Origin: a phage
Direction: 5' to 3' (one strand)
Length of the DNA: 64,000 nucleotides
Sequence record: PZ583742.1
The translations under genes were made by a program, and so were the position numbers. Positions 1 through 64,000 of the stretch are shown here, one piece after another; positions within the stretch are counted from its first letter, which is position 1, and each line of letters starts with the position of its first letter. The notes below the pieces were generated by a model. That model made no database searches. It was not told where the DNA came from and saw nothing but the letters and a program-made list of their open reading frames with translations.

Positions 1-2
1 AA

Positions 3-86
3 CCCGTTACGGAAGACCTGATTAAGTTGATGTGGGATTCTACTCGCAAACAAATTTGGGAAATCGTAAATGGCATTAGTAAATAA
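3..86 (+). CDS. 3' end of a gene that begins upstream of the window (partial)
   Basis: Open frame from window edge to TAA at 84-86; only 27 codons visible. Confidence 0.25.
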   Translation, partial: PVTEDLIKLMWDSTRKQIWEIVNGISK

Positions 87-270
87 ACCCTTTAAACGGC
101 TTCTTATTGGAGCCGCTTTCAGACTTCGCTCATATGGTAATATCTGTATCAAACAGACCGAAACCGAATACAAAATGATGGGCCAATATTCTGATGGTAT
201 TTTTAAGATTGAGCCTGTAGCCAAGGTTTGGGTCGATTCTCATCAACTTAAGAAATGGTGGCAACGATGA
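70..270 (+). CDS. hypothetical protein (66 aa)
   Basis: ATG ORF upstream of gene 47; no recognisable motif. Confidence 0.3.
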   Translation: MALVNKPFKRLLIGAAFRLRSYGNICIKQTETEYKMMGQYSDGIFKIEPVAKVWVDSHQLKKWWQR

Positions 271-328
271 TAACATGGACAGGTGGCTAATGAACGACGA
301 ACATCCAGATTTTTAAGAGGCTATATGA

Positions 329-502
329 ATGACGAATTCGACGGATTTTGATAAGATTAAATCTGACAAAAATGAGATGATACTTCAATTTGAAGCCGCT
401 CGCATTAAAGCAGAAAATGAAGGTACTATTACCTATAAGCCTATCAAGTTCAGGTCTTCTCATGAACCTCTGTATGGTGTATTAATTGAAAAGGAAGCCT
501 AG
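329..502 (+). CDS. hypothetical small protein (57 aa)
   Basis: ATG 329 with AAGAGG 8 nt upstream; stop sits inside a stem-loop terminator. Confidence 0.4.
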   Translation: MTNSTDFDKIKSDKNEMILQFEAARIKAENEGTITYKPIKFRSSHEPLYGVLIEKEA

Positions 503-515
503 TGCTTCCTTTTTT
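493..515 (+). terminator. intrinsic terminator
   Basis: Stem GGAAGC 493-498 / GCTTCC 504-509 followed by a T run. Confidence 0.55.
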
Positions 516-539
516 GCTTTATATTCGGGATGATAAAAT
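515..539 (+). promoter_or_regulatory. MotA-box middle promoter candidate
   Basis: TGCTTTA at 515-521 and TAAAAT at 534-539, 19 nt between TGCTT and -10 start. Confidence 0.45.
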
Positions 540-559
540 GAACCAACTGAGGAGAGTAT

Positions 560-703
560 ATGGAATTATTTTTAGGATATGTCGTGCTATTCATGGCATT
601 CTACACATTCACAAGAGCTTGTTGGATAGGATTCTTTTCTACTCCTGACGGGTTCATTTCAGTAATTTTATTTTGCATTGCGATAACGGTGCTTGGCTTA
701 TGA
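560..703 (+). CDS. small hydrophobic peptide (47 aa), predicted membrane
   Basis: GAGGAG SD upstream; stop overlaps gene 47 ATG (ATGA). Confidence 0.35.
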   Translation: MELFLGYVVLFMAFYTFTRACWIGFFSTPDGFISVILFCIAITVLGL

Positions 704-1719
704 AAATTTTAAATTTAGGTGATTGGCACTTAGGTGTCAAAGCTGACGACCCATGGGCTCAAAACATTCAACGCGATGGTATTTTACAGGCGATTGCATA
801 TTCCAAAGCGAATGGGATTAAAGTCTGGATTCAATATGGGGATATTTTTGACGTCCGTAAGGCCGTAACGCATAAGACGATGGAATTCAGCCGTGAGATT
901 ATGGAACTCCTTCGTGAAGCAGGAATTACTATGCACACGATAGTCGGGAACCATGACATGAATCTGAAGAATAAGATTCATCCTAATGCTATCACTGAAC
1001 TCCTGAATAAGTATGACCATGTTAAAATCTACGATAAGCCAACGACTGTTGATTTTGACGGTTGTCAGATTGATATGATTCCATGGATGTGTGACGAGAA
1101 CGCAACTGACATTCACCAACATATCAAAACTTCTGGGGCTGAATATTGCATCGGTCACTGGGAATTAACCGGGTTTTATTTCTATAAAGGATTGAAATCC
1201 CACGGACTTGAGCCTGATTTCCTTAAGAAGTACAAGCAAGTTTGGTCTGGTCACTTCCACACAATTTCAGAAGCTGCAAACGTTAAGTACATCGGGACAC
1301 CATGGACATTAACAGCAGGTGACGAGAACGACCCACGCGGGTTCTGGGAATTTGATACCGAAACCGAAGAGATGAAATTTATTCCGAATGAAACCACCTG
1401 GCATCGGAAGATTTTCTATCCAAACGAAACTATTAACTACGACGACTTCAAAGACTTATCAGTCCGTGTTATTGTAGAAAAAGTCGATAAAGACCTGACC
1501 AAGTTCGAATCTGAATTAGAAAAGCGTGTGCATGAATTGCGTGTTGTCAATAAGGTTGATAACAGTGTTGACACATCAGACTCTGATGAAGAGTTAGACA
1601 TAAAACGCTTAACAGATATGATGGCAGAATATATCGATGCATTACCTGACGCTAATGAGAAAGAATCAAAAGCTCTCAAAGCATTGGCCAATAAATTATA
1701 TCTTGAGGTGCAACCGTGA
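700..1719 (+). CDS. 47: recombination endonuclease subunit gp47 (Mre11/SbcD-like)
   Basis: N-terminal MKILNLGDWHLG and GNHD phosphoesterase motifs; 339 aa; followed by gp46. Confidence 0.95.
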   Translation: MKILNLGDWHLGVKADDPWAQNIQRDGILQAIAYSKANGIKVWIQYGDIFDVRKAVTHKTMEFSREIMELLREAGITMHTIVGNHDMNLKNKIHPNAITELLNKYDHVKIYDKPTTVDFDGCQIDMIPWMCDENATDIHQHIKTSGAEYCIGHWELTGFYFYKGLKSHGLEPDFLKKYKQVWSGHFHTISEAANVKYIGTPWTLTAGDENDPRGFWEFDTETEEMKFIPNETTWHRKIFYPNETINYDDFKDLSVRVIVEKVDKDLTKFESELEKRVHELRVVNKVDNSVDTSDSDEELDIKRLTDMMAEYIDALPDANEKESKALKALANKLYLEVQP

Positions 1720-1979
1720 GACTTTATGATTTTAATGAAGCGGGTCTTGAACATATCCGCGAATGTGCTGTGGTTGACGACGATAATCAACCGAATACTA
1801 TTAAGTATTGGTTTGAAGCTATCACTGACCGGGAAACTGGTCAACTTATCAAAGTCTATGTAGTCACCGATTGGGCCGTGGAATTTAGCTTTAATGTAAT
1901 GGAAGATGATACTCCAGAGACATTAATTCATATGGCTGAATCATGCATCAAGGATGCTTATTATGATGAAGACTTTTGA
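1716..1979 (+). CDS. hypothetical acidic protein (87 aa)
   Basis: GTG start overlapping gp47 stop; fills gap between 47 and 46. Confidence 0.35.
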   Translation: MRLYDFNEAGLEHIRECAVVDDDNQPNTIKYWFEAITDRETGQLIKVYVVTDWAVEFSFNVMEDDTPETLIHMAESCIKDAYYDEDF

Positions 1980-2172
1980 ATTTAATCTTGATGATGAATT
2001 TGTAGCAAATATTGATTATACCGAAGAAGATTCTAGATATGTCGGAATAATTTATATCACATCAAAAACGGCGCAGGGAGTGGTTTGCATGGCTGAATTT
2101 GATGAATGCTTTTTAGATTATGATGATATGATAGAATGGTCTAAAAGATACATTAAAAGGAATCTTTTGTGA
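1963..2172 (+). CDS. hypothetical acidic protein (69 aa)
   Basis: ATG with AAGGA upstream; stop overlaps gp46 start. Confidence 0.35.
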   Translation: MMKTFEFNLDDEFVANIDYTEEDSRYVGIIYITSKTAQGVVCMAEFDECFLDYDDMIEWSKRYIKRNLL

Positions 2173-3851
2173 AGACTTTTAAGCTTAAGAAAGTTATCTA
2201 TAAAAATATTATGTCGGTTGGTGCTCAACCGATTACTGTTGAACTGGATAAAGTCCAAAAAACTCTGGTCACCGGCAAGAATGGTGCGGGTAAATCTACG
2301 TTCCTTGAAGCGGTTACCTTTGCTATGTTCGGTAAGCCTTTCCGTGATGTAAAGAAAGGCCAGTTGATTAACTCGAGCAACAAAAAAGATATGCTCGTTG
2401 AATTGTGGATGGAATATGATGGAAAAGAATACTATATCAAACGCGGGCAAAAACCCAATGTTTTTGAAATCTCTTGTGGCGGTAAACGTCTTGATGAATC
2501 TGCCAGCAGTAAAGACTTCCAAGCGGAATTTGAACAGCTCATCGGAATGTCCTATGCAAGCTTCAAACAGATTGTCGTACTCGGCACAGCTGGATATACC
2601 CCTTTTATGGGCCTATCCACTCCTGCAAGAAGAAAACTTGTCGAAGACCTTTTAGAGGTTTCTGTACTGGCCGATATGGATAAGCTGAACAAATCTCTTA
2701 TCCGCGAAGTCAATAGTCAAATCCAGGTGATGGATGTGCAGCATGACGGGATTGTTCAACAGATTAAAATCTATCAGGACAACGAAGACCGTCAAAGAAA
2801 ATTATCAGGTGATAATCTGTTGCGGCTGCAAACGATGTATGATGAACTTGCCACAGAAGCACGTGGAATCAAGACAACTATCGAAGAAGCAACAACAAGA
2901 CTGACCGAGATAATCTTGGGAGAAGACCCTGAGCATGAACTCACGAAGCTAAAGCAGGAATCATTTCTGATTAAGTCGAAGATAGACGATTACCGAAAGG
3001 TTGTTGGTCTGTACGAGAAAGGTGGTTGTTGTCAGACTTGTGCCAGTCAGTTGCATCCAGGAGACCCTATTGTCGCCAGGATTGAGTCAAAGATTGAAGA
3101 ATGTAATGCATCAGCTGATAAGCATAAAGCTCGCCAGAATGCTGTTCAAGAGCAATTTGATACGTATTCTGCTGCAAGACAAAACCAGCGTACAATAGCC
3201 CAAGACATTCAAACTAAGAAACAAACCTTAATCCAGACTGTTGAAAAGGCTAAAAAGGTTAAAGCATTAATCGAGCAAGCTAAGTCAGAATTCATTGACC
3301 ATGCAGCAGACATTAAAATGCTTCAAGACCAGCTTGATAAAATAGTCAAACAGAAATCTGACCTTGTGATGGAAAAATATCAACGTGGCATCCTAACGGA
3401 TATGTTGAAAGATTCCGGTATCAAAGGCGCGATTATTAAGAAATATATTCCTATCTTTAATAAGCAGATAAACGCTTACCTTAAAGTTATGGAAGCTGAT
3501 TATAGCTTTACGTTAGATGAAGAGTTCAACGAAACTATTAAATCTCGTGGACGTGAAGACTTCAGCTATGCATCATTTAGCCAGGGTGAAAAAGCTCGTA
3601 TCGATATTGCATTGCTGTTTACATGGCGTGATATTGCTGCGAAAGTATCTGGTGTTAATATTAACACCTTGATTCTGGATGAAGTTTTTGACTCGGCCAC
3701 TGATGTAGAGGGTGTTAAAGCAATTGCTACCATCCTGAACAAATTGGAAGACACCAACATCTTTATTATCAGTCACCGAGACCATGACCCGGAAGCATAC
3801 GGGCAACATCTCCAGATGAAAAAAGTTGGTCGATTCACTGTTATGGAATAA
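2169..3851 (+). CDS. 46: recombination endonuclease subunit gp46 (Rad50/SbcC-like ATPase)
   Basis: Walker A GKNGAGKST, central coiled coil with CxxC zinc hook, Walker B LILDEVFD; 560 aa; GTG start. Confidence 0.95.
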   Translation: MKTFKLKKVIYKNIMSVGAQPITVELDKVQKTLVTGKNGAGKSTFLEAVTFAMFGKPFRDVKKGQLINSSNKKDMLVELWMEYDGKEYYIKRGQKPNVFEISCGGKRLDESASSKDFQAEFEQLIGMSYASFKQIVVLGTAGYTPFMGLSTPARRKLVEDLLEVSVLADMDKLNKSLIREVNSQIQVMDVQHDGIVQQIKIYQDNEDRQRKLSGDNLLRLQTMYDELATEARGIKTTIEEATTRLTEIILGEDPEHELTKLKQESFLIKSKIDDYRKVVGLYEKGGCCQTCASQLHPGDPIVARIESKIEECNASADKHKARQNAVQEQFDTYSAARQNQRTIAQDIQTKKQTLIQTVEKAKKVKALIEQAKSEFIDHAADIKMLQDQLDKIVKQKSDLVMEKYQRGILTDMLKDSGIKGAIIKKYIPIFNKQINAYLKVMEADYSFTLDEEFNETIKSRGREDFSYASFSQGEKARIDIALLFTWRDIAAKVSGVNINTLILDEVFDSATDVEGVKAIATILNKLEDTNIFIISHRDHDPEAYGQHLQMKKVGRFTVME

Positions 3852-3875
3852 TGCTTTAAACAAGGATGTTATAAT
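3852..3875 (+). promoter_or_regulatory. MotA-box middle promoter candidate
   Basis: TGCTTTA 3852-3858, TATAAT 3870-3875. Confidence 0.45.
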
Positions 3876-3885
3876 AGAGGCTATT

Positions 3886-4077
3886 ATGGCTGACTTCTTA
3901 ACCGGGCAGCATTTACTGGCTGTCCCTGAAATTAAACGGTATGTGTTAGTTAATACCTTTTCGAAAGATGAACACCTTGTTACTGAACGTGACTTACAAA
4001 ACGCTTTCGGTGAAGAATATGTTAAAATAATCGCGAACAGACACAATGCCTGGTTTGCATATGAATACTTTGATTAA
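3886..4077 (+). CDS. hypothetical protein (63 aa)
   Basis: ATG 3886 with AGAGG upstream, just after the middle promoter. Confidence 0.4.
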   Translation: MADFLTGQHLLAVPEIKRYVLVNTFSKDEHLVTERDLQNAFGEEYVKIIANRHNAWFAYEYFD

Positions 4078-4101
4078 TTGATAATGAATAGAGAGAATAT
4101 T

Positions 4102-4509
4102 ATGAACAACGTAACTGCTAAAGATATCCAAGTTAAAACCATCCGCACCGACGCTAACCCACACAACCAAAACCGCATCCGCAAATCCTGGGTCCTGGCA
4201 TGTGATGAAGCATCTGCTGCCCGTCTGCAGTCTCTGCCGCAAGAAATTAAATTCATGCTGTACGGTGTGATTGATACTGATGTATCTGATAAGTGGATTG
4301 AACTGATGCGTAATCACTACAACGATTCACTGGCTGCTGGTGCTAAACTGGTTATCGACCGTGACGGTTCCGAACGTCTCGAAGATGATTACTGTGTTGA
4401 CTTCGACGACCACCTGGTCCAAGCTGGTTCTATTATTGCTGCGCAACTTCCAGAGTATATTGAATCTCTTCCGGAAGCTATCCGCAAACAAATGGCAGTT
4501 GTTGCGTGA
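4102..4509 (+). CDS. RpbA-like protein (by position between 46 and 45 and by size)
   Basis: 135-aa ORF with strongly biased codon use; start choice (4084 vs 4102) uncertain. Confidence 0.4.
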   Translation: MNNVTAKDIQVKTIRTDANPHNQNRIRKSWVLACDEASAARLQSLPQEIKFMLYGVIDTDVSDKWIELMRNHYNDSLAAGAKLVIDRDGSERLEDDYCVDFDDHLVQAGSIIAAQLPEYIESLPEAIRKQMAVVA

Positions 4510-5393
4510 ATTTGATTTATAAAATAACCTTTATAACAAGGGAACAAAATAATGAATTCCCTTGTTATTATATTGGTTCAAAGGTTGATACGACATTTAA
4601 TGGCCAAAATATTCTCGATAAAAATAATAAAATTTATACAGGTTCTCCGAATTCAAAATATACTACGCTGTATAATGAATTAATTGATAGCGGTGACTAT
4701 ATTGTTACTATCATTGGGGAAACAAAACAGGACCCAAGGAAAATAGAAAATATTTTTCAAATGTCAGTTAAAGCTGTAACCAATGAGAAATACTTTAATA
4801 AAACGTATGCACACGACAAAAGCCGCTATGATGCTCCTGGATATGCTCCATACCGAAACTTGAAAACGGGTAAAGTTGTTAAATTACATCCATCTGAACT
4901 TACATCTGATTATGTTGGTGTTCGTAAAGATTGTTCAATTTCAGATAAGCACATTCAAGCAATTAAAGACTTCCAAAAAGAATATTGGACTGACGAAGCT
5001 CGACAAGCAAGGTCTGTTGAAGTCAAAAATCGTTATAAAGATGTTGAGTATGCTTTAAAATTCAAAGCTATAATGAATACATCTGAAGTATATGAAAAAT
5101 ATTTAAAATCAATTACTGAATATTGGAATAATTCAGATAATAGAATAAAGGCTTCAAAACGAGCAACCGAACGAAATGCCAACCCTGAATTTAAAGAAAA
5201 ATTTAGGAAATCTAAAGCAAGAGGAACCTGGTTACAGTATGAAGATGAACTTAAAGCATTGTGGAATGCTTTAGGCCAACCAGGGTATATTAAGTTTAGA
5301 AAACACGCCATTGAACATGGGTTTAATGATGAAAACTATCAGGGTGCAATCCGGTCCTGGTCAAATTATTATGTTAATAGGAAAATGAAATGA
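4506..5393 (+). CDS. GIY-YIG-like homing endonuclease (Seg-like), free-standing
   Basis: N-terminal LIYKITF...CYYIGSK motif pair; AT-rich ORF wedged between conserved genes; GTG start. Confidence 0.5.
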   Translation: MNLIYKITFITREQNNEFPCYYIGSKVDTTFNGQNILDKNNKIYTGSPNSKYTTLYNELIDSGDYIVTIIGETKQDPRKIENIFQMSVKAVTNEKYFNKTYAHDKSRYDAPGYAPYRNLKTGKVVKLHPSELTSDYVGVRKDCSISDKHIQAIKDFQKEYWTDEARQARSVEVKNRYKDVEYALKFKAIMNTSEVYEKYLKSITEYWNNSDNRIKASKRATERNANPEFKEKFRKSKARGTWLQYEDELKALWNALGQPGYIKFRKHAIEHGFNDENYQGAIRSWSNYYVNRKMK

Positions 5394-6085
5394 AATTTAG
5401 TCGTGACACCATCGCAGTTTTGAAAAACTTCACCTCCATCTACTCTGGCATTATGCTTAAACCAGGCAATACCATCCTAACTCGTTCTGTAACTGGAGCG
5501 TCATATGGTGAATCTGAAATCAATGATACAATCGACTTTGAAGCGGCAATTTATGACCTGAACGGCTTCTTAAGTATCCTGGGCCTGGTAACTGACCAAG
5601 CTGAAGTATCTCTGTCTGAAGATGCATCGAATATCATTATCAAAGACCAACGTTCAACGATTCACTGGCCTGCAGCTGACCCGAGCACTATCGTGTTCCC
5701 TGCTAAGAAGATTCCTTTCCCGGTAGCTAAGGTTATCTTCGACCTGAAAGGCAGTGACCTGCAGCAGCTTCTGCGTGTGGCTGGTGGTTTGTCTCTGGAC
5801 ACTTTTGCAATCACCAACAAAGACGGTAAGATTGTTATCCATGGTTATAACCAGCTCGAAGATAAAGAATTAGCGCGTCCATTGTATTCCCTGGTGTGTG
5901 GCGATTACGAAGGCGATGCAGCGTTTAAATTTATCATTAACAAACTGAATATGAAAATGATTCCGGCTGATTACCGTGTTATGCTTTGGGCGAAAGATGA
6001 TAAATTTGCTACGAAGTTTGAAGGCACACAAGCAAGCTATGTGATTGCAATGGAACAAGGCTCTAGCCACGAATTCCAAGATTAA
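5390..6085 (+). CDS. 45: sliding clamp gp45
   Basis: 231 aa, similar to T4 gp45 along its length (e.g. FPAKKIPFPVA, LWAKD). Confidence 0.95.
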   Translation: MKFSRDTIAVLKNFTSIYSGIMLKPGNTILTRSVTGASYGESEINDTIDFEAAIYDLNGFLSILGLVTDQAEVSLSEDASNIIIKDQRSTIHWPAADPSTIVFPAKKIPFPVAKVIFDLKGSDLQQLLRVAGGLSLDTFAITNKDGKIVIHGYNQLEDKELARPLYSLVCGDYEGDAAFKFIINKLNMKMIPADYRVMLWAKDDKFATKFEGTQASYVIAMEQGSSHEFQD

Positions 6086-6088
6086 TAA

Positions 6089-6106
6089 ATGGGGCTTCGG
6101 CCCCAT
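6089..6106 (+). other. UUCG-tetraloop hairpin (no T run)
   Basis: ATGGGGC-TTCG-GCCCCAT between genes 45 and 44. Confidence 0.5.
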
Positions 6107-6143
6107 GGAGTACAAAGTAGAAACTAATATGAGGAAAATAATA

Positions 6144-7121
6144 ATGGCAACAGTAATTAACGGTTTGACAGTCAATGAATCCGACTTCATGTGGGAACAA
6201 AAATATCGCCCAGGTACATTATCAGAGTGTATTCTCCCGGCCCATGATAAAGAAACATTAGAGGCGATTGTTAAAAAAGGTTTGATTCCTAACTTGATTC
6301 TGGTCAGTAGTTCCCCTGGTACTGGTAAGACAACAGTTGCAAAAGCTATGTGTGCAGATACGAATTCTGATATGCTGTTTGTTAACGGCTCCGATTGCCG
6401 AATTGACTTTGTGCGTAATGAATTGACTCGCTTTGCATCATCCAAATCAATCGAAGGTCGCCGCAAGGTAATCGTTATCGATGAGTTCGACCGTGCAGGT
6501 CTGGCTGAATCACAACGGCACCTCCGTAGCTTTATGGAAGCTTATTCGAGTAACTGTTCAATCATTATGACCGCGAACAATATCGATGGTATCATCACTC
6601 CGTTGCAGTCTCGTTGTCGCGTCATTAAATTCGGTGAAGCAACTCCGGCTGACCAGACTACCATGATGAAAGAGATGATTCATCGTGCAGTCGCGGTATG
6701 TAAAAACGAAGGCGTTGAAATCGAAGACCTGAAAGTTGTTGCTGCTCTGGTTAAGCATAACTTCCCGGACCTGCGTAAGACAATTAACGAGCTTGACCGT
6801 TACTCTGCAAAGGGTGTTATCGATTCTGGTATTCTGAGTATCGTGACAAACAATCGCACACCAATTGATGATGTGATTGATGCCCTTAAGGACCGTAACT
6901 TTAAAGTTCTCCGTGGCTTGGCTCCTAAGCATGCAAATGATTATTCAAGCTTCATTGCAAAGCTGGCTGATGAAATGTATGGCAAACTGACTGGTGCAAG
7001 TATCATCCGCATGTATGAGATTGTAGGTGAGAATAATCAGTATCATGGCATTGCGGCCAATACCGAAGTACACTTGACTTATCTGTTTGCTCAACTGGCT
7101 GGGGAAATGAAATGGCTGTAA
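6144..7121 (+). CDS. 44: clamp loader large subunit gp44 (AAA+)
   Basis: Walker A SPGTGKTT, Walker B VIVIDEFD, SRC motif; start at 6144 after AGGA SD (upstream extension of the ORF-track frame rejected). Confidence 0.95.
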   Translation: MATVINGLTVNESDFMWEQKYRPGTLSECILPAHDKETLEAIVKKGLIPNLILVSSSPGTGKTTVAKAMCADTNSDMLFVNGSDCRIDFVRNELTRFASSKSIEGRRKVIVIDEFDRAGLAESQRHLRSFMEAYSSNCSIIMTANNIDGIITPLQSRCRVIKFGEATPADQTTMMKEMIHRAVAVCKNEGVEIEDLKVVAALVKHNFPDLRKTINELDRYSAKGVIDSGILSIVTNNRTPIDDVIDALKDRNFKVLRGLAPKHANDYSSFIAKLADEMYGKLTGASIIRMYEIVGENNQYHGIAANTEVHLTYLFAQLAGEMKWL

Positions 7122-7690
7122 GTCTCTTTGATGATGACGTTCAATTAAACGAACATGAGGTTGCGTGGAAATCACGCGACTTTAACAAAATTCAGGAATT
7201 GTCCGATTCATACAAAGAGAAAGCAGAAAATGAATTGTTCGCGATTCTTAACGACATAACCGTTAGCAAAAAACCACGGAACCTTATTCAATCAGAAAAC
7301 TACAATAAATTCTGGCTGGATAACGCATTGAGTCAACATGTTGATTGCATCATGCAGGTGAACGTGATGAACTTAATCGGTTCCGGGTTAACAGACCAGC
7401 AGCATTATAATTATTTGTTGCATGCAGTTCCACAAGGCAAGCGTTATGGCAAATGGGCCAAGGCTGAACCGGATGTAGTCAACGTCCAGCTTGTGTTAAA
7501 GCTTTTGATGAAATATTATACAATTAATGCAGATGATGCTTTGATGTATATGGAAACATTGAAAGTCAAAGGTAGTCTTAAAGATGTTTTGAAAAAGACA
7601 AAAGGTCTGGTAACGGATGAATTCTTAAAGACCGTTACCAGTAATGTGAAAGAACAAAAAGAAATTAAAAAACAAATATTGGAATGGTAA
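7112..7690 (+). CDS. 62: clamp loader small subunit gp62
   Basis: 192 aa, start overlaps gp44 end; matches T4 gp62 (GKRYGKWAK). Confidence 0.9.
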   Translation: MAVSLFDDDVQLNEHEVAWKSRDFNKIQELSDSYKEKAENELFAILNDITVSKKPRNLIQSENYNKFWLDNALSQHVDCIMQVNVMNLIGSGLTDQQHYNYLLHAVPQGKRYGKWAKAEPDVVNVQLVLKLLMKYYTINADDALMYMETLKVKGSLKDVLKKTKGLVTDEFLKTVTSNVKEQKEIKKQILEW

Positions 7691-7691
7691 A

Positions 7692-8060
7692 ATGATTGAA
7701 ATTACATTAAAGCAACCTGAAGACTTCCTGAAAGTTAAAGAAACTCTGACCCGTATGGGCATCGCAAATAATAAAGACCGTGTACTGTACCAGAGCTGCC
7801 ACATCCTCCAAAAGCAAGGTCGTTACTATATTGTTCACTTCAAAGAAATGCTGCGCATGGATGGTCGTCAGGTGGATATTGACGGCGAAGACTATCAGCG
7901 CCGTGATTCCATTGCTCAACTGCTCGAAGACTGGGGCTTAATTGCTATCAAAGAAGAAGAGCATAATGAATTGTTCGCAGTAACAAACAACTTCCGTGTT
8001 ATCTCATTCAAACAAAAAGACGACTGGAAGCTCGTAGCCAAATATACAATTGGTAATTGA
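7692..8060 (+). CDS. regA: translational repressor RegA
   Basis: 122 aa; MIEITLK...FRVISFKQK close to T4 RegA. Confidence 0.95.
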   Translation: MIEITLKQPEDFLKVKETLTRMGIANNKDRVLYQSCHILQKQGRYYIVHFKEMLRMDGRQVDIDGEDYQRRDSIAQLLEDWGLIAIKEEEHNELFAVTNNFRVISFKQKDDWKLVAKYTIGN

Positions 8061-8061
8061 T

Positions 8062-8277
8062 ATGAAGCATGAAATTGAAACATGTGAACGCCTTAAAGAA
8101 GTATACGGACTTTCCCCAACTCAAACTATTTTTGACCTTTCCGAAGAACTTCAAATAGAATTTCAAAAGGAACTCAATAAATTATTGCATCCTGGTCAGA
8201 GAGTCTTCCAGGCTATGGTTAGAACTAAAGATGAAAATGGTAATCCGACTATCGAACGTCGTACAATAGAAATTTAA
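8062..8277 (+). CDS. hypothetical protein (71 aa)
   Basis: ORF between regA and gene 43, ends at terminator hairpin. Confidence 0.4.
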   Translation: MKHEIETCERLKEVYGLSPTQTIFDLSEELQIEFQKELNKLLHPGQRVFQAMVRTKDENGNPTIERRTIEI

Positions 8278-8282
8278 AGCAA

Positions 8283-8301
8283 AGGGACTTCGGTCCCTTT
8301 T
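8283..8301 (+). terminator. intrinsic terminator (UUCG tetraloop)
   Basis: AGGGAC-TTCG-GTCCCT then TTTT. Confidence 0.55.
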
Positions 8302-8362
8302 GTAGTATAATAGCGTCAAGTCATAAAACAAAAGTCAATCACTCGACTATAAAGGAAACCAA

Positions 8363-11077
8363 ATGCAAGAATTTTATTTAACTATCGAACAAATCGGTGA
8401 CAATCTGCTTGAACGATACATTGACAAGAACGGTCATGAACGTGTTCGTGAAATCCCTTATGCTCCATGCTTGTTTATGCACGCCCGGGAAGGCCAGGCT
8501 GCAAAGTATACAGACATCTATAATAAAGGTTGTGTGAAAAAAGAATTCGATTCCATGCGTGATGCATCCCAGTGGATGAAGCGAATGAATGACATGGGCC
8601 TCGAAGTTATGGGTATGGATGACTTTAAACTCGCATACTTGTCCGACCGTTACCCACACGAAATCAAATATGATTCAAGTAAAATCCGTGTTGCTAACTT
8701 CGATATCGAGGTGACATCTCCTGATGGGTTCCCTGAACCGTCTGAAGCACGTCACCCTATTGATGCCCTGACGCACTATGATTCGGTAGACGATAAATTC
8801 TATGTCTTTGACCTTTTGGGCTCACCATACGCCACTGTGGAGCAATGGTCTATTGATATTGCTGCTAAGCTGCAGGAAGACGGTGGTGATGAAGTCCCTG
8901 AAGAAATCCTGGAAAAAATTGTTTATATGGCTTTCGATTCAGAAGAAGAAATGCTCCAGCAGTATTTGGTATTCTGGAACGAGAAAACTCCGGTTATGTT
9001 AACCGGTTGGAACATCGAGAAGTTTGATATTCCATATATCTACAACCGTCTTAAAAATGTATTTGGTGAAGCTACGGCAAAACGTCTGAGCCCACATCGT
9101 CGTACAAAAGTTAAGGTCATTAACAACGGCTTTGGTGAAGAACAAGAAATCATTCAGATTCTGGGTATCTCTGTTCTGGATTATCTGGACCTGTATAAAA
9201 AGTTCAGCTTCACAAACCAACCGTCTTATTCGTTGGATTATGTTGCGGAATCTGAACTGGGTGTTGGTAAACTCCCGTATGATGGTCCGATTTCTAAACT
9301 GCGTGAATCAAATCACCAGCGGTATATTTCTTATAACATCATCGACGTTTATCGTGTTGTGCAGATTGACCGTAAGCGGCAGTTTATTAACCTGAGTCAG
9401 TCAATGGGTTATTACGCAAAAATGCAGATTCAGTCTGTATTCAGCCCAATCAAAACTTGGGATGCGATTATCTTTAACAGCCTGAAGACTCAAAACAAAG
9501 TCATTCCGGAAACCAAATCGCATGTTCGTCAATCGTTCCCTGGTGCATTTGTTAAGGAACCTATTCCGAACGCGTACAAATATGTGATGAGCTGTGACTT
9601 AACATCTCTGTATCCAAGCATCATCCGACAGATTAATATCAGTCCAGAAACGATTGCCGGTTCATTTGCCCCAGCGCCGATGTATGAATACATCGCAGGA
9701 ACTGCTGACCGTCCATCTGATACATTTAGTTGTGCTCCAAATGGTATGATGTATTTTAAAGATGTTGCGGGTATTATTCCGACAGAAGTCACCAAGGTGT
9801 TTAATCAGCGTAAAGAGCACAAAGGCTATATGCTTGCGGCTCAACGTAATGGTGAACTGATTAAGGAAGCTCTGCGTAATCCAGGAACTGGCACAACCGA
9901 ACCAGAAGTTGATTATCGTCATGACTTTGATGACAATATGAAAACGGCCCTGCATGGTCTGAATCAAACAGTCCTGAATGGTATGTTGTACAAAGCGCAG
10001 ATGGAAGAAGTTGCAGGCATGACCGCACAGATTAACCGTAAACTGCTTATCAACAGTTGTTATGGCGCTCTGGGCAATATCTGGTTCCGTTACTTTGACC
10101 TGCGAAATGCAACCGCGATTACATCTTTCGGACAACTTGCATTGCAGTGGATTGAGCGTAAAGTTAACGAATACTTCGATAGTGTCTGTGGGACAAGCGG
10201 CGAAACTTATGTGTTCTATGGCGATACTGACTCCATTTATATCCAGTGCGATAACCTGATTAAAAAGGTTGGTGGCGAATCTAAATTCCGTGATACAAAC
10301 CACCTGGTTGACTTCATGGACAAGTTTGCGAAAGACCGTCTGGAACCGGCAATCGATAAAGCTTTCCGTGAGCTGGCTGAATACATGAACAACAAACAGC
10401 ACCTTATGTTTATGGACCGTGAAGCGATTGCATGTCCTCCGCTGGGTTCTAAGGGTGTGGGTGGATTCTGGACGGCGAAGAAGCGTTATGCACTGAACGT
10501 GTACGATATGGAAGGCACACGATATGCTGTTCCGAAATTGAAAATCATGGGTCTGGAAACTCAAAAGTCGAGTACTCCAAAGGCATGTCAGAAAGCTCTG
10601 AAAGAATGTATCCGCCGTATGCTGCAAGAAGGTGAAGAATCTCTGCAGACATACTTCAAGGAATTCAATAAGGAATTTAATGAGCTTAACTACATGACCA
10701 TCGCAGGTGTATCATCGGTTAACAACATCCAGAAATATAATGAAGGCGGTTTCCCTGGATTTAAGTGCCCGGCTCATATCAAAGGTGTGCTTGCATATAT
10801 GCGTGCAACTAAAGGTCTGAAGACTGTTCCACAAATCATGGAAGGGGAAAAGGTGTATGTACTTCCTCTTAAAGTCGGTAACCCGTTTGGTGAAACCGTG
10901 ATTGCATGGCCATCTGGGATTGAACTCCCGATTGAAATCCGTGACCAGGTTCTGCAGTGGATGGACTACAACATACTGTTCCAGAAGACTTTTGTTAAGC
11001 CATTAACAGGTTTCTCTGAAGCTGCAAAGGTTGATTACGAAAAGAAAGCAACTCTTTTTGATATGTTTGACTTTTAA
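8363..11077 (+). CDS. 43: DNA polymerase gp43 (family B)
   Basis: Exo motif FDIE, motif A DLTSLYPSII, motif C YGDTDS; 904 aa. Confidence 0.97.
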   Translation: MQEFYLTIEQIGDNLLERYIDKNGHERVREIPYAPCLFMHAREGQAAKYTDIYNKGCVKKEFDSMRDASQWMKRMNDMGLEVMGMDDFKLAYLSDRYPHEIKYDSSKIRVANFDIEVTSPDGFPEPSEARHPIDALTHYDSVDDKFYVFDLLGSPYATVEQWSIDIAAKLQEDGGDEVPEEILEKIVYMAFDSEEEMLQQYLVFWNEKTPVMLTGWNIEKFDIPYIYNRLKNVFGEATAKRLSPHRRTKVKVINNGFGEEQEIIQILGISVLDYLDLYKKFSFTNQPSYSLDYVAESELGVGKLPYDGPISKLRESNHQRYISYNIIDVYRVVQIDRKRQFINLSQSMGYYAKMQIQSVFSPIKTWDAIIFNSLKTQNKVIPETKSHVRQSFPGAFVKEPIPNAYKYVMSCDLTSLYPSIIRQINISPETIAGSFAPAPMYEYIAGTADRPSDTFSCAPNGMMYFKDVAGIIPTEVTKVFNQRKEHKGYMLAAQRNGELIKEALRNPGTGTTEPEVDYRHDFDDNMKTALHGLNQTVLNGMLYKAQMEEVAGMTAQINRKLLINSCYGALGNIWFRYFDLRNATAITSFGQLALQWIERKVNEYFDSVCGTSGETYVFYGDTDSIYIQCDNLIKKVGGESKFRDTNHLVDFMDKFAKDRLEPAIDKAFRELAEYMNNKQHLMFMDREAIACPPLGSKGVGGFWTAKKRYALNVYDMEGTRYAVPKLKIMGLETQKSSTPKACQKALKECIRRMLQEGEESLQTYFKEFNKEFNELNYMTIAGVSSVNNIQKYNEGGFPGFKCPAHIKGVLAYMRATKGLKTVPQIMEGEKVYVLPLKVGNPFGETVIAWPSGIELPIEIRDQVLQWMDYNILFQKTFVKPLTGFSEAAKVDYEKKATLFDMFDF

Positions 11078-11080
11078 GTG

Positions 11081-11109
11081 TTTACAACGGCAATGGATTG
11101 CCGTATGAT
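11081..11109 (+). promoter_or_regulatory. early sigma70 promoter with stem-loop in spacer
   Basis: TTTACA 11081-11086, 17-nt spacer holding CGGCAAT/ATTGCCG hairpin, TATGAT 11104-11109. Confidence 0.55.
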
Positions 11110-11146
11110 TACCTCATCAACTGATGAATAACTTAAGGATATTAAA

Positions 11147-11389
11147 ATGGAAACATTAATTGCGGGTACTGTTGTTCTTGGTGCGGGTTCTTTCTTCCTG
11201 GCTGCACTGGCATATTTTCTGCCGTGGATTATCGCGCTGCTGCGTGGTACCAAAAGTAATTGTGGAATCTTCTTTGTTAACCTCCTGTTAGGTTGGACAA
11301 TGGTCGGATGGTTTATTGCATTTATCTGGGCACTCGTTGCTGAACGTAAATCAAACGCACAAGTAATTATCATCAAGGAAGCAAAATGA
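11147..11389 (+). CDS. imm: superinfection immunity protein Imm
   Basis: 80-aa two-TM protein with LPWIIALLRG...LLGWTMVGW motifs; position after gene 43. Confidence 0.7.
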   Translation: METLIAGTVVLGAGSFFLAALAYFLPWIIALLRGTKSNCGIFFVNLLLGWTMVGWFIAFIWALVAERKSNAQVIIIKEAK

Positions 11390-11529
11390 AGATAATTACA
11401 ATTATTGTACTGATTGCATTTTTTAGTATGTCAATCTATTGGGCAATAATGACTCCGCATATGATTCCAACTTTAATTTTGGGTTGGGTATTTTTGGGGC
11501 TCCAAGCCCGCTATGAATGTTTTAATTGA
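11386..11529 (+). CDS. small hydrophobic peptide (47 aa)
   Basis: ATGA overlap with imm stop; single predicted TM segment. Confidence 0.3.
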   Translation: MKIITIIVLIAFFSMSIYWAIMTPHMIPTLILGWVFLGLQARYECFN

Positions 11530-11539
11530 GGAAAATACA

Positions 11540-12043
11540 ATGAAAAAGTTAGCTATCGCAGCTGTTATGCTGCTATCTGGTTGTGCTTACCAGGGTGATG
11601 TTGTTAATGCCAACGAGATTGGTAAAGCGCGAATTGCTGCAGACCGTCAGGTGCATAATGGTTCCTTTGATTTCAAAGGCGGTACTGGACTTATCTACAA
11701 ACGCGACAACAATCAATGTGGAAACAACTGCGCGAAATATGCTCAACAAGAAATTGAGTACAAACGCGAGCAAGCTGCGAAGCATGACGAAATCATTGCC
11801 AAGCTGGAAGCAGAAACTAAGCGACAAAATGACCTGGATACTGTTAACCAGATTTCACAGGTCTGCATGTCATATATCAATATGCAGATAAACATCATGC
11901 GCGCAGAAGCTTATCAGGCAGCGGAGACGGGTTCTCCAAAAGCTAATGAGTACCGCGATATGTATCAGCGTTCTGCTCAAAACCGTCTGAGCTATATTAA
12001 TAAATGTGTGGCTAAAGAGAAAGCACGCCAAGGTATTAACTGA
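11540..12043 (+). CDS. predicted lipoprotein (167 aa)
   Basis: Signal peptide MKKLAIAAVMLLSGC with lipobox LSGC; GAGGA SD upstream. Confidence 0.5.
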   Translation: MKKLAIAAVMLLSGCAYQGDVVNANEIGKARIAADRQVHNGSFDFKGGTGLIYKRDNNQCGNNCAKYAQQEIEYKREQAAKHDEIIAKLEAETKRQNDLDTVNQISQVCMSYINMQINIMRAEAYQAAETGSPKANEYRDMYQRSAQNRLSYINKCVAKEKARQGIN

Positions 12044-12150
12044 TGTTATTATTACTTCTGATTGTTGTAACAGTAATTGGTTTGTTGCTATTAGAAAAGC
12101 GTAATAAGCATTTGAATGAAGAAAACTGGAAACGTGGTAACGTTTACTAA
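12043..12150 (+). CDS. small hydrophobic peptide (35 aa)
   Basis: TGATG overlap with lipoprotein stop; Leu-rich TM segment. Confidence 0.3.
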   Translation: MLLLLLIVVTVIGLLLLEKRNKHLNEENWKRGNVY

Positions 12151-12177
12151 ATTGCTCTGAACTGCGAGAAGAATATT

Positions 12178-12306
12178 ATGATTGGTATGTTATTGATTAG
12201 CCTATGGCTGTTGTCTGCATTTGGTATTGGGTTTATGTACTGGTGGGACAAACGTCAGACCCGGAAGATTGTTGAACGTGCAATTAATCGTGGATTCAAT
12301 CGTTAA
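12178..12306 (+). CDS. small hydrophobic peptide (42 aa)
   Basis: ATG after AGAAGAA purine run; TM segment then basic tail. Confidence 0.3.
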   Translation: MIGMLLISLWLLSAFGIGFMYWWDKRQTRKIVERAINRGFNR

Positions 12307-12307
12307 T

Positions 12308-12332
12308 TGCTCTAAAAATACAGTGATATAAT
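12308..12332 (+). promoter_or_regulatory. MotA-box-like middle promoter candidate for uvsX
   Basis: TGCTCTA 12308-12314 (one mismatch) and TATAAT 12327-12332. Confidence 0.35.
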
Positions 12333-12385
12333 TATCCTATCTTAAACCTGTGAGAAAAATATAATGGTGCCTATGGAAAAAATGA

Positions 12386-13564
12386 ATGTCTATTGCAGAT
12401 TTGAAATCCCGTTTGATTAAAGCTTCTACATCCAAAATGACCGCGACTCTTACCAAGTCCAAGTTTTTTAATGATAAAGATGTAGTTCGTACAAAAATCC
12501 CGATGCTGAACATTGCAATCAGCGGTGCACTAGATGGTGGTATGCAGTCAGGTTTGACTATTTTTGCTGGTCCGTCAAAACACTTTAAATCCAATATGGG
12601 TTTAACGATGGTCTCTGCATATATGAACAAATACCCCGATGCAATCTGTTTGTTCTATGATTCAGAATTTGGTATCACAGAAGCCTATCTTCGTGCAATG
12701 AAAGTTGACCCGGAACGTGTTATCCACACACCAATCCAGTCGGTTGAACAATTGAAAGTTGATATGGTTAACCAGCTTGAAGCAATTGAGCGTGGTGAAA
12801 AAGTCATTATCTTTATTGACTCAATCGGTAACATGGCATCGAAAAAAGAAACAGAAGATGCGATGAACGAAAAAGTCGTTGGCGATATGACTCGTGCTAA
12901 ATCCCTGAAATCTCTGTTCCGTATTGTTACCCCGTATTTTAGTATCAAGGATATTCCTTGTGTCGCGGTTAACCATACAATCGAGACGATTGAGATGTAT
13001 AGCAAAACCGTTATGACCGGTGGCACAGGTGTTATGTATTCCGCGGACACCGTATTCATTATCGGCAAACGTCAGATTAAAGAAACTGGTAAAGAACTTG
13101 AAGGCTTCCAATTTGTTCTGAACGCCGAAAAATCTCGTATGGTCAAAGAGAAAAGTAAATTCTTCATTGATGTAAAATTCGATGGCGGTATTGACCCGTA
13201 TTCTGGCCTGCTTGATATGGCAATGGAAATCGGATTTGTGGTGAAACCAAAAGTTGGTTGGTATAACCGTGAATATCTTGATGTTGAGACCGGTGAAATG
13301 GTCCGCGAAGAAAAATCATGGCGCGCAAAAGATACTAACTGCACCGAATTCTGGGGCCCATTGTTCAAACACGAACCTTTCCGTGACGCAATCAAACGCC
13401 ATTACCAACTGGGTGCAATCGATAGCAATGCTGTTGTTGATGCCGAAGTTGATGCGCTTATTGCCTCCAAGGTTGAAAAATACACTGCTCCTGAAGGTAA
13501 GACAAAACCGTCTGCTGCAGATATTGAAAACGATTTAGATATGATGGAAGACCTTGATGAATGA
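12386..13564 (+). CDS. uvsX: recombinase UvsX (RecA-like)
   Basis: Walker A GPSKHFKS; 392 aa; close to T4 UvsX throughout. Confidence 0.95.
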   Translation: MSIADLKSRLIKASTSKMTATLTKSKFFNDKDVVRTKIPMLNIAISGALDGGMQSGLTIFAGPSKHFKSNMGLTMVSAYMNKYPDAICLFYDSEFGITEAYLRAMKVDPERVIHTPIQSVEQLKVDMVNQLEAIERGEKVIIFIDSIGNMASKKETEDAMNEKVVGDMTRAKSLKSLFRIVTPYFSIKDIPCVAVNHTIETIEMYSKTVMTGGTGVMYSADTVFIIGKRQIKETGKELEGFQFVLNAEKSRMVKEKSKFFIDVKFDGGIDPYSGLLDMAMEIGFVVKPKVGWYNREYLDVETGEMVREEKSWRAKDTNCTEFWGPLFKHEPFRDAIKRHYQLGAIDSNAVVDAEVDALIASKVEKYTAPEGKTKPSAADIENDLDMMEDLDE

Positions 13565-13898
13565 TATCGATTTATCTGATTTAGATAATTTCGAGAAAGA
13601 TGCGGAGGGAGCTAAGGCTCCTTCTGTACCTTACTACGAAAAAAGTTTGGAGATTATCCGGCAATCCATGGGAACTGTACGACAGGAAATTCTGTTATCA
13701 CTCCCTGATGGGTCCAGTCACATTGTGTACGTAACCGGAATTAAAATTGAACCATCTGGAAAAGTTTCAGTTGATTTCGGCACCCCTTCTGAAGACCGCA
13801 AAGCGGAGCTTGCAGTGCATGTAGAAAAGTGTGTTACAATGCAAATACAAGATGAAATTGATAAGATTAAAATGAAAAAGAGGTGGTGGAAGTGGTAG
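13557..13898 (+). CDS. 40: gp40-like head vertex assembly chaperone
   Basis: 113-aa ORF between uvsX and gene 41, size and position as T4 gene 40. Confidence 0.55.
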   Translation: MNDIDLSDLDNFEKDAEGAKAPSVPYYEKSLEIIRQSMGTVRQEILLSLPDGSSHIVYVTGIKIEPSGKVSVDFGTPSEDRKAELAVHVEKCVTMQIQDEIDKIKMKKRWWKW

Positions 13899-15322
13899 AA
13901 ACTATTTTATCCCAGCTACTCTTTAACAAGGAATATTTTGTTAAAGTCTGGCCATATCTGAATAATACATATTTTGAAAAGGGTCCTGCAAAGACCCTTT
14001 TTAATACGATTAACGAACACGTAAAAGAATATCAAGCGGTACCAACTAAGACTGCACTTGATATCGCGCTCGACAGTTCTGACCTTTCTGAAGTCGAATA
14101 TGAAGGCACAAAGAAACTCTTAGGAGTCCTGGCCGATACTCCAGAAGACCAGGAATGGTTGGTTAAAGAAACCGAGAAGTATGTACAGAAGTCTGCGATG
14201 TTCAATGCCACATCCAGGATTATCGAAATCCAGAGTAATGCCGAACTTCCGAAAGATAAACGTGATAAACGAATCCCGGATATTGGTGCTATCACCGACA
14301 TCATGCGCGATGCATTGTCTATCTGTTTTGACTCTGCTCTGGGCCATGACTGGTTAAACGATTACGAAGCTCGATTCCAGACTTATCTGAACAAATCGAA
14401 GAAGGTTCCGTTCCGTATTAACATCCTGAATAAAATCACAAAGGGTGGGGTTGAGTACGGTACAGAGAACGTTTTACTGGCTGGGACAAACGTCGGCAAA
14501 TCCCTTGGACTTTGTTCGTTAGCGGCTGACTATCTTCAGACTGGTCATAACGTGCTTTATATAAGCATGGAAATGGCTGAAGAAGTATGTGCCAAACGTA
14601 TTGATGCCAACTTGCTGGATGTATCTCTGGATGATATTGATGAAGGTCATGTGTCATGGGCAGAATACAAAAGTAAGATGGAAAAATGGCGCGCAGCCGG
14701 GACTCTTGGGACTCTGAAGATAAAACAATATCCAACTGGTGGTGCTCATGCGGATACCTTCCGTGCATTATTGAATGAATACAAACTGAAACAAGGGTTT
14801 GTGCCGGATGTGATTATTGTTGACTACCTGGCAATCTGTGCAAGCTCAAGATTGAAAACGTTTACCGAAAACAGTTACGGCCTGATTAAAATGGTTGCAG
14901 AAGAACTTCGTGGCCTGGCGGTCGAGAAAAATGTGGTCCTGTGGACTGCAGCACAGACAACCAGGGGCGCGAACGTTGCAGCTGAGATTGATATGGCTGA
15001 CATTGCAGAATCCTTTGGTATTGCTCACACGGCCGATTTTATGTTGGGTGTTGTTGAGACTGAAGAATTCGCTCAAATGGGTCTGCAGTTAATCAAACAG
15101 CTTAAGTCTCGTTATGGTGATAAGAACTACTATAATAAATTCAAGATGGGTGTTAAGAAAGGTAATCAGCGCTGGTATGAGGTTGATGATGATTCGGCTC
15201 CTAAACAAGGCCCTACGGTTAAAGAAGCCACTGGTGAGATGAATCGCCAGGCTGAAATGAATAGACAAACCAGGGTCAACAGGAGCGACCTGGACGACCT
15301 TGCTGCTCAAATGAAATTCTAA
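13892..15322 (+). CDS. 41: replicative DNA helicase gp41 (DnaB-like)
   Basis: Walker A GTNVGKS; MVETILSQLLF aligns with the T4 gp41 N-terminus; GTG start 6 nt after GAGGTGG. Confidence 0.95.
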   Translation: MVETILSQLLFNKEYFVKVWPYLNNTYFEKGPAKTLFNTINEHVKEYQAVPTKTALDIALDSSDLSEVEYEGTKKLLGVLADTPEDQEWLVKETEKYVQKSAMFNATSRIIEIQSNAELPKDKRDKRIPDIGAITDIMRDALSICFDSALGHDWLNDYEARFQTYLNKSKKVPFRINILNKITKGGVEYGTENVLLAGTNVGKSLGLCSLAADYLQTGHNVLYISMEMAEEVCAKRIDANLLDVSLDDIDEGHVSWAEYKSKMEKWRAAGTLGTLKIKQYPTGGAHADTFRALLNEYKLKQGFVPDVIIVDYLAICASSRLKTFTENSYGLIKMVAEELRGLAVEKNVVLWTAAQTTRGANVAAEIDMADIAESFGIAHTADFMLGVVETEEFAQMGLQLIKQLKSRYGDKNYYNKFKMGVKKGNQRWYEVDDDSAPKQGPTVKEATGEMNRQAEMNRQTRVNRSDLDDLAAQMKF

Positions 15323-15340
15323 AGACCTTCGGGTCTTTTT
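15322..15340 (+). terminator. intrinsic terminator (UUCG tetraloop)
   Basis: AAGACC-TTCG-GGTCTT then TTTT, overlapping gp41 stop. Confidence 0.6.
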
Positions 15341-15350
15341 CATTTAGAGG

Positions 15351-15379
15351 TTTACAACACCATAAAAGGGGTGTACCAT
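15351..15379 (+). promoter_or_regulatory. early sigma70 promoter
   Basis: TTTACA, 17-nt spacer, TACCAT. Confidence 0.5.
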
Positions 15380-15380
15380 T

Positions 15381-15413
15381 ATCCCATCAACTACTGATGA
15401 GGATAATAAAATG
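15381..15413 (+). repeat. conserved 5' leader cassette, copy 1 of 3
   Basis: ATCCCATCAACTACTGATGAGGATAATAAAATG; near-identical copies at 24432-24463 and 28551-28583. Confidence 0.8.
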
Positions 15414-15659
15414 TTATTAGTTAATGTGCATTACCAGTTCAAATCTGAAGAAGCTCTCCAAAAGTATGCTGATATTTGTGAGCATAATAAAAGAACAGCT
15501 GCCATTGTTGGTCTGAAGCCTTTTAAAATTTTGGATTGCACCTTGAACAGAGCAAGGCGCTGGTGTAGTGTTGCCTGTCATGCTTCAGTTGAAGGGAATG
15601 ATTATTTTTTCATTACTTTCAATGCACAAGATTTTCATTTAATTAATGAATTAAAATAG
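15411..15659 (+). CDS. hypothetical protein (82 aa)
   Basis: ORF behind early promoter and conserved leader. Confidence 0.4.
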   Translation: MLLVNVHYQFKSEEALQKYADICEHNKRTAAIVGLKPFKILDCTLNRARRWCSVACHASVEGNDYFFITFNAQDFHLINELK

Positions 15660-15688
15660 TGTACAAGCCCCTTGACTTAGGACATAAT
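15660..15688 (+). promoter_or_regulatory. early sigma70 promoter
   Basis: TGTACA, 17-nt spacer, CATAAT; followed by CCACACTGAGTTAC leader. Confidence 0.55.
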
Positions 15689-15738
15689 GATTCCACACTG
15701 AGTTACACAATAAACCAACTGTTAAAAAGGAAAACCAT

Positions 15739-16041
15739 ATGTTTAATCAAACCGACATGAATCGTTACTATTTTGGACAATTCGCTCGCCGTGATGAAAA
15801 CTGTGCCGCTCTTATCGCATCAGGCATTCAAACTGGTAAATTAATAAAGCTCAAAAGCGATGTTCAACCTTCATCTGTTCGCAGCTCTCTTCGTGAGTAT
15901 CTGCTTGCAGGCGGTGAAGTGTACGTCATCGCCGAACCTTTTGTTAACGTGTGTGATGATTACACAATTAGTGTGACTGTTATGCACCCAACTACCGGGA
16001 AAATTCGTTGTCTGACTATGCGCAACTATGAGTTGGTGTAA
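15739..16041 (+). CDS. hypothetical protein (100 aa)
   Basis: ATG with AAAGGAAAACC upstream; ends at terminator. Confidence 0.4.
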   Translation: MFNQTDMNRYYFGQFARRDENCAALIASGIQTGKLIKLKSDVQPSSVRSSLREYLLAGGEVYVIAEPFVNVCDDYTISVTVMHPTTGKIRCLTMRNYELV

Positions 16042-16049
16042 GTGAATAA

Positions 16050-16071
16050 AGGGGCTTACAGCCCCTTTTTC
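16050..16071 (+). terminator. intrinsic terminator
   Basis: GGGGC-TTACA-GCCCC then TTTTT. Confidence 0.55.
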
Positions 16072-16109
16072 TTATGTTATAATGACTCTATCAACTACTG
16101 GAGAATAAA

Positions 16110-16427
16110 ATGAAAACCATTGATTGCAAGGCAGAATACAAAGTTTATTATCATGGGTCAAGCTCTAATGCTGGAATCCAAAATATGCTTTGCCCTCCTG
16201 ATGCAACTGGTGTTCTGTCAGAAGTTGGACGTAAGAAAAACCTGAATCGTGTGTTCTTTACTGAAGATATCGGTTTGGCTAAGATTTATGCTGGACGTGC
16301 AGCTCGTTCAGTGGGAGGAGAACCTCGTCTTTATCGTGTAATTGCTCCGGTAGATGTGGTTTGTTTAAATGATACTAAAGGCGCCACGGTTTATCATGCT
16401 GAATGGGCCTTCTGCGAGGAAATCTAA
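16110..16427 (+). CDS. hypothetical protein (105 aa)
   Basis: ORF preceded by TGTTATAAT extended -10 and ATCAACTACTGGAG leader; no confident domain. Confidence 0.4.
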   Translation: MKTIDCKAEYKVYYHGSSSNAGIQNMLCPPDATGVLSEVGRKKNLNRVFFTEDIGLAKIYAGRAARSVGGEPRLYRVIAPVDVVCLNDTKGATVYHAEWAFCEEI

Positions 16428-16430
16428 ATG
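16416..16430 (+). repeat. repeated gene-junction cassette GAGGAAATCTAAATG (copy 1)
   Basis: Identical 15-mer at 16626-16640; each encodes a C-terminal EEI, the stop, and the next start. Confidence 0.7.
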
Positions 16431-16637
16431 GAAGAGTTTGCTAAAGTAGTTTTTATCGGTTGGTTTGAAAATGATAGCATGTTTACCAAAGAAATCCGCA
16501 TGGATATATCAGACAAAGAGCATATCATGTGGGCGACCATGAGTTTTGCTGAAGTAAATAAAGCATTGGTAAAAGCCTTTGTCAACGATGTGAAAGTGTT
16601 TGAATGTGATTGGCGCAACAAGCCTGAGGAAATCTAA
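16428..16637 (+). CDS. dmd: Dmd-like antitoxin (discriminator of mRNA degradation)
   Basis: KVVFIGWFENDSMFTKEI...AEVNKALVKAF matches T4 Dmd as I recall it; lies next to gene 41 as T4 gene 61.5 does. Confidence 0.55.
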   Translation: MEEFAKVVFIGWFENDSMFTKEIRMDISDKEHIMWATMSFAEVNKALVKAFVNDVKVFECDWRNKPEEI

Positions 16638-16877
16638 ATGAATATTACCTTAATGAAACCAACTCCCGGTTCTTTTTGGAACAAATCTTTTGGTAAGCAT
16701 AATATGTTTATCCAACGCACTGTAAGCAACTGGGAACTAGTTCTTTCAGTCGGCCACAACGATTATGAACAAGAATACGTAGAGTTCTTCGATTTTCCTG
16801 TGAAGCCTACTAAGCGTCAGATTCGTCAGACAAAACGTAAATTCCGTAAAATTTATTTGGAAGACGCATTAAAATAG
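16638..16877 (+). CDS. hypothetical basic protein (79 aa)
   Basis: C-terminal PTKRQIRQTKRKFRK motif shared with ORF 18021-18242. Confidence 0.4.
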   Translation: MNITLMKPTPGSFWNKSFGKHNMFIQRTVSNWELVLSVGHNDYEQEYVEFFDFPVKPTKRQIRQTKRKFRKIYLEDALK

Positions 16878-16906
16878 TGTACAACAAAGGGATAATGCAG
16901 TATATT
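16878..16906 (+). promoter_or_regulatory. early promoter with stem-loop
   Basis: TGTACA, 17-nt spacer, TATATT; hairpin GGGATAAT/ATTATCCC spans the -10. Confidence 0.5.
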
Positions 16907-16934
16907 ATCCCTATCAACTACTGAGGAGATTGAA

Positions 16935-17228
16935 ATGAAAAAGTTATTAATCGCAGCAATTCTTACCGTAGCATCATGTGGTACAGCTCCAGTTACTGCT
17001 GGACTTGATAAAGACCTTTGTGAGTGGTCTATGACTGCGGACCAGACTGATGTTGAACATCAGATTTATGCCGATATCATGAATATTACTAAACGTGACC
17101 GCCCAGATATGGTTAAAGAAGTATCTGACCAATTGACTTCTGGTGACGTTATGCAGTATAACTATGTTCTGTATTGCGATGCTTCATTTGACAACAGCAA
17201 GATTGTTCAATGGGTTACAGGTGAATAA
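16935..17228 (+). CDS. secreted/lipoprotein-like protein, spackle-like by position and size
   Basis: 97 aa with signal peptide MKKLLIAAILTVASC; position corresponds to T4 sp (61.3). Confidence 0.4.
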   Translation: MKKLLIAAILTVASCGTAPVTAGLDKDLCEWSMTADQTDVEHQIYADIMNITKRDRPDMVKEVSDQLTSGDVMQYNYVLYCDASFDNSKIVQWVTGE

Positions 17229-17229
17229 A

Positions 17230-17667
17230 ATGATTAACAGAAATTTAGTTATCAAAAAACTTCGTTGTAAAAATCCAAATGCACAAGCATACAGGGCGTT
17301 TTGGAGCGACGACCATCAATACCTGGGTTATTTTCTTGTTGATAGTGATGATAGAATTACGTTTGCTCATAAACTTCTTAACAAAGAATTAAACCATTGG
17401 AAAGAACTTATTGCGGTCAAGTCCAAATTATTTTCTTGCAATACAATGCACCAATTGGTTTATTTTTTCGCTGATGGTATTCCTGACAAGGTTGAGTTTG
17501 ACGGGTTTGAATTTAAAGACATCAACCCTGATAATGAATTGAATGACAGTATTGTTAATATGGGTATCCCTGGCAAGTACATCAAAAACAGTCTTTTGAA
17601 AATTCTGGAAACCCCTGTTTATTCAGTTGACGACCAGATTTTTAATGCTTTCATGAAGCGAGATTAA
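17230..17667 (+). CDS. hypothetical protein (145 aa)
   Basis: ATG with GGTGA upstream; C-terminus SVDDQIFNAFMKRD shared with next ORF. Confidence 0.4.
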   Translation: MINRNLVIKKLRCKNPNAQAYRAFWSDDHQYLGYFLVDSDDRITFAHKLLNKELNHWKELIAVKSKLFSCNTMHQLVYFFADGIPDKVEFDGFEFKDINPDNELNDSIVNMGIPGKYIKNSLLKILETPVYSVDDQIFNAFMKRD

Positions 17668-17671
17668 TATG
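17626..17671 (+). repeat. 46-bp direct repeat, copy 1
   Basis: Matches 17978-18023 with 3 mismatches; spans a gene end, stop and next ATG. Confidence 0.8.
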
Positions 17672-18019
17672 AATGATTACAATTTTCTGAATTTTGAACT
17701 GGCGAGCAATAATGATGGTAATGCTCATTATGAATTCCGCGACCCTCGGTTTAATCAGGCGATTGGTTATATTATCGTTAAAGATGATATTATCATAAAG
17801 GCTCGCTCATTCCTGGTAATGAAAGGACCTTATGAAGATACTCGCGGTTATCCGTTTGATAAAAAGAATGTGCGTGATTGCGCCGCCTGGATAACGGGAA
17901 ATCCCAAAATTGGAGTCATGTTATCTGATGAAGCGAACGACATTTTGAATGGGGTAGGCAAAGCTCAAGAACAGTCTGTCGACGACCAGATTTTTAATGC
18001 CTTCATGAAGCGAGGTTAA
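17669..18019 (+). CDS. hypothetical protein (116 aa)
   Basis: Ends with SVDDQIFNAFMKRG, encoded by the second repeat copy. Confidence 0.4.
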   Translation: MNDYNFLNFELASNNDGNAHYEFRDPRFNQAIGYIIVKDDIIIKARSFLVMKGPYEDTRGYPFDKKNVRDCAAWITGNPKIGVMLSDEANDILNGVGKAQEQSVDDQIFNAFMKRG

Positions 18020-18023
18020 TATG
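17978..18023 (+). repeat. 46-bp direct repeat, copy 2
   Basis: See 17626-17671. Confidence 0.8.
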
Positions 18024-18242
18024 TTTGTTTTGACCCAATTCTCTAAAGCAATATATAGTTACTCTTGTCAATGGGAAGTCTTTATTGACACTCCGTCTCC
18101 CAAGTACGGAGTTTTTGGACGAGTAACTACTCAAGCTTACGTTGCTCGACCAACTAAACGCCAGATTCGTAAACTTAAAAAGGCACATCGTCAACTGATT
18201 AAAAGAAGGGAACAATATGAGTGCAATGTGTACGGGCTCTAA
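18021..18242 (+). CDS. hypothetical basic protein (73 aa)
   Basis: PTKRQIRKLKK motif paralogous to ORF 16638-16877. Confidence 0.4.
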   Translation: MFVLTQFSKAIYSYSCQWEVFIDTPSPKYGVFGRVTTQAYVARPTKRQIRKLKKAHRQLIKRREQYECNVYGL

Positions 18243-18408
18243 GATTTCTGTCTTCCAGATTTTTGAAGAATATGAAATCGTATCGCAAGACCAAGAAGCA
18301 ATCCATGTTATCGCTGATGATGGTGTTACCTGGATTATTCCGTTGTATCATGAAGACACTTATGAAGTGACTGATGCAAATGGTGATAAAGCTATCTTCG
18401 TTGTATAA
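18217..18408 (+). CDS. hypothetical acidic protein (63 aa)
   Basis: ATG with AAGGG upstream. Confidence 0.35.
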   Translation: MSAMCTGSKISVFQIFEEYEIVSQDQEAIHVIADDGVTWIIPLYHEDTYEVTDANGDKAIFVV

Positions 18409-18411
18409 ATA
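18404..18411 (+). promoter_or_regulatory. late promoter motif TATAAATA
   Basis: Exact TATAAATA, 17 nt upstream of ATG 18428. Confidence 0.4.
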
Positions 18412-18427
18412 GCGGAAAGGGGGTGTT

Positions 18428-18595
18428 ATGAAAACATTCAAAGATTTTATCAACGAAAATATGGTTGCCGGTGATGCGGGTGGAAACCCAACTAATATCG
18501 CAACAGGTACCACTTCCGGGGCAGTTGTCAATAAAGGCCCTGAACAAATCCCATCAAAAAAGCGTAAGAACAAAGACGATAAACCTACAGTATAA
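18428..18595 (+). CDS. small Gly/Thr-rich protein (55 aa) with basic tail
   Basis: ATG after AAAGGGGG; below the 60-aa ORF-track cutoff. Confidence 0.35.
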   Translation: MKTFKDFINENMVAGDAGGNPTNIATGTTSGAVVNKGPEQIPSKKRKNKDDKPTV

Positions 18596-18613
18596 TGGTC
18601 CTTCGGGGCCATT
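18594..18613 (+). other. UUCG-tetraloop hairpin before gene 61 SD (no T run)
   Basis: AATGGTCC-TTCG-GGGCCATT, 8-bp stem with one G-U pair. Confidence 0.45.
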
Positions 18614-18627
18614 GAAATGAGGAAACT

Positions 18628-19656
18628 ATGTCATATATTGATAAAGAATTTGCAGTCAGAGCTTTATCGTATCAACCACGTTATAGAGAAGTCACCGGGA
18701 GCACATTTAAAGCAAACTGTCGTTGCAAGGTTTGTGGGGACTCCCAGAAAGATTCACACAAGGCTCGATTCTGGGCGTATACTAATCCGACTGATGGCGC
18801 GGTTTACGTGAAATGTTTTAACTGTGACTACTCCACGCATATAAGCAAATACATAAAAGAGTTTGAGCCGGATTTACACCGGGAATATATGGTTGAGAAG
18901 TATAAGGAGAATGCATTTGGGCGACAACGCACTGAAGTTGCAGAAGCTCCGAAAGAACCAGAAAAAACTCCGGTTATTGAGCAGCTTGCTTTTTGTGAAA
19001 GACTCGATACTTTACCAGAAGCACATCCGATAATTAAGTATGTAAAAAGTCGGTGTATTCCGAGCAATGTTTGGAACCGGTTATGGTTTACAAACAAATG
19101 GCCTGCATTAGTTAACTCCGTTAATCCTGGGACGTATAAGAATGAAACGAATGAACCACGCTTGGTTATTCCTATCTTCAACGGCAAAAAAGAAATCGAA
19201 TCTTTCCAAGGACGAGCTCTTCGCAAAGATGCACCACAAAAATATATCACAATCAAAGCTCACCCAGAAGCTTCCAAAGTCTATGGCGTAGACAAGATTG
19301 ATGAGCGTAAACGCGTATGGGTAATGGAAGGTCCAATTGATAGTTTGTTTATCCCTAACAGCATTGCGATAACCGGTGGAACATTAGCATTGGAAGCTGT
19401 TCCTTACCCAGAAACCAGAGTATGGGTGATGGATTCAGAAGCAAGACATCCTGATACGATTAAACGTATGAAGAAATTAGTCGATGCAGGAGAAGCTGTT
19501 ATGTTCTGGGACAACGCACCGTGGCATACGAAAGATATAAATGAAATGATTAAATCGGAAGGAGCAACGCCTGAGCAAATTGAAGCCTATATGAATGATA
19601 ATATTGCACAAGGTTTAATGGCAAAACTTCGATTATCCAAATATGCAAAAATATGA
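18628..19656 (+). CDS. 61: DNA primase gp61
   Basis: Zinc ribbon CRCKVCGDS...CFNCDY; 342 aa; C-terminal LMAKLRLSKYAKI as in T4 gp61. Confidence 0.95.
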   Translation: MSYIDKEFAVRALSYQPRYREVTGSTFKANCRCKVCGDSQKDSHKARFWAYTNPTDGAVYVKCFNCDYSTHISKYIKEFEPDLHREYMVEKYKENAFGRQRTEVAEAPKEPEKTPVIEQLAFCERLDTLPEAHPIIKYVKSRCIPSNVWNRLWFTNKWPALVNSVNPGTYKNETNEPRLVIPIFNGKKEIESFQGRALRKDAPQKYITIKAHPEASKVYGVDKIDERKRVWVMEGPIDSLFIPNSIAITGGTLALEAVPYPETRVWVMDSEARHPDTIKRMKKLVDAGEAVMFWDNAPWHTKDINEMIKSEGATPEQIEAYMNDNIAQGLMAKLRLSKYAKI

Positions 19657-20420
19657 ATTATCTAAAATTATATAATAAATTAATAGACAAAGGCCTCGCA
19701 AGGGGCCTAAACAAAAAGAATATCCCATTTTATACGGAGTCCCATCATATACTACCAAGGTGTTTGGGTGGACCTGACACCGAAGATAATTTGGTATTGT
19801 TATCAGCAAGAGAACATTTTATTGCACATTTGTTACTTTTTAAAATTTATCGACTTTCTAAATTAATGTTTGCTATACACCGGATGTGCGGTGACAAATT
19901 TGATAGCGCAAAATATGAATGGATGCGAAAAGAACATAGTAAAGCCGTTAGTGAACATATGTCAAACTTATGGAGTCAATCCGAGTTTAAAGACAAAATG
20001 TTAATTGCTTTACACAAGCGACATAACGACCACCCTGTGTCTGATAAAACCAAAAGTAAAATAGCTAACTCATTAAAATTGTATTATCAAAATAATCCAG
20101 TTACTGATGAACAACGGCAAAAGAATCGCGATGCACAAATGAGAAGATTTAAAGAAAATCCGCAAACCGAAGAAACGAAAAAGTTGCGGCGAGAAGCATG
20201 CCGAAAGGCAACTGGAACACCGGTTTGTAGATGCGATGAATTTGGTAATATACTTGAAAAGTATAATTCGGGAGCTGAGGCAAAGGAATTATTACAATTG
20301 GCGGGCAATACTCAAAATATATACACAGCTTGTAAAAGAAATAAAAAGACAGGCCGAATGTATAGGTCAAACGGCCATTTTTGGAAGTATCAAGACGAGG
20401 AAGGGATTCCGGTAAAGTAA
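19653..20420 (+). CDS. HNH homing endonuclease with NUMOD-like DNA-binding repeats
   Basis: HNH core ESHHILPRCLGGPDTEDNLVLLSAREHFIAH; basic repeated C-terminal half; ATGA overlap with gene 61 stop. Confidence 0.7.
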   Translation: MNYLKLYNKLIDKGLARGLNKKNIPFYTESHHILPRCLGGPDTEDNLVLLSAREHFIAHLLLFKIYRLSKLMFAIHRMCGDKFDSAKYEWMRKEHSKAVSEHMSNLWSQSEFKDKMLIALHKRHNDHPVSDKTKSKIANSLKLYYQNNPVTDEQRQKNRDAQMRRFKENPQTEETKKLRREACRKATGTPVCRCDEFGNILEKYNSGAEAKELLQLAGNTQNIYTACKRNKKTGRMYRSNGHFWKYQDEEGIPVK

Positions 20421-20596
20421 CCGATGATGGAATGGATATGTTCCATTGTGACCTGGGGTAAGTGTACCCCTTGTGTTGCAGCGATAGGCACAACCAGTAA
20501 GTTCCACAGGAAAACATCAAGAGCTAAAAAGCCCATGATGAGCTTCTTGTCTTTCTTACTGGTTAATTTCCAAATCTGATAGAATAATGTTCCCAT
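20390..20596 (-). CDS. small single-pass membrane protein (68 aa), paralog A
   Basis: Minus-strand ORF; AGGTGG SD overlaps stop of upstream paralog; TM core FLWNLLVVPIAATQGV. Confidence 0.45.
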   Translation of the reverse strand: MGTLFYQIWKLTSKKDKKLIMGFLALDVFLWNLLVVPIAATQGVHLPQVTMEHIHSIIGYFTGIPSSS

Positions 20597-20604
20597 AGTT
20601 CCAC

Positions 20605-20802
20605 CTATATAAGGCCGATTAATGCCAGTGAAACATCTACAACTGATTCGAGCGCGACGACTGGTAATATAACACCATGTGCCATTGCAACTGGAGCAAC
20701 AATGAAGTTCCAGAGTAGAACTAAACAGAGTACCGAAAGGACCAGAATCGTTCGCTTACGACTGCCTTTGATGGCTTGAATTAGACTAGATAGTTTTAGC
20801 AT
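20605..20802 (-). CDS. small single-pass membrane protein (65 aa), paralog B
   Basis: Minus-strand ORF with GGGGGA SD; TM core LLWNFIVAPVAMAHGV paralogous to 20390-20596. Confidence 0.45.
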   Translation of the reverse strand: MLKLSSLIQAIKGSRKRTILVLSVLCLVLLWNFIVAPVAMAHGVILPVVALESVVDVSLALIGLI

Positions 20803-20824
20803 ACATCCCCCTTTCTTGTATTTA

Positions 20825-20848
20825 TGCTTTAAACCAATACGATATAAT
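20825..20848 (+). promoter_or_regulatory. MotA-box middle promoter candidate for gene 56
   Basis: TGCTTTA 20825-20831, TATAAT 20843-20848. Confidence 0.45.
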
Positions 20849-20886
20849 TAACATACAAACAACATGAATTGATAAGGAAAAATATA

Positions 20887-21405
20887 ATGGCTCATTTTAA
20901 TGAATGTTCTCAACTGATTGCTGGTGTTGATAAAGCTCAGGGCGCTTATGATAATGCAATTTTTGAAGGCACTGACCCACTGCAAGTTATGCTTGATATG
21001 CAGAAATCATTGCAGGTTCGTCTGGCTAAAGAAAAACCAGAATATAACGAACATCCTGATAACCTGGCGACTGCTGGTGAAGTTGTTACCTGGCTCCGCA
21101 ACCAGAAAGATTATATTGATGATGAATTCCGTGAACTGATTACTGCATTAGGTGGCATGTCCAATGGCGAGAAAGCTGCCTCGGCCGTATGGAAACCATG
21201 GAAAGCACAACATGGCGAAATGCAGCAAACCCTGATTAATGATTTATCTCCTGAAGACCAGCTCGAAATTAAATTTGAGATGATTGATATCCTGCACTTT
21301 GTCCTGAACATGTTCCACGGTCTTGGACTGACTGCAGAAGAAATCTTTAAATTGTATTATCTGAAAAATGCCGAAAACTTTGCTCGTCAAGACCGAGGTT
21401 ATTAA
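20887..21405 (+). CDS. 56: dCTP pyrophosphatase gp56 (all-alpha NTP-PPase)
   Basis: MAHFNEC...DPLQVMLDMQ...FKLYYLKNAENFARQDRGY close to T4 gp56; start at 20887 after AAGGA. Confidence 0.85.
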   Translation: MAHFNECSQLIAGVDKAQGAYDNAIFEGTDPLQVMLDMQKSLQVRLAKEKPEYNEHPDNLATAGEVVTWLRNQKDYIDDEFRELITALGGMSNGEKAASAVWKPWKAQHGEMQQTLINDLSPEDQLEIKFEMIDILHFVLNMFHGLGLTAEEIFKLYYLKNAENFARQDRGY

Positions 21406-21686
21406 TGGCTCGATTAAATAAACGTCAGCTTAAGAAAGCTCGCAAGAAATATATTAACGATATAATTGAAAATGTTAATACCGAAATCTTCGTAGAACTC
21501 TTATCTAATCAACTAAAACATTTATCTAAACATGAAATTGATACGAATACTGAAAATGCTAAAAATGTAATTGAAACTCATAATGCTTTTGCTAATGCAA
21601 CAGCAGAATGGATGGCGAATCCTACTGCTGAAAATCTAGCTAAAATGACTGAAGCCAATAAAGCAGTTCAAGCCATCAAATTGTAA
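21405..21686 (+). CDS. hypothetical protein (93 aa)
   Basis: ATGG overlap with gp56 stop; basic N-terminus. Confidence 0.4.
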   Translation: MARLNKRQLKKARKKYINDIIENVNTEIFVELLSNQLKHLSKHEIDTNTENAKNVIETHNAFANATAEWMANPTAENLAKMTEANKAVQAIKL

Positions 21687-21688
21687 GT

Positions 21689-21696
21689 TATAAATA
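21689..21696 (+). promoter_or_regulatory. late promoter TATAAATA for soc
   Basis: Exact TATAAATA 32 nt upstream of soc ATG. Confidence 0.55.
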
Positions 21697-21727
21697 CGCC
21701 TGTAATTAAACAACAAAGGAGTTAATT

Positions 21728-21961
21728 ATGGGTGGTTTCGTTAATATCAAAACCTTCACGCATCCAGCTGGTGAAGGTAAAGAAGTTAAAGGTGTTGAAG
21801 TATCTGTTCCGTTTGAAATCTATTCGAACGAGCACCGTATTGCTAATGCACACTATCAGACTTTTCCTTCCGAAAAGGCCGCTTATGTCACCGTAGCGTC
21901 TAGTGCAGCTGATTGGCGAACTAAGAACGCGGCGATGTTTACGCCTACCCCAGTAGTTTAA
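21728..21961 (+). CDS. soc: small outer capsid protein Soc
   Basis: 77 aa; VNIKTF...AHYQTFPSEKAAY matches T4 Soc; AGGAG SD. Confidence 0.85.
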   Translation: MGGFVNIKTFTHPAGEGKEVKGVEVSVPFEIYSNEHRIANAHYQTFPSEKAAYVTVASSAADWRTKNAAMFTPTPVV

Positions 21962-21966
21962 TTATA

Positions 21967-21989
21967 GGGAACCTTCGGGTTCCCTTTTT
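21967..21989 (+). terminator. intrinsic terminator (UUCG tetraloop)
   Basis: GGGAACC-TTCG-GGTTCCC then TTTTT. Confidence 0.6.
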
Positions 21990-22012
21990 GCTTTTAATAG
22001 AAGCGGTATAAT
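21989..22012 (+). promoter_or_regulatory. MotA-box middle promoter candidate
   Basis: TGCTTTT 21989-21995 and TATAAT 22007-22012. Confidence 0.4.
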
Positions 22013-22037
22013 TATTTCAATTACAGAGGAGAATACT

Positions 22038-22235
22038 ATGTTAAACCGTTGGATTAAACCGAACAAAGTTTTAGATGAAGTTATTGCTCATGATGTCCAT
22101 TTTAAGTATGGATTGGGTGTGTTTGATGAGGTTATCGTACATTCATTCATGATGCATGACGATGACTCTTTAGAATTCAATATTGAAATCCGTTGTGATG
22201 ATGGTAAAGTTGAATTTAAACGAGGTTTCCTATGA
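22038..22235 (+). CDS. hypothetical protein (65 aa)
   Basis: ATG with GAGGAG upstream. Confidence 0.4.
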   Translation: MLNRWIKPNKVLDEVIAHDVHFKYGLGVFDEVIVHSFMMHDDDSLEFNIEIRCDDGKVEFKRGFL

Positions 22236-22570
22236 TTAGTTGGCTCAAGAATTTATTCAAGACTAAACCGGGTGAAGGTGTGGTTCCTGTTAGCCTACCA
22301 GATGTTAAACTAAGAGAATATGTTTACATGGGTGATGGTATGATGGAAGAAGTTCGTCGACGACCAGAAAAAGCCGGTAATGTCGGACCAGGCGCATTAC
22401 CATTGAATTCGAAACAGTTAAAAGAGCATCTGGATTCAAGACGTTCTACAAGCCATGTCGATATGACTCCGATTGTAGTCGCTGCTGCCGTCAGTTCGTG
22501 GACTGGTGATTCGTCTTATTCCTCCTATGATTCAGGAAGCTGCGATTCGTCTTCCAGCTCGTGTGATTAA
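22232..22570 (+). CDS. hypothetical protein (112 aa) with Ser/Cys-rich tail
   Basis: N-terminus MISWLKNLF; C-terminal SSYSSYDSGSCDSSSSSCD. Confidence 0.4.
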   Translation: MISWLKNLFKTKPGEGVVPVSLPDVKLREYVYMGDGMMEEVRRRPEKAGNVGPGALPLNSKQLKEHLDSRRSTSHVDMTPIVVAAAVSSWTGDSSYSSYDSGSCDSSSSSCD

Positions 22571-22765
22571 ATGAGAATTACAAGTTGGCTTAAAGATTGG
22601 TTGGTTACCCCAGGGATTGATGATTCCTGGGTGGCCAGAGCCGAGGAAGAAATGCAGCGCGAAGCTGAAGAATGGGCTGCTACAGGGCTTAAAGCCATGC
22701 AGGAAAAGAAGACCGAACGAGCTGCGCTTAAACTGCTGCGTGATATCTACGGGGATAAATCATGA
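22571..22765 (+). CDS. hypothetical protein (64 aa)
   Basis: N-terminus [11 protein letters not shown] paralogous to preceding ORF. Confidence 0.4.
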
Positions 22766-22911
22766 CACAAGAAGAAGCCGAACGCCAGGCAAAAGAAGCA
22801 CTGGATTTGCTTTTGAAAATTGGCAGTAAAATGATGGAAGAAAATGAAAAGTACATCAAGGAAAATAAAGTTCCTGATGGTCCATTAGTTGGTAAGAGGA
22901 AATCATTATGA
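22762..22911 (+). CDS. hypothetical small protein (49 aa)
   Basis: ATGA overlaps on both sides; below ORF-track cutoff. Confidence 0.3.
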
Positions 22912-23390
22912 AAGTATACGAATTAGAATTCTATGTCCGTGATTCGGCTGGGCAAACACGACCTTACTATGCAACAGCCTGTCTTATCTTTGCATATAAT
23001 GGCATGGATTCGGTTACTGAGTTGGAAACAAAATTAATGAACCTGACGATGCCAGAAAACGTTATGCTGAAGGTATTTCATAGAAAAAACGTTAATGTGG
23101 CTGAAGGGTGTCCATTTACTGTTTCCGAAGCTCTGCATATCAAAGGCTATCGCCACCCGGACCTTTATGGCGAAGATACCATTTTCTATAAAGATAGAGA
23201 TAAAATGGCCACTGAACGTCTTCAAGGTCGCACATATCTGATTTCCACTACCGACGACCTTGCTGAAGTTGAACGTCAGATTTGGAAGCACTTTGATATC
23301 GGCTTGCGCTTTACTTTAACAGAAGAAGCTATTCAAGATACTAAAATGCGTGCTCGTATGTATGGTTACGGTCCTATCGGTGGCTACTAA
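22908..23390 (+). CDS. hypothetical protein (160 aa), Mrh-like by position and size only
   Basis: Lies between soc and the ADP-ribosyltransferase pair as T4 mrh does. Confidence 0.35.
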
Positions 23391-23569
23391 TGGATTTATT
23401 TGAACTTTTTGAAGAGCCTAAAGCTCCTACGGAAGCCCGTGTGGACCTAGTTGACGAACTTGATGCGATTATACAGAAGCATGGTTTTAGTCTCCCAATA
23501 GAAGTTCTGCGCGACCTGGCCTCATATTACGACGACCCACCTCCATGGGCACCATGGGTGAAACGATGA
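23390..23569 (+). CDS. hypothetical acidic protein (59 aa)
   Basis: Translationally coupled small ORF. Confidence 0.3.
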   Translation: MDLFELFEEPKAPTEARVDLVDELDAIIQKHGFSLPIEVLRDLASYYDDPPPWAPWVKR

Positions 23570-23799
23570 ACTGGTTAACAAATATTCCCACATCGGCGCT
23601 GGATATCGACCGTAAACAGGCTCATAAGGAAATTGAGCAACAAAAAATTAATCGCTTACAAAGGCTTAAGACTGAATCCGAGACAATTAAAGTCAAACGC
23701 CCGACAGAATCGAAAAGTTCTTACTCATCATATCAATCTCCGATTGGCATGGCCGTAGACATTGCAGTCTTTGGCGTCCCACTTGGAGTATTTAAGTAG
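23566..23799 (+). CDS. hypothetical protein (77 aa) with hydrophobic C-terminus
   Basis: ATGA overlap; C-terminal IGMAVDIAVFGVPLGVF. Confidence 0.35.
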   Translation: MNWLTNIPTSALDIDRKQAHKEIEQQKINRLQRLKTESETIKVKRPTESKSSYSSYQSPIGMAVDIAVFGVPLGVFK

Positions 23800-23855
23800 T
23801 TTACTTACTCCCCTCCTAATGACATAATGGCCTTTCTTACAACAGAGAGGCCATT

Positions 23856-24416
23856 ATGAACATCATCAAATCTGATACCGAACCCAACCAGTTAAAATTT
23901 AGTGAAATGGAGATAGCTTCATTATTTGAGTGTCGCACATCAAAGGTTGATAAGACCTTGCATTCAAACGTTAACTCAATCATCAAGTCAAGGTTATCTG
24001 TACCTGATACAGTCTTGTATCGTGGGGTTACCCAGCAAGAGATTGATTTGTTAGATGAAGCAAAAGAATCAATGCAACCTTTTGAATTTGGAAGGATAAC
24101 CTCCTTTACAGAAGACTATGGTATTGCCAGGGATTTTGCTGCAATGGAATATGTGTCAAGGACTATCATCAGATTGAATCATACAAAAGCTTTTTGTTAC
24201 CATGATGCGATGCGCAAAATCGCGCTTGACGTTCCACTGGAATTCTTCAATACTGCTTCTGGTTCCGAACAGGCAGCAACGTTAAGACGTGAAGAATACA
24301 TGGACATGATTGATTCTGAGCTTGAATGGTTTGTTCCAGTTGACCAGAAATTCGTGGTGGTTGATGCTGGATTTGTTGGTGATTATTATGTTCTTGACTG
24401 TGTACAAGAGCAATAA
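23856..24416 (+). CDS. ADP-ribosyltransferase (R-S-EXE type; ModB-like by position)
   Basis: LYRG Arg, SFT motif and ELE in SELEWFVPV; 186 aa. Confidence 0.55.
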   Translation: MNIIKSDTEPNQLKFSEMEIASLFECRTSKVDKTLHSNVNSIIKSRLSVPDTVLYRGVTQQEIDLLDEAKESMQPFEFGRITSFTEDYGIARDFAAMEYVSRTIIRLNHTKAFCYHDAMRKIALDVPLEFFNTASGSEQAATLRREEYMDMIDSELEWFVPVDQKFVVVDAGFVGDYYVLDCVQEQ

Positions 24417-24431
24417 GACACGTTAAGATGT

Positions 24432-24463
24432 TCCTATCAACTACTGATGAGGATAATAAAATG
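24432..24463 (+). repeat. conserved 5' leader cassette, copy 2 of 3
   Basis: See 15381-15413. Confidence 0.8.
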
Positions 24464-25075
24464 CTGTACACAAGTCACCAATTAGCAGAGTACATCAATG
24501 CAGTTAAATGTGAATATTTTCGTGAAAATACCCAGATTGAAATTGATGAAATTTACTCTGAGTTGGAACAGAGTACACTCTGGCAGTGTATGGAAAATAA
24601 GCCAGACACTATCCAGGAAACTTTGAACAAAATTATTCGTAAGAATTTGACTTCTGCTGTGCCTGGTAAGTTATATCGCGGGATTTCTAAGAAAACTTTG
24701 GCATATCTTGAAACCGTAGGATGTGTTGGTGCTACGATTGAGTTTGACCGTGTAATGAGTTTCTCCAAAGATTTCAGTGTTGCGCGTAACTTTGCTTCCT
24801 TTAGCTTCTATGGAACCAAAAATATTTTCTGTATTAATGATGCACCATTCGCATTTGATTATCAGGAAGCGATTTTTAAAATGATTTGTGCGGCACCTCC
24901 TGAAGAGTTCAACGGACTATATCCTGAAATAACTCGTTCTTCAAACTTGCAATTAGTAAATGATGAAGATGAGATGATGTTCCCTGCGGGAACTACGCTA
25001 CGCGTGGACTCTATTGAGAGCATTTATAGATGGGAAGACTATAAATTATGGAATCTTTCTGTTCTTTCTTACTGA
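24461..25075 (+). CDS. ADP-ribosyltransferase (R-S-EXE type; ModA-like by position)
   Basis: LYRG, SFS motif and EDE in DEDEMMFPAG; start at 24461 after the leader (ORF-track start 24428 lies inside the leader). Confidence 0.55.
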   Translation: MLYTSHQLAEYINAVKCEYFRENTQIEIDEIYSELEQSTLWQCMENKPDTIQETLNKIIRKNLTSAVPGKLYRGISKKTLAYLETVGCVGATIEFDRVMSFSKDFSVARNFASFSFYGTKNIFCINDAPFAFDYQEAIFKMICAAPPEEFNGLYPEITRSSNLQLVNDEDEMMFPAGTTLRVDSIESIYRWEDYKLWNLSVLSY

Positions 25076-25157
25076 AGTATTCTGGGTTAACAAAAGGCCA
25101 AAAACCTTAGAACCATTATACACAGTAAAAATAAAAGCGTTAAAGGTGAAAAAGTAG

Positions 25158-25185
25158 TGTACATAAAAGATGAATAGTGTATAAT
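25158..25185 (+). promoter_or_regulatory. early sigma70 promoter
   Basis: TGTACA, 16-nt spacer, TATAAT; TCATACTGAGTT leader. Confidence 0.55.
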
Positions 25186-25231
25186 GATTTCATACTGAGT
25201 TTTCAATCGTCCGTAAGATGAGAAAAATATC

Positions 25232-25978
25232 ATGACTTTATCAAAAACCAAAACGCTGAAAGTTAAACGTCGTCTGGAACACACTCAAGCTTCCGCTAAA
25301 CGTCGCGGTAAAGACTTTAACCTGGATTTTAATTATCTGGTTAACATTCTTGACCAAAAAGTTTGTGCTTATTCTGGTGAAGCATTTAACAACTCTATTG
25401 AAGGTGAGAAGTTATCATTAGAGCGTTTTAACAATGATATTGGTTATATCAAGGGTAATGTTATTCCTGTTAAAAAGAAATACAATACCATGCGTTCTGA
25501 TTGGTCCCTGGATGAGCTTAAACAACGTCGCGATGATGTTGCTGTAAAAATTGCTCGCCCGTCCGTCAAGAAGATTGAAAAGTTAAATCTGACAGCAGAG
25601 AAATGGGAACAGATTAAAAAGTCGTATACCCATATTAAGAACATCCAACACAAACGTGATAATCGCGTTAAGCATTATGCTCAAATGAGTAAATCAGAGC
25701 AGTCCAAAGAAAACCAATTAAAAATGATTGCTCTGAAGGCTCGCATTGATGGTTCCCGTGTTGCAGAAGGTCATGAGCTTACTAAATTGAATGTCCTGCT
25801 CAAAGGTAATGACTGGAAGGTTACCAAGAAATTAACTAATGCTGAAACGCTTTTTGATTGCTATGATAAAATCATTCAAGGTCTTGAGCGTTTTGAGAAG
25901 ATTGGTTTTATTGGTAAATTAAAACTGAAACGTGGTCTACCTTTGAACGCGTCAATTTTTAAACTGATTAGAGGTTAA
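25232..25978 (+). CDS. hypothetical basic protein (248 aa), Srd-like by position and size only
   Basis: Lies between the transferase pair and dda as T4 srd does. Confidence 0.3.
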   Translation: MTLSKTKTLKVKRRLEHTQASAKRRGKDFNLDFNYLVNILDQKVCAYSGEAFNNSIEGEKLSLERFNNDIGYIKGNVIPVKKKYNTMRSDWSLDELKQRRDDVAVKIARPSVKKIEKLNLTAEKWEQIKKSYTHIKNIQHKRDNRVKHYAQMSKSEQSKENQLKMIALKARIDGSRVAEGHELTKLNVLLKGNDWKVTKKLTNAETLFDCYDKIIQGLERFEKIGFIGKLKLKRGLPLNASIFKLIRG

Positions 25979-25982
25979 TGTG

Positions 25983-26279
25983 ATGTACTACGCATATGTG
26001 CTGGTTCACAAAGATAAAGATGGTTTTGAACGCCCATTGGAATACAATGGAAAGGTTACCTTATACACCACAAAAGCGGGTGCAGAATATGAACTTGCCA
26101 ACTATTCATATACCACAAACCGATATTTAAGTATGGGGCGTATTGAAACCATTTACATTCCTAGGAAGTGGTGGTTTGATAAGCGTGAAACAAAAACAGT
26201 TTTTCCTACTGAAGAACACGCACGAGAATTGAAACAGGTTTTATATACTTTATATGTTAAGCGAGTAAAATTGGCATGA
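25983..26279 (+). CDS. hypothetical protein (98 aa)
   Basis: ATG after GAGG; stop overlaps dda start. Confidence 0.4.
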   Translation: MYYAYVLVHKDKDGFERPLEYNGKVTLYTTKAGAEYELANYSYTTNRYLSMGRIETIYIPRKWWFDKRETKTVFPTEEHARELKQVLYTLYVKRVKLA

Positions 26280-27604
26280 TTAAATTTGAAGACTTGAACA
26301 CAGGACAAAAAGAAGCTTTTGATTATATCACCGAAGCTATTCAACGACGTTCAGGGGAATGTATTACTCTGAATGGTCCAGCTGGTACAGGTAAAACTAC
26401 TCTGACAAAATTTGTCATTGACCATCTGGTGCGTAATGGAGTTATGGGAATTGTGCTTGCCGCACCAACTCACCAGGCAAAAAAAGTTCTATCTAAATTG
26501 TCTGGTCAAACGGCGAATACAATCCATAGTATTCTGAAGATTAACCCGACCACATATGAAGACCAAAACGTTTTTGAACAGCGCGAAATGCCTGACATGT
26601 CAAAATGTAATGTTCTGGTTTGTGATGAAGCAAGTATGTATGACGGGTCTCTGTTTAAGATTATTCTTAACTCTGTTCCTGAATGGTGTACTATTCTTGG
26701 GATTGGTGATATGCACCAGCTGCAGCCAGTTGACCCAGGAAGCACACAACAAAAGATAAGCCCATTCTTTACGCATCCTAAGTTCAAACAGATTCATCTG
26801 ACTGAGGTTATGCGAAGCAATGCTCCTATCATTGAAGTAGCGACAGAAATTCGTAACGGGGGTTGGTTCCGCGACTGTATGTATGATGGTCATGGTGTAC
26901 AGGGTTTCACCTCACAAACCGCTTTAAAGGATTTCATGATAAACTATTTTGGTATTGTAAAAGATGCTGATATGTTGATGGAAAACAGGATGTATGCGTA
27001 CACGAATAAATCAGTTGAAAAACTGAACAATATTATTCGTCGCAAGCTCTATGAAACGGATAAAGCATTTTTACCGTATGAAGTCCTAGTTATGCAAGAG
27101 CCACACATGAAAGAGCTGGAATTTGAAGGCAAGAAATTCAGCGAAACCATTTTTAATAATGGTCAGTTGGTTCGCATCAAGGATTGCAAATACACTTCCA
27201 CAATTCTCCGTTGTAAAGGTGAATCACACCAGTTAGTGATTAATTACTGGGACCTGGAAGTTGAGTCAATTGATGAAGATGAAGAATATCAGGTTGACCG
27301 CATCAAAGTTTTACCTGAAGACCAGCAACCAAAATTCCAGGCATATCTGGCTAAAGTTGCTGACACATACAAACAGATGAAAGCCGCTGGTAAACGTCCA
27401 GAGTGGAAAGACTTCTGGAAAGCCCGCCGGACCTTCTTGAAAGTTCGTGCTCTTCCGGTTAGTACAATCCACAAGGCCCAGGGCGTTTCAGTAGACAAGG
27501 CATTCATCTATACTCCATGCATCCATATGGCCGAAGCTTCATTAGCGAGCCAGTTGGCTTATGTAGGAATCACACGAGCGAGGTACGACGCATATTATGT
27601 ATAA
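26276..27604 (+). CDS. dda: Dda DNA helicase (SF1B)
   Basis: Walker A GPAGTGKTT, Walker B VLVCDEASM; 442 aa. Confidence 0.95.
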   Translation: MIKFEDLNTGQKEAFDYITEAIQRRSGECITLNGPAGTGKTTLTKFVIDHLVRNGVMGIVLAAPTHQAKKVLSKLSGQTANTIHSILKINPTTYEDQNVFEQREMPDMSKCNVLVCDEASMYDGSLFKIILNSVPEWCTILGIGDMHQLQPVDPGSTQQKISPFFTHPKFKQIHLTEVMRSNAPIIEVATEIRNGGWFRDCMYDGHGVQGFTSQTALKDFMINYFGIVKDADMLMENRMYAYTNKSVEKLNNIIRRKLYETDKAFLPYEVLVMQEPHMKELEFEGKKFSETIFNNGQLVRIKDCKYTSTILRCKGESHQLVINYWDLEVESIDEDEEYQVDRIKVLPEDQQPKFQAYLAKVADTYKQMKAAGKRPEWKDFWKARRTFLKVRALPVSTIHKAQGVSVDKAFIYTPCIHMAEASLASQLAYVGITRARYDAYYV

Positions 27605-27836
27605 AGTACATAAAGAAGATTTAGATACTCTTATCTATGGTATTCAGGACGCGGTTGAATTTTTCGAAGATAATCCGACTATCGTCCAACAGGGTAATTA
27701 CGTTTTACTGGAACTGAGTCTTATTCAGAAACGTATGGCCGCGATTGAATATTTTAACAATGAAGAGCCAGGAATTTTTATCTCCGACTATGTTGCTGGT
27801 GAAATTCAGAAATTAAAAGAGATGTGCGATGATTGA
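27597..27836 (+). CDS. hypothetical acidic protein (79 aa)
   Basis: Overlaps dda stop; between dda and dexA. Confidence 0.4.
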   Translation: MYKVHKEDLDTLIYGIQDAVEFFEDNPTIVQQGNYVLLELSLIQKRMAAIEYFNNEEPGIFISDYVAGEIQKLKEMCDD

Positions 27837-28548
27837 TGCTATTATTGACTTTGAAACTCTGGGAAACGGCTCGAAGGGAGCCGTTATTGACTTGGCCCTG
27901 ATTACATTCGAATCTGACCCTGCTATTGTGGAATCATTCGAAACCCTGGTTAATCGCGGCAAACGTATTAAGTTCAGTCTCGAATACCAAAAAGGAAAAC
28001 GTCTGTTTGACACAACAACCATGGGTTGGTGGAAAAAACAATCAGCAGAAGCACGTGTTAACCTGGCCCCTTCTGCACATGATGTTGATACTCTGACCGG
28101 TATCCAACAGGCGATTGACTATCTGAATGGCAATGGAATTAACAAATACGAAAGCCTTATGTGGTGCCGTGGAATGTCTTTTGACTTCCCGTTGTTTGTT
28201 GACCTTATCCGTGACCTGCAGCGCAATGAGGGTATCCCTGAGCGTGAATTGAATACCTATGACCTGGAGCCGGTTGTATTCTGGAACCAGCGAGATATCA
28301 GGACGGCAATCGAAGCCTTGTCACTCGTCCGTAAGATGTGTGAAACCCCATTACCGAAAGGGACTTTAGATGGATTTGTGGCGCACGATTCAGTGCATGA
28401 CTGCGCGAAAGATATTCTTATGCTGAAGTATGCCCAGCGCTATGCTCTTGGTTTAGATGAAGTTCCTTCCGAAGAAGATGCAGACCCGTTATCTTTACCA
28501 AAAAAAAACGATAAAAGTAGTGTACAAGGCCAATGGAAAGAGACATAA
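27829..28548 (+). CDS. dexA: exonuclease A DexA (DnaQ-like 3'-5' exonuclease)
   Basis: Exo I motif IDFETLG near N-terminus; 239 aa; position after dda. Confidence 0.7.
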   Translation: MIDAIIDFETLGNGSKGAVIDLALITFESDPAIVESFETLVNRGKRIKFSLEYQKGKRLFDTTTMGWWKKQSAEARVNLAPSAHDVDTLTGIQQAIDYLNGNGINKYESLMWCRGMSFDFPLFVDLIRDLQRNEGIPERELNTYDLEPVVFWNQRDIRTAIEALSLVRKMCETPLPKGTLDGFVAHDSVHDCAKDILMLKYAQRYALGLDEVPSEEDADPLSLPKKNDKSSVQGQWKET

Positions 28549-28549
28549 T
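28521..28549 (+). promoter_or_regulatory. early sigma70 promoter (inside the dexA 3' end)
   Basis: TGTACA, 17-nt spacer, CATAAT. Confidence 0.55.
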
Positions 28550-28550
28550 T

Positions 28551-28583
28551 ATCTCATCAACTACTGATGAGGATAACAAAATG
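28551..28583 (+). repeat. conserved 5' leader cassette, copy 3 of 3
   Basis: See 15381-15413; one substitution. Confidence 0.8.
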
Positions 28584-28838
28584 ATTACTTCTTTTGAAAT
28601 TGGCCAACAATATGAAATGTCCGCTCTTCAAGCTGCTGAAGCAGGTCTGACCGAAGCGTTTGAATGTGCATTTACAAATATTCGTGGTAAAATCTTTACT
28701 GTCAATAAAATTGCGGTATATGATAAAGAAACAGACATGAACAAAGGCATCTACTTGAACGTGTCAAACGCAAAAGGTCGTCGTGAAATTATGGTTGTAC
28801 AACCTAATCAACTGGCGATGTTCAATAAGGTTGCATAA
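28581..28838 (+). CDS. hypothetical protein (85 aa)
   Basis: Start after the leader (ORF-track start 28533 rejected). Confidence 0.4.
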   Translation: MITSFEIGQQYEMSALQAAEAGLTEAFECAFTNIRGKIFTVNKIAVYDKETDMNKGIYLNVSNAKGRREIMVVQPNQLAMFNKVA

Positions 28839-29590
28839 TGAAACCAGAATTTATTGACTTTGATGTTGTAAGTATGTATGTTCGCCCAATTAAACCATTA
28901 AAACTTGAGAAACAAAATATGACTATTGAAATTAACAAAACTTATCAACTGATTGAACCTATTATTCAAAACGCAGCTATGGTTTCTGGGTATAATACTC
29001 TGACTGATGCTTTAGGTGAAGGTGAATTTATTGTTGAAACTTTTGTAAAAAGTAACTGGTTTGATAAAGCATATATTCTACATGCACGTCGCCTTGATAC
29101 AAATAAAGTAGAAAAAATTATGGTTTATGAAGCTGAGATTGAACTCTTCAAAGAAGTTGAAGAAACTCCTATCAAAGTTGACAAAACCTATCAACTTGTT
29201 GGATATGGTGATTTTGATAATACTAATGCATTGAATGCCGGTTGGCGGGTGCTGAAAGGTATTTTTGGATTTGCTCCATTTACCGTTAAAACAGTTAAGT
29301 ACCACAATCACCAAAGCATCTTTGAATTTACTGCGGTCAATGAATCAGGTGACAATCTTGAAGCTATCCTTTATCCACGTGAATCTGTACTGCTGGAAGA
29401 AGTTAGCGAACTGGGTGACCCTATTGACTTGCTGTGTAAACCAGTTCAAATCAAACGCCCATTTAACAGTTCCATTTGTGGTTGGGTAACAGACCAGTGG
29501 ATTGAAGAGAGTGTTGAACTCCTGAACGTTGTCCATGCTGGTGAATTTACTGTTGTACCACGTTCCATGGTTGTTGAAATTTTTAATTAA
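28838..29590 (+). CDS. hypothetical protein (250 aa) with internal duplication and a C-terminal module shared with 29670-30230
   Basis: Repeated KTYQL segments; C-terminal WVTDQWIEESVELLNVVHAGEFTVVP. Confidence 0.45.
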   Translation: MKPEFIDFDVVSMYVRPIKPLKLEKQNMTIEINKTYQLIEPIIQNAAMVSGYNTLTDALGEGEFIVETFVKSNWFDKAYILHARRLDTNKVEKIMVYEAEIELFKEVEETPIKVDKTYQLVGYGDFDNTNALNAGWRVLKGIFGFAPFTVKTVKYHNHQSIFEFTAVNESGDNLEAILYPRESVLLEEVSELGDPIDLLCKPVQIKRPFNSSICGWVTDQWIEESVELLNVVHAGEFTVVPRSMVVEIFN

Positions 29591-29596
29591 ATTTAA

Positions 29597-29640
29597 AGTG
29601 TACAAACTCTTGGGGTCAGAGTATAATGACCCCACTGGAG
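29597..29640 (+). repeat. 44-bp promoter/stem-loop cassette, copy 1
   Basis: Matches 40846-40889 with one mismatch; includes TGTACA, GGGGTCA/TGACCCC hairpin and TATAAT. Confidence 0.85.
29599..29627 (+). promoter_or_regulatory. early promoter with stem-loop across the -10
   Basis: TGTACA 29599-29604, TATAAT 29622-29627, stem 29612-29618/29627-29633. Confidence 0.55.
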
Positions 29641-29669
29641 AATAAACTTATTAACCAAGAGAGAAAATT

Positions 29670-30230
29670 ATGAAAGTTGAAGCTGGCGAAATCGTTCGCG
29701 TATCCAAAAAATCTCGTTCAAGAGCCGCTGGACGTTTTGTTGAGGTTGTCAGTATTCGTGCTGATATTTTTGTTGACCATCCTGATAATGAAGTAAAGGT
29801 GCGTATCATTCCCAAAAATGGTCAGACTGAAACTCAATTCGCTTATGTTCGTGCTAAATTCCTGGAATCAACTGCTATTACTGCCGCCAACCTCCCTGTG
29901 GTTGAAGAAGTTGAATCCCATGATGGATATGTGTGCGAAAGCAATGATATCCGTGGCGTAATTGCTCAAGACGTTGAAACCATTGACCAGTCTCATGTTG
30001 GGGTTGATTTTAAATGGAAATTGGGCAAAGGTGTCTTTTTTGTTTCACCTAAACCGTTTGAATATGTTGACGAACCTTTTGGTACTTATGAAACCACTAG
30101 CATGTCTGGTTACATCACAGACCAGTGGGTTGAAGAAGGCGTTAAGCTCTATAACATCGTGTTCCTTGGAACCTTTAAGGTGGTTCCTGAAAGCTTTATC
30201 GTTGAGTATGCTGATATTCATCGTGCCTAA
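29670..30230 (+). CDS. hypothetical protein (186 aa) sharing a C-terminal module with 28838-29590
   Basis: C-terminal YITDQWVEEGVKLYNIVFLGTFKVVP. Confidence 0.45.
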   Translation: MKVEAGEIVRVSKKSRSRAAGRFVEVVSIRADIFVDHPDNEVKVRIIPKNGQTETQFAYVRAKFLESTAITAANLPVVEEVESHDGYVCESNDIRGVIAQDVETIDQSHVGVDFKWKLGKGVFFVSPKPFEYVDEPFGTYETTSMSGYITDQWVEEGVKLYNIVFLGTFKVVPESFIVEYADIHRA

Positions 30231-30278
30231 ATTATAAAAATGATAGGGTAAAATTACCCTATCAATGAGGAGAATATT

Positions 30279-30509
30279 ATGTTTAATGAAAATTGTGTGA
30301 CCACTTCCCTGACTGCTGAAGAGTTCTGGGACACTGCTGAAAGTGATAAAGTGATTGTGAAGAAAAACATCAATGAATTTCTTTGTACCACTGACATCAT
30401 TTATGTGTACGCAGATAAAGATGCAGAACTACCTAGCTATGCGCTGTTCCGCGAAGAATCAGAAGATGGCACAGATTTTTGGAAGGAGACTTATCATGTT
30501 GAAATTTGA
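30279..30509 (+). CDS. hypothetical acidic protein (76 aa)
   Basis: ATG with GAGGAG upstream. Confidence 0.35.
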   Translation: MFNENCVTTSLTAEEFWDTAESDKVIVKKNINEFLCTTDIIYVYADKDAELPSYALFREESEDGTDFWKETYHVEI

Positions 30510-30870
30510 AACTGATAAATGGTATTATTTTAAAGATAATGTTGCTGAAAGCAGATTTCGTTTGTTATGCTCTGATAATGATAATATAGCTGATGCTATA
30601 ATCAATGGTGAAGGATTTAGACCAGTCGGAATTGAAGGTGGTGATGTATATCGGATAGAATTTTCGACCGGTGGAATAGAGAGAATATTCATAAAGGAAG
30701 ATGAGCGTCGTTTCTTTGAAGAAGAAAAAGATGACGATACTGAAGATGAATGCGAAGACGCTGATGAAGCATTTGAACCAAGCGAATTCCCTTTGACTAA
30801 AATCACCATTTCTAATAACTCTGAAGCCTGGACCGTTTACCAGATGTTGAAAGCACACTTTAAGGAATAA
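30496..30870 (+). CDS. hypothetical protein (124 aa) with acidic tract
   Basis: AAGGAG SD then ATG 30496; EEEKDDDTEDECEDADE run. Confidence 0.4.
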   Translation: MLKFETDKWYYFKDNVAESRFRLLCSDNDNIADAIINGEGFRPVGIEGGDVYRIEFSTGGIERIFIKEDERRFFEEEKDDDTEDECEDADEAFEPSEFPLTKITISNNSEAWTVYQMLKAHFKE

Positions 30871-30871
30871 C

Positions 30872-31045
30872 ATGCCACTTTATGATTACAAATGTCAATC
30901 CAATGACTGCGCGAAAGAATACGAAAAAATCAAGAAAATCTCTGAAAGAGATAATGATGTTTGTCCTGATTGCCATCGGCTGGCTGTTCGGTTAGTCTCG
31001 GCTCCTAAACATGTTAATGGCGGTTTTTACGACCTTTTGAAGTGA
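30872..31045 (+). CDS. zinc-ribbon protein (FmdB-like), 57 aa
   Basis: MPLYDYKC...C...CPDC layout; AAGGA SD; below ORF-track cutoff. Confidence 0.45.
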   Translation: MPLYDYKCQSNDCAKEYEKIKKISERDNDVCPDCHRLAVRLVSAPKHVNGGFYDLLK

Positions 31046-31051
31046 GGATAT

Positions 31052-31312
31052 ATGAAATACATTAATCGTTCTATTGCAGCACTGGTACTGGCGGTTTCAT
31101 TGGCTAGTTGTACTGATGCAGATAATGCCATTCGTGTATTAGATGCAAACGGCTATGAACAAATCCAAATCACCGGTTATAACTGGTTGGGTTGCTCTGA
31201 AGATGATTTCCAACACACAGGCTTTACGGCCGTAGGGCCAACTGGTAAGAAAGTTAAAGGAACTGTTTGTTCTGGATTGCTGTTTAAGAATTCAACCATT
31301 CGATTTGAATAA
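31052..31312 (+). CDS. predicted lipoprotein (86 aa)
   Basis: Signal peptide with lipobox LASC; GAGGA SD. Confidence 0.5.
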   Translation: MKYINRSIAALVLAVSLASCTDADNAIRVLDANGYEQIQITGYNWLGCSEDDFQHTGFTAVGPTGKKVKGTVCSGLLFKNSTIRFE

Positions 31313-31329
31313 GGCCTTCGGGCCTTTTT
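31312..31329 (+). terminator. intrinsic terminator (UUCG tetraloop)
   Basis: AGGCC-TTCG-GGCCT then TTTT. Confidence 0.55.
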
Positions 31330-31353
31330 GCTTTAAAATATGTGACTTATAAT
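31329..31353 (+). promoter_or_regulatory. MotA-box middle promoter candidate
   Basis: TGCTTTA 31329-31335, TATAAT 31348-31353. Confidence 0.45.
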
Positions 31354-31359
31354 ACCTCC

Positions 31360-32067
31360 ATGAACTTAAAACAATTTATTGAAGAAAATCTTTTAACTAA
31401 GAACCCGAATCGTCTTAACGGTAATTTGTTCAAAAATGATTTAGAATTTGCCAAGAAATTCTGGGAAAAATATCCAGAAGAAGCAAATGTCTTTAGAACA
31501 GAAGCACTGCATTGTCAAGGAGGTAAAAGAGACCAACATCCGTACAATGAGGTCTGCTACCGTATTTTACATGATATAAAAGGAAAAGTCTTATGTAAGT
31601 GTGGTAAACCTGTTAACTATCATACATTTGCTACTGGCTACCATGAATTTTGTTCCGTTAAATGTCAGGGTGGTGGTATATTTGAAGAAGAGCGTATTTG
31701 TCCTGTTTGCGATACTAAGTATATGGCTACGAATAGGACTCAAAAATATTGTTCAGATTCCTGTGGTAAAGAAGCAAGAGATACTCAATCACTGGACTTG
31801 CCATATAGTCATTCCATAAAGATGAAAAAGCGCGACGTTTTGAAGTTAATTGAGGATACTCCGTATTGTGAAATTTGTAAAATAAAACTAACAAACAATT
31901 CGACTTCTTTATCAAAAAGCACTTGGTTCAATGTAGACCATTGCCACTCGACTGGTAAAGTCCGAGGTATTTTATGTTCAAAATGCAACATAGGCCTAGG
32001 AATGTTTAAAGACAATATTGCTTCATTAGAAACTGCGATAGAATACTTGAAACAAAGCAAGGAATAA
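31360..32067 (+). CDS. endonuclease VII-like His-Me finger nuclease with N-terminal zinc fingers (putative homing endonuclease)
   Basis: C-terminal DHCHSTGKVRGILCSKCNIGLG; several Cys pairs; first ATG (31360) near the predicted transcript start, so start uncertain. Confidence 0.55.
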   Translation: MNLKQFIEENLLTKNPNRLNGNLFKNDLEFAKKFWEKYPEEANVFRTEALHCQGGKRDQHPYNEVCYRILHDIKGKVLCKCGKPVNYHTFATGYHEFCSVKCQGGGIFEEERICPVCDTKYMATNRTQKYCSDSCGKEARDTQSLDLPYSHSIKMKKRDVLKLIEDTPYCEICKIKLTNNSTSLSKSTWFNVDHCHSTGKVRGILCSKCNIGLGMFKDNIASLETAIEYLKQSKE

Positions 32068-32073
32068 TTGATT

Positions 32074-33906
32074 ATGATTGAAAATAAAATTGAAATGCTT
32101 TCAGATAAAGACCATTGTTTGAAACGTCCGGGAATGTACATCGGAAGTGTTTCATATGAAGAATACGAAAGATTTTTATTTGGTGAGTATACTAAAGTAT
32201 CTTATGTGGCGGGTGTATTAAAACTAGTTGATGAGATTATCGACAACTCGGTTGATGAAGCTATACGTACAAATTTCAAATTTGCCAATAAAATTTCCGT
32301 TGATATCTCTTTGACTGATAACAAAGTTACTGTTGAAGATAATGGTCGTGGTATTCCGCAGGCTGTTGTCATAACTCCAGAAGGTGAAGAATTACCTGGC
32401 CCTGTAGCGGCCTGGACGAAAACCAAAGCGGGTGGGAATTTCGGTGATGATAAAGAACGTGTAACCGGCGGCCAGAATGGTGTTGGTTCAAGTCTTACCA
32501 ATATTTTTTCAATCCTTTTTACTGGGACCACATCTGACGGTAAAAATGAGCTTCGTGTAAGTTGTTCAAATAATGCCGATAATGTATCATGGAAAACCAA
32601 ACCAACCAAATCCAATGGTACCAAGGTTGAGTTTATTCCAGACTTTAGTCATTTTGAAATGAACAGTTTTGATAAAATTTATCTGGATATTACACTTGAC
32701 CGTCTGCAGACTCTTGCTGTTGTTTATCCTGATATTGAATTCAAATTCAATGGTAAAAAGGTACAAGGTCAGTTTAAAAAGTTTGCTAAACAATATGATG
32801 ATGAAATCATTATCCAGGAACAAGATAATTGCTCAATTGCAATCGGTCGGTCACCTGACGGATTCAGACATCTGACATATGTCAACAACATCCACACAAA
32901 AAATGGTGGACACCATATTGAATGCGTTATGGATGAAATGTGTGATGTGTTAATCCCGGCGATTAAACGCAAGTATAAAATTGAAGTAACCAAAGCACGC
33001 GTTAAAGAATGTATTACATTGTTGATGTTTATTCGCAATATGAAGAACATGCGATTTGATTCCCAGACCAAGGAGCGATTGACTTCCACTGCCGGTGAAA
33101 TTAAATCACATATCCAGGTCAATGGCAAAAAGTTAGCTGGTTCGTTGTTAAAATCAGAAGCTATTCTGACGCCTATCATTGAAGCTGCATTGGCTCGTAA
33201 ATTGGCTGCAGAGAAAGCAGCAGAGACTAAAGCAAATAAGAAAGCTTCAAAGGCCAAGGTACAAAAGCATATCAAAGCCAACGAATGGGGTAATGATAAG
33301 CTGGAAACGACTCTATTCCTGACCGAAGGAGATTCTGCAACGGGTCCGTTTATCAAGGTTCGTGACCGTGAATTGCAAGGTGCTTATCCGTTACGTGGTA
33401 AGTTTAAAAACACATGGGGTCTGAAAGCTGTTGAAGTTATGAAGAACGCTGAAGCCTTTGATGTGTGTGCGATTACTGGTTTAACGATTGGACAACCGGC
33501 CGAGAATATGAATTACCGAAACATTGCTATCATGACAGATGCGGATGTGGATGGTGTTGGTAGTATCTATCCATCGTTATTGGCGTTTTTCAGTAACTGG
33601 CCAGAGCTGTTCCATGAAGGACGAATTCGCTTTGTGAAAACTCCTGTTATTATTGCACAGCTCAAAGATAAACAAGAATGGTTCTATTCTCTTCCTGATT
33701 ACGAAGAAGCTAAGGATAAACTTCCGAAGCATACCATTCGATATATCAAGGGGCTTGGTTCTCTGGAAGATTCAGAGTACAAACGCGTATTGCTCGAGCC
33801 AGTATTCGAAGTTGTTCAATTGCCCGACAATTGGAAAGAACTGTTCGAAATGCTATTCGGTAAAGATTCCCAGCAGCGTAAAGACTGGATGAATGCGACG
33901 CTATAA
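32074..33906 (+). CDS. 39: DNA topoisomerase II large subunit (gp39 with the gene-60 part contiguous)
   Basis: GyrB-like ATPase N-terminus, TOPRIM LTEGDSATGP; single 610-aa frame. Confidence 0.9.
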   Translation: MIENKIEMLSDKDHCLKRPGMYIGSVSYEEYERFLFGEYTKVSYVAGVLKLVDEIIDNSVDEAIRTNFKFANKISVDISLTDNKVTVEDNGRGIPQAVVITPEGEELPGPVAAWTKTKAGGNFGDDKERVTGGQNGVGSSLTNIFSILFTGTTSDGKNELRVSCSNNADNVSWKTKPTKSNGTKVEFIPDFSHFEMNSFDKIYLDITLDRLQTLAVVYPDIEFKFNGKKVQGQFKKFAKQYDDEIIIQEQDNCSIAIGRSPDGFRHLTYVNNIHTKNGGHHIECVMDEMCDVLIPAIKRKYKIEVTKARVKECITLLMFIRNMKNMRFDSQTKERLTSTAGEIKSHIQVNGKKLAGSLLKSEAILTPIIEAALARKLAAEKAAETKANKKASKAKVQKHIKANEWGNDKLETTLFLTEGDSATGPFIKVRDRELQGAYPLRGKFKNTWGLKAVEVMKNAEAFDVCAITGLTIGQPAENMNYRNIAIMTDADVDGVGSIYPSLLAFFSNWPELFHEGRIRFVKTPVIIAQLKDKQEWFYSLPDYEEAKDKLPKHTIRYIKGLGSLEDSEYKRVLLEPVFEVVQLPDNWKELFEMLFGKDSQQRKDWMNATL

Positions 33907-33909
33907 ATA
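33902..33909 (+). promoter_or_regulatory. late promoter motif TATAAATA
   Basis: Exact TATAAATA overlapping the gene 39 stop. Confidence 0.35.
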
Positions 33910-33912
33910 GAT

Positions 33913-33932
33913 ACGGGAGAATATTCTCCCGT
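33913..33932 (+). other. 20-bp perfect palindrome
   Basis: ACGGGAGAAT|ATTCTCCCGT, no T run. Confidence 0.6.
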
Positions 33933-33948
33933 CTTATAGGAGAAGTCC

Positions 33949-34101
33949 ATGAAAAAGTGGTGGGTTACGTTGTCAAATGGCGAATACGGTTATCTGTGGG
34001 CCGAGACTAAACCTCTGTTTGCATCCTTTGTCACCATTATGTGCGAGACCTGGGATGGTGAATACTATACCGCATATGGGCAAGTCTATAAAGTTGAGTA
34101 G
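33949..34101 (+). CDS. hypothetical small protein (50 aa)
   Basis: AGGAG SD then ATG; Trp/Tyr-rich. Confidence 0.35.
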   Translation: MKKWWVTLSNGEYGYLWAETKPLFASFVTIMCETWDGEYYTAYGQVYKVE

Positions 34102-34106
34102 CCAAA

Positions 34107-34128
34107 AGGACCTTCGGGTCCTTTTTTA
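34107..34128 (+). terminator. intrinsic terminator (UUCG tetraloop)
   Basis: AGGACC-TTCG-GGTCCT then TTTTTT. Confidence 0.6.
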
Positions 34129-34131
34129 TTA

Positions 34132-34160
34132 TGTACAAGCCACAAAAAGTGTGTTAATAT
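34132..34160 (+). promoter_or_regulatory. early sigma70 promoter
   Basis: TGTACA, 17-nt spacer, TAATAT with TG upstream. Confidence 0.5.
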
Positions 34161-34177
34161 GTCTTTGAGGTGAAAAT

Positions 34178-34462
34178 ATGATTATGTCTGACGGAAGTTT
34201 AGTTAATCTGCAAAATGTCGCACGGTGTATTATGGAAGCAGGCCTGAGGAAGGTGCAGGGGCTCCCAGATAACGACAGGAAGCGAAGTTACTTGTTAGCG
34301 GTAAGAACAACAGCCATGAGCATTAAGGCTGGCCAGAAGGTCCCTGAGGAGCGAATTGAAGCACTCCTTGCATTGATATACCATGGCCAAGAACATAAAG
34401 CTACCATGCGTAGTATGAGAAAAATATTGCAGGAGATTGGAAATGACGAACTTCAAAGTTAA
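34178..34462 (+). CDS. hypothetical protein (94 aa)
   Basis: GAGGTG SD then ATG. Confidence 0.4.
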   Translation: MIMSDGSLVNLQNVARCIMEAGLRKVQGLPDNDRKRSYLLAVRTTAMSIKAGQKVPEERIEALLALIYHGQEHKATMRSMRKILQEIGNDELQS

Positions 34463-34646
34463 TATGGAACTGTTTGATAAGGCTATCCATAAAGAATACC
34501 GTGTTATCCAACGATTTTTTGATATAAGAGAAGCTGAAGAGTTTAAAGAACGCTTCAAAGAAATCCGTATTAAAATAGCTTCAGACACCGCAACAAAGGA
34601 TGAACTTCTTGAAGTTGCAGAATTAATCAAACGTAACATAAAGTGA
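34443..34646 (+). CDS. hypothetical protein (67 aa)
   Basis: AGGAG SD then ATG 34443 (ORF-track TTG start 34437 less likely). Confidence 0.4.
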   Translation: MTNFKVNMELFDKAIHKEYRVIQRFFDIREAEEFKERFKEIRIKIASDTATKDELLEVAELIKRNIK

Positions 34647-34653
34647 GAAAAAC

Positions 34654-36888
34654 ATGATTTTAGAAACTGAAAAAGAAACAATCCTTGGTAATGGTGCCAA
34701 AGCATCAGCATTCACAATCCAGGCATCTCCAAAGGTGTTTAAGATTCTGACCAGCGACCTTTATACAAACAAGGTGCGCGCGGTTGTTCGTGAGCTGATT
34801 ACCAATATGATTGATGCTCATATGCTCAATGGCTGTCAGGATAAATTCATTGTTCAAGCTCCTGGCGAACTGGACCCACGTTTTGTATGTCGTGACTTTG
34901 GTCCAGGTATGAGTGATTTCCAGATTCGTGGTGATGAAAATACCCCAGGTCTGTATAACAGTTTCTTTGCATCATCCAAGGCTGAATCCAACGATTTTAT
35001 TGGTGGCTTTGGTCTGGGTTCTAAATCTCCGTTCAGTTATACAGAGACGTTTAGCCTGATTTCATATCATGATGGTCAAGTTAATGGTTATGTCGCTTAT
35101 ATGGACGGCGATGGTCCACAGATTAAGCCAACCTTTAGCGAACCAATGAAACCTGGCGACCGCACAGGGATTGAAGTTGTTGTCCCGGTTGATAGTAATG
35201 ATTTTGGTAAGTTCCGCCACGAGATTGCATATATCATGCGCCCATTTGCTGGACTGGCTGAAGTACAAGGCGTAGGCGAAATTAATTATTTCCCGGAATT
35301 TGATGATTATTATGCTCCAGAGCGTATTGATTATAGCAGCCCAGAACGTTATGGACTTTATGCAATTTATGGCGGAATTGTTTATCCGATTGATGGCGGG
35401 TATACAAAGAAAACCTGGATGACTGCCAAAAATGATGTTGTCTTTATTAAGTTCCCGATGGGTTCGCTGGATATCGCACCTTCTCGTGAAGCATTATCGC
35501 TGGACAAACGTACGGTCGCAAATATCGTTGAACGTATTGAAACCCTTGATAAGAAAGTCATGGAAGACGATTGTAAGAAATGGCAGGAATCAGAATGTCT
35601 CCGCCATACATATCGCGAATTGCAGAATCTGAATTATGAAGCTCGTAATTTTCTGAAAGCTCGTAATGCTGAAACGAAATTTACGAAATCACAATTGACC
35701 TTTAACCAGATGTACGAAATGTTCGAGCTGGACAAAGACCTTATTAATGCCGGGGTTGTTTATGATATCTATCGTGACACTCGTCTGAAACGTCTGCGCA
35801 ACTCAAGCTCAAACTCGAACACAGCAAGTCTGACGAGCATGTTTGGTATTCAGAATGATACCTTGAACATTGTTATTGATGATGTTAAAGGGCGAATTGC
35901 GATGATTCGCGGTATCAGTTCAATGTTGTATGATACCAGTGCAAAAGCCAAAAAGCTTATTGCATCTGGTAAAGTCCCGACTCGTCAGGGTAGTAGTTTA
36001 CTGTTTGTTGACCCGACCAGCGAAATTCAAACACGGTTGATGGTTCAACTCCAGGAACGATTTAAAGGCGATACAGTTAATATCTATCGTACGTCTGAAC
36101 TGACTGCCCTTGTAAAAGACTGGATTCCGGTTGCGGACCCGAAAGAGCGTGTTAAGTCAAAGACTCCATCGGTGATTCGTTGGACTAAAACTAATGGCAA
36201 ATGGCAGTCTGTTGAAGAATTTACATGTGCAGCTGATGCAGAGGAAATCGATGGTTATGCTGTATTCATTAACCGCAGTAGCATTTCCCCGTTGAATCAG
36301 GAATATGGCACCACGACCTTCGGGACCCAGACATTGTGTAAACTGGCAAACCTGTTGGAAATCAATGAATTCTGTGTTATTCGTCCACAGCTTCAGAAAA
36401 AGGTTACCAAGCTGGCGCAGTGTGATTGTCTGATTGAAGCTGCGGTCAATCGTTATGTAGAATTGATTGATGCGGTTGATGTGGACCAGTACATTGCCGC
36501 TTCAAGCCGTTCGCGTTATTATATTCCTATCCTGTCTGAATATGCAGAACTGAATTTTATGTTCAAGTATTTTTATGCAAAAGATGTTCAGAAAGATGTG
36601 AATACTGACTATGCCGAACTAATGCAGTTCAATAAGTTCTTTGCTTATAACGCATATAACAGTGGAACGGTTGATAAAACCATGCAGGAAACACTGGTCC
36701 TTTGTAATAAGATTTATTACGACCTGACCAAAAACGCTTCAGTAACAAGCGATAAAATGGTTTTTGAATTTGAAAAGAATCACCCGATTGTTTCACACTT
36801 TTTATATAACCGTAACGCTATGTCAACTGAACAAGTACAGAACGTTGCTCAAATCATGAAGGCCGTGGAAGCGGCCAATAAGGAATAA
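34654..36888 (+). CDS. rIIA: rIIA protein (GHKL-type ATPase fold)
   Basis: N-terminus MILETEKETILGNG and N-box VRELITNMIDA match T4 rIIA; 744 aa. Confidence 0.9.
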   Translation: MILETEKETILGNGAKASAFTIQASPKVFKILTSDLYTNKVRAVVRELITNMIDAHMLNGCQDKFIVQAPGELDPRFVCRDFGPGMSDFQIRGDENTPGLYNSFFASSKAESNDFIGGFGLGSKSPFSYTETFSLISYHDGQVNGYVAYMDGDGPQIKPTFSEPMKPGDRTGIEVVVPVDSNDFGKFRHEIAYIMRPFAGLAEVQGVGEINYFPEFDDYYAPERIDYSSPERYGLYAIYGGIVYPIDGGYTKKTWMTAKNDVVFIKFPMGSLDIAPSREALSLDKRTVANIVERIETLDKKVMEDDCKKWQESECLRHTYRELQNLNYEARNFLKARNAETKFTKSQLTFNQMYEMFELDKDLINAGVVYDIYRDTRLKRLRNSSSNSNTASLTSMFGIQNDTLNIVIDDVKGRIAMIRGISSMLYDTSAKAKKLIASGKVPTRQGSSLLFVDPTSEIQTRLMVQLQERFKGDTVNIYRTSELTALVKDWIPVADPKERVKSKTPSVIRWTKTNGKWQSVEEFTCAADAEEIDGYAVFINRSSISPLNQEYGTTTFGTQTLCKLANLLEINEFCVIRPQLQKKVTKLAQCDCLIEAAVNRYVELIDAVDVDQYIAASSRSRYYIPILSEYAELNFMFKYFYAKDVQKDVNTDYAELMQFNKFFAYNAYNSGTVDKTMQETLVLCNKIYYDLTKNASVTSDKMVFEFEKNHPIVSHFLYNRNAMSTEQVQNVAQIMKAVEAANKE

Positions 36889-36889
36889 T

Positions 36890-37861
36890 ATGTTTAATAT
36901 CAAATGTATGTCTAAAGCCGAACAAGCTGATGTGGTCCAGATGTATTCAACAGGCAATTATACCCAGCCTGAATTGGCAGAATATTTTGCCGTGTCCGTC
37001 GACACCATTCGCCGCGTTTTGAAAAATGATAAAGAATCAAAATTAGCTAAAACCATTTCTGCATCACTGAAAGCAGCTGTTGGCGTGGCGATTAATGCTC
37101 CGGTGACAGTAACGGTTGAAGTCCCGGTTACTGATACAATCGGTGGAAGCCGCCCGGAAATCGTATGGAACGCATCGAGTAAATTCGTTTCCATCACTGA
37201 AGGCCGTACAGTCTGGAACGCAACAAAAGACCATAAACACTTTGATGATATTATTCAGGCATTGATTGAATTCCGTTATGAAGATGCTATCGAGTTTATC
37301 TCAATCAAAGCTGCAGTACAAAAATATGTGAAAGGTGATGTGCGTATTGAAGGTGGTAGTTTGTTCTATCAGGGAATTGAACTGCGCTCTGGCCTGGTTA
37401 CTCGTATCATTGATTCAATGCAAAATGGTGAAGACTTTGAATTCTATCTGCCGTTCCTTGAGAATCTCCTTGAGAATCCGAGTGAGAAAGCTGTACAGCG
37501 TTTGTTTGACTTCCTGGTTGCAAACGATATCGAAATCACCGAAGACGGTCATTTCATCGCATGGAAAATGGTTCGTGCAACTTACAAAGATTGTCACTCA
37601 AACACATTCGACAACAGCCCTGGTCAATATGTTAAAATGCCGCGCTCTCGTGTGAATGACAATGACGAACAGACCTGTTCAACCGGGTTGCATGTTTGCT
37701 CTAAAGGCTATATCGGAAGTGGTTTTGGTCATGGTGATGGACGCATCGTATCCTGTAAAGTTCACCCGCGTGATGTTGTAAGTATCCCGGTGGATTATGG
37801 GGATAGTAAGATGAGGGTCTGTGGTTACCTGGTCCTTGATGATGTAACTGAACAATTTTAA
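36890..37861 (+). CDS. rIIB: rIIB protein
   Basis: MFNIKCMSKAEQ...VSVDTIRRVLKN and C-terminal HVCSK...VHPRDVVSIP match T4 rIIB. Confidence 0.9.
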   Translation: MFNIKCMSKAEQADVVQMYSTGNYTQPELAEYFAVSVDTIRRVLKNDKESKLAKTISASLKAAVGVAINAPVTVTVEVPVTDTIGGSRPEIVWNASSKFVSITEGRTVWNATKDHKHFDDIIQALIEFRYEDAIEFISIKAAVQKYVKGDVRIEGGSLFYQGIELRSGLVTRIIDSMQNGEDFEFYLPFLENLLENPSEKAVQRLFDFLVANDIEITEDGHFIAWKMVRATYKDCHSNTFDNSPGQYVKMPRSRVNDNDEQTCSTGLHVCSKGYIGSGFGHGDGRIVSCKVHPRDVVSIPVDYGDSKMRVCGYLVLDDVTEQF

Positions 37862-37868
37862 ATTAATC

Positions 37869-37882
37869 GGGGCTTCGGCCCC
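37869..37882 (+). other. UUCG-tetraloop hairpin (no T run) before next SD
   Basis: GGGGC-TTCG-GCCCC, same element as 6091-6104. Confidence 0.5.
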
Positions 37883-37894
37883 TAATGAGGCTTT

Positions 37895-38092
37895 ATGTTA
37901 GGTTTCCAAGCACGTGTAGTTGAAGAATACGACCAGCTGGTTTTGAAAATCAATGCTCTTGAAGAATTTATTAAGGGCGGTGTTTTTGAAACTCTTGACA
38001 TCCGTCAACAAGGTCTTTTGATTGCACAACTCGACGCGATGGGCGCTTATGCTCATATACTGGCAGTTCGTATCTCTTATTTTGGTGAATAA
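37895..38092 (+). CDS. hypothetical protein (65 aa)
   Basis: GAGG SD then ATG. Confidence 0.4.
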   Translation: MLGFQARVVEEYDQLVLKINALEEFIKGGVFETLDIRQQGLLIAQLDAMGAYAHILAVRISYFGE

Positions 38093-38095
38093 ATT

Positions 38096-38416
38096 ATGAT
38101 TAACTATATGAACGTTGGTGATGAATCTATTAACGAAATTCGGTTGCATGGTAATCATGTTGCGGATATTGTTTATTGTGTTGATTGCCATTATGCTTCT
38201 ACAAAGTCAACTGGCCGGTTATATGCGAGAGACATCATTCTTGCAACGAAAGAAGAACTTCGTAGTCTGGACCATTCCACTCTAGCCGAAAGTGCCAGAA
38301 TTTATTATGGCGTCGTTCATGTAGACAAAGTTTATATTGGCAGTGATTATCAAGAGCAAGCTGAGCAAAATTCTTTGGATATTGTCGAAAAATCCGATAT
38401 GTATTTTAAAGGATGA
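38096..38416 (+). CDS. hypothetical protein (106 aa)
   Basis: ATG 3 nt after preceding stop. Confidence 0.4.
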   Translation: MINYMNVGDESINEIRLHGNHVADIVYCVDCHYASTKSTGRLYARDIILATKEELRSLDHSTLAESARIYYGVVHVDKVYIGSDYQEQAEQNSLDIVEKSDMYFKG

Positions 38417-38420
38417 GCTG

Positions 38421-39014
38421 ATGATTCAGAAGAGTAAAACATGGGAGCATCTGAAAAAGATGCCCTCCTTTCTTTATACAAAGGAAGACTTAACCCCTGA
38501 ATCCCTGCAAAAGATTGTAGACACGGCTAGGTATTCATTGCGTAAAGACCCAGGTCAGGACCGTGAGCAAGTCATGCAAAGATGTATGGTGGCCACAATG
38601 GCTGAACAAGCTATTGCTAAATGGACCTCCGGTTTTTTATGTGGCGGTGATGAAGATTACGATAATCCTTATTCCTTTGCATTTGATGTAGTTTCGAAGG
38701 AAGGGGTAAGAATCGAAGTCAAGACTCATCAGTCTGGTTCCAAATGGATATCCGTGCATACTGGTCACCAGGGTGATTATCCGCATGGTTACGGGGTCAA
38801 TCTTGGTCCTTTTATGCAACACAAGCTTGCTGACCTTATGATTATGTTTAATGTAAAAGAGACTCTCAAAGGTTATAGATTTAAACCAAAATTCCTTGCT
38901 GGACCTGGTGCTTTCGTTCCTGAGTCTGGTCTTGTGCAGAAGTCACAAGGGGATGGTTGGTACCTCCGTTCTTGTTCAGAAGAAAAATTTCCCTATCACC
39001 GGTTTACAAGCTGA
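38421..39014 (+). CDS. hypothetical protein (197 aa), possible PD-(D/E)xK nuclease
   Basis: FAFDVV...RIEVKT resembles a D...E-x-K core; lies where T4 denB sits, but I cannot confirm similarity. Confidence 0.35.
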   Translation: MIQKSKTWEHLKKMPSFLYTKEDLTPESLQKIVDTARYSLRKDPGQDREQVMQRCMVATMAEQAIAKWTSGFLCGGDEDYDNPYSFAFDVVSKEGVRIEVKTHQSGSKWISVHTGHQGDYPHGYGVNLGPFMQHKLADLMIMFNVKETLKGYRFKPKFLAGPGAFVPESGLVQKSQGDGWYLRSCSEEKFPYHRFTS

Positions 39015-39026
39015 ACCAACTGTGTA

Positions 39027-39060
39027 ATAATGTCCTCATACCAACAAATGAGGACATTAT
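39027..39060 (+). promoter_or_regulatory. SD-sequestering hairpin (translational control element)
   Basis: 13-bp perfect stem ATAATGTCCTCAT/ATGAGGACATTAT; 3' arm contains GAGGA SD and ends 2 nt before ATG 39062. Confidence 0.5.
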
Positions 39061-39061
39061 C

Positions 39062-39337
39062 ATGGAACACGTTACTACTCACAACATCAAACAAATCCTT
39101 ATCCAAGCACTCAAAAACAACAACATCAATTTTCCAACCCATGAAATTTTTGATGTGGCATTCAACGAAGTCCAGGGTCAAGTTGCATATTATGACGTTA
39201 TCATTTATCTTTCAGAATTTGAAGTATACCACCTGACTGAAATTGCTTTCTATCTATATCGTGGGACTGCAGATTTTACTGGGGTCGTGAATGCAGTTGG
39301 CGCATATAAAGAAGTTAAAGAACAAATGCACAATTAA
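39062..39337 (+). CDS. hypothetical protein (91 aa)
   Basis: ATG directly after the hairpin. Confidence 0.4.
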   Translation: MEHVTTHNIKQILIQALKNNNINFPTHEIFDVAFNEVQGQVAYYDVIIYLSEFEVYHLTEIAFYLYRGTADFTGVVNAVGAYKEVKEQMHN

Positions 39338-39348
39338 TTAAAAAGTAG

Positions 39349-39378
39349 TGTACATCAGTATGGAGTCTATTGTATAAT
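39349..39378 (+). promoter_or_regulatory. early sigma70 promoter
   Basis: TGTACA, 18-nt spacer, TATAAT; CCATACTGAGTTAC leader. Confidence 0.55.
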
Positions 39379-39416
39379 GATTCCATACTGAGTTACCAAA
39401 CAGACTGGAGAATAAA

Positions 39417-39572
39417 ATGAAACCTGCTCAATATGCAATGACTTTATACCTTGAAGTTAATGGCGATATTACTGAATTTTTTAAATTAATGCAACAGCGC
39501 GGAAAAAGTTTTGCAGTTACTGAGCGTCAATTTTACGCGTGTCGCAAAAATACATACAATCGTTATGCATGA
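39417..39572 (+). CDS. hypothetical small protein (51 aa)
   Basis: GGAGAATAAA SD region then ATG. Confidence 0.35.
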   Translation: MKPAQYAMTLYLEVNGDITEFFKLMQQRGKSFAVTERQFYACRKNTYNRYA

Positions 39573-39582
39573 GGAAAACAAA

Positions 39583-39780
39583 ATGGATATCAAATTATAT
39601 TACGCCAAGCACAAAGTTACAGGTATGGTTGTTGCTGCCATGTATGATGCGTCAGGTGATGGTGATGATATTACTACAGAATTGTCTCTTTCTGAATGTA
39701 AATTTCTTCGCCCGCTAGTTGCATCAAAGCGTGATTTAAAAAGCTTATTGATGGAAAACTGGATAATGTTGATGGCATAG
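39583..39780 (+). CDS. hypothetical protein (65 aa)
   Basis: GAGGA SD then ATG. Confidence 0.35.
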   Translation: MDIKLYYAKHKVTGMVVAAMYDASGDGDDITTELSLSECKFLRPLVASKRDLKSLLMENWIMLMA

Positions 39781-39940
39781 ATATTCTTTATGACCTTCGC
39801 ACCGCATTGCACAGGGGTCTGATTGAAATAAAAGAGGTGATATTTTGAGCAGCAAAACCTGGTGTCTTATCTGGATGTTGTGTATCCCAGTAATTTGCGT
39901 TTGTTTTAGTTTATTATTAATGAAACTTGCATAAAAGAGT

Positions 39941-39968
39941 TGTACATCTCCGGTGGTTGTAGTATAAT
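39941..39968 (+). promoter_or_regulatory. early sigma70 promoter
   Basis: TGTACA, 16-nt spacer, TATAAT. Confidence 0.5.
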
Positions 39969-39994
39969 GAACCTATCAACTGCTGGAGATGATT

Positions 39995-40105
39995 ATGAAA
40001 AAGTTACTTAAAGTCATTTGGAACATGTTTGTGTTGTTAATGGTATTGAGCATTTTCCCAATCGTTTTTATGATTGACCATGTACGTGTATTCTTTAACT
40101 TCTGA
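39995..40105 (+). CDS. small hydrophobic peptide (36 aa)
   Basis: GGAGA SD then ATG; single TM segment. Confidence 0.3.
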   Translation: MKKLLKVIWNMFVLLMVLSIFPIVFMIDHVRVFFNF

Positions 40106-40115
40106 GGAAAATATT

Positions 40116-40262
40116 ATGGGTAATCGAATTTATAAAGTAAAGCTGCACGGTAAAGTGATTGCAACCCTTAGCTTTAATGCTTATATCAGTGCTGATTGTG
40201 CTCGTGATATCCTCATTGAGGAAGGTTATAGCAAATACATCCAAATTGAAGAAATTCTTTAA
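40116..40262 (+). CDS. hypothetical small protein (48 aa)
   Basis: Leader AACTTCTGAGGAAAATATTATG, repeated before 40280. Confidence 0.35.
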   Translation: MGNRIYKVKLHGKVIATLSFNAYISADCARDILIEEGYSKYIQIEEIL

Positions 40263-40279
40263 CTTCTGAGGAAAACATT

Positions 40280-40492
40280 ATGAAACTTTTTAAAGATGTG
40301 GTAGTCGGCGAGAGCTTTGTATTACATAATGGCCAACAACTGATTCGCATTTCTCCTTTGCAAGTTGGGACCGAATTACAACCTGTTAATGCTACGGACC
40401 TTTATGATTCAACTAAGCGTTTTTGTGTAGGCCCTAGTGTACAGTGCCTTACCGTTGATGAACTGATGGCTATTTCTGTTGACGCTGAATAA
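40280..40492 (+). CDS. hypothetical protein (70 aa)
   Basis: Same leader as previous ORF. Confidence 0.4.
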   Translation: MKLFKDVVVGESFVLHNGQQLIRISPLQVGTELQPVNATDLYDSTKRFCVGPSVQCLTVDELMAISVDAE

Positions 40493-40502
40493 GGAAAATA
40501 TT

Positions 40503-40847
40503 ATGTCTAAAGTATTTTTTGGTAATCGCAACATTATGTTCTTTAAACAGATTAGCGTATCAGAAGCATTTGATTTAAGTTATTCAGGTGGTACAAAGGC
40601 TGTTAACCTTAAAAATTTGATGTCTGCAGAATTTGCATTCTATCAGGACCCTGAAACTGGTTTCTACAAATTTATTAAGTTCCGCATGACTATGGACCGC
40701 GATTATCGCGATGTTTATTATACAAGTTATGAAAGTGTTATCAATGCAATTCGTGAAGCTTATGGATTGGATTCGTTATCTCTTGACCGCCTGTATAATG
40801 CAAGCCTTTACACCAGCGGATTTATTTTAGAACAACTTCAAAAATAG
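40503..40847 (+). CDS. hypothetical protein (114 aa)
   Basis: AAGGA SD then ATG 40503. Confidence 0.4.
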   Translation: MSKVFFGNRNIMFFKQISVSEAFDLSYSGGTKAVNLKNLMSAEFAFYQDPETGFYKFIKFRMTMDRDYRDVYYTSYESVINAIREAYGLDSLSLDRLYNASLYTSGFILEQLQK

Positions 40848-40889
40848 TGTACAAACTCATGGGGTCAGAGTATAATGACCCCACTGGAG
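40846..40889 (+). repeat. 44-bp promoter/stem-loop cassette, copy 2
   Basis: See 29597-29640. Confidence 0.85.
40848..40876 (+). promoter_or_regulatory. early promoter with stem-loop across the -10
   Basis: TGTACA, TATAAT 40871-40876, GGGGTCA/TGACCCC stem. Confidence 0.55.
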
Positions 40890-40920
40890 CACAAAACTTT
40901 AACTTACTGAGGAAATTAAT

Positions 40921-41370
40921 ATGACTACTTACATGACCCGTCGTGACGTACTGAATGCTGGCGCTACCACTGTTGCTTACATCCATAATGGCAATTATGT
41001 TGCAGGGCGTCCAACTAAAGAAGCTATCACTCAACCAGGTTTTTATTTCGTGGTTAAAGGTGAAGGTGAATCACGTATTGTTGCCGCACGTTTTTATGTT
41101 GGTAACCAACGTTCACAACAAGGGTTTGACACTGTATTAAGTCACATCCGCAAACAGCGTTCTCAACTGTCTCGCACAATGGCGAACAATGGGGTTATCT
41201 ATGAAGTCCTGTTTGTCCCAGTTTCTAAAATGAAACCTCTGACAACTGGTTACGGTAAAGGTCAAATTGCGATGGCGTTCACTCGCTCACATAATTCTGA
41301 TTGTCAGACCCTTTCAGAAATGAATCGCATGCTTGCTGATAACTTTAAATTCATTCTGCAGAGCTATTAA
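40921..41370 (+). CDS. hypothetical protein (149 aa); Ndd-like by position and size only
   Basis: GAGGAAA SD then ATG; no motif I can verify. Confidence 0.35.
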
Positions 41371-41431
41371 TATGAGTAATTTCCATAATGAGCACGTGAT
41401 GCAATGGCATCGTCATAATCTGAAATTAACT

Positions 41432-41447
41432 GGCGTCTTTGGACGCC
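41432..41447 (+). other. hairpin immediately upstream of an SD
   Basis: GGCGTC-TTTG-GACGCC followed by CCTGAGGAAAACATG. Confidence 0.4.
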
Positions 41448-41459
41448 CCTGAGGAAAAC

Positions 41460-41624
41460 ATGCAATCAGTTTTTACTTTTATCTGGCTCGTAGCTGTTAT
41501 CGTTGCTGTGACTCTTTTTGCTACAGGTGTATGGGTCCCAAGTACTCTTTTTGCAGGATTTATTTGCACATGGTTTGTACTGGATGCCTTAGTTAAATTT
41601 CTTGAATCGGCTATTAATAAATGA
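41460..41624 (+). CDS. small membrane protein (54 aa)
   Basis: TM segment FIWLVAVIVAVTLFATGVW. Confidence 0.35.
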   Translation: MQSVFTFIWLVAVIVAVTLFATGVWVPSTLFAGFICTWFVLDALVKFLESAINK

Positions 41625-41761
41625 TTAAGAAAATCCTGGGCTACTCGTTAGCCCTTGCTGCCTTATTGGTAGCGCTGTATTATGGAGTTGTATTTGCATT
41701 AGTGCAGGTTGTGCTTTTTATTTCTGATGCTATAATGGCAGTACATTCGTTAATCTGGTAA
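41621..41761 (+). CDS. small membrane protein (46 aa)
   Basis: ATGA overlap; hydrophobic throughout. Confidence 0.3.
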   Translation: MIKKILGYSLALAALLVALYYGVVFALVQVVLFISDAIMAVHSLIW

Positions 41762-41769
41762 GGTGATAT

Positions 41770-43149
41770 ATGTCTGACGTTTTAAGTATGATGTCCAAAC
41801 AGTTCAGTGATTCCGTGGGGACCCTTAACCCACGCAGTCTAAAAGACATTATTGATGTGGAAGCATTGTCATATGCTATCTACACTGTGGAAGGTCGTGC
41901 CATCCCAAACATGATTGATGGTTTTAAACCAGTTCACAGATTTGTTATGGCGAGAGCATTAGACCTGGCTCGTGGTGATAAGAATAAATTCCATAAGGTT
42001 GCATCCATCGCAGGTGGCGTAGCTGATTATGGTTATCACCATGGCGAAGCATCAGCGGAAGAAGCAACTTCTGGTCTGGTCGCAACATATAAAAATGAAT
42101 ACCCCATGTTTGATGGACAAGGCAACTTTGGTTCCAGAATGGTGCCAGAAGCATCATCAGCTCGTTATGTATTCGCAAGGGTTTCAAAGAACTTTTATAA
42201 CTTGTTTAAGGATACAGAATATGCTCCGGTCCATCCTGATGAAGAACATAAGCCTCCTGCTTTTTATCTTCCTGTTATTCCTACTGTATTACTTAACGCC
42301 ACTTCTGGGATTGCTGTTGGCTTCGCTACTGATATACTTCCTCATTCGTTCCAGGACGTCAAGGAAGCTGTTAAAGCTATCGTGGAAGGTCGTGAGCCGG
42401 TTGCTCCGAAAGTAAAATATCCAGAATTCCGCGGTGAAGTTGTTGAGCTGGAAGAGCCTGGTAAGTATGAGCTTCATGGCACATACAAAATGACTTCCCG
42501 GACTCAAATGGAAATTACTGAAATCCCGGTCCAATGGAACCTGGAAAAATATACAAGTAAAATACTTGACCCGCTGGAAGAGAAAGGTTTTATCACCTGG
42601 AAAGATAACTGCGGTGAACATGGTTTTGGGTTTAAGATTAAATTCCGCAAAGAATACAAGTTGGATGGCACTGAAGAAGAGAATCATGAGAAAATCATGA
42701 AAGACTTTGGTCTGATTGAGAAACTCTCCCAGAACTTAACTGTGCTTAATCACAAAGGCAAATTAGCTGAATACACCAACACGCTTGACCTGATTCGCGA
42801 TTTCGTGGATGTCCGTAAGACCTATGTTCAAGTGCGAATTGACAGCAAGATTAAAGAAACTGAAGCGGCATTTAAACTGGCCCGTGCGAAAGTCTTCTTT
42901 ATTAAAGAAGTGATTGATGGTAAGGTTATTATCCAGGGGAAACCTCGTAAGAAGTTGATTGAGGAACTCCAGGCGAGTGAAATATATGGCGATTATGCAG
43001 AGAAGTTAGTGGCGATGAACATCTACCATATGACCTCTGATGAAGCCAAGAAGCTTGCAGACGAAGCAAAGGCTAAGAAAGCTGAGCATGAGTACTGGAA
43101 GACAACTGATGTTAAAACTGAATACCTTAATGATTTGGAGGCTCTATGA
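41770..43149 (+). CDS. 52: DNA topoisomerase II medium subunit gp52 (GyrA-like)
   Basis: AIPNMIDGFKPVHRFVMARALDL and C-terminal EYWKTTDV match T4 gp52; 459 aa. Confidence 0.92.
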   Translation: MSDVLSMMSKQFSDSVGTLNPRSLKDIIDVEALSYAIYTVEGRAIPNMIDGFKPVHRFVMARALDLARGDKNKFHKVASIAGGVADYGYHHGEASAEEATSGLVATYKNEYPMFDGQGNFGSRMVPEASSARYVFARVSKNFYNLFKDTEYAPVHPDEEHKPPAFYLPVIPTVLLNATSGIAVGFATDILPHSFQDVKEAVKAIVEGREPVAPKVKYPEFRGEVVELEEPGKYELHGTYKMTSRTQMEITEIPVQWNLEKYTSKILDPLEEKGFITWKDNCGEHGFGFKIKFRKEYKLDGTEEENHEKIMKDFGLIEKLSQNLTVLNHKGKLAEYTNTLDLIRDFVDVRKTYVQVRIDSKIKETEAAFKLARAKVFFIKEVIDGKVIIQGKPRKKLIEELQASEIYGDYAEKLVAMNIYHMTSDEAKKLADEAKAKKAEHEYWKTTDVKTEYLNDLEAL

Positions 43150-43244
43150 GTTTTGGAGTTGAGTTTGCATTGCTTTGTATTTTCGCGGCAATCGCAGGTG
43201 TGATTGTTGGTATGTTTATTGGTAATAAGATAGATAAAGACTAG
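43146..43244 (+). CDS. small hydrophobic peptide (32 aa)
   Basis: ATGA overlap with gp52 stop. Confidence 0.3.
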   Translation: MSFGVEFALLCIFAAIAGVIVGMFIGNKIDKD

Positions 43245-43265
43245 GACCCTTCGGGGTCCTTTTTT
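43243..43265 (+). terminator. intrinsic terminator (UUCG tetraloop)
   Basis: AGGACCC-TTCG-GGGTCCT then TTTTT. Confidence 0.6.
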
Positions 43266-43281
43266 ATTTTAAAAAAAGTAG

Positions 43282-43310
43282 TGTACAATCCCCTTGACCC
43301 GCTGCATAAT
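43282..43310 (+). promoter_or_regulatory. early sigma70 promoter
   Basis: TGTACA 43282-43287, 17-nt spacer, CATAAT 43305-43310. Confidence 0.55.
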
Positions 43311-43359
43311 GATTCCATACTGAGTTACACAATGAATCACAAAAACTTTGGAGAATAAA

Positions 43360-43575
43360 ATGTTTACTGCACAACAGAATGAAGGTCAAGAATACATTAA
43401 CGCTAAATTCAAATCTAATAAAGAAGCTTGTTATTACTACTTTGACATGTTCAAACTGGCAAACTCTAAAGAAGAACGTAAACAAGCGATTGATGTGATT
43501 GTTTCTACTTCCCATATGAAACGTACTGTGGTACAATCATATGCATCAAATTATATGAAATCTATTAAGGGATAA
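43360..43575 (+). CDS. hypothetical protein (71 aa)
   Basis: GGAGAATAAA then ATG. Confidence 0.4.
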   Translation: MFTAQQNEGQEYINAKFKSNKEACYYYFDMFKLANSKEERKQAIDVIVSTSHMKRTVVQSYASNYMKSIKG

Positions 43576-43577
43576 TT

Positions 43578-44186
43578 GTGAACAAGTTAAATTATATCGT
43601 TAAATGCTCCCAGAACGCTCTACATGAGACTGATGTTAATGCTCTGGTGTTTGTATACAAAAACAACTTTGTGAGTCCAGAAGTTGTTTTAGACCAGCAG
43701 AACACATCAATTGATAGTGTACAGACATTGTTGAATAACAACTATGTTGAAGCTTCCGGTGATGGTTTGATGGTTACAGAAAAAGGTGTTGACCTTATTC
43801 TGGATGCAGCAGAATTGTGGGCGAATGAAAATAATCCCGACCTTCTGGAAGTGAAGAAGACAAGAACAAAACGCGGTGTGACTGATGAAATGGAAGCGAC
43901 TGCAGAATATATCAAAGAGCAATTATTGTCTATTGGTATTGACTTTAAGAGCATTTCAGAAGACCGCAGCAATCTGATTGTGAAGTTCAAGCGTATCAAG
44001 ACATTAAAACAGATTGATGTACGTCGTGATGGTCAGATTCGTGTGCATGCGTATAATACTGAACAAAAGATAGTAAAACAGTTTACAGACGTGGGATTTA
44101 GCGTTAAAGTAGGTGGATTGAATACCTACATTGACAATCATATGTCAACTGAAAACATTCAACATGTTATTAACATCTTAAAGTGA
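43578..44186 (+). CDS. motA: middle-transcription activator MotA
   Basis: ASGDGLMVTEKG and C-terminal VKQFTDVGFSVKV...TENIQHVINIL match T4 MotA; GTG start. Confidence 0.8.
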   Translation: MNKLNYIVKCSQNALHETDVNALVFVYKNNFVSPEVVLDQQNTSIDSVQTLLNNNYVEASGDGLMVTEKGVDLILDAAELWANENNPDLLEVKKTRTKRGVTDEMEATAEYIKEQLLSIGIDFKSISEDRSNLIVKFKRIKTLKQIDVRRDGQIRVHAYNTEQKIVKQFTDVGFSVKVGGLNTYIDNHMSTENIQHVINILK

Positions 44187-44193
44187 GGAAATT

Positions 44194-44526
44194 ATGAATA
44201 AGCTGAATATTGTTAATGAATTGCGTGCTTGTGCGGAACCTACTCAAGAGGGTTGGGATGTTTGGTATCATGGCGCTTACCTTGGAACTATTGTCAAGGT
44301 CAAAGCTGGTCAGTATCTTATTCATCGTCAGGATGATGCGACAGCACCGTTTGGCGTCCGCAAGAACTTCATGGCAGCGATTGGTGCTTTTGTTCCAGCA
44401 GCATATGAAGTATATAAAGCTGACTATAAAGAATACCAGGAATCACAACCAGTTATTCGCTCAATTGGTGTTAATAAAGCTCAACAGAAAAGTCTGTGGC
44501 AACGTGTTAAAGGTTGGTTCAAATGA
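44194..44526 (+). CDS. hypothetical protein (110 aa)
   Basis: GAGGAAATT SD then ATG. Confidence 0.4.
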
Positions 44527-45011
44527 ATCCATTAAAAGGTAAAGAATTATCCTTTAAAGACCGTATGGCTTTATTAGATAAAGCTCTTTCTCGTGAAACT
44601 CCAGAAAGTCTAGCAGCTAAATTACAGGCCTATGGTGACTACACCGAATATACGGAAGAGGATGTTTTAGAAGAAGTTCCTGAAATCTGTTGGCAGATTG
44701 CTCATTGGAACAATAATGAAAAATATCAGCGACGGATTGTATGTGCAGCCAACCGCTTTAAGTTAAAAGATGGTGGGACTCTGGTTATTCCTGGTGCCAG
44801 ACATTATTCCAAGGATATGGCAGAAGTGCTTGACCAGGTAAGTGATAAACTTGTGTCGGACCATGTTTGTGGTGACGACCAAGGATTCATTGACCAATAC
44901 AGCAATTACTGGACCCGCGAAGAAGCAATGATTATTGCGACTTATGCAAATCAGGTGCGTATTGAACGTGGCGGTAGCGAAAAAGAACTTTATTCAGAGG
45001 ACCTTTACTAA
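44523..45011 (+). CDS. hypothetical protein (162 aa)
   Basis: ATGA overlap; contains [15 protein letters not shown] and HVCGDDQGF. Confidence 0.4.
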
Positions 45012-45292
45012 TGAACCTTAAACAACTCCAGATTGATGCAATCGAAACCCATATCAATCATATCAAACGTCTGAACACTATGATGGAAGACAACTGGGGA
45101 ACTTATGTTAACCAACCTGCATGGATAGCCTTAGACCATGAATATATAAAGGATATTAGTTCTAAGACATTTCATGAAAGCATGGTAGGATTGAAGCCTT
45201 TCCTGCGTGATATGTATATAGCAACCAATAAAGAAATTATTAGTTCTCTTGAATATCAATTAAGGAAATTGCATGAACAATCTGGTAGCTAA
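45011..45292 (+). CDS. hypothetical protein (93 aa)
   Basis: Position and size recall T4 arn, but the sequence is not obviously acidic. Confidence 0.35.
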   Translation: MNLKQLQIDAIETHINHIKRLNTMMEDNWGTYVNQPAWIALDHEYIKDISSKTFHESMVGLKPFLRDMYIATNKEIISSLEYQLRKLHEQSGS

Positions 45293-45381
45293 GCACGATT
45301 TCAATAAGGCGTCTGTCCATAAGGACAAGAAGAAAACCAAAATGCAGTCCAAACGTAAGCAGAAGCACAAAGGGAATCATT

Positions 45382-45546
45382 ATGAGTCATAACTTAGAGA
45401 ACACCATCACCGGTCAACGTACACGCGAGCTGGCTTGCTTTGAGGAATTCCTTGGAGCTGATTTTAAGTTCCAGGAACCAGTTGAACAGATGTATCAGGA
45501 ATATGTTGTACACATGGAAAATCATGTGTACAACCCAGAGGAATAA
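45382..45546 (+). CDS. hypothetical small protein (54 aa)
   Basis: AAGGG SD then ATG; 3' end overlaps the asiA promoter. Confidence 0.3.
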   Translation: MSHNLENTITGQRTRELACFEEFLGADFKFQEPVEQMYQEYVVHMENHVYNPEE

Positions 45547-45555
45547 TAGTATAAT
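45527..45555 (+). promoter_or_regulatory. early sigma70 promoter for asiA
   Basis: TGTACA, 17-nt spacer, TATAAT. Confidence 0.55.
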
Positions 45556-45604
45556 ACCCTTACTGAATAATTGAATGTCTTATTGAATACTTGAGTAAAT
45601 TAAA

Positions 45605-45880
45605 ATGACTAAATTTGAAATCGTTTCTGAAATTGTTACTATAACTTCAATTTTGATTAAAACCGACCGGGAAGATATTACGATGAAGCGTGATGTGTTT
45701 ATCGCGTTTTTGAATGAGTTGGGATTGAGAAATGAGAATGGGAATGAGTTAAACAATGTATCGTTTAACAAGTTGTTTAAAAGTTTATCTGAAGATGAAA
45801 TTGAACAAATCATTGAACAATTTAACGAAGGATTCGAAGATATACACCGTTATCTTATGATGTATACCTCCGGATTCTAA
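45605..45880 (+). CDS. asiA: anti-sigma70 factor AsiA
   Basis: SEIVTITSILIKTDREDI...FIAFLNELG...FNEGFEDIHRYLMMYT matches T4 AsiA. Confidence 0.85.
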   Translation: MTKFEIVSEIVTITSILIKTDREDITMKRDVFIAFLNELGLRNENGNELNNVSFNKLFKSLSEDEIEQIIEQFNEGFEDIHRYLMMYTSGF

Positions 45881-46530
45881 CGTGTACGCCCAAGCGTACG
45901 ACCTGCTTGTCCACACATAGCAGAAAGCCTATCAAAACCAAGGTTAGGTTTTTGCTTATACCAGTACAGTGAGACTGTACCTGCATAAACGTTTTCCAAA
46001 TTAAAGAATGGGCAGCTGAACATATATGAGAAGCTGCTTTTTTTCTTTGTTGGTAAGAATACAGATTCCGTACTGGATTCAAAATAATTACCATTAACCC
46101 CCGCCAAATATTCCGCCGAAGTTTTATCTATTGGAAACCCACCTAAATTTTTTTCGTCGACTGTATCAGGCAATATCCCCTCGTATCCCACCATATCCAC
46201 AAAGTAGTTAAGGTTAGTTGGTCTAAAAGAATATATTGCTGTAAAGTCTGCCCCACTTGACGAGTGGACTATCTGGATTTGCTCGATAGCTGCAATTTTA
46301 AATCTGTTGTCCTGGTCTTGCCTTATCATTTCTGTGTATGAGGCATATGAAGCATCCCTGTACGCATCTAAAAGTGCATCACCTTTATACCAGATTACCG
46401 CCATTAAAAATAATAGAACAATAACTAGTACCCGGGAAAAAACAACTTTCCCGGTCGCATTATCTTTAAAAATTCTATCAAGAAGTCCAAAAAGTAGGTC
46501 GGGTATTGATATTCCTACTTTTGGTTCCAT
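45877..46530 (-). CDS. t: holin T
   Basis: LLDRIFKDNATGKV and FSCPFFNLENVYAGT match T4 holin; 217 aa. Confidence 0.9.
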   Translation of the reverse strand: MEPKVGISIPDLLFGLLDRIFKDNATGKVVFSRVLVIVLLFLMAVIWYKGDALLDAYRDASYASYTEMIRQDQDNRFKIAAIEQIQIVHSSSGADFTAIYSFRPTNLNYFVDMVGYEGILPDTVDEKNLGGFPIDKTSAEYLAGVNGNYFESSTESVFLPTKKKSSFSYMFSCPFFNLENVYAGTVSLYWYKQKPNLGFDRLSAMCGQAGRTLGRTR

Positions 46531-46548
46531 ACTTTTCTCCTTTAAAGA

Positions 46549-46556
46549 TATTTATA
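46549..46556 (-). promoter_or_regulatory. late promoter TATAAATA for t
   Basis: Plus strand reads TATTTATA; about 20 nt upstream of GGAG SD. Confidence 0.5.
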
Positions 46557-46567
46557 GCGCTTATGTA

Positions 46568-47350
46568 CTATAGCCAGGAGCCGTAGATAGTGCCTGTAGC
46601 GCCCCATGAAGGAGAACTTCCGAATACAGCTCGTCCAGCTCCGCCTTGTGAGCCGTATGTAACGCGTCGTCCGTAAGCGCCGCCACCAGCCCCACCCGCG
46701 TCGCCGCCATTACCACCACCCCACTGTCCACCAAAGCTACCACCGCCACCTGGTCCGGTATAACTAGCGTTGCCGCCTGGGTTTACGGCGCCATTAGTAC
46801 CACCTAATCCATATGGTCTACCGCCACCGCCACCAGCTGTACCCGCCACAAGCCAAGAGTTATTTGAAGCACATCCGGCACCGCCGCCGCCCCCTGAAGC
46901 TATAACGCCATAGTTCCAGATACGGAGTCTGCCACCAATGTCGTTTTGAATTACATCACCACCATTTGTACCCGCTACCCAAACACGGGTCCCACCGTTA
47001 CCACCACGGCCCCACATATGGACCCCGCCGTGAATATTCAAAGTAACGTATTCATTAGGGGTATCGCCATACATAAAGAACAACGGAACATCTTTAGTAT
47101 AAGATACTAAATCACCTGTGATATTAAACACAATAGGGGCAGCACCGGCTTCAAAACAACGGTCTCTAAACCATTGCCCGTTAAAGTTATGGTCGGCTCC
47201 AAGTGTGTGAATTATTTCAACAGACCGACCTACCATATTACTCATCCAAAACGGAATACCCATTCTCAATCGTTGGGCAGCGCCGCCCATCCAAGGGTCC
47301 CCAGTTTGTACCCTCGCAGACCACCCTACCCACGGTCCTACTACTGCCAT
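46568..47350 (-). CDS. 38: gp38 receptor-binding adhesin (T2-type, glycine-rich motifs)
   Basis: C-terminal half has poly-Gly blocks separated by short variable segments; GGAGG SD before ATG at 47350. Confidence 0.8.
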
Positions 47351-47361
47351 ATAAACCTCCA

Positions 47362-47377
47362 AGGGGCCGAAGCCCCT
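47362..47377 (-). other. UUCG-tetraloop hairpin between genes 37 and 38
   Basis: Minus-strand RNA AGGGGC-UUCG-GCCCCU just upstream of gene 38 SD. Confidence 0.5.
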
Positions 47378-47381
47378 CTTA

Positions 47382-50300
47382 TTATTTTAACAATGATTTA
47401 ATTAATGCTTTAAGTTCTTCAATCTCTGACTTAAGTTCTGCAATTTCTGCAGTATGCTCATTGATTGCAGCTGTATTTAAACCAATTACACCGTTATAGT
47501 TTAAACGAAGTAAAGCTTCACCATCAGGGTCGCCTTCAACCAATTCAGGTAAAATAGATTGAACTTCTTGAGCAATTAAACCAGCGTTAGGTTCCCATTT
47601 CTGATTACCTTCTTCATCCAGGCCACGTTTCTGCATATAAGTGTAACCGTTAATTTTAGAAAGCTTCTGAGAAGCATTTTCAAATTTAACAAGGTCTTTT
47701 TTAACACGAATATCAGAACGGACATAAACATCTCGAACATATGTAGAATAGCTGTCGTTTGCCTGAACAAGATGACCATAAGACATAATAGCTCTTCCTT
47801 GCTCAGTCCACAAAGCACCATTGGTATCCCAAAGACCTTCATGGATATGATAAGCGCTAGACCAAGATGCAATATGCATACCATTGGCAACCATATTGAT
47901 TCGGCCGTCACCACCATGAACTAATCCTGTATCATTATCACCAATAACAAGACACGGGCCGGTCCATACAGGGTCACCACCACCAGCTGATAATCTTGCT
48001 CCAGTTTTAACCATGTTAGGAACATACAGAACTCCATTGTGGTGGAATTCATAGATAGCTTGTGGGTCAGAACCGTTTTCCTGGTTACCTACACGAATAA
48101 TACCTTGCGCCCAGTTATTAGTGATACGACGCATACCGAAATCTACACCTGATATGAATCCTTCGTTAGTAATACCAGATTTTCCTTTGATAATCGGATA
48201 ATAACTATCATTACCAACATTACCAAAATCAACAAATACCGGTGCTTCTTGCTTCCATTGGTTTCCCCAATCGCCGGCCTGGTGGGATGCCCAGACAGAG
48301 CCATTAATAAAAAGACGGTCCCTATTAAAATTAAAAGTGGCTGAACCTTGTGGGTTTAAAGCAATATCGCCGTCTGCATTAATATTTACGCCTGAATTAG
48401 TTTGAAAACTATAAATTGATACAGCATTATCGGCACCGCCGTTACCTACATACCAGTTATCAATACCAGCTTTTTGTCCTTTCATATAACCAGATTCGGT
48501 TGCAGCACTGTTAATAACAATAGCATCCGAGTTTGCATTAAGAGTTAAACGCCCGGTCATTGTGTCACCACTTTTACCGACACGAGTATTCACTGCTGCA
48601 TCAAGGTTAGTAGCACCGCTATACTTTTTCCAAATAGAACCTGCAATATTACCATCGGTATTCATATAAGCTGTACCGGCATATAAGCGGTTCTGAGCCA
48701 TGAAGTTACCTTCTTTGGTAAAGCGCCAATATTTTAATCCTGTAGCATCACCATCACCAAGCAAATCGCCTTGAGCAACAATTCGGTATTCGCTTGTAGC
48801 GCGGTCCATACCTTGAGTAATAGTTACATTAGAAACTGTATTTTTCTGCTTGGTAATTGGATAGAATGCTTGGGTTGCTGCACCAAGTGTTTGATACAAC
48901 GGAGCTTTAGTCGTATTCTGGTTGGCATAAGATGCACCATTACCAGCAGGGAATTCTAATACGCTGTTAGCAATAAAAGAAACTTGGTCAGCCGCTAAAT
49001 TAGGGATTTTAACTTGACCAGTGTCTAACGTAATACTTAATGGGCGTAATGGGCCTAATCCGCCACTTTCGCCGGCATTAACATTGGTCGGGATAATATG
49101 CAGCTGGTCTTCCGAATTTCGAAAAATAACACCGTACTTATCGTTCCAAATACGAAGACCACTAGCAGCGCGAACTTTAATTTCATTGGAAACATACAGA
49201 TTGCGTTTTAAGGATGTATCTTGATTGACAGTCAATCCTTCAATTACATTCATGGTACCATTTAAATAGGATTCGACTTTACCTGCTGTAGTTCGTTGAA
49301 TATAATGCATCCAGCCGGTAGCATCAGATGTTTCCATTACGTTTTTACGAGAACCATCTACCGTATTAAAAGTGTCACCCCAAACTTTGAGCTCTATATT
49401 ATCAACTGAACTACTTCCTGTTGTATTTCCTTTAAAAAGCACTGTCGAAGCATTACTGAGACCATCAATATTAACCGAACCACCACGGACTTCAACGTTA
49501 CCAGGAGTAACCAACAACCCACCATCGGTGTTAACGTTTGTTACACCTTTGCCACGAAAATAATGGTGATATTTGCCACTTTGGTGATATCCTAAAAGAG
49601 TTTGACCGTCACCGAAGCCGTTTTTATCATTAGTAGTATTAACAATAACTAATGGATAGTTTTGGGTTGTAGGGAGAATTAAATCAGAACCGTTGGTTGA
49701 ATAACCCGCAACTAACTGTTTAAGGCTTGTAACTTCAGTCGGAGTTGTAAGTAAAGTATAAGCTCCATTATTAACTATATGGAACTGGCCGTCTTGTCTC
49801 CATTTCAAACCTGTGTTATTGTCGCCAAGTGCGATAGCAGACGGACCTAATGTTGAGTATCCTGAGCTATCCCCAGGTAGGCCAACGGAAAGAGAATTTG
49901 ATGTTTTGACATCTCCATCTGCATTAAATGACCAAAGATACTTAGCTGTTCCGGCTGTAGAAATAGAATGCCATGAAATACCATTTACATTATTAAGTTC
50001 ACGATACCTAATTCCATCGACAGCGTGTCTACTTATTCTAAGATAGTTAATAGCTGTTGCACTTGAACTTGCAGGATTATTATTTGCCAATGAAGATATA
50101 TCATAATCAAGAGCTGATTTATTACCGGTATCAACGGTATTAGTATAAATTACCGGAGATTTTATTGATGTTCCACCGGAAATAGATGGAGCATAAAATA
50201 AACCGTCGCCGTTGAATGCAAAAATATTAGATGTTGAATTAGTATAATCCTGGACACGAACGTTCAAGATTTGCTTGGTATCCCCAGTACGGTTTTGAGA

Positions 50301-50711
50301 ATAAATTATACCTCTTTCGCGAGCATCAGCCAAATCCTGGAATCGAACATGAGTGGTTCCTGTACCTCGTACAAGAACTTCACCGTTATCTGTCATTAAA
50401 CGGGCTTTTGCAGTAATATCACCATTTGCTGTTATATTACCAGTAGTAGTAAAATGTCCAGACGTTTGTGAAATATCTCCGGCTATAGTATAGGCGCCGG
50501 TTTGATTGTAATTTCCTTTATGAATAACGTTACCGTCAATATTACCACCTTTAGCAAAGCCAAGGTCGATGATGGCGCCGGTGTCATCTTTAGTAAAAAG
50601 TAAGCGGTCTTTCAGGTTGATAGCCAGTTCACCTTCAGCAAGAACTGTTGGCGCCGGACGAACGCCGGCAACCTTACTTCTTTTAAATTGTATTTGTTTT
50701 AAAGTAGCCAT
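47382..50711 (-). CDS. 37: long tail fibre distal subunit gp37 with C-terminal autoproteolytic chaperone domain
   Basis: N-terminus [13 protein letters not shown] as T4 gp37; C-terminal SDIRVKKDL...[15 protein letters not shown] plus coiled coil. Confidence 0.9.
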
Positions 50712-50719
50712 AATGCCTC

Positions 50720-51367
50720 TTAATAATATCCAAAATCTTGTACGGAGTCTTTAAGAACGATTTGGTCAAAACGGGGCACGTGAGCCGGGTCTGATGCTGG
50801 GTTCCTAGAGAAGAAATTAGGTGCTGACAAGTTACCTGTCATTGTTTGCAATGTACTATTATTTAGTTCCACCTGTTGCTGGTTAGTTACATTACCAAGA
50901 CCAACTTGAGCTTTTGACGGAGTATTCCCTGGAGAAAATACACGCCCTGTTTCATCATAAATCTGTCGAGCTAACGTATCACCCATAACAATAAGACGTT
51001 TTACTCCCGTCGTAGTGTCAGGGTCAAAAATAACGAATGGTGTTCCCGTTTCAGTCTCAAATCCAAACGGCCCTTTAATACGGAAAGATGCAGTAAATGG
51101 TGCACCACCTGTTCTCGCTCCCAACTTAATCCCGTAACCATTTGAATCGTTAAATGTCAGGCCTTGTTCGAAATATACGTTTGCTTTATAATTACCACCA
51201 AGAGCTTTAGAAACGAAATCGTTATCGACTGCTTGTGGCTTGTTATATTCGGAATAAATTTTATAAGTTTTGAAATATAAGTCATTACTGACTGGTGTTA
51301 ATGGGAAATTACCCTGGTGCCAGAGGACCGAACCTCCGGCTGTTGAGCCTAGTTTTAAATCTGCCAT
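50720..51367 (-). CDS. 36: long tail fibre distal connector gp36
   Basis: 215 aa; position between 35 and 37. Confidence 0.85.
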   Translation of the reverse strand: MADLKLGSTAGGSVLWHQGNFPLTPVSNDLYFKTYKIYSEYNKPQAVDNDFVSKALGGNYKANVYFEQGLTFNDSNGYGIKLGARTGGAPFTASFRIKGPFGFETETGTPFVIFDPDTTTGVKRLIVMGDTLARQIYDETGRVFSPGNTPSKAQVGLGNVTNQQQVELNNSTLQTMTGNLSAPNFFSRNPASDPAHVPRFDQIVLKDSVQDFGYY

Positions 51368-51402
51368 TTATAAGTCCTCTTCAACCGGCATATGATATTT
51401 TG

Positions 51403-51410
51403 TATTTATA
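51403..51410 (-). promoter_or_regulatory. late promoter TATAAATA for gene 36
   Basis: Plus strand reads TATTTATA, about 36 nt upstream of the gene 36 start. Confidence 0.5.
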
Positions 51411-51418
51411 ACGAAAAA

Positions 51419-51436
51419 AGGACTCCGAAGAGTCCT
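51419..51436 (-). terminator. intrinsic terminator after gene 35
   Basis: AGGACTC-loop-GAGTCCT with T run downstream on the minus strand; overlaps gene 35 stop. Confidence 0.5.
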
Positions 51437-52565
51437 ATTGTTTTTCTCGTAGTTCGGCTGCGTATATCTTGCCGGCTCTCGGAGCTTGTGCATCTGGTAA
51501 TGTTACAATTGTATTGCCTGTATTTGTTGCATCGTTTGCATATGACATCCTTATGCCGTTGACACCAAATTCAGCTGGTTTGAATGCCGAGTCACCTCTG
51601 GTTATCTCACCAATAACAATATTACGTATTGACCCAGTTCCCACAGCTACAGTCCTTGATGTTACTACTGTAAAGCCATCGGCTCCCGCTGGAATCTCAA
51701 CATATCTTTCGAAACTTACCCATGCACCAGCTGGAACGTTTGCTGCAATATCGATGTTTGTATTTGATATCGGAGAAGTGCTAGGACTTTTAAAGAATCG
51801 AACCGAAGTCCTTACAGTCCCGGCGGCTTTCAGTTCAGCGTCAAATGACATCTGAAACTTCAGGTAAAGCACATCCAAAGGTAAAAGGTTATATGTGCTC
51901 ATAGGAGTCACCAGGTCCTCTGTGGGGAACCTTCTAATTGAGGTTGATGTTCCATCACCTGTTGATGAATACGTGCTCTCGTCTTCCGTTATGCGCACAG
52001 GATAGCCTGTTGCTCCTATATCACTAAAGGTATCATAAACGACTTCAAGCGGAGTCGAAACATCCTCAACTAACTTCCCGTCATTATACTTAACATGCTC
52101 CGAAACAATTACGTTCCGGCCGGTTATGTAAAAAGCCGAGTACGATGTATCAACTTTATCAATCAGCCATTTCTCGGGGAATGCTCTTGAGCCACATTTA
52201 CGAAGCCAGTCAATTAATGTTTGCGAGGCATTTAGTTTCCCAGAAGAAATAAAAGCAATCAATCTTCCAGCTGGAACAGATTCCACAAAGGTGATTAATG
52301 CCTGACTGATTACATCATGTGTGCTGGTCAATGAATAGTTTTTCGTGTTAACAATTTTATTCGTAGTTGTATCAATTTCTAATAGAGTCAAACCATTGCC
52401 AAAAGTAGTTGGTCCGATTTGTTCATCCTGAAATTTGATATACGATTTCACCGTGGAAAGAGTACAGCTCCCTGCTATACTCATTTTAAATTTAACGGCA
52501 TTATTTTCTGATATAACTGGCGTTTGGACGTATCCTTGTCCAAACTCTGCCATAAATTTTTCCAT
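51435..52565 (-). CDS. 35: long tail fibre proximal connector (hinge) gp35
   Basis: 376 aa; position between 34 and 36. Confidence 0.85.
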   Translation of the reverse strand: MEKFMAEFGQGYVQTPVISENNAVKFKMSIAGSCTLSTVKSYIKFQDEQIGPTTFGNGLTLLEIDTTTNKIVNTKNYSLTSTHDVISQALITFVESVPAGRLIAFISSGKLNASQTLIDWLRKCGSRAFPEKWLIDKVDTSYSAFYITGRNVIVSEHVKYNDGKLVEDVSTPLEVVYDTFSDIGATGYPVRITEDESTYSSTGDGTSTSIRRFPTEDLVTPMSTYNLLPLDVLYLKFQMSFDAELKAAGTVRTSVRFFKSPSTSPISNTNIDIAANVPAGAWVSFERYVEIPAGADGFTVVTSRTVAVGTGSIRNIVIGEITRGDSAFKPAEFGVNGIRMSYANDATNTGNTIVTLPDAQAPRAGKIYAAELREKQ

Positions 52566-52573
52566 ATTACCTC

Positions 52574-55500
52574 TTATTCAACCCATTCAAACTTAACGGA
52601 TTTAGTGGTCGGGTCTGGGATGATGCGCACGTTACCGATACGCAACCAATCGAGAATGGTTAAGTTCCCCATTGTTGTGTTGTCGGCCGGTAATGCACCA
52701 ACATCCTCTGCAGACGGAGGGTTATCCGCGGTGTAAACCATTGCAAAAGTCGTCCATGCAGATTTATTTTTCTGCCATGTACGAGTATAACGAATAGTAC
52801 CACCGTTCAATCCAGTTGGATAACACACCCAATCCTGATAACATGAATCCAATGTATTACCAAACTGAGTTAACGTACCAGGGTATTTAACTTCCTTATC
52901 ACGAACCGAATAGTCAAACCAGGTTCCGCGCAGTTTTTGGCCAGAGCTACCTAATACTTCATCACCGAGTGTACCATCGTCATTACGATAACGAATAACA
53001 GGCGAGGCGAAAGTTCCATTTTCAGTTAACCAACCAGAAGCATTCCAAACTTCATCAGTTACCCCAGCAGGTTTAGTTTGAACTGTATCAATGTTTACCT
53101 GACGTTTTAACTTCATTGTCCAATAACCAGGGAACTGACTATAAGTCGGTTCATCATTGATATCGACAGACCAGAAGCCAACAGTATCTGCAGTCGGAGC
53201 TTGTGCGATAAGACTTGGTTTCGTACCGAATACACGGACCGGAGCATTCACATGGAGCACACCAGACATTGTATCACCGCCTTGGTTAACAAAGTTTCTA
53301 TCTACAATCTCAACAGCGTTTTTCTCGGTCAGGACTTTAAATGCACCGCCACCATTTGCTATGATATTACCAGCATCAAGAGTTTTAAGCACTAAATTCT
53401 GCGAGTTATCACCCAGAGCCAGAGTTGCACCAGAAGCTTCACCCGTTGTGGTTGCGATAGTACGACCATTTAGAACGTAATTATTTTTGGCTTGAACATC
53501 ATTTCCGGCGCTAAGGTTGTTCAGTACAGCAGCATTACCCGAGGCGGTGTTTAATGTCAATACGTTAGTCGTATCGCCAATAGTCATTGTCGTTCCGGTG
53601 GAAGGAGCGGTGATTTTCCACTTGTTAGTTCCGTTAACAACGTTCACAGTTCCGAACGTCGAAGTGCCAGCCGTTACATCAGTAAACACTGCAGTGCTCG
53701 TCGATACAACCGGAGCAGATATATTTGTCTGTTTGGTAAGAGTTAACACACCTTCAACAGTCTGAGCAATATCACGACGAATAAACTGGGTCGAATCAAG
53801 GTTATCCAGTTTTTCAGCATTAACAGCCATCGCATTTATCGGTAGGAAGTTTTGCAATACGCGGTTTAATTCGTAAGGTGAAACTGCATATCCAGATTTT
53901 GCGTAGCTAACCAGTTTACTTGGGTCCGGAGTATACACGCCATTTGCATATGTAAATCCTGCACCAGTCGTTGTAGTTGCGGCCGAAGTAGCTGTACCAG
54001 AAGATAAACGAACAAATCCACGTAGGGTTTCAGATGCTTCCCAGGTTGTTTCCGTTTGTGCAATATATTTCAGCGCTGACGGACTGATGGCCAAGACTTT
54101 TGATGTACCTGCTGTTGCTTCTGCGTTTGTCGCGATGCGAACAATACCTTCGGCATTTTCAGTGGCTTTTTTCGACATCAATTTAAGCGGGGTAACGATT
54201 GTTTTATCGTCAGTGCCGGTATTGACTTCACCCTGAGTTGCTAATCTTGCCGTACCACGCTGAGTCTCATTTGCTTCAAGAATATTCAGGCTATAATGGT
54301 CCCAGAGCGTCCCTGTTTCTACTAAACCACTTAATGCATTAACAGAAGTACGAGCAGTATTATTAAATCTATTTTTAATTTTTAATGGAGTTGAGATACG
54401 AGTATCATCAGTTCCAGTATCAAATTCTGATTGCGTAGCAATCTCGGCTATGCCGGTTAACGTTTCTGATGCTTTACGGTCATTTAACGTTTTAGGAGTC
54501 ACAGCTCTGGTATAATCGGTTCCTGCATCTGTTTCCACTTGAGTTGCAATCTCGATTAAACCGATACGGGAATCAAGAGCAGTTTTGCGATGTAACATTT
54601 CTGGAGTAACGACTGCGTTTGCCCATCCAGATTGAGAAGTACCAGCAATTACTTCACTTTCAACCGCAAGAATAACCGCACCTTGTTGGGTGTAAGTAGC
54701 TTTGTACTGGTCAAGAGCTTTCGGAGAAACAACCAGATTAACCGTATTTTTATTATAAACGTTTGTACCATTTAATTCACGCGAAGCAGCAGGAGTTGCA
54801 CCGGTTGTTGAAACGTAAGTTACAATACCAGATAGCGATTCTGAGCCCTGGCGCGCTTGTAGTTTCTTCGGAGTGATAATTGTGGTATCATCTACACCTG
54901 CATCGGTTTCTTGCTGTGTGGCGAGTTCTGCGAGCCCACGTCTCGTTTCTGTTGCCGTACGTTCATTGAGTTTTTTCGGAGAAATAATTACATCATCAAC
55001 AAATGCAAAATCGCTGTTCTGATTTACTTGAGCAGTCGTTGCGATTCTGGCAATACCTCGTTGGTTCTCTTTAGCAACACGGTTGGCCAAAGTCTGAGGG
55101 GTAATTGCAAGTTCTTTCTCTGGGTTATTTTCATGGTCAACGTTTGCCTGAGTCTGGTTTGCCAGAGCAATAACACCAAGACGTGCGCGCGTGGAATCAT
55201 TTAATGAGTCAACTCGTTCGACAGTCGGGACGTTCTGAGCGACAACCCAATAACTTGTTCCAGACACTGTATCTTCTGCATATGATAATTCAATAACCGG
55301 AGTATAACTGATGTTGCCATTAAAGGTCAATGAATCAACCAACACCCAAGTTGTATCTGGTGGATACTCGGAACGTTTAGGGAATTGCAGCAATTTAATG
55401 TCAGATGCAATCTTATCGCCAACAGCAGCTCTTATATTAACAGTCTGCGATTTACGGAGATAGTTCAATGCAATTTTAACAATGTCACCTTGTAAAACAT

Positions 55501-56530
55501 CAGTCGGTAAATCGATATTAATCGTTGCCGGAGTTGAGTTATCTTCGCCAAATACAATGACGCTTTCGTTTGGTAAAAGTTTAACGCTGTCACGAATAAC
55601 GCGCAGACGAGTTTTAAAATCACCGTCCCAAACATGCCAGAGTTTTTCGGCAGCATCATAAACGAAGAAACCATCACCTGTGGTACGGAATTCCATTTGA
55701 TGCTGACCAGCTTTATCAAGACTGGAACTAGTGTCAAAGGTTTCAACCATCAGGTGGAACGTTGGTCCCATACCATCGATATCAACAGATTTGACAATAT
55801 CACCCTGGTTTGCATACTTAGGAAGAATGAAAGTAATCGGTGCACCAGTTGTATAACGACGCATAATAAAGTCGCCAGCTTGTGCATGGAAACGTCCGGT
55901 CGACGGTTCTACTCTGATACCACGTTCTTCGTTACCTGCTTCCCAAAATTGCCATAAGCGGTTTGAAAAGATAAGCATGTTATAAGAGAATGGTTTGGTA
56001 ATTAAAACTTCTGAATACTGATTACCAAAGCGAACAATCTTTTGGTTACCTTGACCAGGCACATTGCTCGATTGAACTTTAATTTCATTATAACCGGTAT
56101 TACCGCCGATATCTTTAATAACGATGGTATCACCATCAGTCGGGTTCGGAGGCAATGTAAATGTGGTAAAGCTTGCAGCTGAGTCGACTGCGATAAATTC
56201 CCCGGAGCTAAGCTGACGAGTTGGAGATGCAACAGTTTCCCATTTAGGGTCAGTACGAGTTGCTAACCAATACTGAGGGGTAAATGCTCCAGCTGGTGCC
56301 GGAATATCACGTTGAGCAACCCAAATACGGTTATCATTAATAACCGCAAAGTTCTTTTTGTATCCGCGCGTCGCATCATATTGTTGAATTGTGTTTTCTT
56401 CTATAAAGAAACCTACGTTAACGCCGTCTGATAAAACTGAGTAATCAGCTTTTGCGACATTAATGACTTTCTCACCAGCAGCATCGAGACCGGATGTTGC
56501 TCTGAATGCTGGTTTTAAAATATCGGCCAT
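52574..56530 (-). CDS. 34: long tail fibre proximal subunit gp34
   Basis: 1318 aa; start of the late fibre block. Confidence 0.9.
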   Translation of the reverse strand: MADILKPAFRATSGLDAAGEKVINVAKADYSVLSDGVNVGFFIEENTIQQYDATRGYKKNFAVINDNRIWVAQRDIPAPAGAFTPQYWLATRTDPKWETVASPTRQLSSGEFIAVDSAASFTTFTLPPNPTDGDTIVIKDIGGNTGYNEIKVQSSNVPGQGNQKIVRFGNQYSEVLITKPFSYNMLIFSNRLWQFWEAGNEERGIRVEPSTGRFHAQAGDFIMRRYTTGAPITFILPKYANQGDIVKSVDIDGMGPTFHLMVETFDTSSSLDKAGQHQMEFRTTGDGFFVYDAAEKLWHVWDGDFKTRLRVIRDSVKLLPNESVIVFGEDNSTPATINIDLPTDVLQGDIVKIALNYLRKSQTVNIRAAVGDKIASDIKLLQFPKRSEYPPDTTWVLVDSLTFNGNISYTPVIELSYAEDTVSGTSYWVVAQNVPTVERVDSLNDSTRARLGVIALANQTQANVDHENNPEKELAITPQTLANRVAKENQRGIARIATTAQVNQNSDFAFVDDVIISPKKLNERTATETRRGLAELATQQETDAGVDDTTIITPKKLQARQGSESLSGIVTYVSTTGATPAASRELNGTNVYNKNTVNLVVSPKALDQYKATYTQQGAVILAVESEVIAGTSQSGWANAVVTPEMLHRKTALDSRIGLIEIATQVETDAGTDYTRAVTPKTLNDRKASETLTGIAEIATQSEFDTGTDDTRISTPLKIKNRFNNTARTSVNALSGLVETGTLWDHYSLNILEANETQRGTARLATQGEVNTGTDDKTIVTPLKLMSKKATENAEGIVRIATNAEATAGTSKVLAISPSALKYIAQTETTWEASETLRGFVRLSSGTATSAATTTTGAGFTYANGVYTPDPSKLVSYAKSGYAVSPYELNRVLQNFLPINAMAVNAEKLDNLDSTQFIRRDIAQTVEGVLTLTKQTNISAPVVSTSTAVFTDVTAGTSTFGTVNVVNGTNKWKITAPSTGTTMTIGDTTNVLTLNTASGNAAVLNNLSAGNDVQAKNNYVLNGRTIATTTGEASGATLALGDNSQNLVLKTLDAGNIIANGGGAFKVLTEKNAVEIVDRNFVNQGGDTMSGVLHVNAPVRVFGTKPSLIAQAPTADTVGFWSVDINDEPTYSQFPGYWTMKLKRQVNIDTVQTKPAGVTDEVWNASGWLTENGTFASPVIRYRNDDGTLGDEVLGSSGQKLRGTWFDYSVRDKEVKYPGTLTQFGNTLDSCYQDWVCYPTGLNGGTIRYTRTWQKNKSAWTTFAMVYTADNPPSAEDVGALPADNTTMGNLTILDWLRIGNVRIIPDPTTKSVKFEWVE

Positions 56531-56560
56531 GTGCTTTATCCTTATTGATTGGTATATGTG

Positions 56561-56568
56561 TATTTATA
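56561..56568 (-). promoter_or_regulatory. late promoter TATAAATA for gene 34
   Basis: Plus strand reads TATTTATA, about 31 nt upstream of gene 34 ATG. Confidence 0.55.
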
Positions 56569-56569
56569 T

Positions 56570-56597
56570 TGCTTTAAAAATTTTATGCTAATATAAT
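56570..56597 (+). promoter_or_regulatory. MotA-box middle promoter candidate for rnh
   Basis: TGCTTTA 56570-56576, TAATAT/TATAAT 56589-56597. Confidence 0.45.
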
Positions 56598-56625
56598 CGA
56601 GTCAACTAATTGAACAGAGGTTCAT

Positions 56626-57570
56626 ATGAATTTAGATTTTTTACTCCCTGAAGAAGACCGTCAAAAAGAAGGTTTTCAGTTACTCGATTTTAGTCAGCTC
56701 ATCATGGCTGCAGCCTTTCAGGAATTCGGCAAAGACGCAGGCTTTCCGAAAGTAACAACTGCAATGACCAGACACTTGGTTCTGAACTCTATCCGAAAAA
56801 ATATCGTACAGTTCAAAAAGCTTGGTTATACAATTCCAATTATTTGTGTTGATAACTCGAAGAATGGCTATTGGCGCCGGACTAAATCTTATTATTATAA
56901 GAAAAACCGTGCAAAGGCTCGTGAAGAGTCTCAATTCGATTGGGAAGGTCTACATGCTGCCATGCACATCATCATCGATGAAATGGAAAAATACATGCCT
57001 TACATCGTGATGAATATGGATAAAGTCGAGGCTGATGACCATATTGCAGTATTAACGAAGTTGCTCACTAGTCTAGGACATCCGGTTATGATTGTTTCTT
57101 CGGATGGTGACTTTACACAGTTGCATAAATTCCCTGGGGTGAAACAATGGTCCCCGATGCAGAAAAAATATGTCAAAACTAAATCAGGCGATGCCCTTAT
57201 GGATTGCGTGACAAAGGTTGTTAAAGGTGACAAAAAAGATAACGTGTCAAGCATCAAGGTTCGTGGTGATTTTTATTATACTCATGAAGAAGGTGAACGT
57301 ACTCCACCAACCCGTGCAGCCGAGCTTGAACAAATTGCTCTCAACTATTACGACCATGACGTGCTGAAAACGCTTTTAACAGAAGAGCAATATAATAGAT
57401 TCTGTGAAAACCAATTGTTGATTGATATGGACTTTATCCCAACGGAAATATCCGCTTCAATCTTAGAACGATATAATAATTACGTTATCCCAGCCAAAAG
57501 TAAAGTTTATCCTTACTTTGTTAAGTCTGGTTTGTCTAAACTAACTGCAAACATTGCTGAATTTTATTAA
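56626..57570 (+). CDS. rnh: RNase H (5'-3' exonuclease, FEN family)
   Basis: GYWRR...YYYKKNR, EADDHIAV, SSDGDFTQLH match T4 RNase H. Confidence 0.9.
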   Translation: MNLDFLLPEEDRQKEGFQLLDFSQLIMAAAFQEFGKDAGFPKVTTAMTRHLVLNSIRKNIVQFKKLGYTIPIICVDNSKNGYWRRTKSYYYKKNRAKAREESQFDWEGLHAAMHIIIDEMEKYMPYIVMNMDKVEADDHIAVLTKLLTSLGHPVMIVSSDGDFTQLHKFPGVKQWSPMQKKYVKTKSGDALMDCVTKVVKGDKKDNVSSIKVRGDFYYTHEEGERTPPTRAAELEQIALNYYDHDVLKTLLTEEQYNRFCENQLLIDMDFIPTEISASILERYNNYVIPAKSKVYPYFVKSGLSKLTANIAEFY

Positions 57571-57578
57571 GGTATATT

Positions 57579-57848
57579 ATGAAAGAGAAAAAAGTGAAAG
57601 TTGAATTTTGTCCTGATACTCATGGTGCTGAACTGGCCAAGCTGATTAAAGCTGCTTCCGATACCAAATTAAAAATGGAAGCATATGCAGACGAAATTAA
57701 AGACCTTAAAGACAAGGCAAAAACCGAATTAGGCGTTGACGGTAAGATGTTCAATACACAGCTCGGCCTGTATCATAAAGGCACTCGTGAGCGTTTTGAA
57801 GATGAAAAAACCGAAGCTGTGGAGCTCTATGATGTCCTCTTTAGTTAA
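57579..57848 (+). CDS. dsbA: DsbA-like dsDNA-binding protein
   Basis: 89 aa, the size of T4 DsbA, between rnh and gene 33. Confidence 0.55.
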   Translation: MKEKKVKVEFCPDTHGAELAKLIKAASDTKLKMEAYADEIKDLKDKAKTELGVDGKMFNTQLGLYHKGTRERFEDEKTEAVELYDVLFS

Positions 57849-58122
57849 TTTTGATACACAGAAAACTGAATCGCCTTCCGGGGCGATTAGTAAGCAGCAA
57901 AACGGGCTTGATATTGAAGCCATGGTCGAGTCAACTGAAATGTCTTATCTGGAAGCTGCGACTGCCTGGTTGGAAGAACGTGGAATTCCTGAAGGTAATT
58001 TTGCGCGATATATCCCTGCGGGAATCGTCGATAAGATTATGAATGAAGCATATGATGATAACTTGCTTCGTCCTAGTATGTCTCGTACACAGAAAACTAA
58101 TACGCTGGACTTTTTGTTATGA
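57829..58122 (+). CDS. 33: late transcription co-activator gp33
   Basis: C-terminal LRPSMSRTQKTNTLDFLL and NGLDIEAMVESTEMSYLEA match T4 gp33. Confidence 0.8.
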   Translation: MMSSLVNFDTQKTESPSGAISKQQNGLDIEAMVESTEMSYLEAATAWLEERGIPEGNFARYIPAGIVDKIMNEAYDDNLLRPSMSRTQKTNTLDFLL

Positions 58123-58787
58123 TTACGATTCGCATGCCTCCAAATAACAACCGATATATAAATGGTAAATCAGTATACCAACTGTACTTATCCATCAAAC
58201 AGCATTTTTCGGGTCGTTATGATATTATCAAATATAACTGGACCATGCGAATCTCCGATAGTGCTTATCAAAAACGTCGCGATAAGTATTTTTTCGAAAA
58301 GCTTAGCGATAAGTACACTCTTAAAGAATTAACGTTAATATTCATGTCAAACCTGGTTGCAAACCAGGATGCATGGATAGGCGATATAAGTGATGCCGAT
58401 GCTCTGATATTTTATAGAGAATACATTGGCCGACTTAAAAGAATTAGACAAGTATACGAAGATGATATAAAGAACATCTATTACTTCAGTAAGAAAGTCG
58501 AAGTCAAATCGCTCCAAGAGATTTTCGAGTATAATACTAAAGTGAATACAAGTTATATTTTCAAACTTCTCCAATCGAATGTTATCTCATTTGAAACGTT
58601 TTGTTTGCTTGATTCATTTTTAGGTATTATAAATAAACATGATGAACAGACTAACGACTTGGTTTGGGAAAAGTATTCAACCAAACTAAATGCCTATAAG
58701 AAAATCTTAAATATAGATTCTCTTGAAGCTCGTAAATTGTTCATCGAGACCGTTAAAAACTGTCAAATAACGCTTCAATCACTTTGA
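58119..58787 (+). CDS. 59: helicase loader gp59
   Basis: RYINGKSVYQLYL...ANQDAWIGDISDADAL match T4 gp59; 222 aa. Confidence 0.92.
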   Translation: MITIRMPPNNNRYINGKSVYQLYLSIKQHFSGRYDIIKYNWTMRISDSAYQKRRDKYFFEKLSDKYTLKELTLIFMSNLVANQDAWIGDISDADALIFYREYIGRLKRIRQVYEDDIKNIYYFSKKVEVKSLQEIFEYNTKVNTSYIFKLLQSNVISFETFCLLDSFLGIINKHDEQTNDLVWEKYSTKLNAYKKILNIDSLEARKLFIETVKNCQITLQSL

Positions 58788-58847
58788 AGTATAATTAATA
58801 CGTAATCAAAACAACTGCTAAAAATCAAATAATCTAAGGAAAATCAT

Positions 58848-59759
58848 ATGTCTATGTTTAAACGTAAAAACCCTGCTGACCTGGCTGCTTCCCTTAACGC
58901 TCTGAAAGGTGGTGCTGGTTTCTCTTCTGACGATAAAAAAGAATGGAAACTGAAAGATACTGATGGCGTCGGCTCTGCGGTTATTCGTTTCCTACCTTCT
59001 AAGAATGAAGAAAATCCATCTCCATTCATCAAGCTCGTTAACCACGGCTTTAAAAATGCTGGTCAATGGTATATTGAAAACTGTACTTCTACTCACGGTG
59101 ATTATGAAAACTGCCCTGTGTGTGCGTACATGAATAAGAATGACCTGTACAATACAAACGAATCCGAATATCGTAAACTGAAGCGTAATACTTCTTACTG
59201 GGCTAACATCCTGGTCATTAAAGACCCTGCAGTTCCGTCTAACGAAGGTCAAGTATTCAAATATCGCTTCGGCAAGAAAATCATGGACAAAATCAACCAG
59301 ATGGTTGAAGTTGATGTTGACATGGGCGAAACAGCTATTGATGTAACTTGTCCGTTTGAAGGTGCGAACTTCGTACTGAAATCTAAAATGGTTTCCGGTT
59401 ATAAAAATTACGATGATTCCAAATTCATGAACCAGTCTGAAATCGCTGGTATCAATGATGAAGCATTCCAGAAAAAACTTTGGGACGAAATGTCTGACCT
59501 GAATGAATTGCTGACATTTAAATCCCTTGAAGAGAATCAGAAGAAATTCTCTAAAGTAATGGGTACAGCTGCTCTCGGTGGTGCTGCTTCTAAAGCTGCT
59601 GCGCAAGCCGATAAACTGGGCGCTGACCTGGACGATTTTGATAAAGATATGGAAGACTTCACTTCCAGCAAACCTGCTAAGTCTGAACGCACTGCGACCG
59701 CTCCAAGCACTCCAGAGCCTTCTGATGATGGTCTTGACGACCTTCTGGCTGGCCTTTAA
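58848..59759 (+). CDS. 32: ssDNA-binding protein gp32
   Basis: Zn-site [26 protein letters not shown], acidic C-terminus; 303 aa. Confidence 0.95.
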
Positions 59760-59765
59760 TATAAG

Positions 59766-59788
59766 GGGACCTTCGGGTCCCTTTTTTA
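59766..59788 (+). terminator. intrinsic terminator (UUCG tetraloop)
   Basis: GGGACC-TTCG-GGTCCC then TTTTTT. Confidence 0.6.
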
Positions 59789-59802
59789 TTTTCAAAAAGT
59801 AG

Positions 59803-59831
59803 TGTACAAGTCCTTTGAGCTAAGGCATAAT
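59803..59831 (+). promoter_or_regulatory. early sigma70 promoter
   Basis: TGTACA, 17-nt spacer, CATAAT. Confidence 0.55.
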
Positions 59832-59869
59832 GATTCCATCAACTACTGATAACAACTGAGGAAATAAAA

Positions 59870-60232
59870 ATGGAAATCGGCAAAAAATATGAGTTCAATC
59901 CACATCGTATTAAATCTTTCATTGATATTAGTTCATCGAATGCTAGTATGGTCGACATCATCCAAGAAAATGGCGGTTGGTTTGAAGTTAAATCAATATC
60001 AAGTGCAGACGGCTATGATTATGTAACCGAAATCATTTGTGCTAATGGTGCAATCTATAATGATGATGGCATGGGTGATGATTATTTTGAACTTAGTGAA
60101 GAAGAGTTTTATTGCTTCCGTGAATACTCCAATTATACGAAAACACCTTCGGGGGCGGTTTCTATTAATTGTGTTGTAGATGCTAATAACGTCGACCAAA
60201 TCATTGAACTTCTACAAAAAGCTTTCAAATAG
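59870..60232 (+). CDS. hypothetical acidic protein (120 aa), paralog of 60581-60955
   Basis: Shares MEIGKKYEF, DDYFELSEEEF and C-terminal IIELLQKAF with the paralog. Confidence 0.45.
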   Translation: MEIGKKYEFNPHRIKSFIDISSSNASMVDIIQENGGWFEVKSISSADGYDYVTEIICANGAIYNDDGMGDDYFELSEEEFYCFREYSNYTKTPSGAVSINCVVDANNVDQIIELLQKAFK

Positions 60233-60235
60233 CAG

Positions 60236-60265
60236 TTTACAACGGGTCTATGATTATGTTATTAT
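60236..60265 (+). promoter_or_regulatory. early promoter with stem-loop
   Basis: TTTACA; GGTCTAT/ATAGACC hairpin; TATTAT. Confidence 0.45.
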
Positions 60266-60294
60266 AGACCTATCAACTACATGAGGAAAATAAA

Positions 60295-60522
60295 ATGGCT
60301 AAGGTTAATATTGATATCGTTGATTTTGAATACACTTACGAAGTTATCCGTAATCGCTATCCTTCTTTGAGTATGACTTACATTAAAGATACGCAATTCT
60401 TTAGTATTCAAATTGAAGTTCAAGGTCCTCTTGAAGACCTTACTCGCTTTATGGCTGATGAGTATTGTGACGGTATGCATGCTGAAGACGCTGAATTTTA
60501 TATGGGCTTAATTCAAGCGTAG
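60295..60522 (+). CDS. hypothetical acidic protein (75 aa)
   Basis: ATG after CATGAGGAAAATAAA leader. Confidence 0.4.
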
Positions 60523-60551
60523 TATACAAACCAATGGGAACATATTATCAT
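60523..60551 (+). promoter_or_regulatory. early promoter with stem-loop
   Basis: TATACA; GGGAACAT/ATGTTCCC hairpin; TATCAT. Confidence 0.45.
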
Positions 60552-60580
60552 GTTCCCTCAACAAAAATGAGGAAATTAAA

Positions 60581-60955
60581 ATGGAAACCGGTAAATTTTA
60601 CGTATTGGACCCTGCTGCTAAAAAACAATTCATCACTTCTGCCATTGCTGATGATAATTATAATTCATGCATGGTCAAGTTGATGGAACAACACGGCAAT
60701 TCCTTCAAAGTCCTGGATATGAGTTATATTGAAGGTGATTATTTTGTTGAAAAAGTTGAAATGAAAGATGGCACTATCCTGAATAGTATGGGTGGGCCTG
60801 ATGAGTACTTTGAACTCGCTGAATGGGAATTCCGTCACTTCCTGGAAGTTGATGGCGATGCTCCTGATGTTGATACCCAAACCATTCATGTGCAAGTCAA
60901 TCACAAAAATGCCGCAGAAGTCATTGCGCTGATTAAAGCAACTTTTGGGGTCTAA
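60581..60955 (+). CDS. hypothetical acidic protein (124 aa), paralog of 59870-60232
   Basis: See 59870-60232. Confidence 0.45.
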   Translation: METGKFYVLDPAAKKQFITSAIADDNYNSCMVKLMEQHGNSFKVLDMSYIEGDYFVEKVEMKDGTILNSMGGPDEYFELAEWEFRHFLEVDGDAPDVDTQTIHVQVNHKNAAEVIALIKATFGV

Positions 60956-60956
60956 C

Positions 60957-61211
60957 ATGACTAAAGATGATTTCCTGGATGCAGTAGAAAAAGCAAGCGA
61001 TCAATTTGAAGTAATGGGTGTACGAGTTCATAAAGACAGAAATTATGGTCTGGATGTTCAAACATACTCATTATGGCTTGTTGGTGAACACAGTCTTGCA
61101 ACCAATCTTGTTATGGGGGTTGATACTCATCCTTTATTAGTTAAGTTCAGAAGTATGGAAAAAGCCACCAAGGAAATGATTAAACTTGGCAAATGGCTTG
61201 ATAAAATTTAA
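60957..61211 (+). CDS. hypothetical protein (84 aa)
   Basis: ATG 60957 after GGGG (ORF-track TTG start 60945 less likely). Confidence 0.4.
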   Translation: MTKDDFLDAVEKASDQFEVMGVRVHKDRNYGLDVQTYSLWLVGEHSLATNLVMGVDTHPLLVKFRSMEKATKEMIKLGKWLDKI

Positions 61212-61218
61212 AAAGTAG

Positions 61219-61247
61219 TGTACAACCAAATGGGGCTATGACATAAT
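61219..61247 (+). promoter_or_regulatory. early sigma70 promoter
   Basis: TGTACA, 17-nt spacer, CATAAT; CCATACTGAGTTAAC leader. Confidence 0.55.
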
Positions 61248-61288
61248 GGTCCCATACTGAGTTAACAACTAAAACACTGGAGAATAAA

Positions 61289-61528
61289 ATGAAATTACAA
61301 CGTGAGAGCATCAAAGATTCAGAAGTTAAAGGCAAATGGTACTTTACAATCCAGGGTAACAATCCAGAAGCCCTGGAAAAAGCTGAAGAAACTTTATGTG
61401 CGATGGGTTGGAAAGATGAGTGTGATGGTTGTCCTCTTTATGAAGATGGTAGCTCATCTGGTTTCTGGATTCACCACTCTGATGTTGACCAATTTAAAGC
61501 TGACTGGAAAGTCGCTAAGAAAGCGTGA
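61289..61528 (+). CDS. hypothetical protein (79 aa)
   Basis: GGAGAATAAA then ATG. Confidence 0.4.
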   Translation: MKLQRESIKDSEVKGKWYFTIQGNNPEALEKAEETLCAMGWKDECDGCPLYEDGSSSGFWIHHSDVDQFKADWKVAKKA

Positions 61529-61538
61529 GGAAAATATA

Positions 61539-63314
<1,776 letters not shown>

Positions 63315-63315
<1 letters not shown>

Positions 63316-63512
63316 TGAATATTCGTATAGTAAACAATAGATACGGCGCCAATGAGGTGCTGTTTGAAAAAATGAACATAAGTCTCGATGAACTGCCTAA
63401 AGAGAAAACAACGATTTTTGTCCAGGGTAAAGAACTTTATGTTATGCGTGTAATTAAATCGTATGAATATGATGATTTCAATCGGTCTATCTGGTTTATT
63501 GTCGAGGTCTAA
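63315..63512 (+). CDS. hypothetical protein (65 aa)
   Basis: ATG overlapping td stop. Confidence 0.4.
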
Positions 63513-63573
63513 TGAAAATTCAAATTGTCGGTATTTTATTTCTGGCCGTAATGGTCGGGCTTAACTTCCTATT

Positions 63574-63873
63574 ATGAAAGCCTGTCGGGTTGTTAACAAA
63601 TATCAATCCGACTTTGATGTGAATATTCAACGGGGTACCATGTGGGGAAACCCATATAAAGATGGTACCCGAGAAGAAAACATAAAGAACTTTAAAGAAT
63701 ATTTCATAGCAAAGATTAAATCGGGTGAAATCAAAAGAGAACACCTTGAAACCCTTCGTGGAATGCGATTAGCCTGCACATGCAAACCGAAGTCATGTCA
63801 TGGCGACGTTATCGCTCTGGTCGTTAACAAACTTTTCAAAGACACCTTTTCGCTCGAGGATTTGGGTACATAA
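63574..63873 (+). CDS. DUF4326-like protein (99 aa)
   Basis: WGNPYKDG ... LACTCKPKSCHGDV signature. Confidence 0.4.
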   Translation: MKACRVVNKYQSDFDVNIQRGTMWGNPYKDGTREENIKNFKEYFIAKIKSGEIKREHLETLRGMRLACTCKPKSCHGDVIALVVNKLFKDTFSLEDLGT

Positions 63874-63932
63874 ATACGATTCCGCTTCAGGGCACTGTGA
63901 TATAATTATTTAAAATTTAATGAGAGGAAATT

Positions 63933-64000
63933 ATGAATTTACGATTTAAACGCCAGTCAGGCGAAGTCATTTTTGAAATGCCACAATTTACCGAACAGGA
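63933..64000 (+). CDS. 5' end of a gene continuing past the window (partial)
   Basis: GAGAGGAAATT SD then ATG 63933; runs to window end. Confidence 0.3.
   Translation, partial: MNLRFKRQSGEVIFEMPQFTEQ

Follow-up and report, generated by a model that had tools for sequence, protein, structure and literature searches.

A putative early promoter nested in a hairpin over a ribosome-binding site downstream of denB in a T4-like coliphage: a probable transcript-specific gate on translation

Examination of 64,000 nucleotides of phage DNA (sequence record PZ583742.1, the whole stretch being called the window hereafter) revealed, directly after the DNA endonuclease gene denB, a perfect hairpin whose 3' arm is the ribosome-binding site (RBS) of the next open reading frame, ORF 39062, and whose 5' arm at the same time forms the -10 region of a predicted early promoter. 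We consider it probable that this hairpin is a transcript-specific translational gate, carried by a PeSL-like early-promoter cassette, which would silence the gene on RNA arriving from upstream and leave it open on RNA from its own promoter.

By megablast, the window belongs to a T4-like coliphage of the genus Gaprivervirus (VR7/SP18/RZ group), the relatives being RZ, VR7, VR20, VR25, VR26, SP18 and others at 94-98% identity. ORF 39062 sits in the denB-ndd hyperplastic region of T4-type genomes, and denB is closely packed with both of the ORFs that precede it. The genes of the region are:

34654-36888: rIIA
36890-37861: rIIB
between rIIB and denB: two small ORFs
38421-39014, + strand: denB (DNA endonuclease IV; phrog_1360, E 2e-80; annotated in the same way in phage RZ and relatives)
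39012-39014, + strand: denB stop codon TGA, within the promoter spacer and 13 nt ahead of the main stem
39062-39337, + strand: the ORF after denB, 91 aa (phrog_17571; VR7 gp288 family)
between ORF 39062-39337 and ndd: further small ORFs
40921-41370: ndd
from 41770: gene 52

Around rIIA, MotA-box-like middle-promoter candidates consisting of (A/C)CGCTTCA, 11-13 nt and TAAAAT or TATTAT are found at 34549, 36496 and 36733, before rIIA and within its 3' end, in positions analogous to those of PrIIA, PrIIB1 and PrIIB2, the middle promoters of the T4 rII region (PMC2988021). Between rIIB and the next ORF, at 37869-37882, GGGGCTTCGGCCCC forms a hairpin whose tetraloop is C(UUCG)G and which has no + strand U run; similar GGCCCC/GGGGCC UUCG hairpins precede the genes starting at 47350 (- strand) and 18628.

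The hairpin after denB is made up of the following parts:

39020-39024, + strand: 5' strand of an extension helix, CUGUG (CCAUG in relatives), pairing with CAUGG at 39061-39065, which includes the AUG
39027-39039, + strand: hairpin 5' arm, ATAATGTCCTCAT, holding the anti-SD GTCCTC and the ATAAT of the -10
39040-39047, + strand: hairpin loop, ACCAACAA, 8 nt
39048-39060, + strand: hairpin 3' arm, ATGAGGACATTAT, holding the SD GAGGA (39050-39054) and the SD-AUG spacer

A preliminary description of this DNA had reported a perfect 13-bp stem with an 8-nt loop and the GAGGA SD inside its 3' arm; both statements hold, the arms 39027-39039 and 39048-39060 being 100% complementary and the SD at 39050-39054 lying within the second of them. 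Its placing of the end of the arm 2 nt before the ATG was loose and not wrong, as the arm ends at 39060 and only C39061 intervenes before the ATG at 39062-39064. RNA folding, which had been proposed as a check, bears the structure out: the segment 39000-39100 folds at -24.9 kcal/mol (z = -4.5), a value as good being reached by 0 of 200 shuffles. The minimum free energy is -16.6 kcal/mol for the hairpin alone and -19.1 with the 5-bp extension, and the SD is paired with a computed probability of 1.00, the AUG with one of 0.77-0.92. This is the only perfect hairpin of at least 13 bp (loop 3-12) in the 64-kb window, and it is judged non-random because 30 simulations of the window by a second-order Markov model gave no stem of 12 bp or longer. 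When about 105 crudely called genes were compared, ORF 39062 came first in SD pairing probability and second in local fold energy. Other perfect hairpins in the window, of 12 bp each, are found at 45505-45534 (GTTGTACACATG/CATGTGTACAAC), where the stem holds the TGTACA -35 of a promoter-like site at 45527, and at 4533-4568 (ATAACAAGGGAA/TTCCCTTGTTAT), after ORF 4102-4509.

Several other roles for the structure were considered and rejected. A Rho-independent terminator is discounted by a stem with G-C at 4 of its 13 pairs, by the lack of a U run (CAUGGAAC follows) and by a terminator scan that was negative on the + strand; the T run had rightly been called absent from the outset, CATGGAACACG being what follows the stem. 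The SD lacks the GGAG of a RegB site, the stem is too short for RNase III, and an RNA thermometer was considered and dropped. A scan of 38300-39700 against Rfam (E <= 1) returned two sub-threshold chance matches only.

The promoter that overlaps the 5' arm is predicted from the following elements:

38980-38990, + strand: A/T-rich run AAGAAAAATTT at about -58 to -48, a UP-element position as judged from the sequence
39002-39008, + strand: -35 element GTTTACA, within the last denB codons
39023-39031, + strand: TGn (39023-39025) and -10 hexamer AATAAT (39026-39031, -12 to -7)
39038, + strand: predicted transcription start A39038, 7 nt after -7, placed from the T4 early consensus register

A weak TTTACA/TAATAA pair had been noticed just upstream of the hairpin. 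Its TTTACA (39003-39008) was retained, and the promoter scan preferred another -10, AATAAT (39026-39031), which follows after a 17-bp spacer, overlaps the 5' arm and brings the pair to 10/12 with an extended -10 TG. With T39031 set at -7, GTTTAC falls at -36 to -31, TGn at -15 to -13, an A at -11 and CTC at -3 to -1. The consensus of T4 early promoters has GTTTAC at these same positions, A at -11, T at -7, a variable T at -12 and a preference for C at -3 to -1, the latter being reported as C-rich also in RB69, RB49 and 44RR (PMC1524935), and T4-type early promoters carry A-rich UP-like regions (PMC2988021, PMC1524935). The sequence 39002-39031 also fits the T4/PST PeSL promoter consensus, TTTACW-N17-TAYWAT (PMC4122927), except for the A at the first base of the -10 (-12). 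The predicted promoter is in exact register with the T4 early sigma-70 consensus. Its -10 and discriminator are the 5' arm of the hairpin, and RNA starting at A39038, the penultimate base of that arm, would hold only 2 nt of it. Neither a late promoter (TATAAATA) nor a MotA box is found in the element, the nearest + strand TATAAATA being at 33902, and a search of the accessible literature returned no mapped T4-group start sites at the denB junction. The next promoter downstream (39349-39391, TGTACA-18-TATAAT, before ORF 39417) has its -10 bracketed by a 9-bp stem, CAGTATGGA/TCCATACTG, a PeSL-type arrangement in which the SD is not included.

Two kinds of RNA are expected to cross the RBS. The best promoter-like site within 600 nt upstream of denB scores 9/12, and the terminator scan found no + strand terminator between rIIB and 39062; with denB thus lacking both a strong promoter of its own and a terminator after it, any RNA encoding denB should enter the hairpin, and read-through RNA across 39014-39062 can be presumed. 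On RNA starting upstream, opening of the SD-to-AUG stretch (39048-39064) is calculated to cost 15.8 kcal/mol and opening of a 30S-sized window 19.6-19.7 kcal/mol. For RNA that begins at 39038 or 39040 the corresponding figure is about 6 kcal/mol, a remainder that comes from weak pairing between the SD and the distant stretch 39096-39102 (total -5.5 kcal/mol).

We propose that RNA polymerase arriving from upstream on rIIB/denB transcripts would transcribe both arms, and that the 13-bp stem with its 5-bp extension would then bury the SD and the AUG and keep ORF 39062 silent on this RNA. RNA from the nested promoter would start at about A39038, past the 5' arm, with a 24-nt unstructured A/C-rich leader, of which the loop sequence (39040-39047) would be part, and an open RBS. 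As the gene's own mRNA is predicted to lack the inhibitory arm, the hairpin would discriminate between transcripts, and synthesis of the protein would be tied to its own immediate-early promoter and insulated from later read-through transcription. The effect on translation and the start site are both predictions from sequence. The earlier suggestion that the hairpin serves translational control and not termination thus survives as to the sequestered SD and AUG and the missing terminator, and would fall as to control on the gene's own mRNA, from which the 5' arm is predicted to be absent. Mutations in the 5' arm would be a confounded test of the stem unless the origin of the RNA is controlled, because they also alter the -10 and discriminator. 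A secondary effect may be that untranslated read-through RNA is exposed to Rho-dependent termination or decay, which would fit the attenuator behaviour reported for PeSL stem-loops.

Conservation of the element was examined within the genus and beyond it. In the 13 Gaprivervirus genomes compared, the 3' arm is invariant (13/13). Most of them carry a C at position 13 of the 5' arm, so that the loop-closing pair alone is opened and a stem of 12 bp remains, and at position 11 phage fDHCT2 has U for C, which makes a G.U pair. The extension strand occurs in two versions, CUGUG and CCAUG, each of which pairs with CAUGG (by U.G/G.U in one case and C-G/A-U in the other); the two spacer variants, CTGTGT and CCATGT, both keep the extended -10 TG. 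The tolerance of G.U pairs in natural variants points to RNA and not DNA as the level at which the pairing matters. In fDHCT2 the homologue of ORF 39062 has a 17-nt deletion that causes a frameshift, and it is unannotated in the record (retrieved segment 1010-1075); the promoter and the hairpin, with its one G.U pair, are kept.

Across genera, five denB junctions from GenBank (T4, Kanagawavirus Q7622, Mosigvirus JN02, Dhakavirus VR5 and Tegunavirus fHe-Yen9-01) and 49 denB loci from IMG/VR were compared. In most lineages of these 49 + 5 loci, a GTTTACA-N17-(TGn)-10 promoter is present at the denB stop or directly behind it, and in at least four groups the -10 and the next 6-8 nt pair with the downstream SD and spacer. 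One group, for example, has TATAGTACTCCT ... AGGAGTACTATA-ATG where the window has ATAATGTCCTCAT ... ATGAGGACATTAT-c-ATG, and loops elsewhere are similar A/C-rich strings such as ACACCAACAA and ACAAACAA. The ORFs that follow these homologous elements are unrelated, their products starting with MEHVTTHN.., MQFNPNQY.., MKKFLKGIW.., MIKVTIMVW.. or MKRFGLFNL... In an alignment of 16 distinct elements, 83.6% of cells pair as against 32-52% with the partner slid, changes on both sides are seen in 9 of 14 pairs and none of 500 shuffles reaches the observed score, with the proviso that this alignment, being N-padded and hand-registered to the structure, is biased towards it and represents about 4-5 independent lineages. 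Plain MAFFT alignment misregisters the 3' arms. Part of the covariation is a shift of the SD (GAGGA vs GGAG), and the 3' arm is in any case constrained by SD function. The most telling component is that the SD-AUG spacer, normally unconstrained, changes along with the -10: ACATTAT occurs with ATAATGT, and GTACTATA with TATAGTAC. Homologous elements in other genera keep the predicted pairing by compensatory changes.

The specificity of the pairing was assessed by computing duplexes between each -10 hexamer plus 8 nt and each stretch of 20 nt plus AUG for 13 early-promoter/gene pairs in the window:

ORF 39062, cognate duplex: -18.0 kcal/mol
23856 (ADP-ribosyltransferase in the ModB position, phrog_832), cognate duplex: -21.1 kcal/mol
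15411 (goF-like gene), cognate duplex: -8.9 kcal/mol
other 10 pairs in the window, cognate duplexes: -1.4 to -5.4 kcal/mol
non-cognate combinations, means: about -3 to -8 kcal/mol

The anti-RBS pairing is gene-specific and no by-product of promoter composition. In T4 itself, modB has a GTTTACT-17-TATGAT promoter whose TGATAGCTTC pairs with GAGGCTATCA(TG) in a duplex of -19.0 kcal/mol (2631-2700 of the retrieved T4 segment, minus strand), the sole strong case among about 15 promoter/gene pairs in T4 1-50 kb. Anti-RBS pairing is absent from the majority of early promoter/gene pairs, both of the window and of T4, and the arrangement is no general rule. The predicted design recurs at independent loci with unrelated stem sequences, the model phage T4 included.

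Other loci of the window bear on the same layout. At 23800-23858, a GTTTACT-17-CATAAT promoter precedes the ADP-ribosyltransferase gene in the ModB position (23856-24416), and its -10 together with the 9 nt behind it (CAUAAUGGCCUUUCU) makes 15 bp, one of them G.U, with AGAGAGGCCAUUAUG, which is the SD and AUG. A weaker version is seen at 15351-15413, where a GTTTACA-17-TACCAT promoter precedes the goF-like gene (15411-15659) and TATCC-CATCA pairs with TGATG-AGGATA just ahead of the ATG. At 15351, 24401, 59803 and 60236 the -10 is followed by a near-identical leader, ..(T/C)CC(T/C)ATCAACTAC(TGA)TGAGGA.., and the same ..ATCAACTAC.. leader stands after denB in T4 and Dhakavirus. This recurrence suggests a shared and possibly mobile promoter-leader cassette with TCCT just before +1.

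The product of ORF 39062 matches no Pfam or NCBIfam family, and the submitter labels "MafI immunity protein" and "similar to HNH nuclease" are unsupported. The gene is an ORFan with close homologues only in Gaprivervirus: an index of 5.8 billion proteins returned the Gaprivervirus cluster only, and the homologues in IMG/VR are those of VR20, VR25 and VR26 only. Outside this close group there are three weak or distant relatives. An exhaustive HMMER search found one representative at 54% identity, for which no match was located in viral contigs, and tblastn found two distant homologues elsewhere in the genome, in Salmonella phage CGG4-1 and Enterobacter phage EnA02, which are about 36-40% identical to that representative and are located between gene 52 and motA, not after denB. 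Each of these two has its own GTTTAC promoter (upstream of position 401 in the retrieved segments), and in CGG4-1 a 9-bp pairing joins the -10 region (TATTACTTT) to GGAGTAATA at the SD; the two loci can be taken only as further weak candidates for promoter-RBS pairing. An AF2 model of the product was mediocre (pLDDT 74.7, the five models disagreeing) and had no match in the PDB at E < 0.1.

The PeSL elements described in T4-type phages are among the closest known counterparts of this cassette. They consist, in order, of a stop codon, an A/T-rich tract, an early promoter, a stem-loop, an SD and a start codon (Arbiol 2010; Comeau 2014), and a stem-loop overlapping the -10 is one of five described subclasses. 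The PeSL papers treat the stem as a terminator or attenuator and as a recombination site (PMC2839356, PMC4122927) and never mention translation. RB49-type PeSL stems are GGGG/CCCC-rich, and those of T4/PST are said to be upstream of the promoter. The element at 39027 shares with them the preceding stop codon, the A/T-rich tract, the early promoter, the -10-overlapping stem, the SD and ATG at its 3' end, the hyperplastic surroundings with an adjacent ORFan, and the presence of the same cassette before unrelated ORFs. For the recombination or mini-circle formation ascribed to PeSLs, the different cargo behind the cassette in different genera is at most indirect evidence. The element differs from them in that its 3' arm is the RBS itself, that A/U pairs predominate in a stem whose core is anti-SD, and that a U run is lacking after it.

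It could be asked, in line with the authors of the PeSL papers, whether the stem acts chiefly on transcription or RNA stability, in that it attenuates or terminates denB transcription or protects the 3' end of a processed denB mRNA, with the occlusion of the RBS a side effect. Besides the subclass and the surroundings just mentioned, one RB49/phi1 PeSL stem-loop that reduced downstream lacZ as much as a strong terminator speaks for such a role (PMC2839356 sec. 14). We hold it to be unlikely, as no U run follows the stem (CAUGGAACACG), the + strand terminator scan is negative, and a terminator or stabiliser needs no SD, spacer and AUG as its 3' arm, yet these are conserved by compensatory change. 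Attenuation and gating are not exclusive: a block of translation followed by Rho termination could produce attenuation.

Slightly less probable again is a cis-acting repressor or switch on the gene's own mRNA, responding to a factor, temperature or processing, in which case the promoter hexamers would be incidental or weak, or transcription would start upstream of 39027. The stem is highly stable and does occlude the SD and AUG, the hexamer departs from the consensus at -12 (A, not T), and phages of the VR7 group are reportedly, from the title of the VR7 genome paper, low-temperature phages. Against this stand a promoter in the exact T4 early register that is conserved across genera at the denB junction, with no other promoter lying between denB and the stem; the stability of the stem, which at -16.6 to -19 kcal/mol would not melt at physiological temperatures; and the lack of any Rfam family or ligand-type structure. 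Such a switch would also leave unexplained why the 5' arm falls exactly on the -10 and discriminator at three independent loci.

Translational coupling, in which ribosomes finishing denB would melt the stem and ORF 39062 would be translated in proportion to denB, seems to us improbable. The denB stop (39012-39014) is close upstream, and a terminating ribosome should, given its footprint, unwind the 5-bp extension at 39020-39024 that pairs the AUG. The 13-bp stem, however, begins 13 nt past the stop, beyond the reach of a ribosome (about +11 to +15 nt), so that the SD would remain in the helix; across genera the stop lies at varying distances from the stem, from inside the spacer to more than 40 nt upstream, whereas the relation of promoter and stem is fixed; and the identity of the 5' arm with the -10 is left without explanation. 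Finally, an element acting as DNA, either an operator for a dimeric protein or a recombination or cruciform site in PeSL-type shuffling, is very improbable, for although the perfect inverted repeat is centred at about +5 of the promoter in typical operator geometry and PeSLs have been proposed as recombination sites, with unrelated ORFs after homologous elements (PMC2839356), stem sequences differ between genera and between paralogous elements with complementarity kept, which leaves no common recognition sequence, natural variants use G.U pairs that are neutral only in RNA, and the 3' arm is always the RBS, a relation that recombination does not need, even though it may well make use of these cassettes.

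The proposed transcript-specific gate has a well-studied counterpart. In T4 e, soc, 49, I-TevI/II/III and segB and in Aeh1 mobE, an RBS-sequestering helix contains a nested late promoter (PMC3014915, PMC2988022). Long early and middle transcripts of e-type genes are silent, and transcripts from the late promoter in the 5' strand are translated, with a 100-fold effect in the case of e (PMC3014915 sec. 29); experiments have established the mechanism for T4 e, I-TevI and Aeh1 mobE (PMC3014915 sec. 29; PMC2988022 sec. 12), and the genes regulated by such nested-promoter helices "are all late genes" (PMC2988022 sec. 12). In e, soc and I-TevI the helix contains the SD and/or the AUG; that at 39027 contains both, with a comparable energy gap between long and short RNA, and as in e and I-TevI the promoter is placed so that its RNA, here from a predicted start, is without the 5' strand. 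In contrast to e and I-TevI, which have a late promoter (TATAAATA) and are delayed until late, the element has an early sigma-70 promoter, and its temporal logic would be reversed, confining expression to the immediate-early period. T4 modB has the same early-promoter-nested anti-RBS layout in front of a different gene and with a different stem sequence, and is to be seen as a paralogous instance of the design and no homologue of the element. No description of the pairing upstream of T4 modB, nor of any early-promoter-nested RBS hairpin, was found in the searchable literature, and an older one may exist. Most likely, the element represents a known T4 device in an early-promoter form, as opposed to a novel type of system.

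Whether hairpins of this type form a distinct recurrent T4-like device, insulating immediate-early genes from read-through and providing a rationale for at least one class of PeSL stem-loops, is a broader proposal that we put forward tentatively, with rather less confidence than the gate at ORF 39062. Its candidate instances would be modB, both in T4 and in the phage of the window, the gene that follows denB in several genera, and weaker versions elsewhere.

T4 is the textbook case of temporal gene control. If the proposal is right, a known device that has so far been seen to delay translation until late would be used in the opposite direction, confining the synthesis of selected genes to the first minutes of infection and keeping densely stacked early cassettes translationally independent of read-through. 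PeSL stem-loops would gain a concrete function, Rho-mediated attenuation would follow from the block of translation, and the joint travel of promoter and RBS in one mobile cassette would be explained. As T4 modB, which codes for a toxic ADP-ribosyltransferase, has this layout too, the idea can be tested directly in the model phage. For the annotation of phage genomes, our findings suggest that an RBS hairpin beside a phage promoter should not be taken as repression of the gene's own mRNA.

Follow-up and report, generated by a model that had tools for sequence, protein, structure and literature searches.

A predicted T2/S16-type long-tail-fibre tip, with self-cleaving gp37 and a gp38 adhesin, in a Gaprivervirus-like T-even phage

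Genes 37 and 38 of this phage raise the question of which protein forms the far end of the long tail fibre and what decides the host protein that it binds. Our preferred answer, to which we give a probability of roughly 0.93, is a tip of the T2/S16 type: a self-cleaving gp37 capped by a gp38 adhesin with receptor-binding loops, and we see nothing in the sequence that speaks against it.

Layout and transcription of the locus

The window (the whole stretch of DNA analysed, 64,000 nt) belongs to a Gaprivervirus-like T-even phage with 93–98% nucleotide identity to vB_EcoM_RZ, DK-13 and MN01. The fibre genes have the order g34-g35-g36-g37-g38-t, with g38 lying between g37 (stop at 47382) and the holin gene t (46530-45877), all on the minus strand. 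The segment singled out by an earlier, sequence-only reading, 46568-47730, comprises the whole of gp38 and the last 116 codons of gp37. The features of the locus are:

51403..51410, minus strand: T4-type late promoter motif TATAAATA, upstream of g36
47382..50711, minus strand: gene 37, distal long-tail-fibre subunit, 1109 aa, PHROG 1699
47362..47377, minus strand: hairpin with a UUCG tetraloop (AGGGGC-UUCG-GCCCCU), downstream of the g37 stop and ahead of the g38 ribosome-binding site
46568..47350, minus strand: gene 38, tail-fibre adhesin, 260 aa, start ATG 47350, stop TAG 46570-46568

Late promoter motifs were found at this locus only before g34, g36 and t; none separates g36 from g38, and the following motif (46549-46556, minus strand) precedes the holin gene t. 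The motif TATAAATA is likely the start of a g36-g37-g38 late transcript, and genes 36, 37 and 38 would be co-transcribed late in infection. The hairpin between g37 and g38 is the core of the minimum-free-energy fold (-17.8 kcal/mol, z = -2.2). A terminator was considered, but the coding strand lacks a T-run and no promoter motif serves g38 alone, so that the hairpin is more likely an intercistronic stabilising element. Scans of the whole 64,000-nt window returned neither tRNA genes nor Rfam families, and other-frame ORFs at 46561-46749 (minus strand) and 47174-47401 (plus strand) were taken as by-products of the GC-rich glycine-codon sequence.

The automatic gene call started g38 at TTG 47362 (264 aa). 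This codon is inside the hairpin and upstream of the Shine-Dalgarno sequence GGAGG (47356-47360), has no ribosome-binding site, and was rejected; since, furthermore, the gp38 homologues all start with MAV.G, the true start is ATG 47350, which gives 260 aa, the length that had been estimated at about 260.

The locus is a mosaic of an RZ-like shaft and a P8-like adhesin. PHROG 1699 ('long tail fiber protein distal subunit') matches gp37 over its full length (E = 0), and the protein has 99–100% amino acid identity to gp37 of vB_EcoM_RZ except in residues 901-1000 (91%). The window departs from RZ starting at about 47918, in the gp37 tip, and its gp38 is 98.8% identical on the amino acid level to that of vB_YenM_P8.

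The gp38 adhesin and receptor choice

A Pfam scan of gp38 returned only GP38 (PF05268; 1.1e-79, 267.7 bits, cut-off 25, profile positions 1-218 of 218) and Gp38_N (PF21721; 9e-20, 70.8 bits, cut-off 25, positions 1-40 of 40); the chaperone family of T4 gp38 was absent from it. PHROG 2056 ('tail fiber protein; host specificity') matched with 1.4e-102, and among the PDB sequences gp38 of PP01 (receptor-binding domain, 9V85, 3e-74) and of S16 (6F45_D, 6e-47 over residues 1-260) were found. The protein could be aligned with gp38 of T2, T6, RB69, RB51 and the FL phages, with T2 and T6 from end to end, so the T2/T6 type proposed by the sequence-only reading was borne out. Single-sequence AlphaFold2 prediction failed (mean pLDDT 30.9) and, therefore, the fold assignment rests on homology to solved structures: a three-layer polyglycine-II sandwich is predicted solely from the matches to 6F45_D and 9V85. 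Three regions were distinguished:

47231..47350, minus strand: gp38 residues 1-40, N-terminal attachment domain (Pfam Gp38_N), predicted to dock on the gp37 tip
47009..47230, minus strand: gp38 residues 41-114, conserved beta-helix core, aligning with the same domain in 6F45_D and 9V85
46631..47008, minus strand: gp38 residues 115-240, specificity domain of glycine-rich motifs (predicted polyglycine-II sandwich) and hypervariable segments

In the attachment domain W7, W20 and W35 were invariant in alignments of 13 and 25 sequences and aligned with W7/W20/W36 of S16, where the structure has the three tryptophans as prongs inserted into pockets of gp37 (PMC6851490). This domain comes in two types among the relatives, GPWVG and (I/V)PGWIG, and in the window and its relatives the type of the gp37 tip co-varies with it. 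Residues 41-114 had the lowest entropy of the protein (mean 0.45 bits, 25 distinct sequences).

The division of the third region into glycine-rich motifs and hypervariable segments follows PMC3157838 and PMC12032242, and the variable segments are approximately residues 121-129, 158-172, 182-200, 205-210 and 225-238. Glycine makes up 36% of residues 110-260 compared to 13% of residues 1-109. Runs of GG to GGGGG are present at 116-120, 130-131, 139-140, 153-157, 173-177, 183-184, 192-193, 201-204, 207-208, 211-216, 219-224 and 236-237; two of them, GGGGG at 153-157 and at 173-177, have aligned counterparts in S16, T2 and T6. Poly-glycine blocks separated by variable segments had been described from the letters of the window, and this pattern is now a measured property, because column entropy in residues 115-260 was lower at glycine (0.60 bits) than at non-glycine positions (1.32 bits; 25 distinct sequences). 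In the JS98-type group, whose members are nearly identical, residues 115-260 hold 17 of the 20 columns that vary beyond residue 44. The DNA of the specificity domain has a GC content of 0.546, compared to ~0.39 in its surroundings, on account of the GGN codons. Among the relatives compared, V168 (E in six relatives, A in PhAPEC2 and RZ) and R229 (S or N elsewhere) were found only in the window; both are located in variable segments, and the charge-changing replacements E168V and S/N229R may be host-range adaptations.

That the variable segments of gp38 set receptor choice was found with T6/RB32 and T6/PST chimeras (PMC3157838), by a CM8xEV240 gp38 swap and by the single replacement Q206L in RB51, which switches OmpF to OmpW (bioRxiv 10.64898/2026.04.02.716166); PMC12032242 is a further source for experiments of this kind in relatives, and loops were assigned in the structure of PP01 gp38 (PMC12892980). 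A C-terminal amber mutant of T6 gp38 with morphologically normal fibres is reported to have lost adsorption (PMC3157838). The receptors assigned to gp38 adhesins are Tsx, OmpA, OmpF and OmpC (PMC12032242) as well as FadL and OmpW (bioRxiv 10.64898/2026.04.02.716166). The loop set of the window is of the JS98 type, which occurs at 96–99% identity in phages of Gaprivervirus and Dhakavirus and, more diverged, in one Mosigvirus phage. In the papers searched, leaving aside PMC12946066 on gp38 of phage vB_EcoM_SD286, none was found that names a receptor for a JS98-type gp38 or for Gaprivervirus or Dhakavirus phages, and the vB_YenM_P8 paper calls the use of OmpF 'not clear'. OmpF is our best guess, and a weak one, since in the gp38 family a single replacement is able to change the porin used; nor can the receptor be transferred with confidence from RB51 or FL31, because all variable segments differ. 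That the JS98-type loop set recognises an outer-membrane receptor other than Tsx, OmpA, OmpF, OmpC, FadL or OmpW is unlikely.

The sequence-only reading had predicted that host range is set by the gp38 loops. This holds for the primary porin receptor, on the strength of the swaps and mutations in relatives, but is a simplification for host range overall, to which gp12, the short tail fibre, contributes together with the LPS core. Shielding by O-antigen and intracellular defences play a part as well. It is conceivable, though we consider it rather doubtful, that gp38 is an adhesin but that host range is determined mainly by such other factors (gp12 acting with the LPS core, shielding by O-antigen, or defence systems), so that the gp38 loops would predict the porin and not the host range. 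In line with this, vB_YenM_P8, which has the 98.8% identical gp38, was isolated on Yersinia enterocolitica and the other close relatives on E. coli; according to the legend of Fig. 3 in PMC12032242, phages sharing an identical Gp38 infected the ECOR collection in different patterns; and gp12 alleles independently set a second receptor (bioRxiv 10.64898/2026.04.02.716166). However, such a role of other factors qualifies the T2/S16-type tip rather than replacing it, since in all swaps cited the primary receptor maps to the variable segments of gp38.

The C-terminal domain of gp37 and the predicted tip

The end of gp37 that gp38 would have to meet is made up of two parts:

47718..47954, minus strand: gp37 residues ~920-998, distal tip, aligning with residues 27-93 of 6F45_A
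47385..47717, minus strand: gp37 residues 999-1109 (111 residues), intramolecular chaperone/Peptidase_S74 (Pfam PF13884, 6F45_A)

The Pfam profile Peptidase_S74 (PF13884) matched residues 999-1058 from profile position 1 (5e-12, 46.3 bits, cut-off 22). Of the two stretches quoted by the sequence-only reading, SDIRVKKDL begins exactly at residue 999 and the second corresponds to residues 1047-1058. The chain 6F45_A, which is the tip plus chaperone of S16 gp37, was found with 4e-42 over residues 920-1109 and with 3e-32 when residues 999-1109 were used alone; the latter query also gave weak matches to the self-processing domain of MYRF (7DC3) and the tail fibre 8JOV. The motif S-D-x-R-x-K was invariant in nine gp37 proteins (window, YenP8, MN01, RZ, JS98, RB69, T2, T6 and S16). 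The putative catalytic codons are S999 at 47717-47715 and K1004 at 47702-47700, which we take to be a Ser/Lys dyad with the lysine five residues downstream of the scissile-bond serine, as in the endosialidase work and MEROPS family S74. These findings agree with the earlier view that gp37 ends in an S74-like chaperone domain. In a comparison of full-length gp37 with all PDB sequences, 6F45_A was the only match at E <= 0.01 and the needle tip of T4 gp37 was unmatched; at this threshold, the assertion that a T4-type tip is missing stands as well. The Pfam family gp37_trimer gave a weak match below threshold.

In the window the sequence DVYVR^SDIRVKK aligns with DLNVS^SDRRIKK, the autocleavage site of S16 as quoted in PMC7917993, and self-cleavage of gp37 between R998 and S999 is predicted by this analogy. 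According to that paper, which cites the S16 structure work, autocleavage of S16 gp37 follows trimerisation and exposes the docking surface; residues ~920-998 would become the corresponding surface for gp38 in the window. Proteolytic cleavage has also been reported for gp37 of T2 and T6 (PMC3157838).

Taken with the relatives as a guide, the tip would be built as follows. Trimerisation of gp37 would be aided by its own C-terminal chaperone, residues 999-1109; in the folded trimer Ser999 and Lys1004 would cleave the R998-S999 bond, releasing the 111-residue chaperone and exposing a flat trimeric tip that ends in ...DVYVR. A single gp38 monomer, the stoichiometry being that of relatives, would then dock via W7, W20 and W35 and stay in the virion as it does there. 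Its glycine-rich motifs are expected to stack into a rigid polyglycine-II sandwich, from which the hypervariable loops would project at the distal end of the fibre; there, again by analogy, they would bind a host outer-membrane protein, the reversible step with which adsorption starts. The loop sequences, in the window those of the JS98-type set, would determine which host protein gp38 binds.

An S74-like domain that is inactive or degenerate and stays in the mature fibre, with gp38 binding elsewhere or not at all, appears very improbable. Membership in the Pfam family is by itself no proof of catalysis, but S-x4-K and the surroundings of the scissile bond are invariant in nine gp37 proteins that are otherwise 10–60% identical, and the motif coincides exactly with the S16 site whose autocleavage, according to PMC7917993, exposes the docking surface; the cleavage of T2 and T6 gp37 (PMC3157838) argues in the same direction. 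Even less credible is a gp38 that acts solely as assembly chaperone as in T4, with gp37 itself recognising the receptor: many GenBank relatives, JS98, RB69, IME281 and PhAPEC2 among them, have gp38 annotated as 'distal long tail fiber assembly catalyst', and T2-type gp38 is said to assist gp37 assembly before it remains attached (PMC7917993), but this label is a T4 name that was transferred (in the RB69 record itself, the unrelated T2-subfamily 'gp38' is noted as the adhesin), the only families matched were the adhesin families PF05268 and PF21721, the full-length homologues in S16 and PP01 are located at the fibre tip in crystals (PMC6851490; PMC12892980), and gp37 has, by sequence, no T4-type tip and ends in a predicted removable chaperone domain.

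The T2/S16-type tip module of the window is already known, being a well-described T2/T6-like type with near-identical copies in public phage genomes, and as the textbook counterpart of the T4-type tip it carries little weight as a discovery. Its use is in annotation: GenBank labels in several close relatives are 'hypothetical protein', 'tail protein and peptidase' or the catalyst label above, while the right name for the g38 product is tail-fibre adhesin, and the annotation of gp37 should include a (predicted) self-cleaving C-terminal chaperone domain. For phage therapy or host-range engineering, gp38 residues 115-260 are the segment to swap or mutate.

Comparison with known fibre tips

The closest gp38 proteins are those of the JS98-type group, comprising JS98 (Dhakavirus), vB_YenM_P8, MN01, TH44 and EAWsc9 (Gaprivervirus) and PhAPEC2 (Mosigvirus), in which all five variable segments are of the same type as in the window. 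Over residues 115-260 JS98, MN01 and vB_YenM_P8 are 96.6–98.6% identical to it, whereas PhAPEC2 is more diverged (85.5% overall; 14 of 146 columns differ in 115-260). JS98, TH40 and PhAPEC2 carry the same specificity domain on the (I/V)PGWIG attachment type (81% identity), matched to a different gp37 tip.

The nearest specificity domains characterised by experiment are those of the OmpF binders RB51 and FL31 (and of RB69-like gp38), with 69% identity over residues 115-260; their attachment domain is of the same type as in the window (91–95%). The equivalent of RB51 Q206, the OmpF/OmpW switch, is kept in the window as Q209, but every variable segment differs at several positions, for example SFGGQW versus YTSQF, and further differing segments include TRVWVAG and VSLQNSWAPNAT. 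To the Tsx, OmpA, T2 and S16 types, residues 115-260 of the window are 44–49% identical.

T2 and T6 have the architecture, gene order, glycine-rich motifs, C-terminal GxIYG and gp37 SDIR.K in common with the window. Identity in gp38 residues 1-114 and 115-260 is 40% and 49% for T2, and 74% and 46% for T6. Both loop sets differ from that of the window, T6-like phages using Tsx and the T2 loop set FadL/OmpF, and the gp37 shafts are largely unrelated (9–58% per 100-aa block).

The S16 gp37(3)-gp38 tip complex (6F45) has the same two-gene arrangement. In gp38, both phages have the three docking tryptophans, the beta-helix and glycine-rich motifs, and the alignment over residues 920-1109 of gp37 takes in the cleavage motif and the whole chaperone domain. 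Identity between the gp38 proteins is only ~45% in both domains and loop sequences differ throughout, S16 binding OmpC of Salmonella, and the gp37 tip of the window has a 12-residue insertion just before the docking region.

Genes 37 and 38 occupy the same genomic place in T4 as in the window, and a trimeric fibre shaft is, in general terms, common to both. Unlike the window, however, T4 has a gp38 of an unrelated protein family (the gp38/gp57A chaperones), and its gp37 ends in a receptor-binding needle where that of the window ends in a predicted removable S74 domain. Among T-even phages, the T2/S16-type tip is the commoner of the two (PMC6851490).

Organisation of the tail-fibre locus

The interval 46568-47730, in which a sequence-only reading had placed a T2-type gp38 adhesin and a self-cleaving gp37 C-terminus, comprises gene 38, encoding the tail-fibre adhesin gp38, and the final 116 codons of gene 37, encoding the distal long-tail-fibre subunit gp37. 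The locus has the following features:

56561-56568, minus strand, T4 late-promoter motif TATAAATA just upstream of the ORF taken as gene 34
52574-56530, minus strand, ORF of 1318 aa, taken as gene 34 by size and position upstream of gene 35
51435-52565, minus strand, gene 35
51419-51436, minus strand, G+C-rich hairpin AGGACUC-UUCG-GAGUCCU, overlapping the gene 35 stop codon (51437-51435) and extending just beyond
51403-51410, minus strand, TATAAATA just upstream of gene 36
50720-51367, minus strand, gene 36
47382-50711, minus strand, gene 37 (1109 aa)
47362-47377, minus strand, stable hairpin AGGGGC-UUCG-GCCCCU between the gene 37 stop and the gene 38 ribosome-binding site
46568-47350, minus strand, gene 38 (260 aa, ATG at 47350)
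46549-46556, minus strand, TATAAATA just upstream of t
45877-46530, minus strand, holin gene t

The DNA reads TAA (47384-47382) as the gene 37 stop, a second TAA directly after it, the hairpin (47377-47362), GGAGG (47360-47356) and, beyond a five-base spacer, ATG 47350. Because GGAGG precedes this ATG and every gp38 homologue aligned has the N-terminus MAV.G, the start of the automatic ORF call (TTG 47362, 264 aa) was rejected and gene 38 was set to 46568-47350; the resulting 260 aa agree with the length of about 260 aa estimated before.

A scan of the window revealed no TATAAATA upstream of genes 35, 37 or 38. Since the motif precedes gene 36 and is missing before gene 38, genes 36, 37 and 38 are probably read as one late transcript, and the layout suggests that g34-g35, g36-g37-g38 and t are each transcribed late as a unit; the seven copies in the window are not above the chance mean of 4.9, and it is the positions alone that are suggestive. 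A T-run comes directly after the hairpin at 51419-51436, giving it the look of a terminator. Both hairpins are G+C-rich and intercistronic, and they resemble the highly stable C(UUCG)G hairpins originally described from T4 intercistronic regions. Residues 57-128 of the fibre hinge gp35 (52182-52397, minus strand) matched, unexpectedly, the eukaryote-named Pfam domain ILEI (PF15711, interleukin-like EMT inducer/FAM3; 1.4e-06, 29.1 bits, curated cut-off 27). Neither tRNA genes (ARAGORN) nor Rfam families at gathering threshold were found in this T-even genome segment (1-64000).

The gp37 chaperone domain and the gp38 adhesin

gp37 matched PHROG 1699 over its full length. The strings quoted in the sequence-only reading, SDIRVKKDL and a second one of 12 letters, are residues 999-1007 and 1047-1058. 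Residues 999-1058 matched Pfam Peptidase_S74 ("chaperone of endosialidase") from profile position 1 (5e-12) and residues 920-1109 the tip and chaperone of S16 gp37 (PDB 6F45, chain A; 4e-42), which supports the proposed S74-like C-terminus. The last 115 residues on their own still matched 6F45_A (3e-32) and, weakly, 7DC3 (myelin regulatory factor self-processing domain) and 8JOV (another phage fibre). Since the PDB sequence search gave no match to a tip structure of T4 gp37, the tip is, as had been supposed, not of the T4 type by sequence; gp37 has every defining feature of the S74 chaperone family that can be tested on sequence and lacks those of a T4-type tip.

The gp37 shaft is only 9-58% identical to those of T2 and T6; S-D-x-R-x-K is invariant across nine aligned gp37 C-termini. 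DVYVR^SDIRVKK of the window aligns exactly with the S16 cleavage site DLNVS^SDRRIKK (PMC7917993), and cleavage is also reported for gp37 of T2 and T6 (PMC3157838). The alignment predicts a cut between R998 and S999 that would free 111 residues. The Ser/Lys dyad was defined on the endosialidase chaperone domain, and gp37 cleavage was reportedly demonstrated for T2 by Drexler and colleagues in the 1980s.

gp38 matched Pfam GP38 (1.1e-79) and Gp38_N (9e-20), PHROG 2056 ("tail fiber protein; host specificity") and, among all PDB sequences, 9V85 (PP01 gp38 receptor-binding domain, 3e-74) and 6F45_D (full-length S16 gp38, 6e-47, residues 1-260 against 1-249). Judged from sequence, every testable defining feature of the gp38 adhesin family is present. 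In the S16 structure, the gp37 trimer is capped by a single gp38 monomer, three Trp at the tips of N-terminal helices fit into gp37 pockets, and a polyglycine-II sandwich of three layers is built from ten glycine-rich motifs, with the hypervariable segments as its distal loops (PMC6851490). W7, W20 and W35 of the window gp38 align with the docking Trp and are invariant across all sequences compared. A single-sequence AlphaFold2 model of gp38 was of too low confidence for use (pLDDT 30.9).

The present analysis demonstrates the order of the genes, the families to which the proteins belong, the conservation of catalytic and docking residues and loop-confined variability. By analogy to S16, T2, T6 and PP01, gp37 would fold with its own chaperone domain and then cut it off, one gp38 would cap the processed gp37, and the gp38 loops would bind a porin reversibly.

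Glycine blocks, variable segments and receptor choice

Glycine makes up 26% of gp38, 36% in residues 110-260 versus 13% in residues 1-109, with runs of GG to GGGGG scattered across the C-terminal half. The GGN codons of the gp38 specificity domain fully explain the GC content of 0.546 at 46500-46999 (genome about 0.39), and they account for the strongly negative GC skew and for short DNA repeats of the CCACCGCCACC type. ORFs at 46561-46749 (minus strand) and 47174-47401 (plus strand) were rejected as spurious by-products of this composition.

Column entropy was calculated from an alignment of 25 distinct gp38 proteins (T2, T6, S16, RB69, RB51, JS98, receptor-assigned FL and AV phages, close relatives and IMG/VR contigs). 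Its mean was 0.75 bits for residues 1-40, 0.45 for 41-114 and 1.05 for 115-260; in the latter, Gly positions had 0.60 and non-Gly positions 1.32 bits, which confirms the noted pattern of poly-glycine blocks with short variable segments between them. Variability was highest at about 121-129, 158-172, 182-200, 205-210 and 225-238.

Work on related phages supports receptor choice by the loops. It includes T6/PST recombinants and chimeras that narrowed specificity to the 400-bp segment with the four variable segments (PMC3157838), and Tsx, OmpA or OmpF use has been predicted from adhesin phylogeny (PMC12032242). A gp38 swap starting at the second variable segment replaced Tsx by OmpA as the receptor, and the Q206L substitution alone replaced OmpF by OmpW (bioRxiv 10.64898/2026.04.02.716166). 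Residues 115-260 of the window gp38 are 96.6-98.6% identical to JS98, MN01 and vB_YenM_P8, 69% to the OmpF binders RB51 and FL31 and 44-49% to the Tsx, OmpA, T2 and S16 types; the suggested comparison with T2 and T6 is contained in the alignment, T2 falling into the last group. Our literature search revealed no paper giving a receptor for the JS98-type subtype, and the authors of vB_YenM_P8 leave OmpF use open (PMC11269248). OmpF is our best guess, since it is bound by the closest relatives that have been characterised, Q209 of the window gp38 conserves the RB51 switch residue Q206, and OmpF serves the T-even phages of Yersinia (PMC7917993). As one residue can be enough to change the porin, this guess is a weak one.

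Relatives and mosaicism

The 25 kb around the locus are 92-96% identical to TH55, DK-13, MN01, vB_YenM_P8 and UPEC07, which are classified in, or close to, Gaprivervirus. The g36-g37-g38 locus itself is mosaic. Only 0-2 bases per 150 separate the window from vB_EcoM_RZ between 51217 and about 47918, a stretch with most of gene 36 and the gp37 codons up to about 930, and the window departs from RZ thereafter; gene 38 is nearest to Yersinia phage vB_YenM_P8 (1-6 differences per 150 nt, 98.8% aa identity), and the part between them, which encodes the gp37 tip and chaperone, is a perfect match to neither phage. Recombination-like breakpoints are apparent at about 47918 and about 47320 (g37/g38, minus strand).

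The gp38 gene of the closest relative, vB_EcoM_RZ (GenBank MW598459), spans the start of the circular record (L006 4001-4632 plus L013 1-127); as deposited, its 252-aa product is out of frame past about residue 211 relative to all other gp38s (KRYIRLRSRARGI...), probably because a G-rich run was misread or misassembled, possibly because of a real defect.

Past residue 44, members of the JS98-type group vary at only 20 columns, 17 of them in residues 115-260. Among the relatives compared, V168 (E in six relatives, A in PhAPEC2 and RZ) and R229 (S or N in relatives) are unique to the window, and both lie inside variable segments.

JS98, TH40 and PhAPEC2 have the same specificity domain as the window, but their N-terminal attachment type is (I/V)PGWIG instead of GPWVG and is paired with a different, shorter gp37 tip. 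This is an instance of the modular shuffling known for the gp38 family (PMC3157838). Near-identical genes are in public records, crystal structures have been solved, and the genetics of the system goes back decades; the earlier finding is correct but already known.

Follow-up and report, generated by a model that had tools for sequence, protein, structure and literature searches.

Phage proteins that are small, acidic, early and non-enzymatic include the DNA mimics T7 Ocr, T4 Arn and PBS2 Ugi, and AsiA and Spackle are known as protein-binding inhibitors. The Frd.2 proteins of T4-type phages are kept in most members of the group, yet they have no known activity. In T4, frd.2 has been described as an early gene (PMC12152347), and it alone among the genes of unknown function was called “Fit” in a genome-wide CRISPRi-ART knock-down screen. 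The phenotype data conflict: T4 with an amber mutation in frd.2 plates normally, and the “Fit” call is marginal (score 0.83, p = 0.027). Frd.2 has been placed with GoF and MotB.1 in a family with an LSm-like fold (Kim et al., 2025, PMC12152347), and wild-type GoF and MotB.1 left RNA unaffected in reporter assays (PMC12152347). For the organization of such genes, the closest described systems are the PeSL cassettes found between the small ORFs of hyperplastic regions (Arbiol 2010, PMC2839356; Comeau 2014, PMC4122927). We describe here a pair of Frd.2 genes in a 64,000-nucleotide stretch of DNA, the whole of which we refer to as the window, from a Gaprivervirus-like T4-type phage.

Results

The two genes, termed A and B, lie on the plus strand at 59870-60232 (120 aa, pI 4.23, net charge -12) and 60581-60955 (124 aa, pI 4.50, net charge -12). 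Both reading frames were confirmed at these coordinates, each with a GAGG Shine-Dalgarno sequence that precedes the ATG by about 8 nt. We are nearly certain that both belong to the Frd.2 family (PF03197) of T4-type phages. The Pfam FRD2 model scores A at 123 bits (E = 8.8e-36) and B at 113.2 bits (E = 9.8e-33), about four-fold above its curated gathering threshold of 29 bits, and phrog_622 recovers them with E-values of 9.6e-42 and 2e-32, respectively. A sequence-only reading of this DNA had described the two ORFs as acidic paralogs of the accessory region between gene 32 and frd that share N-terminal, central and C-terminal motifs, and that description is borne out. BLASTP aligns the two proteins over their full length (31% identity, E = 6e-16), and all three motifs are found in both, as MEIGKKYEF (A) and METGKFYVL (B), as DDYFELSEEEFYCF (A) and DEYFELAEWEFRHF (B), and as IIELLQKAFK (A) and VIALIKATFGV (B). 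The Frd.2 signature, taken from a 50-sequence alignment of a family whose members are about 115-130 aa long, is likewise complete in A and B (K5, Y7, F17, N24, G35, F38, G60, YFE72-74, EF79-80, F83, E85, N107 and F119). A is an ortholog of the T4-type Frd.2 and B is of the JS98/JS10/VR7 type; the pair is already known, being annotated as frd.2a/frd.2b in JS10 and SP18, and is ordinary in itself.

Frd.2 matches are present in 888 of 50,697 phage records, and PF03197 genes extend beyond the Tevenvirinae, an rV5-like phage having three of them in tandem. Apart from large RTX/HCBP_related repeat proteins, a deep profile search of 1.84 billion representatives retrieved just a small phage family, of which 34 representatives fell at E < 1e-10; as relatives, the repeat proteins were judged artefactual, their FRD2 matches being sums of sub-threshold repeats. 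An NCBIfam search yielded no match, the family alignment used as a profile against PDB sequences gave chance-level matches only (the best being MRCK kinase, E = 0.03), and a search of the literature under the family name or PF03197 found nothing relevant.

Alignment and tree separate A-type and B-type proteins into two clean clades. A shares 79% identity with T4 Frd.2; B shares 88% with frd.2a of JS10 (Dhakavirus) and 33-35% with T4 Frd.2, and the SP18 copies are 99% identical to A and 89% identical to B. A (T4-type) and B (Dhakavirus-type) represent two anciently diverged subfamilies, and the family as a whole splits into at least three to four subfamilies that co-occur in variable arrays. 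Given dN/dS ratios of 0.06-0.23 for A and 0.11-0.23 for B, both copies are real genes kept by purifying selection.

The gene order of the window, compared with those of T4, JS10, SP18 and RB68, is rnh-dsbA-33-59-32-[A-frd.3-B-orf84-frd.1-orf113]-frd-td. Between A and B, on the same strand, is a Frd.3 homolog (60295-60522; 75 aa, pI 4.14; PF05798, E = 1.7e-37) with 96% identity to JS10 Frd.3 and no counterpart in SP18. One nucleotide after the stop codon of B there follows an 84-aa ORF of unassigned function (60957-61211, plus strand; phrog_4423), which accompanies the B-type Frd.2 in JS10, SP18 and RB68, and then a Frd.1 homolog (DUF5417; 61289-61528, plus strand; PF17438, E = 1.5e-35). The order and number of Frd.2 copies vary between genera, with A-frd.3-B in the window, A-B in SP18, B-A in JS10 and frd.3-A in T4. 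Across genera, the accessory genes are 88-98% identical, whereas the flanking gp32 and Frd reach only 62-71%.

The frd.3 unit, which is shared with EAWsc9 and lacking in SP18, is a precise indel, the edges of which are copies of a repeated element, ATGAGGAAAwTAAAATGG, occurring six times in the window against 0.05 expected. This RBS/start element forms the left edge of the unit as ATGAGGAAAATAAAATGG (60281-60298, plus strand), where the SP18 junction maps, and its right edge as ATGAGGAAATTAAAATGG (60567-60584, plus strand), placed by the repeat count and the SP18 junction. The SP18 A-B spacer corresponds to the A-frd.3 cassette of the window up to GAGGAAAATAAAATG, and then leads directly into the B coding sequence. 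The promoter cassettes thus double as recombination joints. In this mosaic region, ORF units are gained, lost and reordered through recombination inside the repeated promoter/RBS cassette, in a PeSL-like manner, and it is this recombination, rather than local duplication, that explains why the A and B subfamilies adjoin.

The sequence-only reading had called the pair duplicated, and in this respect it has to be revised. Two family members on one strand, with 350 bp between them, could suggest a recent local tandem duplication, the products of which would be redundant or decaying and devoid of separate functions. However, A and B share merely 31% identity, each has a closer ortholog in another genus (79% for A in T4, 88% for B in JS10), the unrelated frd.3 stands between them, their order is reversed in JS10, and both are under purifying selection. 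We give this scenario practically no credence, as recent tandem duplication is ruled out by the tree, the cross-genus identities and the dN/dS ratios; old subfamilies in an order that differs by genus point instead to mosaic assembly.

Gene 32 is followed by an intrinsic terminator (59763-59784, plus strand) with a 9-bp GC-rich stem, a UUCG loop and a T-run (dG -14.7, z = -3.3, with none of 200 shuffles as stable), which keeps transcription of gene 32 apart from that of the accessory genes downstream. Directly 5' of A, frd.3, B and frd.1, the plus strand matches the T4-type consensus TTTACW-N17-TAYWAT. The match of A (59803-59831) is TGTACA-17-CATAAT, within the extended AAAAAGTAGTGTACAA motif and with a weak hairpin (z = -0.43). 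That of frd.3 (60236-60271) is TTTACA-18-TATTAT, with an 11-bp hairpin around the -10 (60244-60271, z = -2.31), and that of B (60523-60557, the motif itself spanning 60523-60551) is TATACA-17-TATCAT, with an 8-bp hairpin also around the -10 (60536-60557, z = -2.13). A fourth promoter/hairpin cassette, 5' of frd.1 (61219-61255), combines TGTACA-17-CATAAT with a hairpin at 61230-61255 (z = -2.46). Because a generic sigma-70 scan showed no enrichment (11 sites against 10.7 expected from shuffles), the T4-specific extended motif had to be used; for GTnTACA-N15-19-YAnHAT, the plus strand has 15 occurrences and the minus strand none, with 0.5 expected by chance. The cassettes of A and B can therefore be read, from sequence alone, as putative T4-type early promoters. 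The proposal that each gene has its own promoter/stem-loop cassette consequently stands as regards the promoter, with an early-promoter match before each gene, and as regards the stem-loop at B, where the hairpin is significant, but at A there is only a weak fold (z = -0.4). Independent transcription was discarded as a trait of the family, since neither the A-type copy of JS10, nor the T4 copy, nor those of the rV5-like phage come with their own promoter match. An Rfam scan of 58600-62000 at E-values up to 0.1 did not find known RNA families.

AF2 models of A and B (pLDDT 88.4 and 86.8) present the same order of elements, E-H-H-E-E-E-H-E. Each protein is predicted to have at its N-terminus a beta-barrel of SH3/LSm/Tudor-like type into which two helices are inserted; behind the barrel would come the conserved stretch YFE-x4-EF-xx-F-x-E, then a linker that varies and, at the C-terminus, a beta-alpha unit that is neutral. 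Structure prediction had been put forward as a check on mimicry, which a common enzymatic domain would have contradicted; the predicted fold, a small barrel plus a beta-alpha unit, is non-enzymatic. Foldseek searches of BFVD place VR7 GoF (E = 5e-6) and T4 MotB.1 (P39415, E = 1.1e-4) among the neighbours of model A, and the match of the A and B models to GoF and MotB.1 reproduces, at the level of predicted structures, the 2025 paper (PMC12152347). Against the PDB, neither model had a match at E < 0.05 (the best being E = 0.058), the weak matches (E = 0.06-3) were of SH3/Tudor/KOW type (eS4, CarD, UvrD Tudor, 53BP1 and FeoA), and the top 50 neighbours of either model included no Hfq or Sm entry. 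With no significant neighbour among solved structures, any transfer of function based on fold is weak. The window also encodes a distant relative at the goF position, after cef (30496-30870, plus strand), which the deep Frd.2 profile detects with E = 7e-4 over profile positions 2-92, which hhalign aligns colinearly, and which has the same architecture of barrel, acidic linker and C-terminal helix.

The sequence-only reading had suggested an analysis of charge. Besides the net charge of -12 in A and B, acidity of the barrel is family-wide, its net charge running from -3 to -15 (median -9) in all 50 diverse members, yet just three columns are conserved as acidic (at least 80% acidic among the 50 members), of about 21 acidic residues. 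The only conserved charged columns are E74, E79, E85 and K5, the last being the single conserved basic residue, and one Frd.2 subclade is only mildly acidic (pI 5.1-6.1). The net charge of A and B, about -0.10 per residue, is equalled or exceeded by 12% of the small ORFs in the window, and 12-19% of these ORFs are equally acidic. AsiA and Spackle, encoded in the same window, are comparably acidic small proteins (pI 4.4-4.5).

Discussion

We suggest, with confidence that falls just short of even, that the best overall explanation for this locus is that of Frd.2-family members, shuffled by cassettes, that act as binding modules. Frd.2 proteins are small, non-essential early proteins, and would be non-enzymatic modules that attach, at an early stage of infection, to a protein of the host or the phage; the target would probably be basic, and A and B would have different target specificities. 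Protein binding is favoured by the acidity of the barrel in all 50 members, by the restriction of conserved charged columns to E74, E79, E85 and K5, by AsiA and Spackle, which are equally acidic and bind protein targets, and by the lack of an RNA effect of wild-type GoF and MotB.1 in reporter assays. The recovery of GoF alone in a GoF pull-down counts against it, as do the weakness of any fold-based transfer of function, the frequent binding of RNA by LSm-like folds and the stabilisation of an mRNA by GoF(D25Y). A protein-binding mechanism in host takeover is hence proposed tentatively, and with somewhat more doubt than belief.

Three other functions have to be weighed against protein binding. 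The sequence-only reading had interpreted the pair as possible DNA mimics or decoys, and of this interpretation the descriptive half (paralogous, acidic, with early-promoter cassettes) holds, while the mimic or decoy half has not gained specific support, though it is unrefuted. As DNA mimics, A and B would carry surface arrays of carboxylates imitating the DNA backbone and would tie up a DNA-binding protein of the host, for instance a restriction enzyme, a protein of the nucleoid or a nuclease involved in defence. Their small size, early promoters and acidity (pI 4.2-4.5, net -12), the acidic barrel as a family trait, the non-enzymatic fold and the multi-copy arrays that vary within a hyperplastic region, as would suit an arms-race gene, all fit this possibility. 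We nonetheless consider it very unlikely, given a charge density that 12% of the small ORFs of the window equal or exceed, the conservation of no more than three acidic columns across 50 members, the existence of a mildly acidic subclade, and the lack of any sequence or structure match to known mimic families; AsiA and Spackle, moreover, reach the same acidity as protein-binding inhibitors and not as DNA mimics. A broader reading would be that of an acidic decoy for a basic protein. In its most elaborate form, which we regard as a long shot, Frd.2 would constitute a diversified arsenal of acidic SH3-like decoys in which subfamilies A, B, C and others each neutralise a different basic host nucleic-acid-binding factor, the mixture being fitted to hosts via promoter-cassette recombination; if true, this would also account for frd.2 being the sole gene of unknown function with a “Fit” call in T4. 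Such decoys might be aimed, for example, at Rho, RNase E, a nuclease of a defence system or a nucleoid protein (H-NS/StpA).

The predicted fold raises two further possibilities. Kim et al. (2025) raised for GoF, as well as for MotB.1 and Frd.2, the idea of LSm-like RNA-binding or RNA-chaperone proteins that would act post-transcriptionally on how stable phage or host mRNAs are or on how they are translated. The five-stranded N-terminal barrel, as predicted, has been likened to LSm/Hfq (PMC12152347), LSm-like folds often bind RNA, the A and B models match GoF and MotB.1, the GoF(D25Y) point mutant lengthens mRNA half-life, and eS4 ribosomal protein and the Edc3 LSm domain are among the weak Foldseek matches. 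Yet activity in GoF comes from a gain-of-function allele that loses an acidic residue, wild-type GoF and MotB.1 showed no effect on RNA, and Hfq and Sm are missing from the top PDB neighbours, the best of which (E = 0.058) is insignificant. Furthermore, the barrel, whose net charge lies between -3 and -15 in every member and in which K5 is the sole conserved basic residue, makes direct binding of RNA, or of nucleic acids in general, unlikely, and we see the RNA-binding proposal as improbable without being far-fetched. The presence of FeoA among the weak PDB matches, together with three invariant glutamates and a near-invariant histidine at position 100, could alternatively indicate a FeoA/DtxR-type SH3-like module associated with metals or small ligands, in which E74, E79 and E85 coordinate a cation. 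This we hold to be highly improbable, for the PDB matches are insignificant (E > 1, TM about 0.25), His100 is replaced by Asn in protein A, and the glutamates, surrounded as they are by aromatic residues of the core, may have a structural role. For the protein-binding reading and its competitors alike, the points added here (subfamilies, arrays, cassette recombination and the acidic barrel) narrow the hypotheses and offer natural variants for tests.

The comparison with known systems can be drawn at several levels. As a matter of general knowledge, T7 Ocr, T4 Arn and PBS2 Ugi resemble Frd.2 in being small, acidic, early and non-enzymatic, but Frd.2 has no sequence or fold match to them, a lower charge density and few conserved acidic positions. 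AsiA and Spackle are like Frd.2 in size, pI (4.4-4.5) and early expression, but their folds and families are unrelated (PF09010 and PF25676). With the GoF/MotB.1/Frd.2 fold family (Kim et al., 2025, PMC12152347), A and B alike share the predicted N-terminal barrel with its helical insert, the C-terminal parts varying between subfamilies. Both ORFs are full-length members of the family of T4 Frd.2, which they resemble in length (about 120 aa), in being acidic and in their position between gene 32 and frd; T4, however, has one copy, after frd.3, whereas the window has its T4-type copy before frd.3 and a B-type copy in the canonical slot. The frd.2a/frd.2b pairs of JS10 (Dhakavirus) and SP18 (Gaprivervirus) bring the same two subfamilies together downstream of gene 32, but the order is B-A in JS10, whose A-type gene starts 4 nt after B, lacks a promoter of its own and is 57% identical to A of the window, while SP18 has the order A-B and no frd.3. 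Lastly, the cassettes differ from PeSLs (PMC2839356; PMC4122927) in that their hairpin encloses the -10 instead of preceding the promoter, a U-tract is absent and the cassette of A has no convincing hairpin. They nevertheless share with PeSLs a repeated early promoter and Shine-Dalgarno sequence between small ORFs of a hyperplastic region, accompanied by a stem-loop in three of the four cassettes, and the junction of an ORF-sized indel between the -10 and the ATG, which is the site of mapped PeSL crossovers.

A Frd.2-family pair between genes 32 and frd

The window derives from a T4-type myovirus, and its + strand carries rnh (56626-57570), then dsbA, 33 and 59 in that order, gene 32 (58848-59759), six small ORFs, frd (61877-62458) and td. 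Two of the small ORFs, termed A (59870-60232, +; 120 aa) and B (60581-60955, +; 124 aa), flank Frd.3 (60295-60522, +; 75 aa, PF05798); downstream of B lie an 84-aa ORF (phrog_4423), Frd.1 (DUF5417) and, upstream of frd, a 113-aa ORF (61539-61880, +; phrog_8592). A megablast query with 59700-61900 matched 272 phage records, the best being Gaprivervirus-like coliphages (TH44, 96.8%; also VR20 and SP18). The Frd.3 alignment to the 391-position phrog_1764 profile is limited to positions 317-390; in its family, some members may correspond to the C-terminal domain of a far longer protein. In phage EAWsc9 the homolog of the 113-aa ORF (locus positions 3397-3738) is labelled "type II toxin-antitoxin system PemK/MazF family toxin", but searches of Pfam (E up to 1) and NCBIfam (E up to 0.1) lend the label no support.

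The sequence-only reading had described A and B as duplicated acidic proteins with shared N-terminal, central and C-terminal motifs. The two are genuine paralogs, their similarity far exceeding chance: the proposed pairwise alignment gives 31% identity end to end (BLASTP E=6e-16), both match PF03197, "Bacteriophage FRD2 protein" (A 123 bits, B 113 bits, against a cut-off of 29 bits), and both match phrog_622. Every motif quoted is found in the alignments, and both proteins are indeed acidic (pI 4.23 for A and 4.50 for B, net charge -12 each). They are known Frd.2-family paralogs whose pairing was recognised by earlier genome annotations, the orthologous genes being labelled frd.2a and frd.2b in SP18 and likewise in JS10; T4 has a single frd.2, in the order 32, frd.3, frd.2, frd.1, frd.

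Subfamilies and distribution

A local duplication, by contrast, is not what we find, since A and B represent two old subfamilies. Homolog searches with each return ortholog sets without overlap, their joint alignment resolves into two clean clades, and gene order varies: A-frd.3-B in the window, A-B in SP18, B-A-orf-frd.3 in JS10, frd.3-A in T4 and frd.3-C in RB68. In a tree of every Frd.2-family member drawn from ten phage loci, clade A holds window A, SP18 2a, T4 Frd.2, JS10 frd.2b and a Gelderlandvirus copy; clade B holds window B, SP18 2b and JS10 frd.2a; and clade C holds RB68 Frd.2 and copy 1 of Mosigvirus LF82-8. Copy 2 of LF82-8, Jiaodavirus JD18 and three tandem Vequintavirinae (rV5-like) copies form further lineages. 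This division into subfamilies is new here. Purifying selection acts on both A and B (dN/dS 0.06-0.23 at unsaturated distances). Matches to A occur at 971 places in 888 phage records and matches to B at 651 places in 569, an excess of places implying that about 80 records hold at least two copies.

The rV5-like copies come from Escherichia phage vB_EcoM-LTH01, where three tandem PF03197 genes (locus positions 2618-3760; E=6e-17 to 9e-28) neighbour an HNH endonuclease and fragments of the DNA polymerase. Frd.2 proteins hence extend beyond Tevenvirinae, contrary to what the title of Kim et al. 2025 (PMC12152347) implies; this wider occurrence is also new here. By a profile search of 1.84 billion protein representatives the family is small and compact, with 34 representatives at E<1e-10 (about 90-140 aa) and no informative domain fusions; one giant RTX-type repeat protein among the 34 was judged artefactual. 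Large RTX/HCBP_related repeat proteins (P0065, P0088, P0091-P0120) also score against the Frd.2 profile and PF03197 (as high as 37 bits), since they carry many repeats, each below threshold, that match profile positions about 24-70. Such scores probably arise by summing over copies of a beta-hairpin motif, an artefact that could lead to false FRD2 annotations.

Predicted structure and relatives

Structure prediction, also proposed earlier, gave confident AF2 models from a 33-sequence alignment (A, pLDDT 88.4, pTM 0.68; B, 86.8 and 0.66) with one element order: β1, α1, α2, β2, β3, β4, α3, β5, a low-confidence linker and a C-terminal helix. Foldseek found nothing in the PDB below E=0.05, the weak matches being small SH3/Tudor/KOW/chromo barrels (eS4, the CarD RNAP-interacting domain, the UvrD/PcrA Tudor domain, 53BP1, FeoA). 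Against BFVD it returned 64 matches at E≤1e-3, nearly all uncharacterised T4-type phage proteins, including VR7 GoF (E=5e-6) and T4 P39415, MotB.1 (E=1.1e-4). The Frd.2 fold has been described previously, and these model-based matches independently reproduce Kim et al. 2025 (PMC12152347).

Possible relatives lie elsewhere in the window. An ORF at 30496-30870 (+), in the goF position directly after cef (PF24050, 30279-30509), matches no Pfam family and is built like Frd.2, with a barrel, an acidic linker and "ITISNN...YQMLKAHFKE" at the C-terminus. Of 300 window ORFs it ranks third against the deep Frd.2 profile (E=7e-4), with the N-terminal domain aligned in full. A 250-aa ORF (28838-29590, +) apparently joins two barrel-like repeats ("INKTYQLIEP...", "VDKTYQLVGY...") to the C-terminal domain of MotB (E=3.7e-7 to PF17613, positions 118-154; weak Frd.2 profile match, E=0.04). 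Such a fusion may point to a connection in function with MotB, a DNA-binding protein. The preceding 101-aa ORF (28533-28838, +) is MotB.1-like in appearance. Between the goF-like ORF and gene 39, a 241-aa ORF rich in Cys and carrying an HNH-like motif (31342-32067, +) is probably a homing endonuclease insertion.

Acidity and proposed role

The pair had been proposed as DNA mimics or decoys, with charge distribution as a check. Across 50 diverse members, the barrel (residues 1-86) is net negative in every one (median -9, range -15 to -3) and the C-terminal unit neutral; the family's median pI is 4.45. As a bulk property of the barrel, acidity is hence real and conserved, yet it does not diagnose DNA mimicry: over the 50 members the only acidic columns conserved at 80% or more are E74, E79 and E85, inside YFE-x4-EF-xx-F-x-E (K5 being the only basic one), one subclade reaches pI 5.1-6.1, and of the small window ORFs 19% fall below pI 4.6 and 12% carry at least as much negative charge per residue as A and B. 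Those equally acidic and of known role are AsiA and Spackle, each of which works by binding a protein target. The charge data speak against the wild-type proteins binding RNA or DNA directly, a point that this analysis adds. The most economical reading is that Frd.2 would be a non-enzymatic early factor docking onto protein; an acidic-decoy role may apply, in a broad sense only. In the account of a CRISPRi-ART screen, frd.2 was the sole T4 gene of unknown function called "Fit", with a marginal score (0.83, p=0.027, vs 3.29 for gene 32; PMC11879866).

Lateral exchange and regulatory cassettes

We compared 58848-62458 with three loci of phages from other genera. The core flanks show 62-71% identity to T4/JS10 (gp32 65/71%, Frd 65/62%), whereas the accessory ORFs reach 88-98% (to JS10, Frd.3 96%, B 88%, orf84 92%, Frd.1 95%; to RB68, orf113 98%), as lateral exchange would produce. 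A bears the same signature, being nearer T4 Frd.2 (79%) than the JS10 A-type copy (57%). This points to recent exchange of accessory cassettes between genera.

The intergenic stretches preceding A, frd.3, B and frd.1 all align to one unit: AAAAAGTAGTnTACAA (extended -35), 17-18 nt, a -10 hexamer and ATGAGGAAAwTAAAATG. A generic sigma-70 scan showed no enrichment (11 sites vs 10.7 expected); the T4-type early motif GTnTACA-N15-19-YAnHAT occurs window-wide 15 times on + and 0 times on - (0.5±0.7 expected), 4 of the 15 within the 1.5-kb A-to-frd.1 stretch and others at, e.g., 15350, 15659, 16877, 25157, 28520, 29598, 39348, 40847, 43281, 45526 and 56948 (+). Judged by sequence, these sites mark the window's early transcription units. 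In front of frd.3, B and frd.1 the -10 element sits within a hairpin of 8-11 bp (z=-2.1 to -2.5), but the fold upstream of A is weak (z=-0.4); of the cassette claimed for each ORF, the promoter motif thus stands at both and the hairpin at B. The strong gene-32 terminator (z=-3.3) is predicted to insulate A.

In SP18 the spacer between A and B matches the window's A-frd.3 cassette exactly as far as GAGGAAAATAAAATG, after which it passes straight into B coding sequence, so the frd.3 unit is a precise indel. Its edges are the direct repeat ATGAGGAAAwTAAAATGG (6 copies in the window vs 0.05 expected). We regard this as direct evidence, new here, of cassette-bounded shuffling at the 32-frd locus.

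The PeSL concept of early promoter and stem-loop cassettes has been widened to T4/PST (PMC4122927). A motif check upstream of the JS10 A-type copy, T4 frd.2 and the rV5-like copies gave no promoter match of their own, so the cassette is not a Frd.2-family trait. Before T4 and RB68 frd.2 lies a GC-rich hairpin, AGGGGCTATCAAGCCCCT (dG about -12 kcal/mol; T4 locus 2462-2479, RB68 locus 2462-2480), with no promoter match, a regulatory layout unlike that of the window's cassettes.
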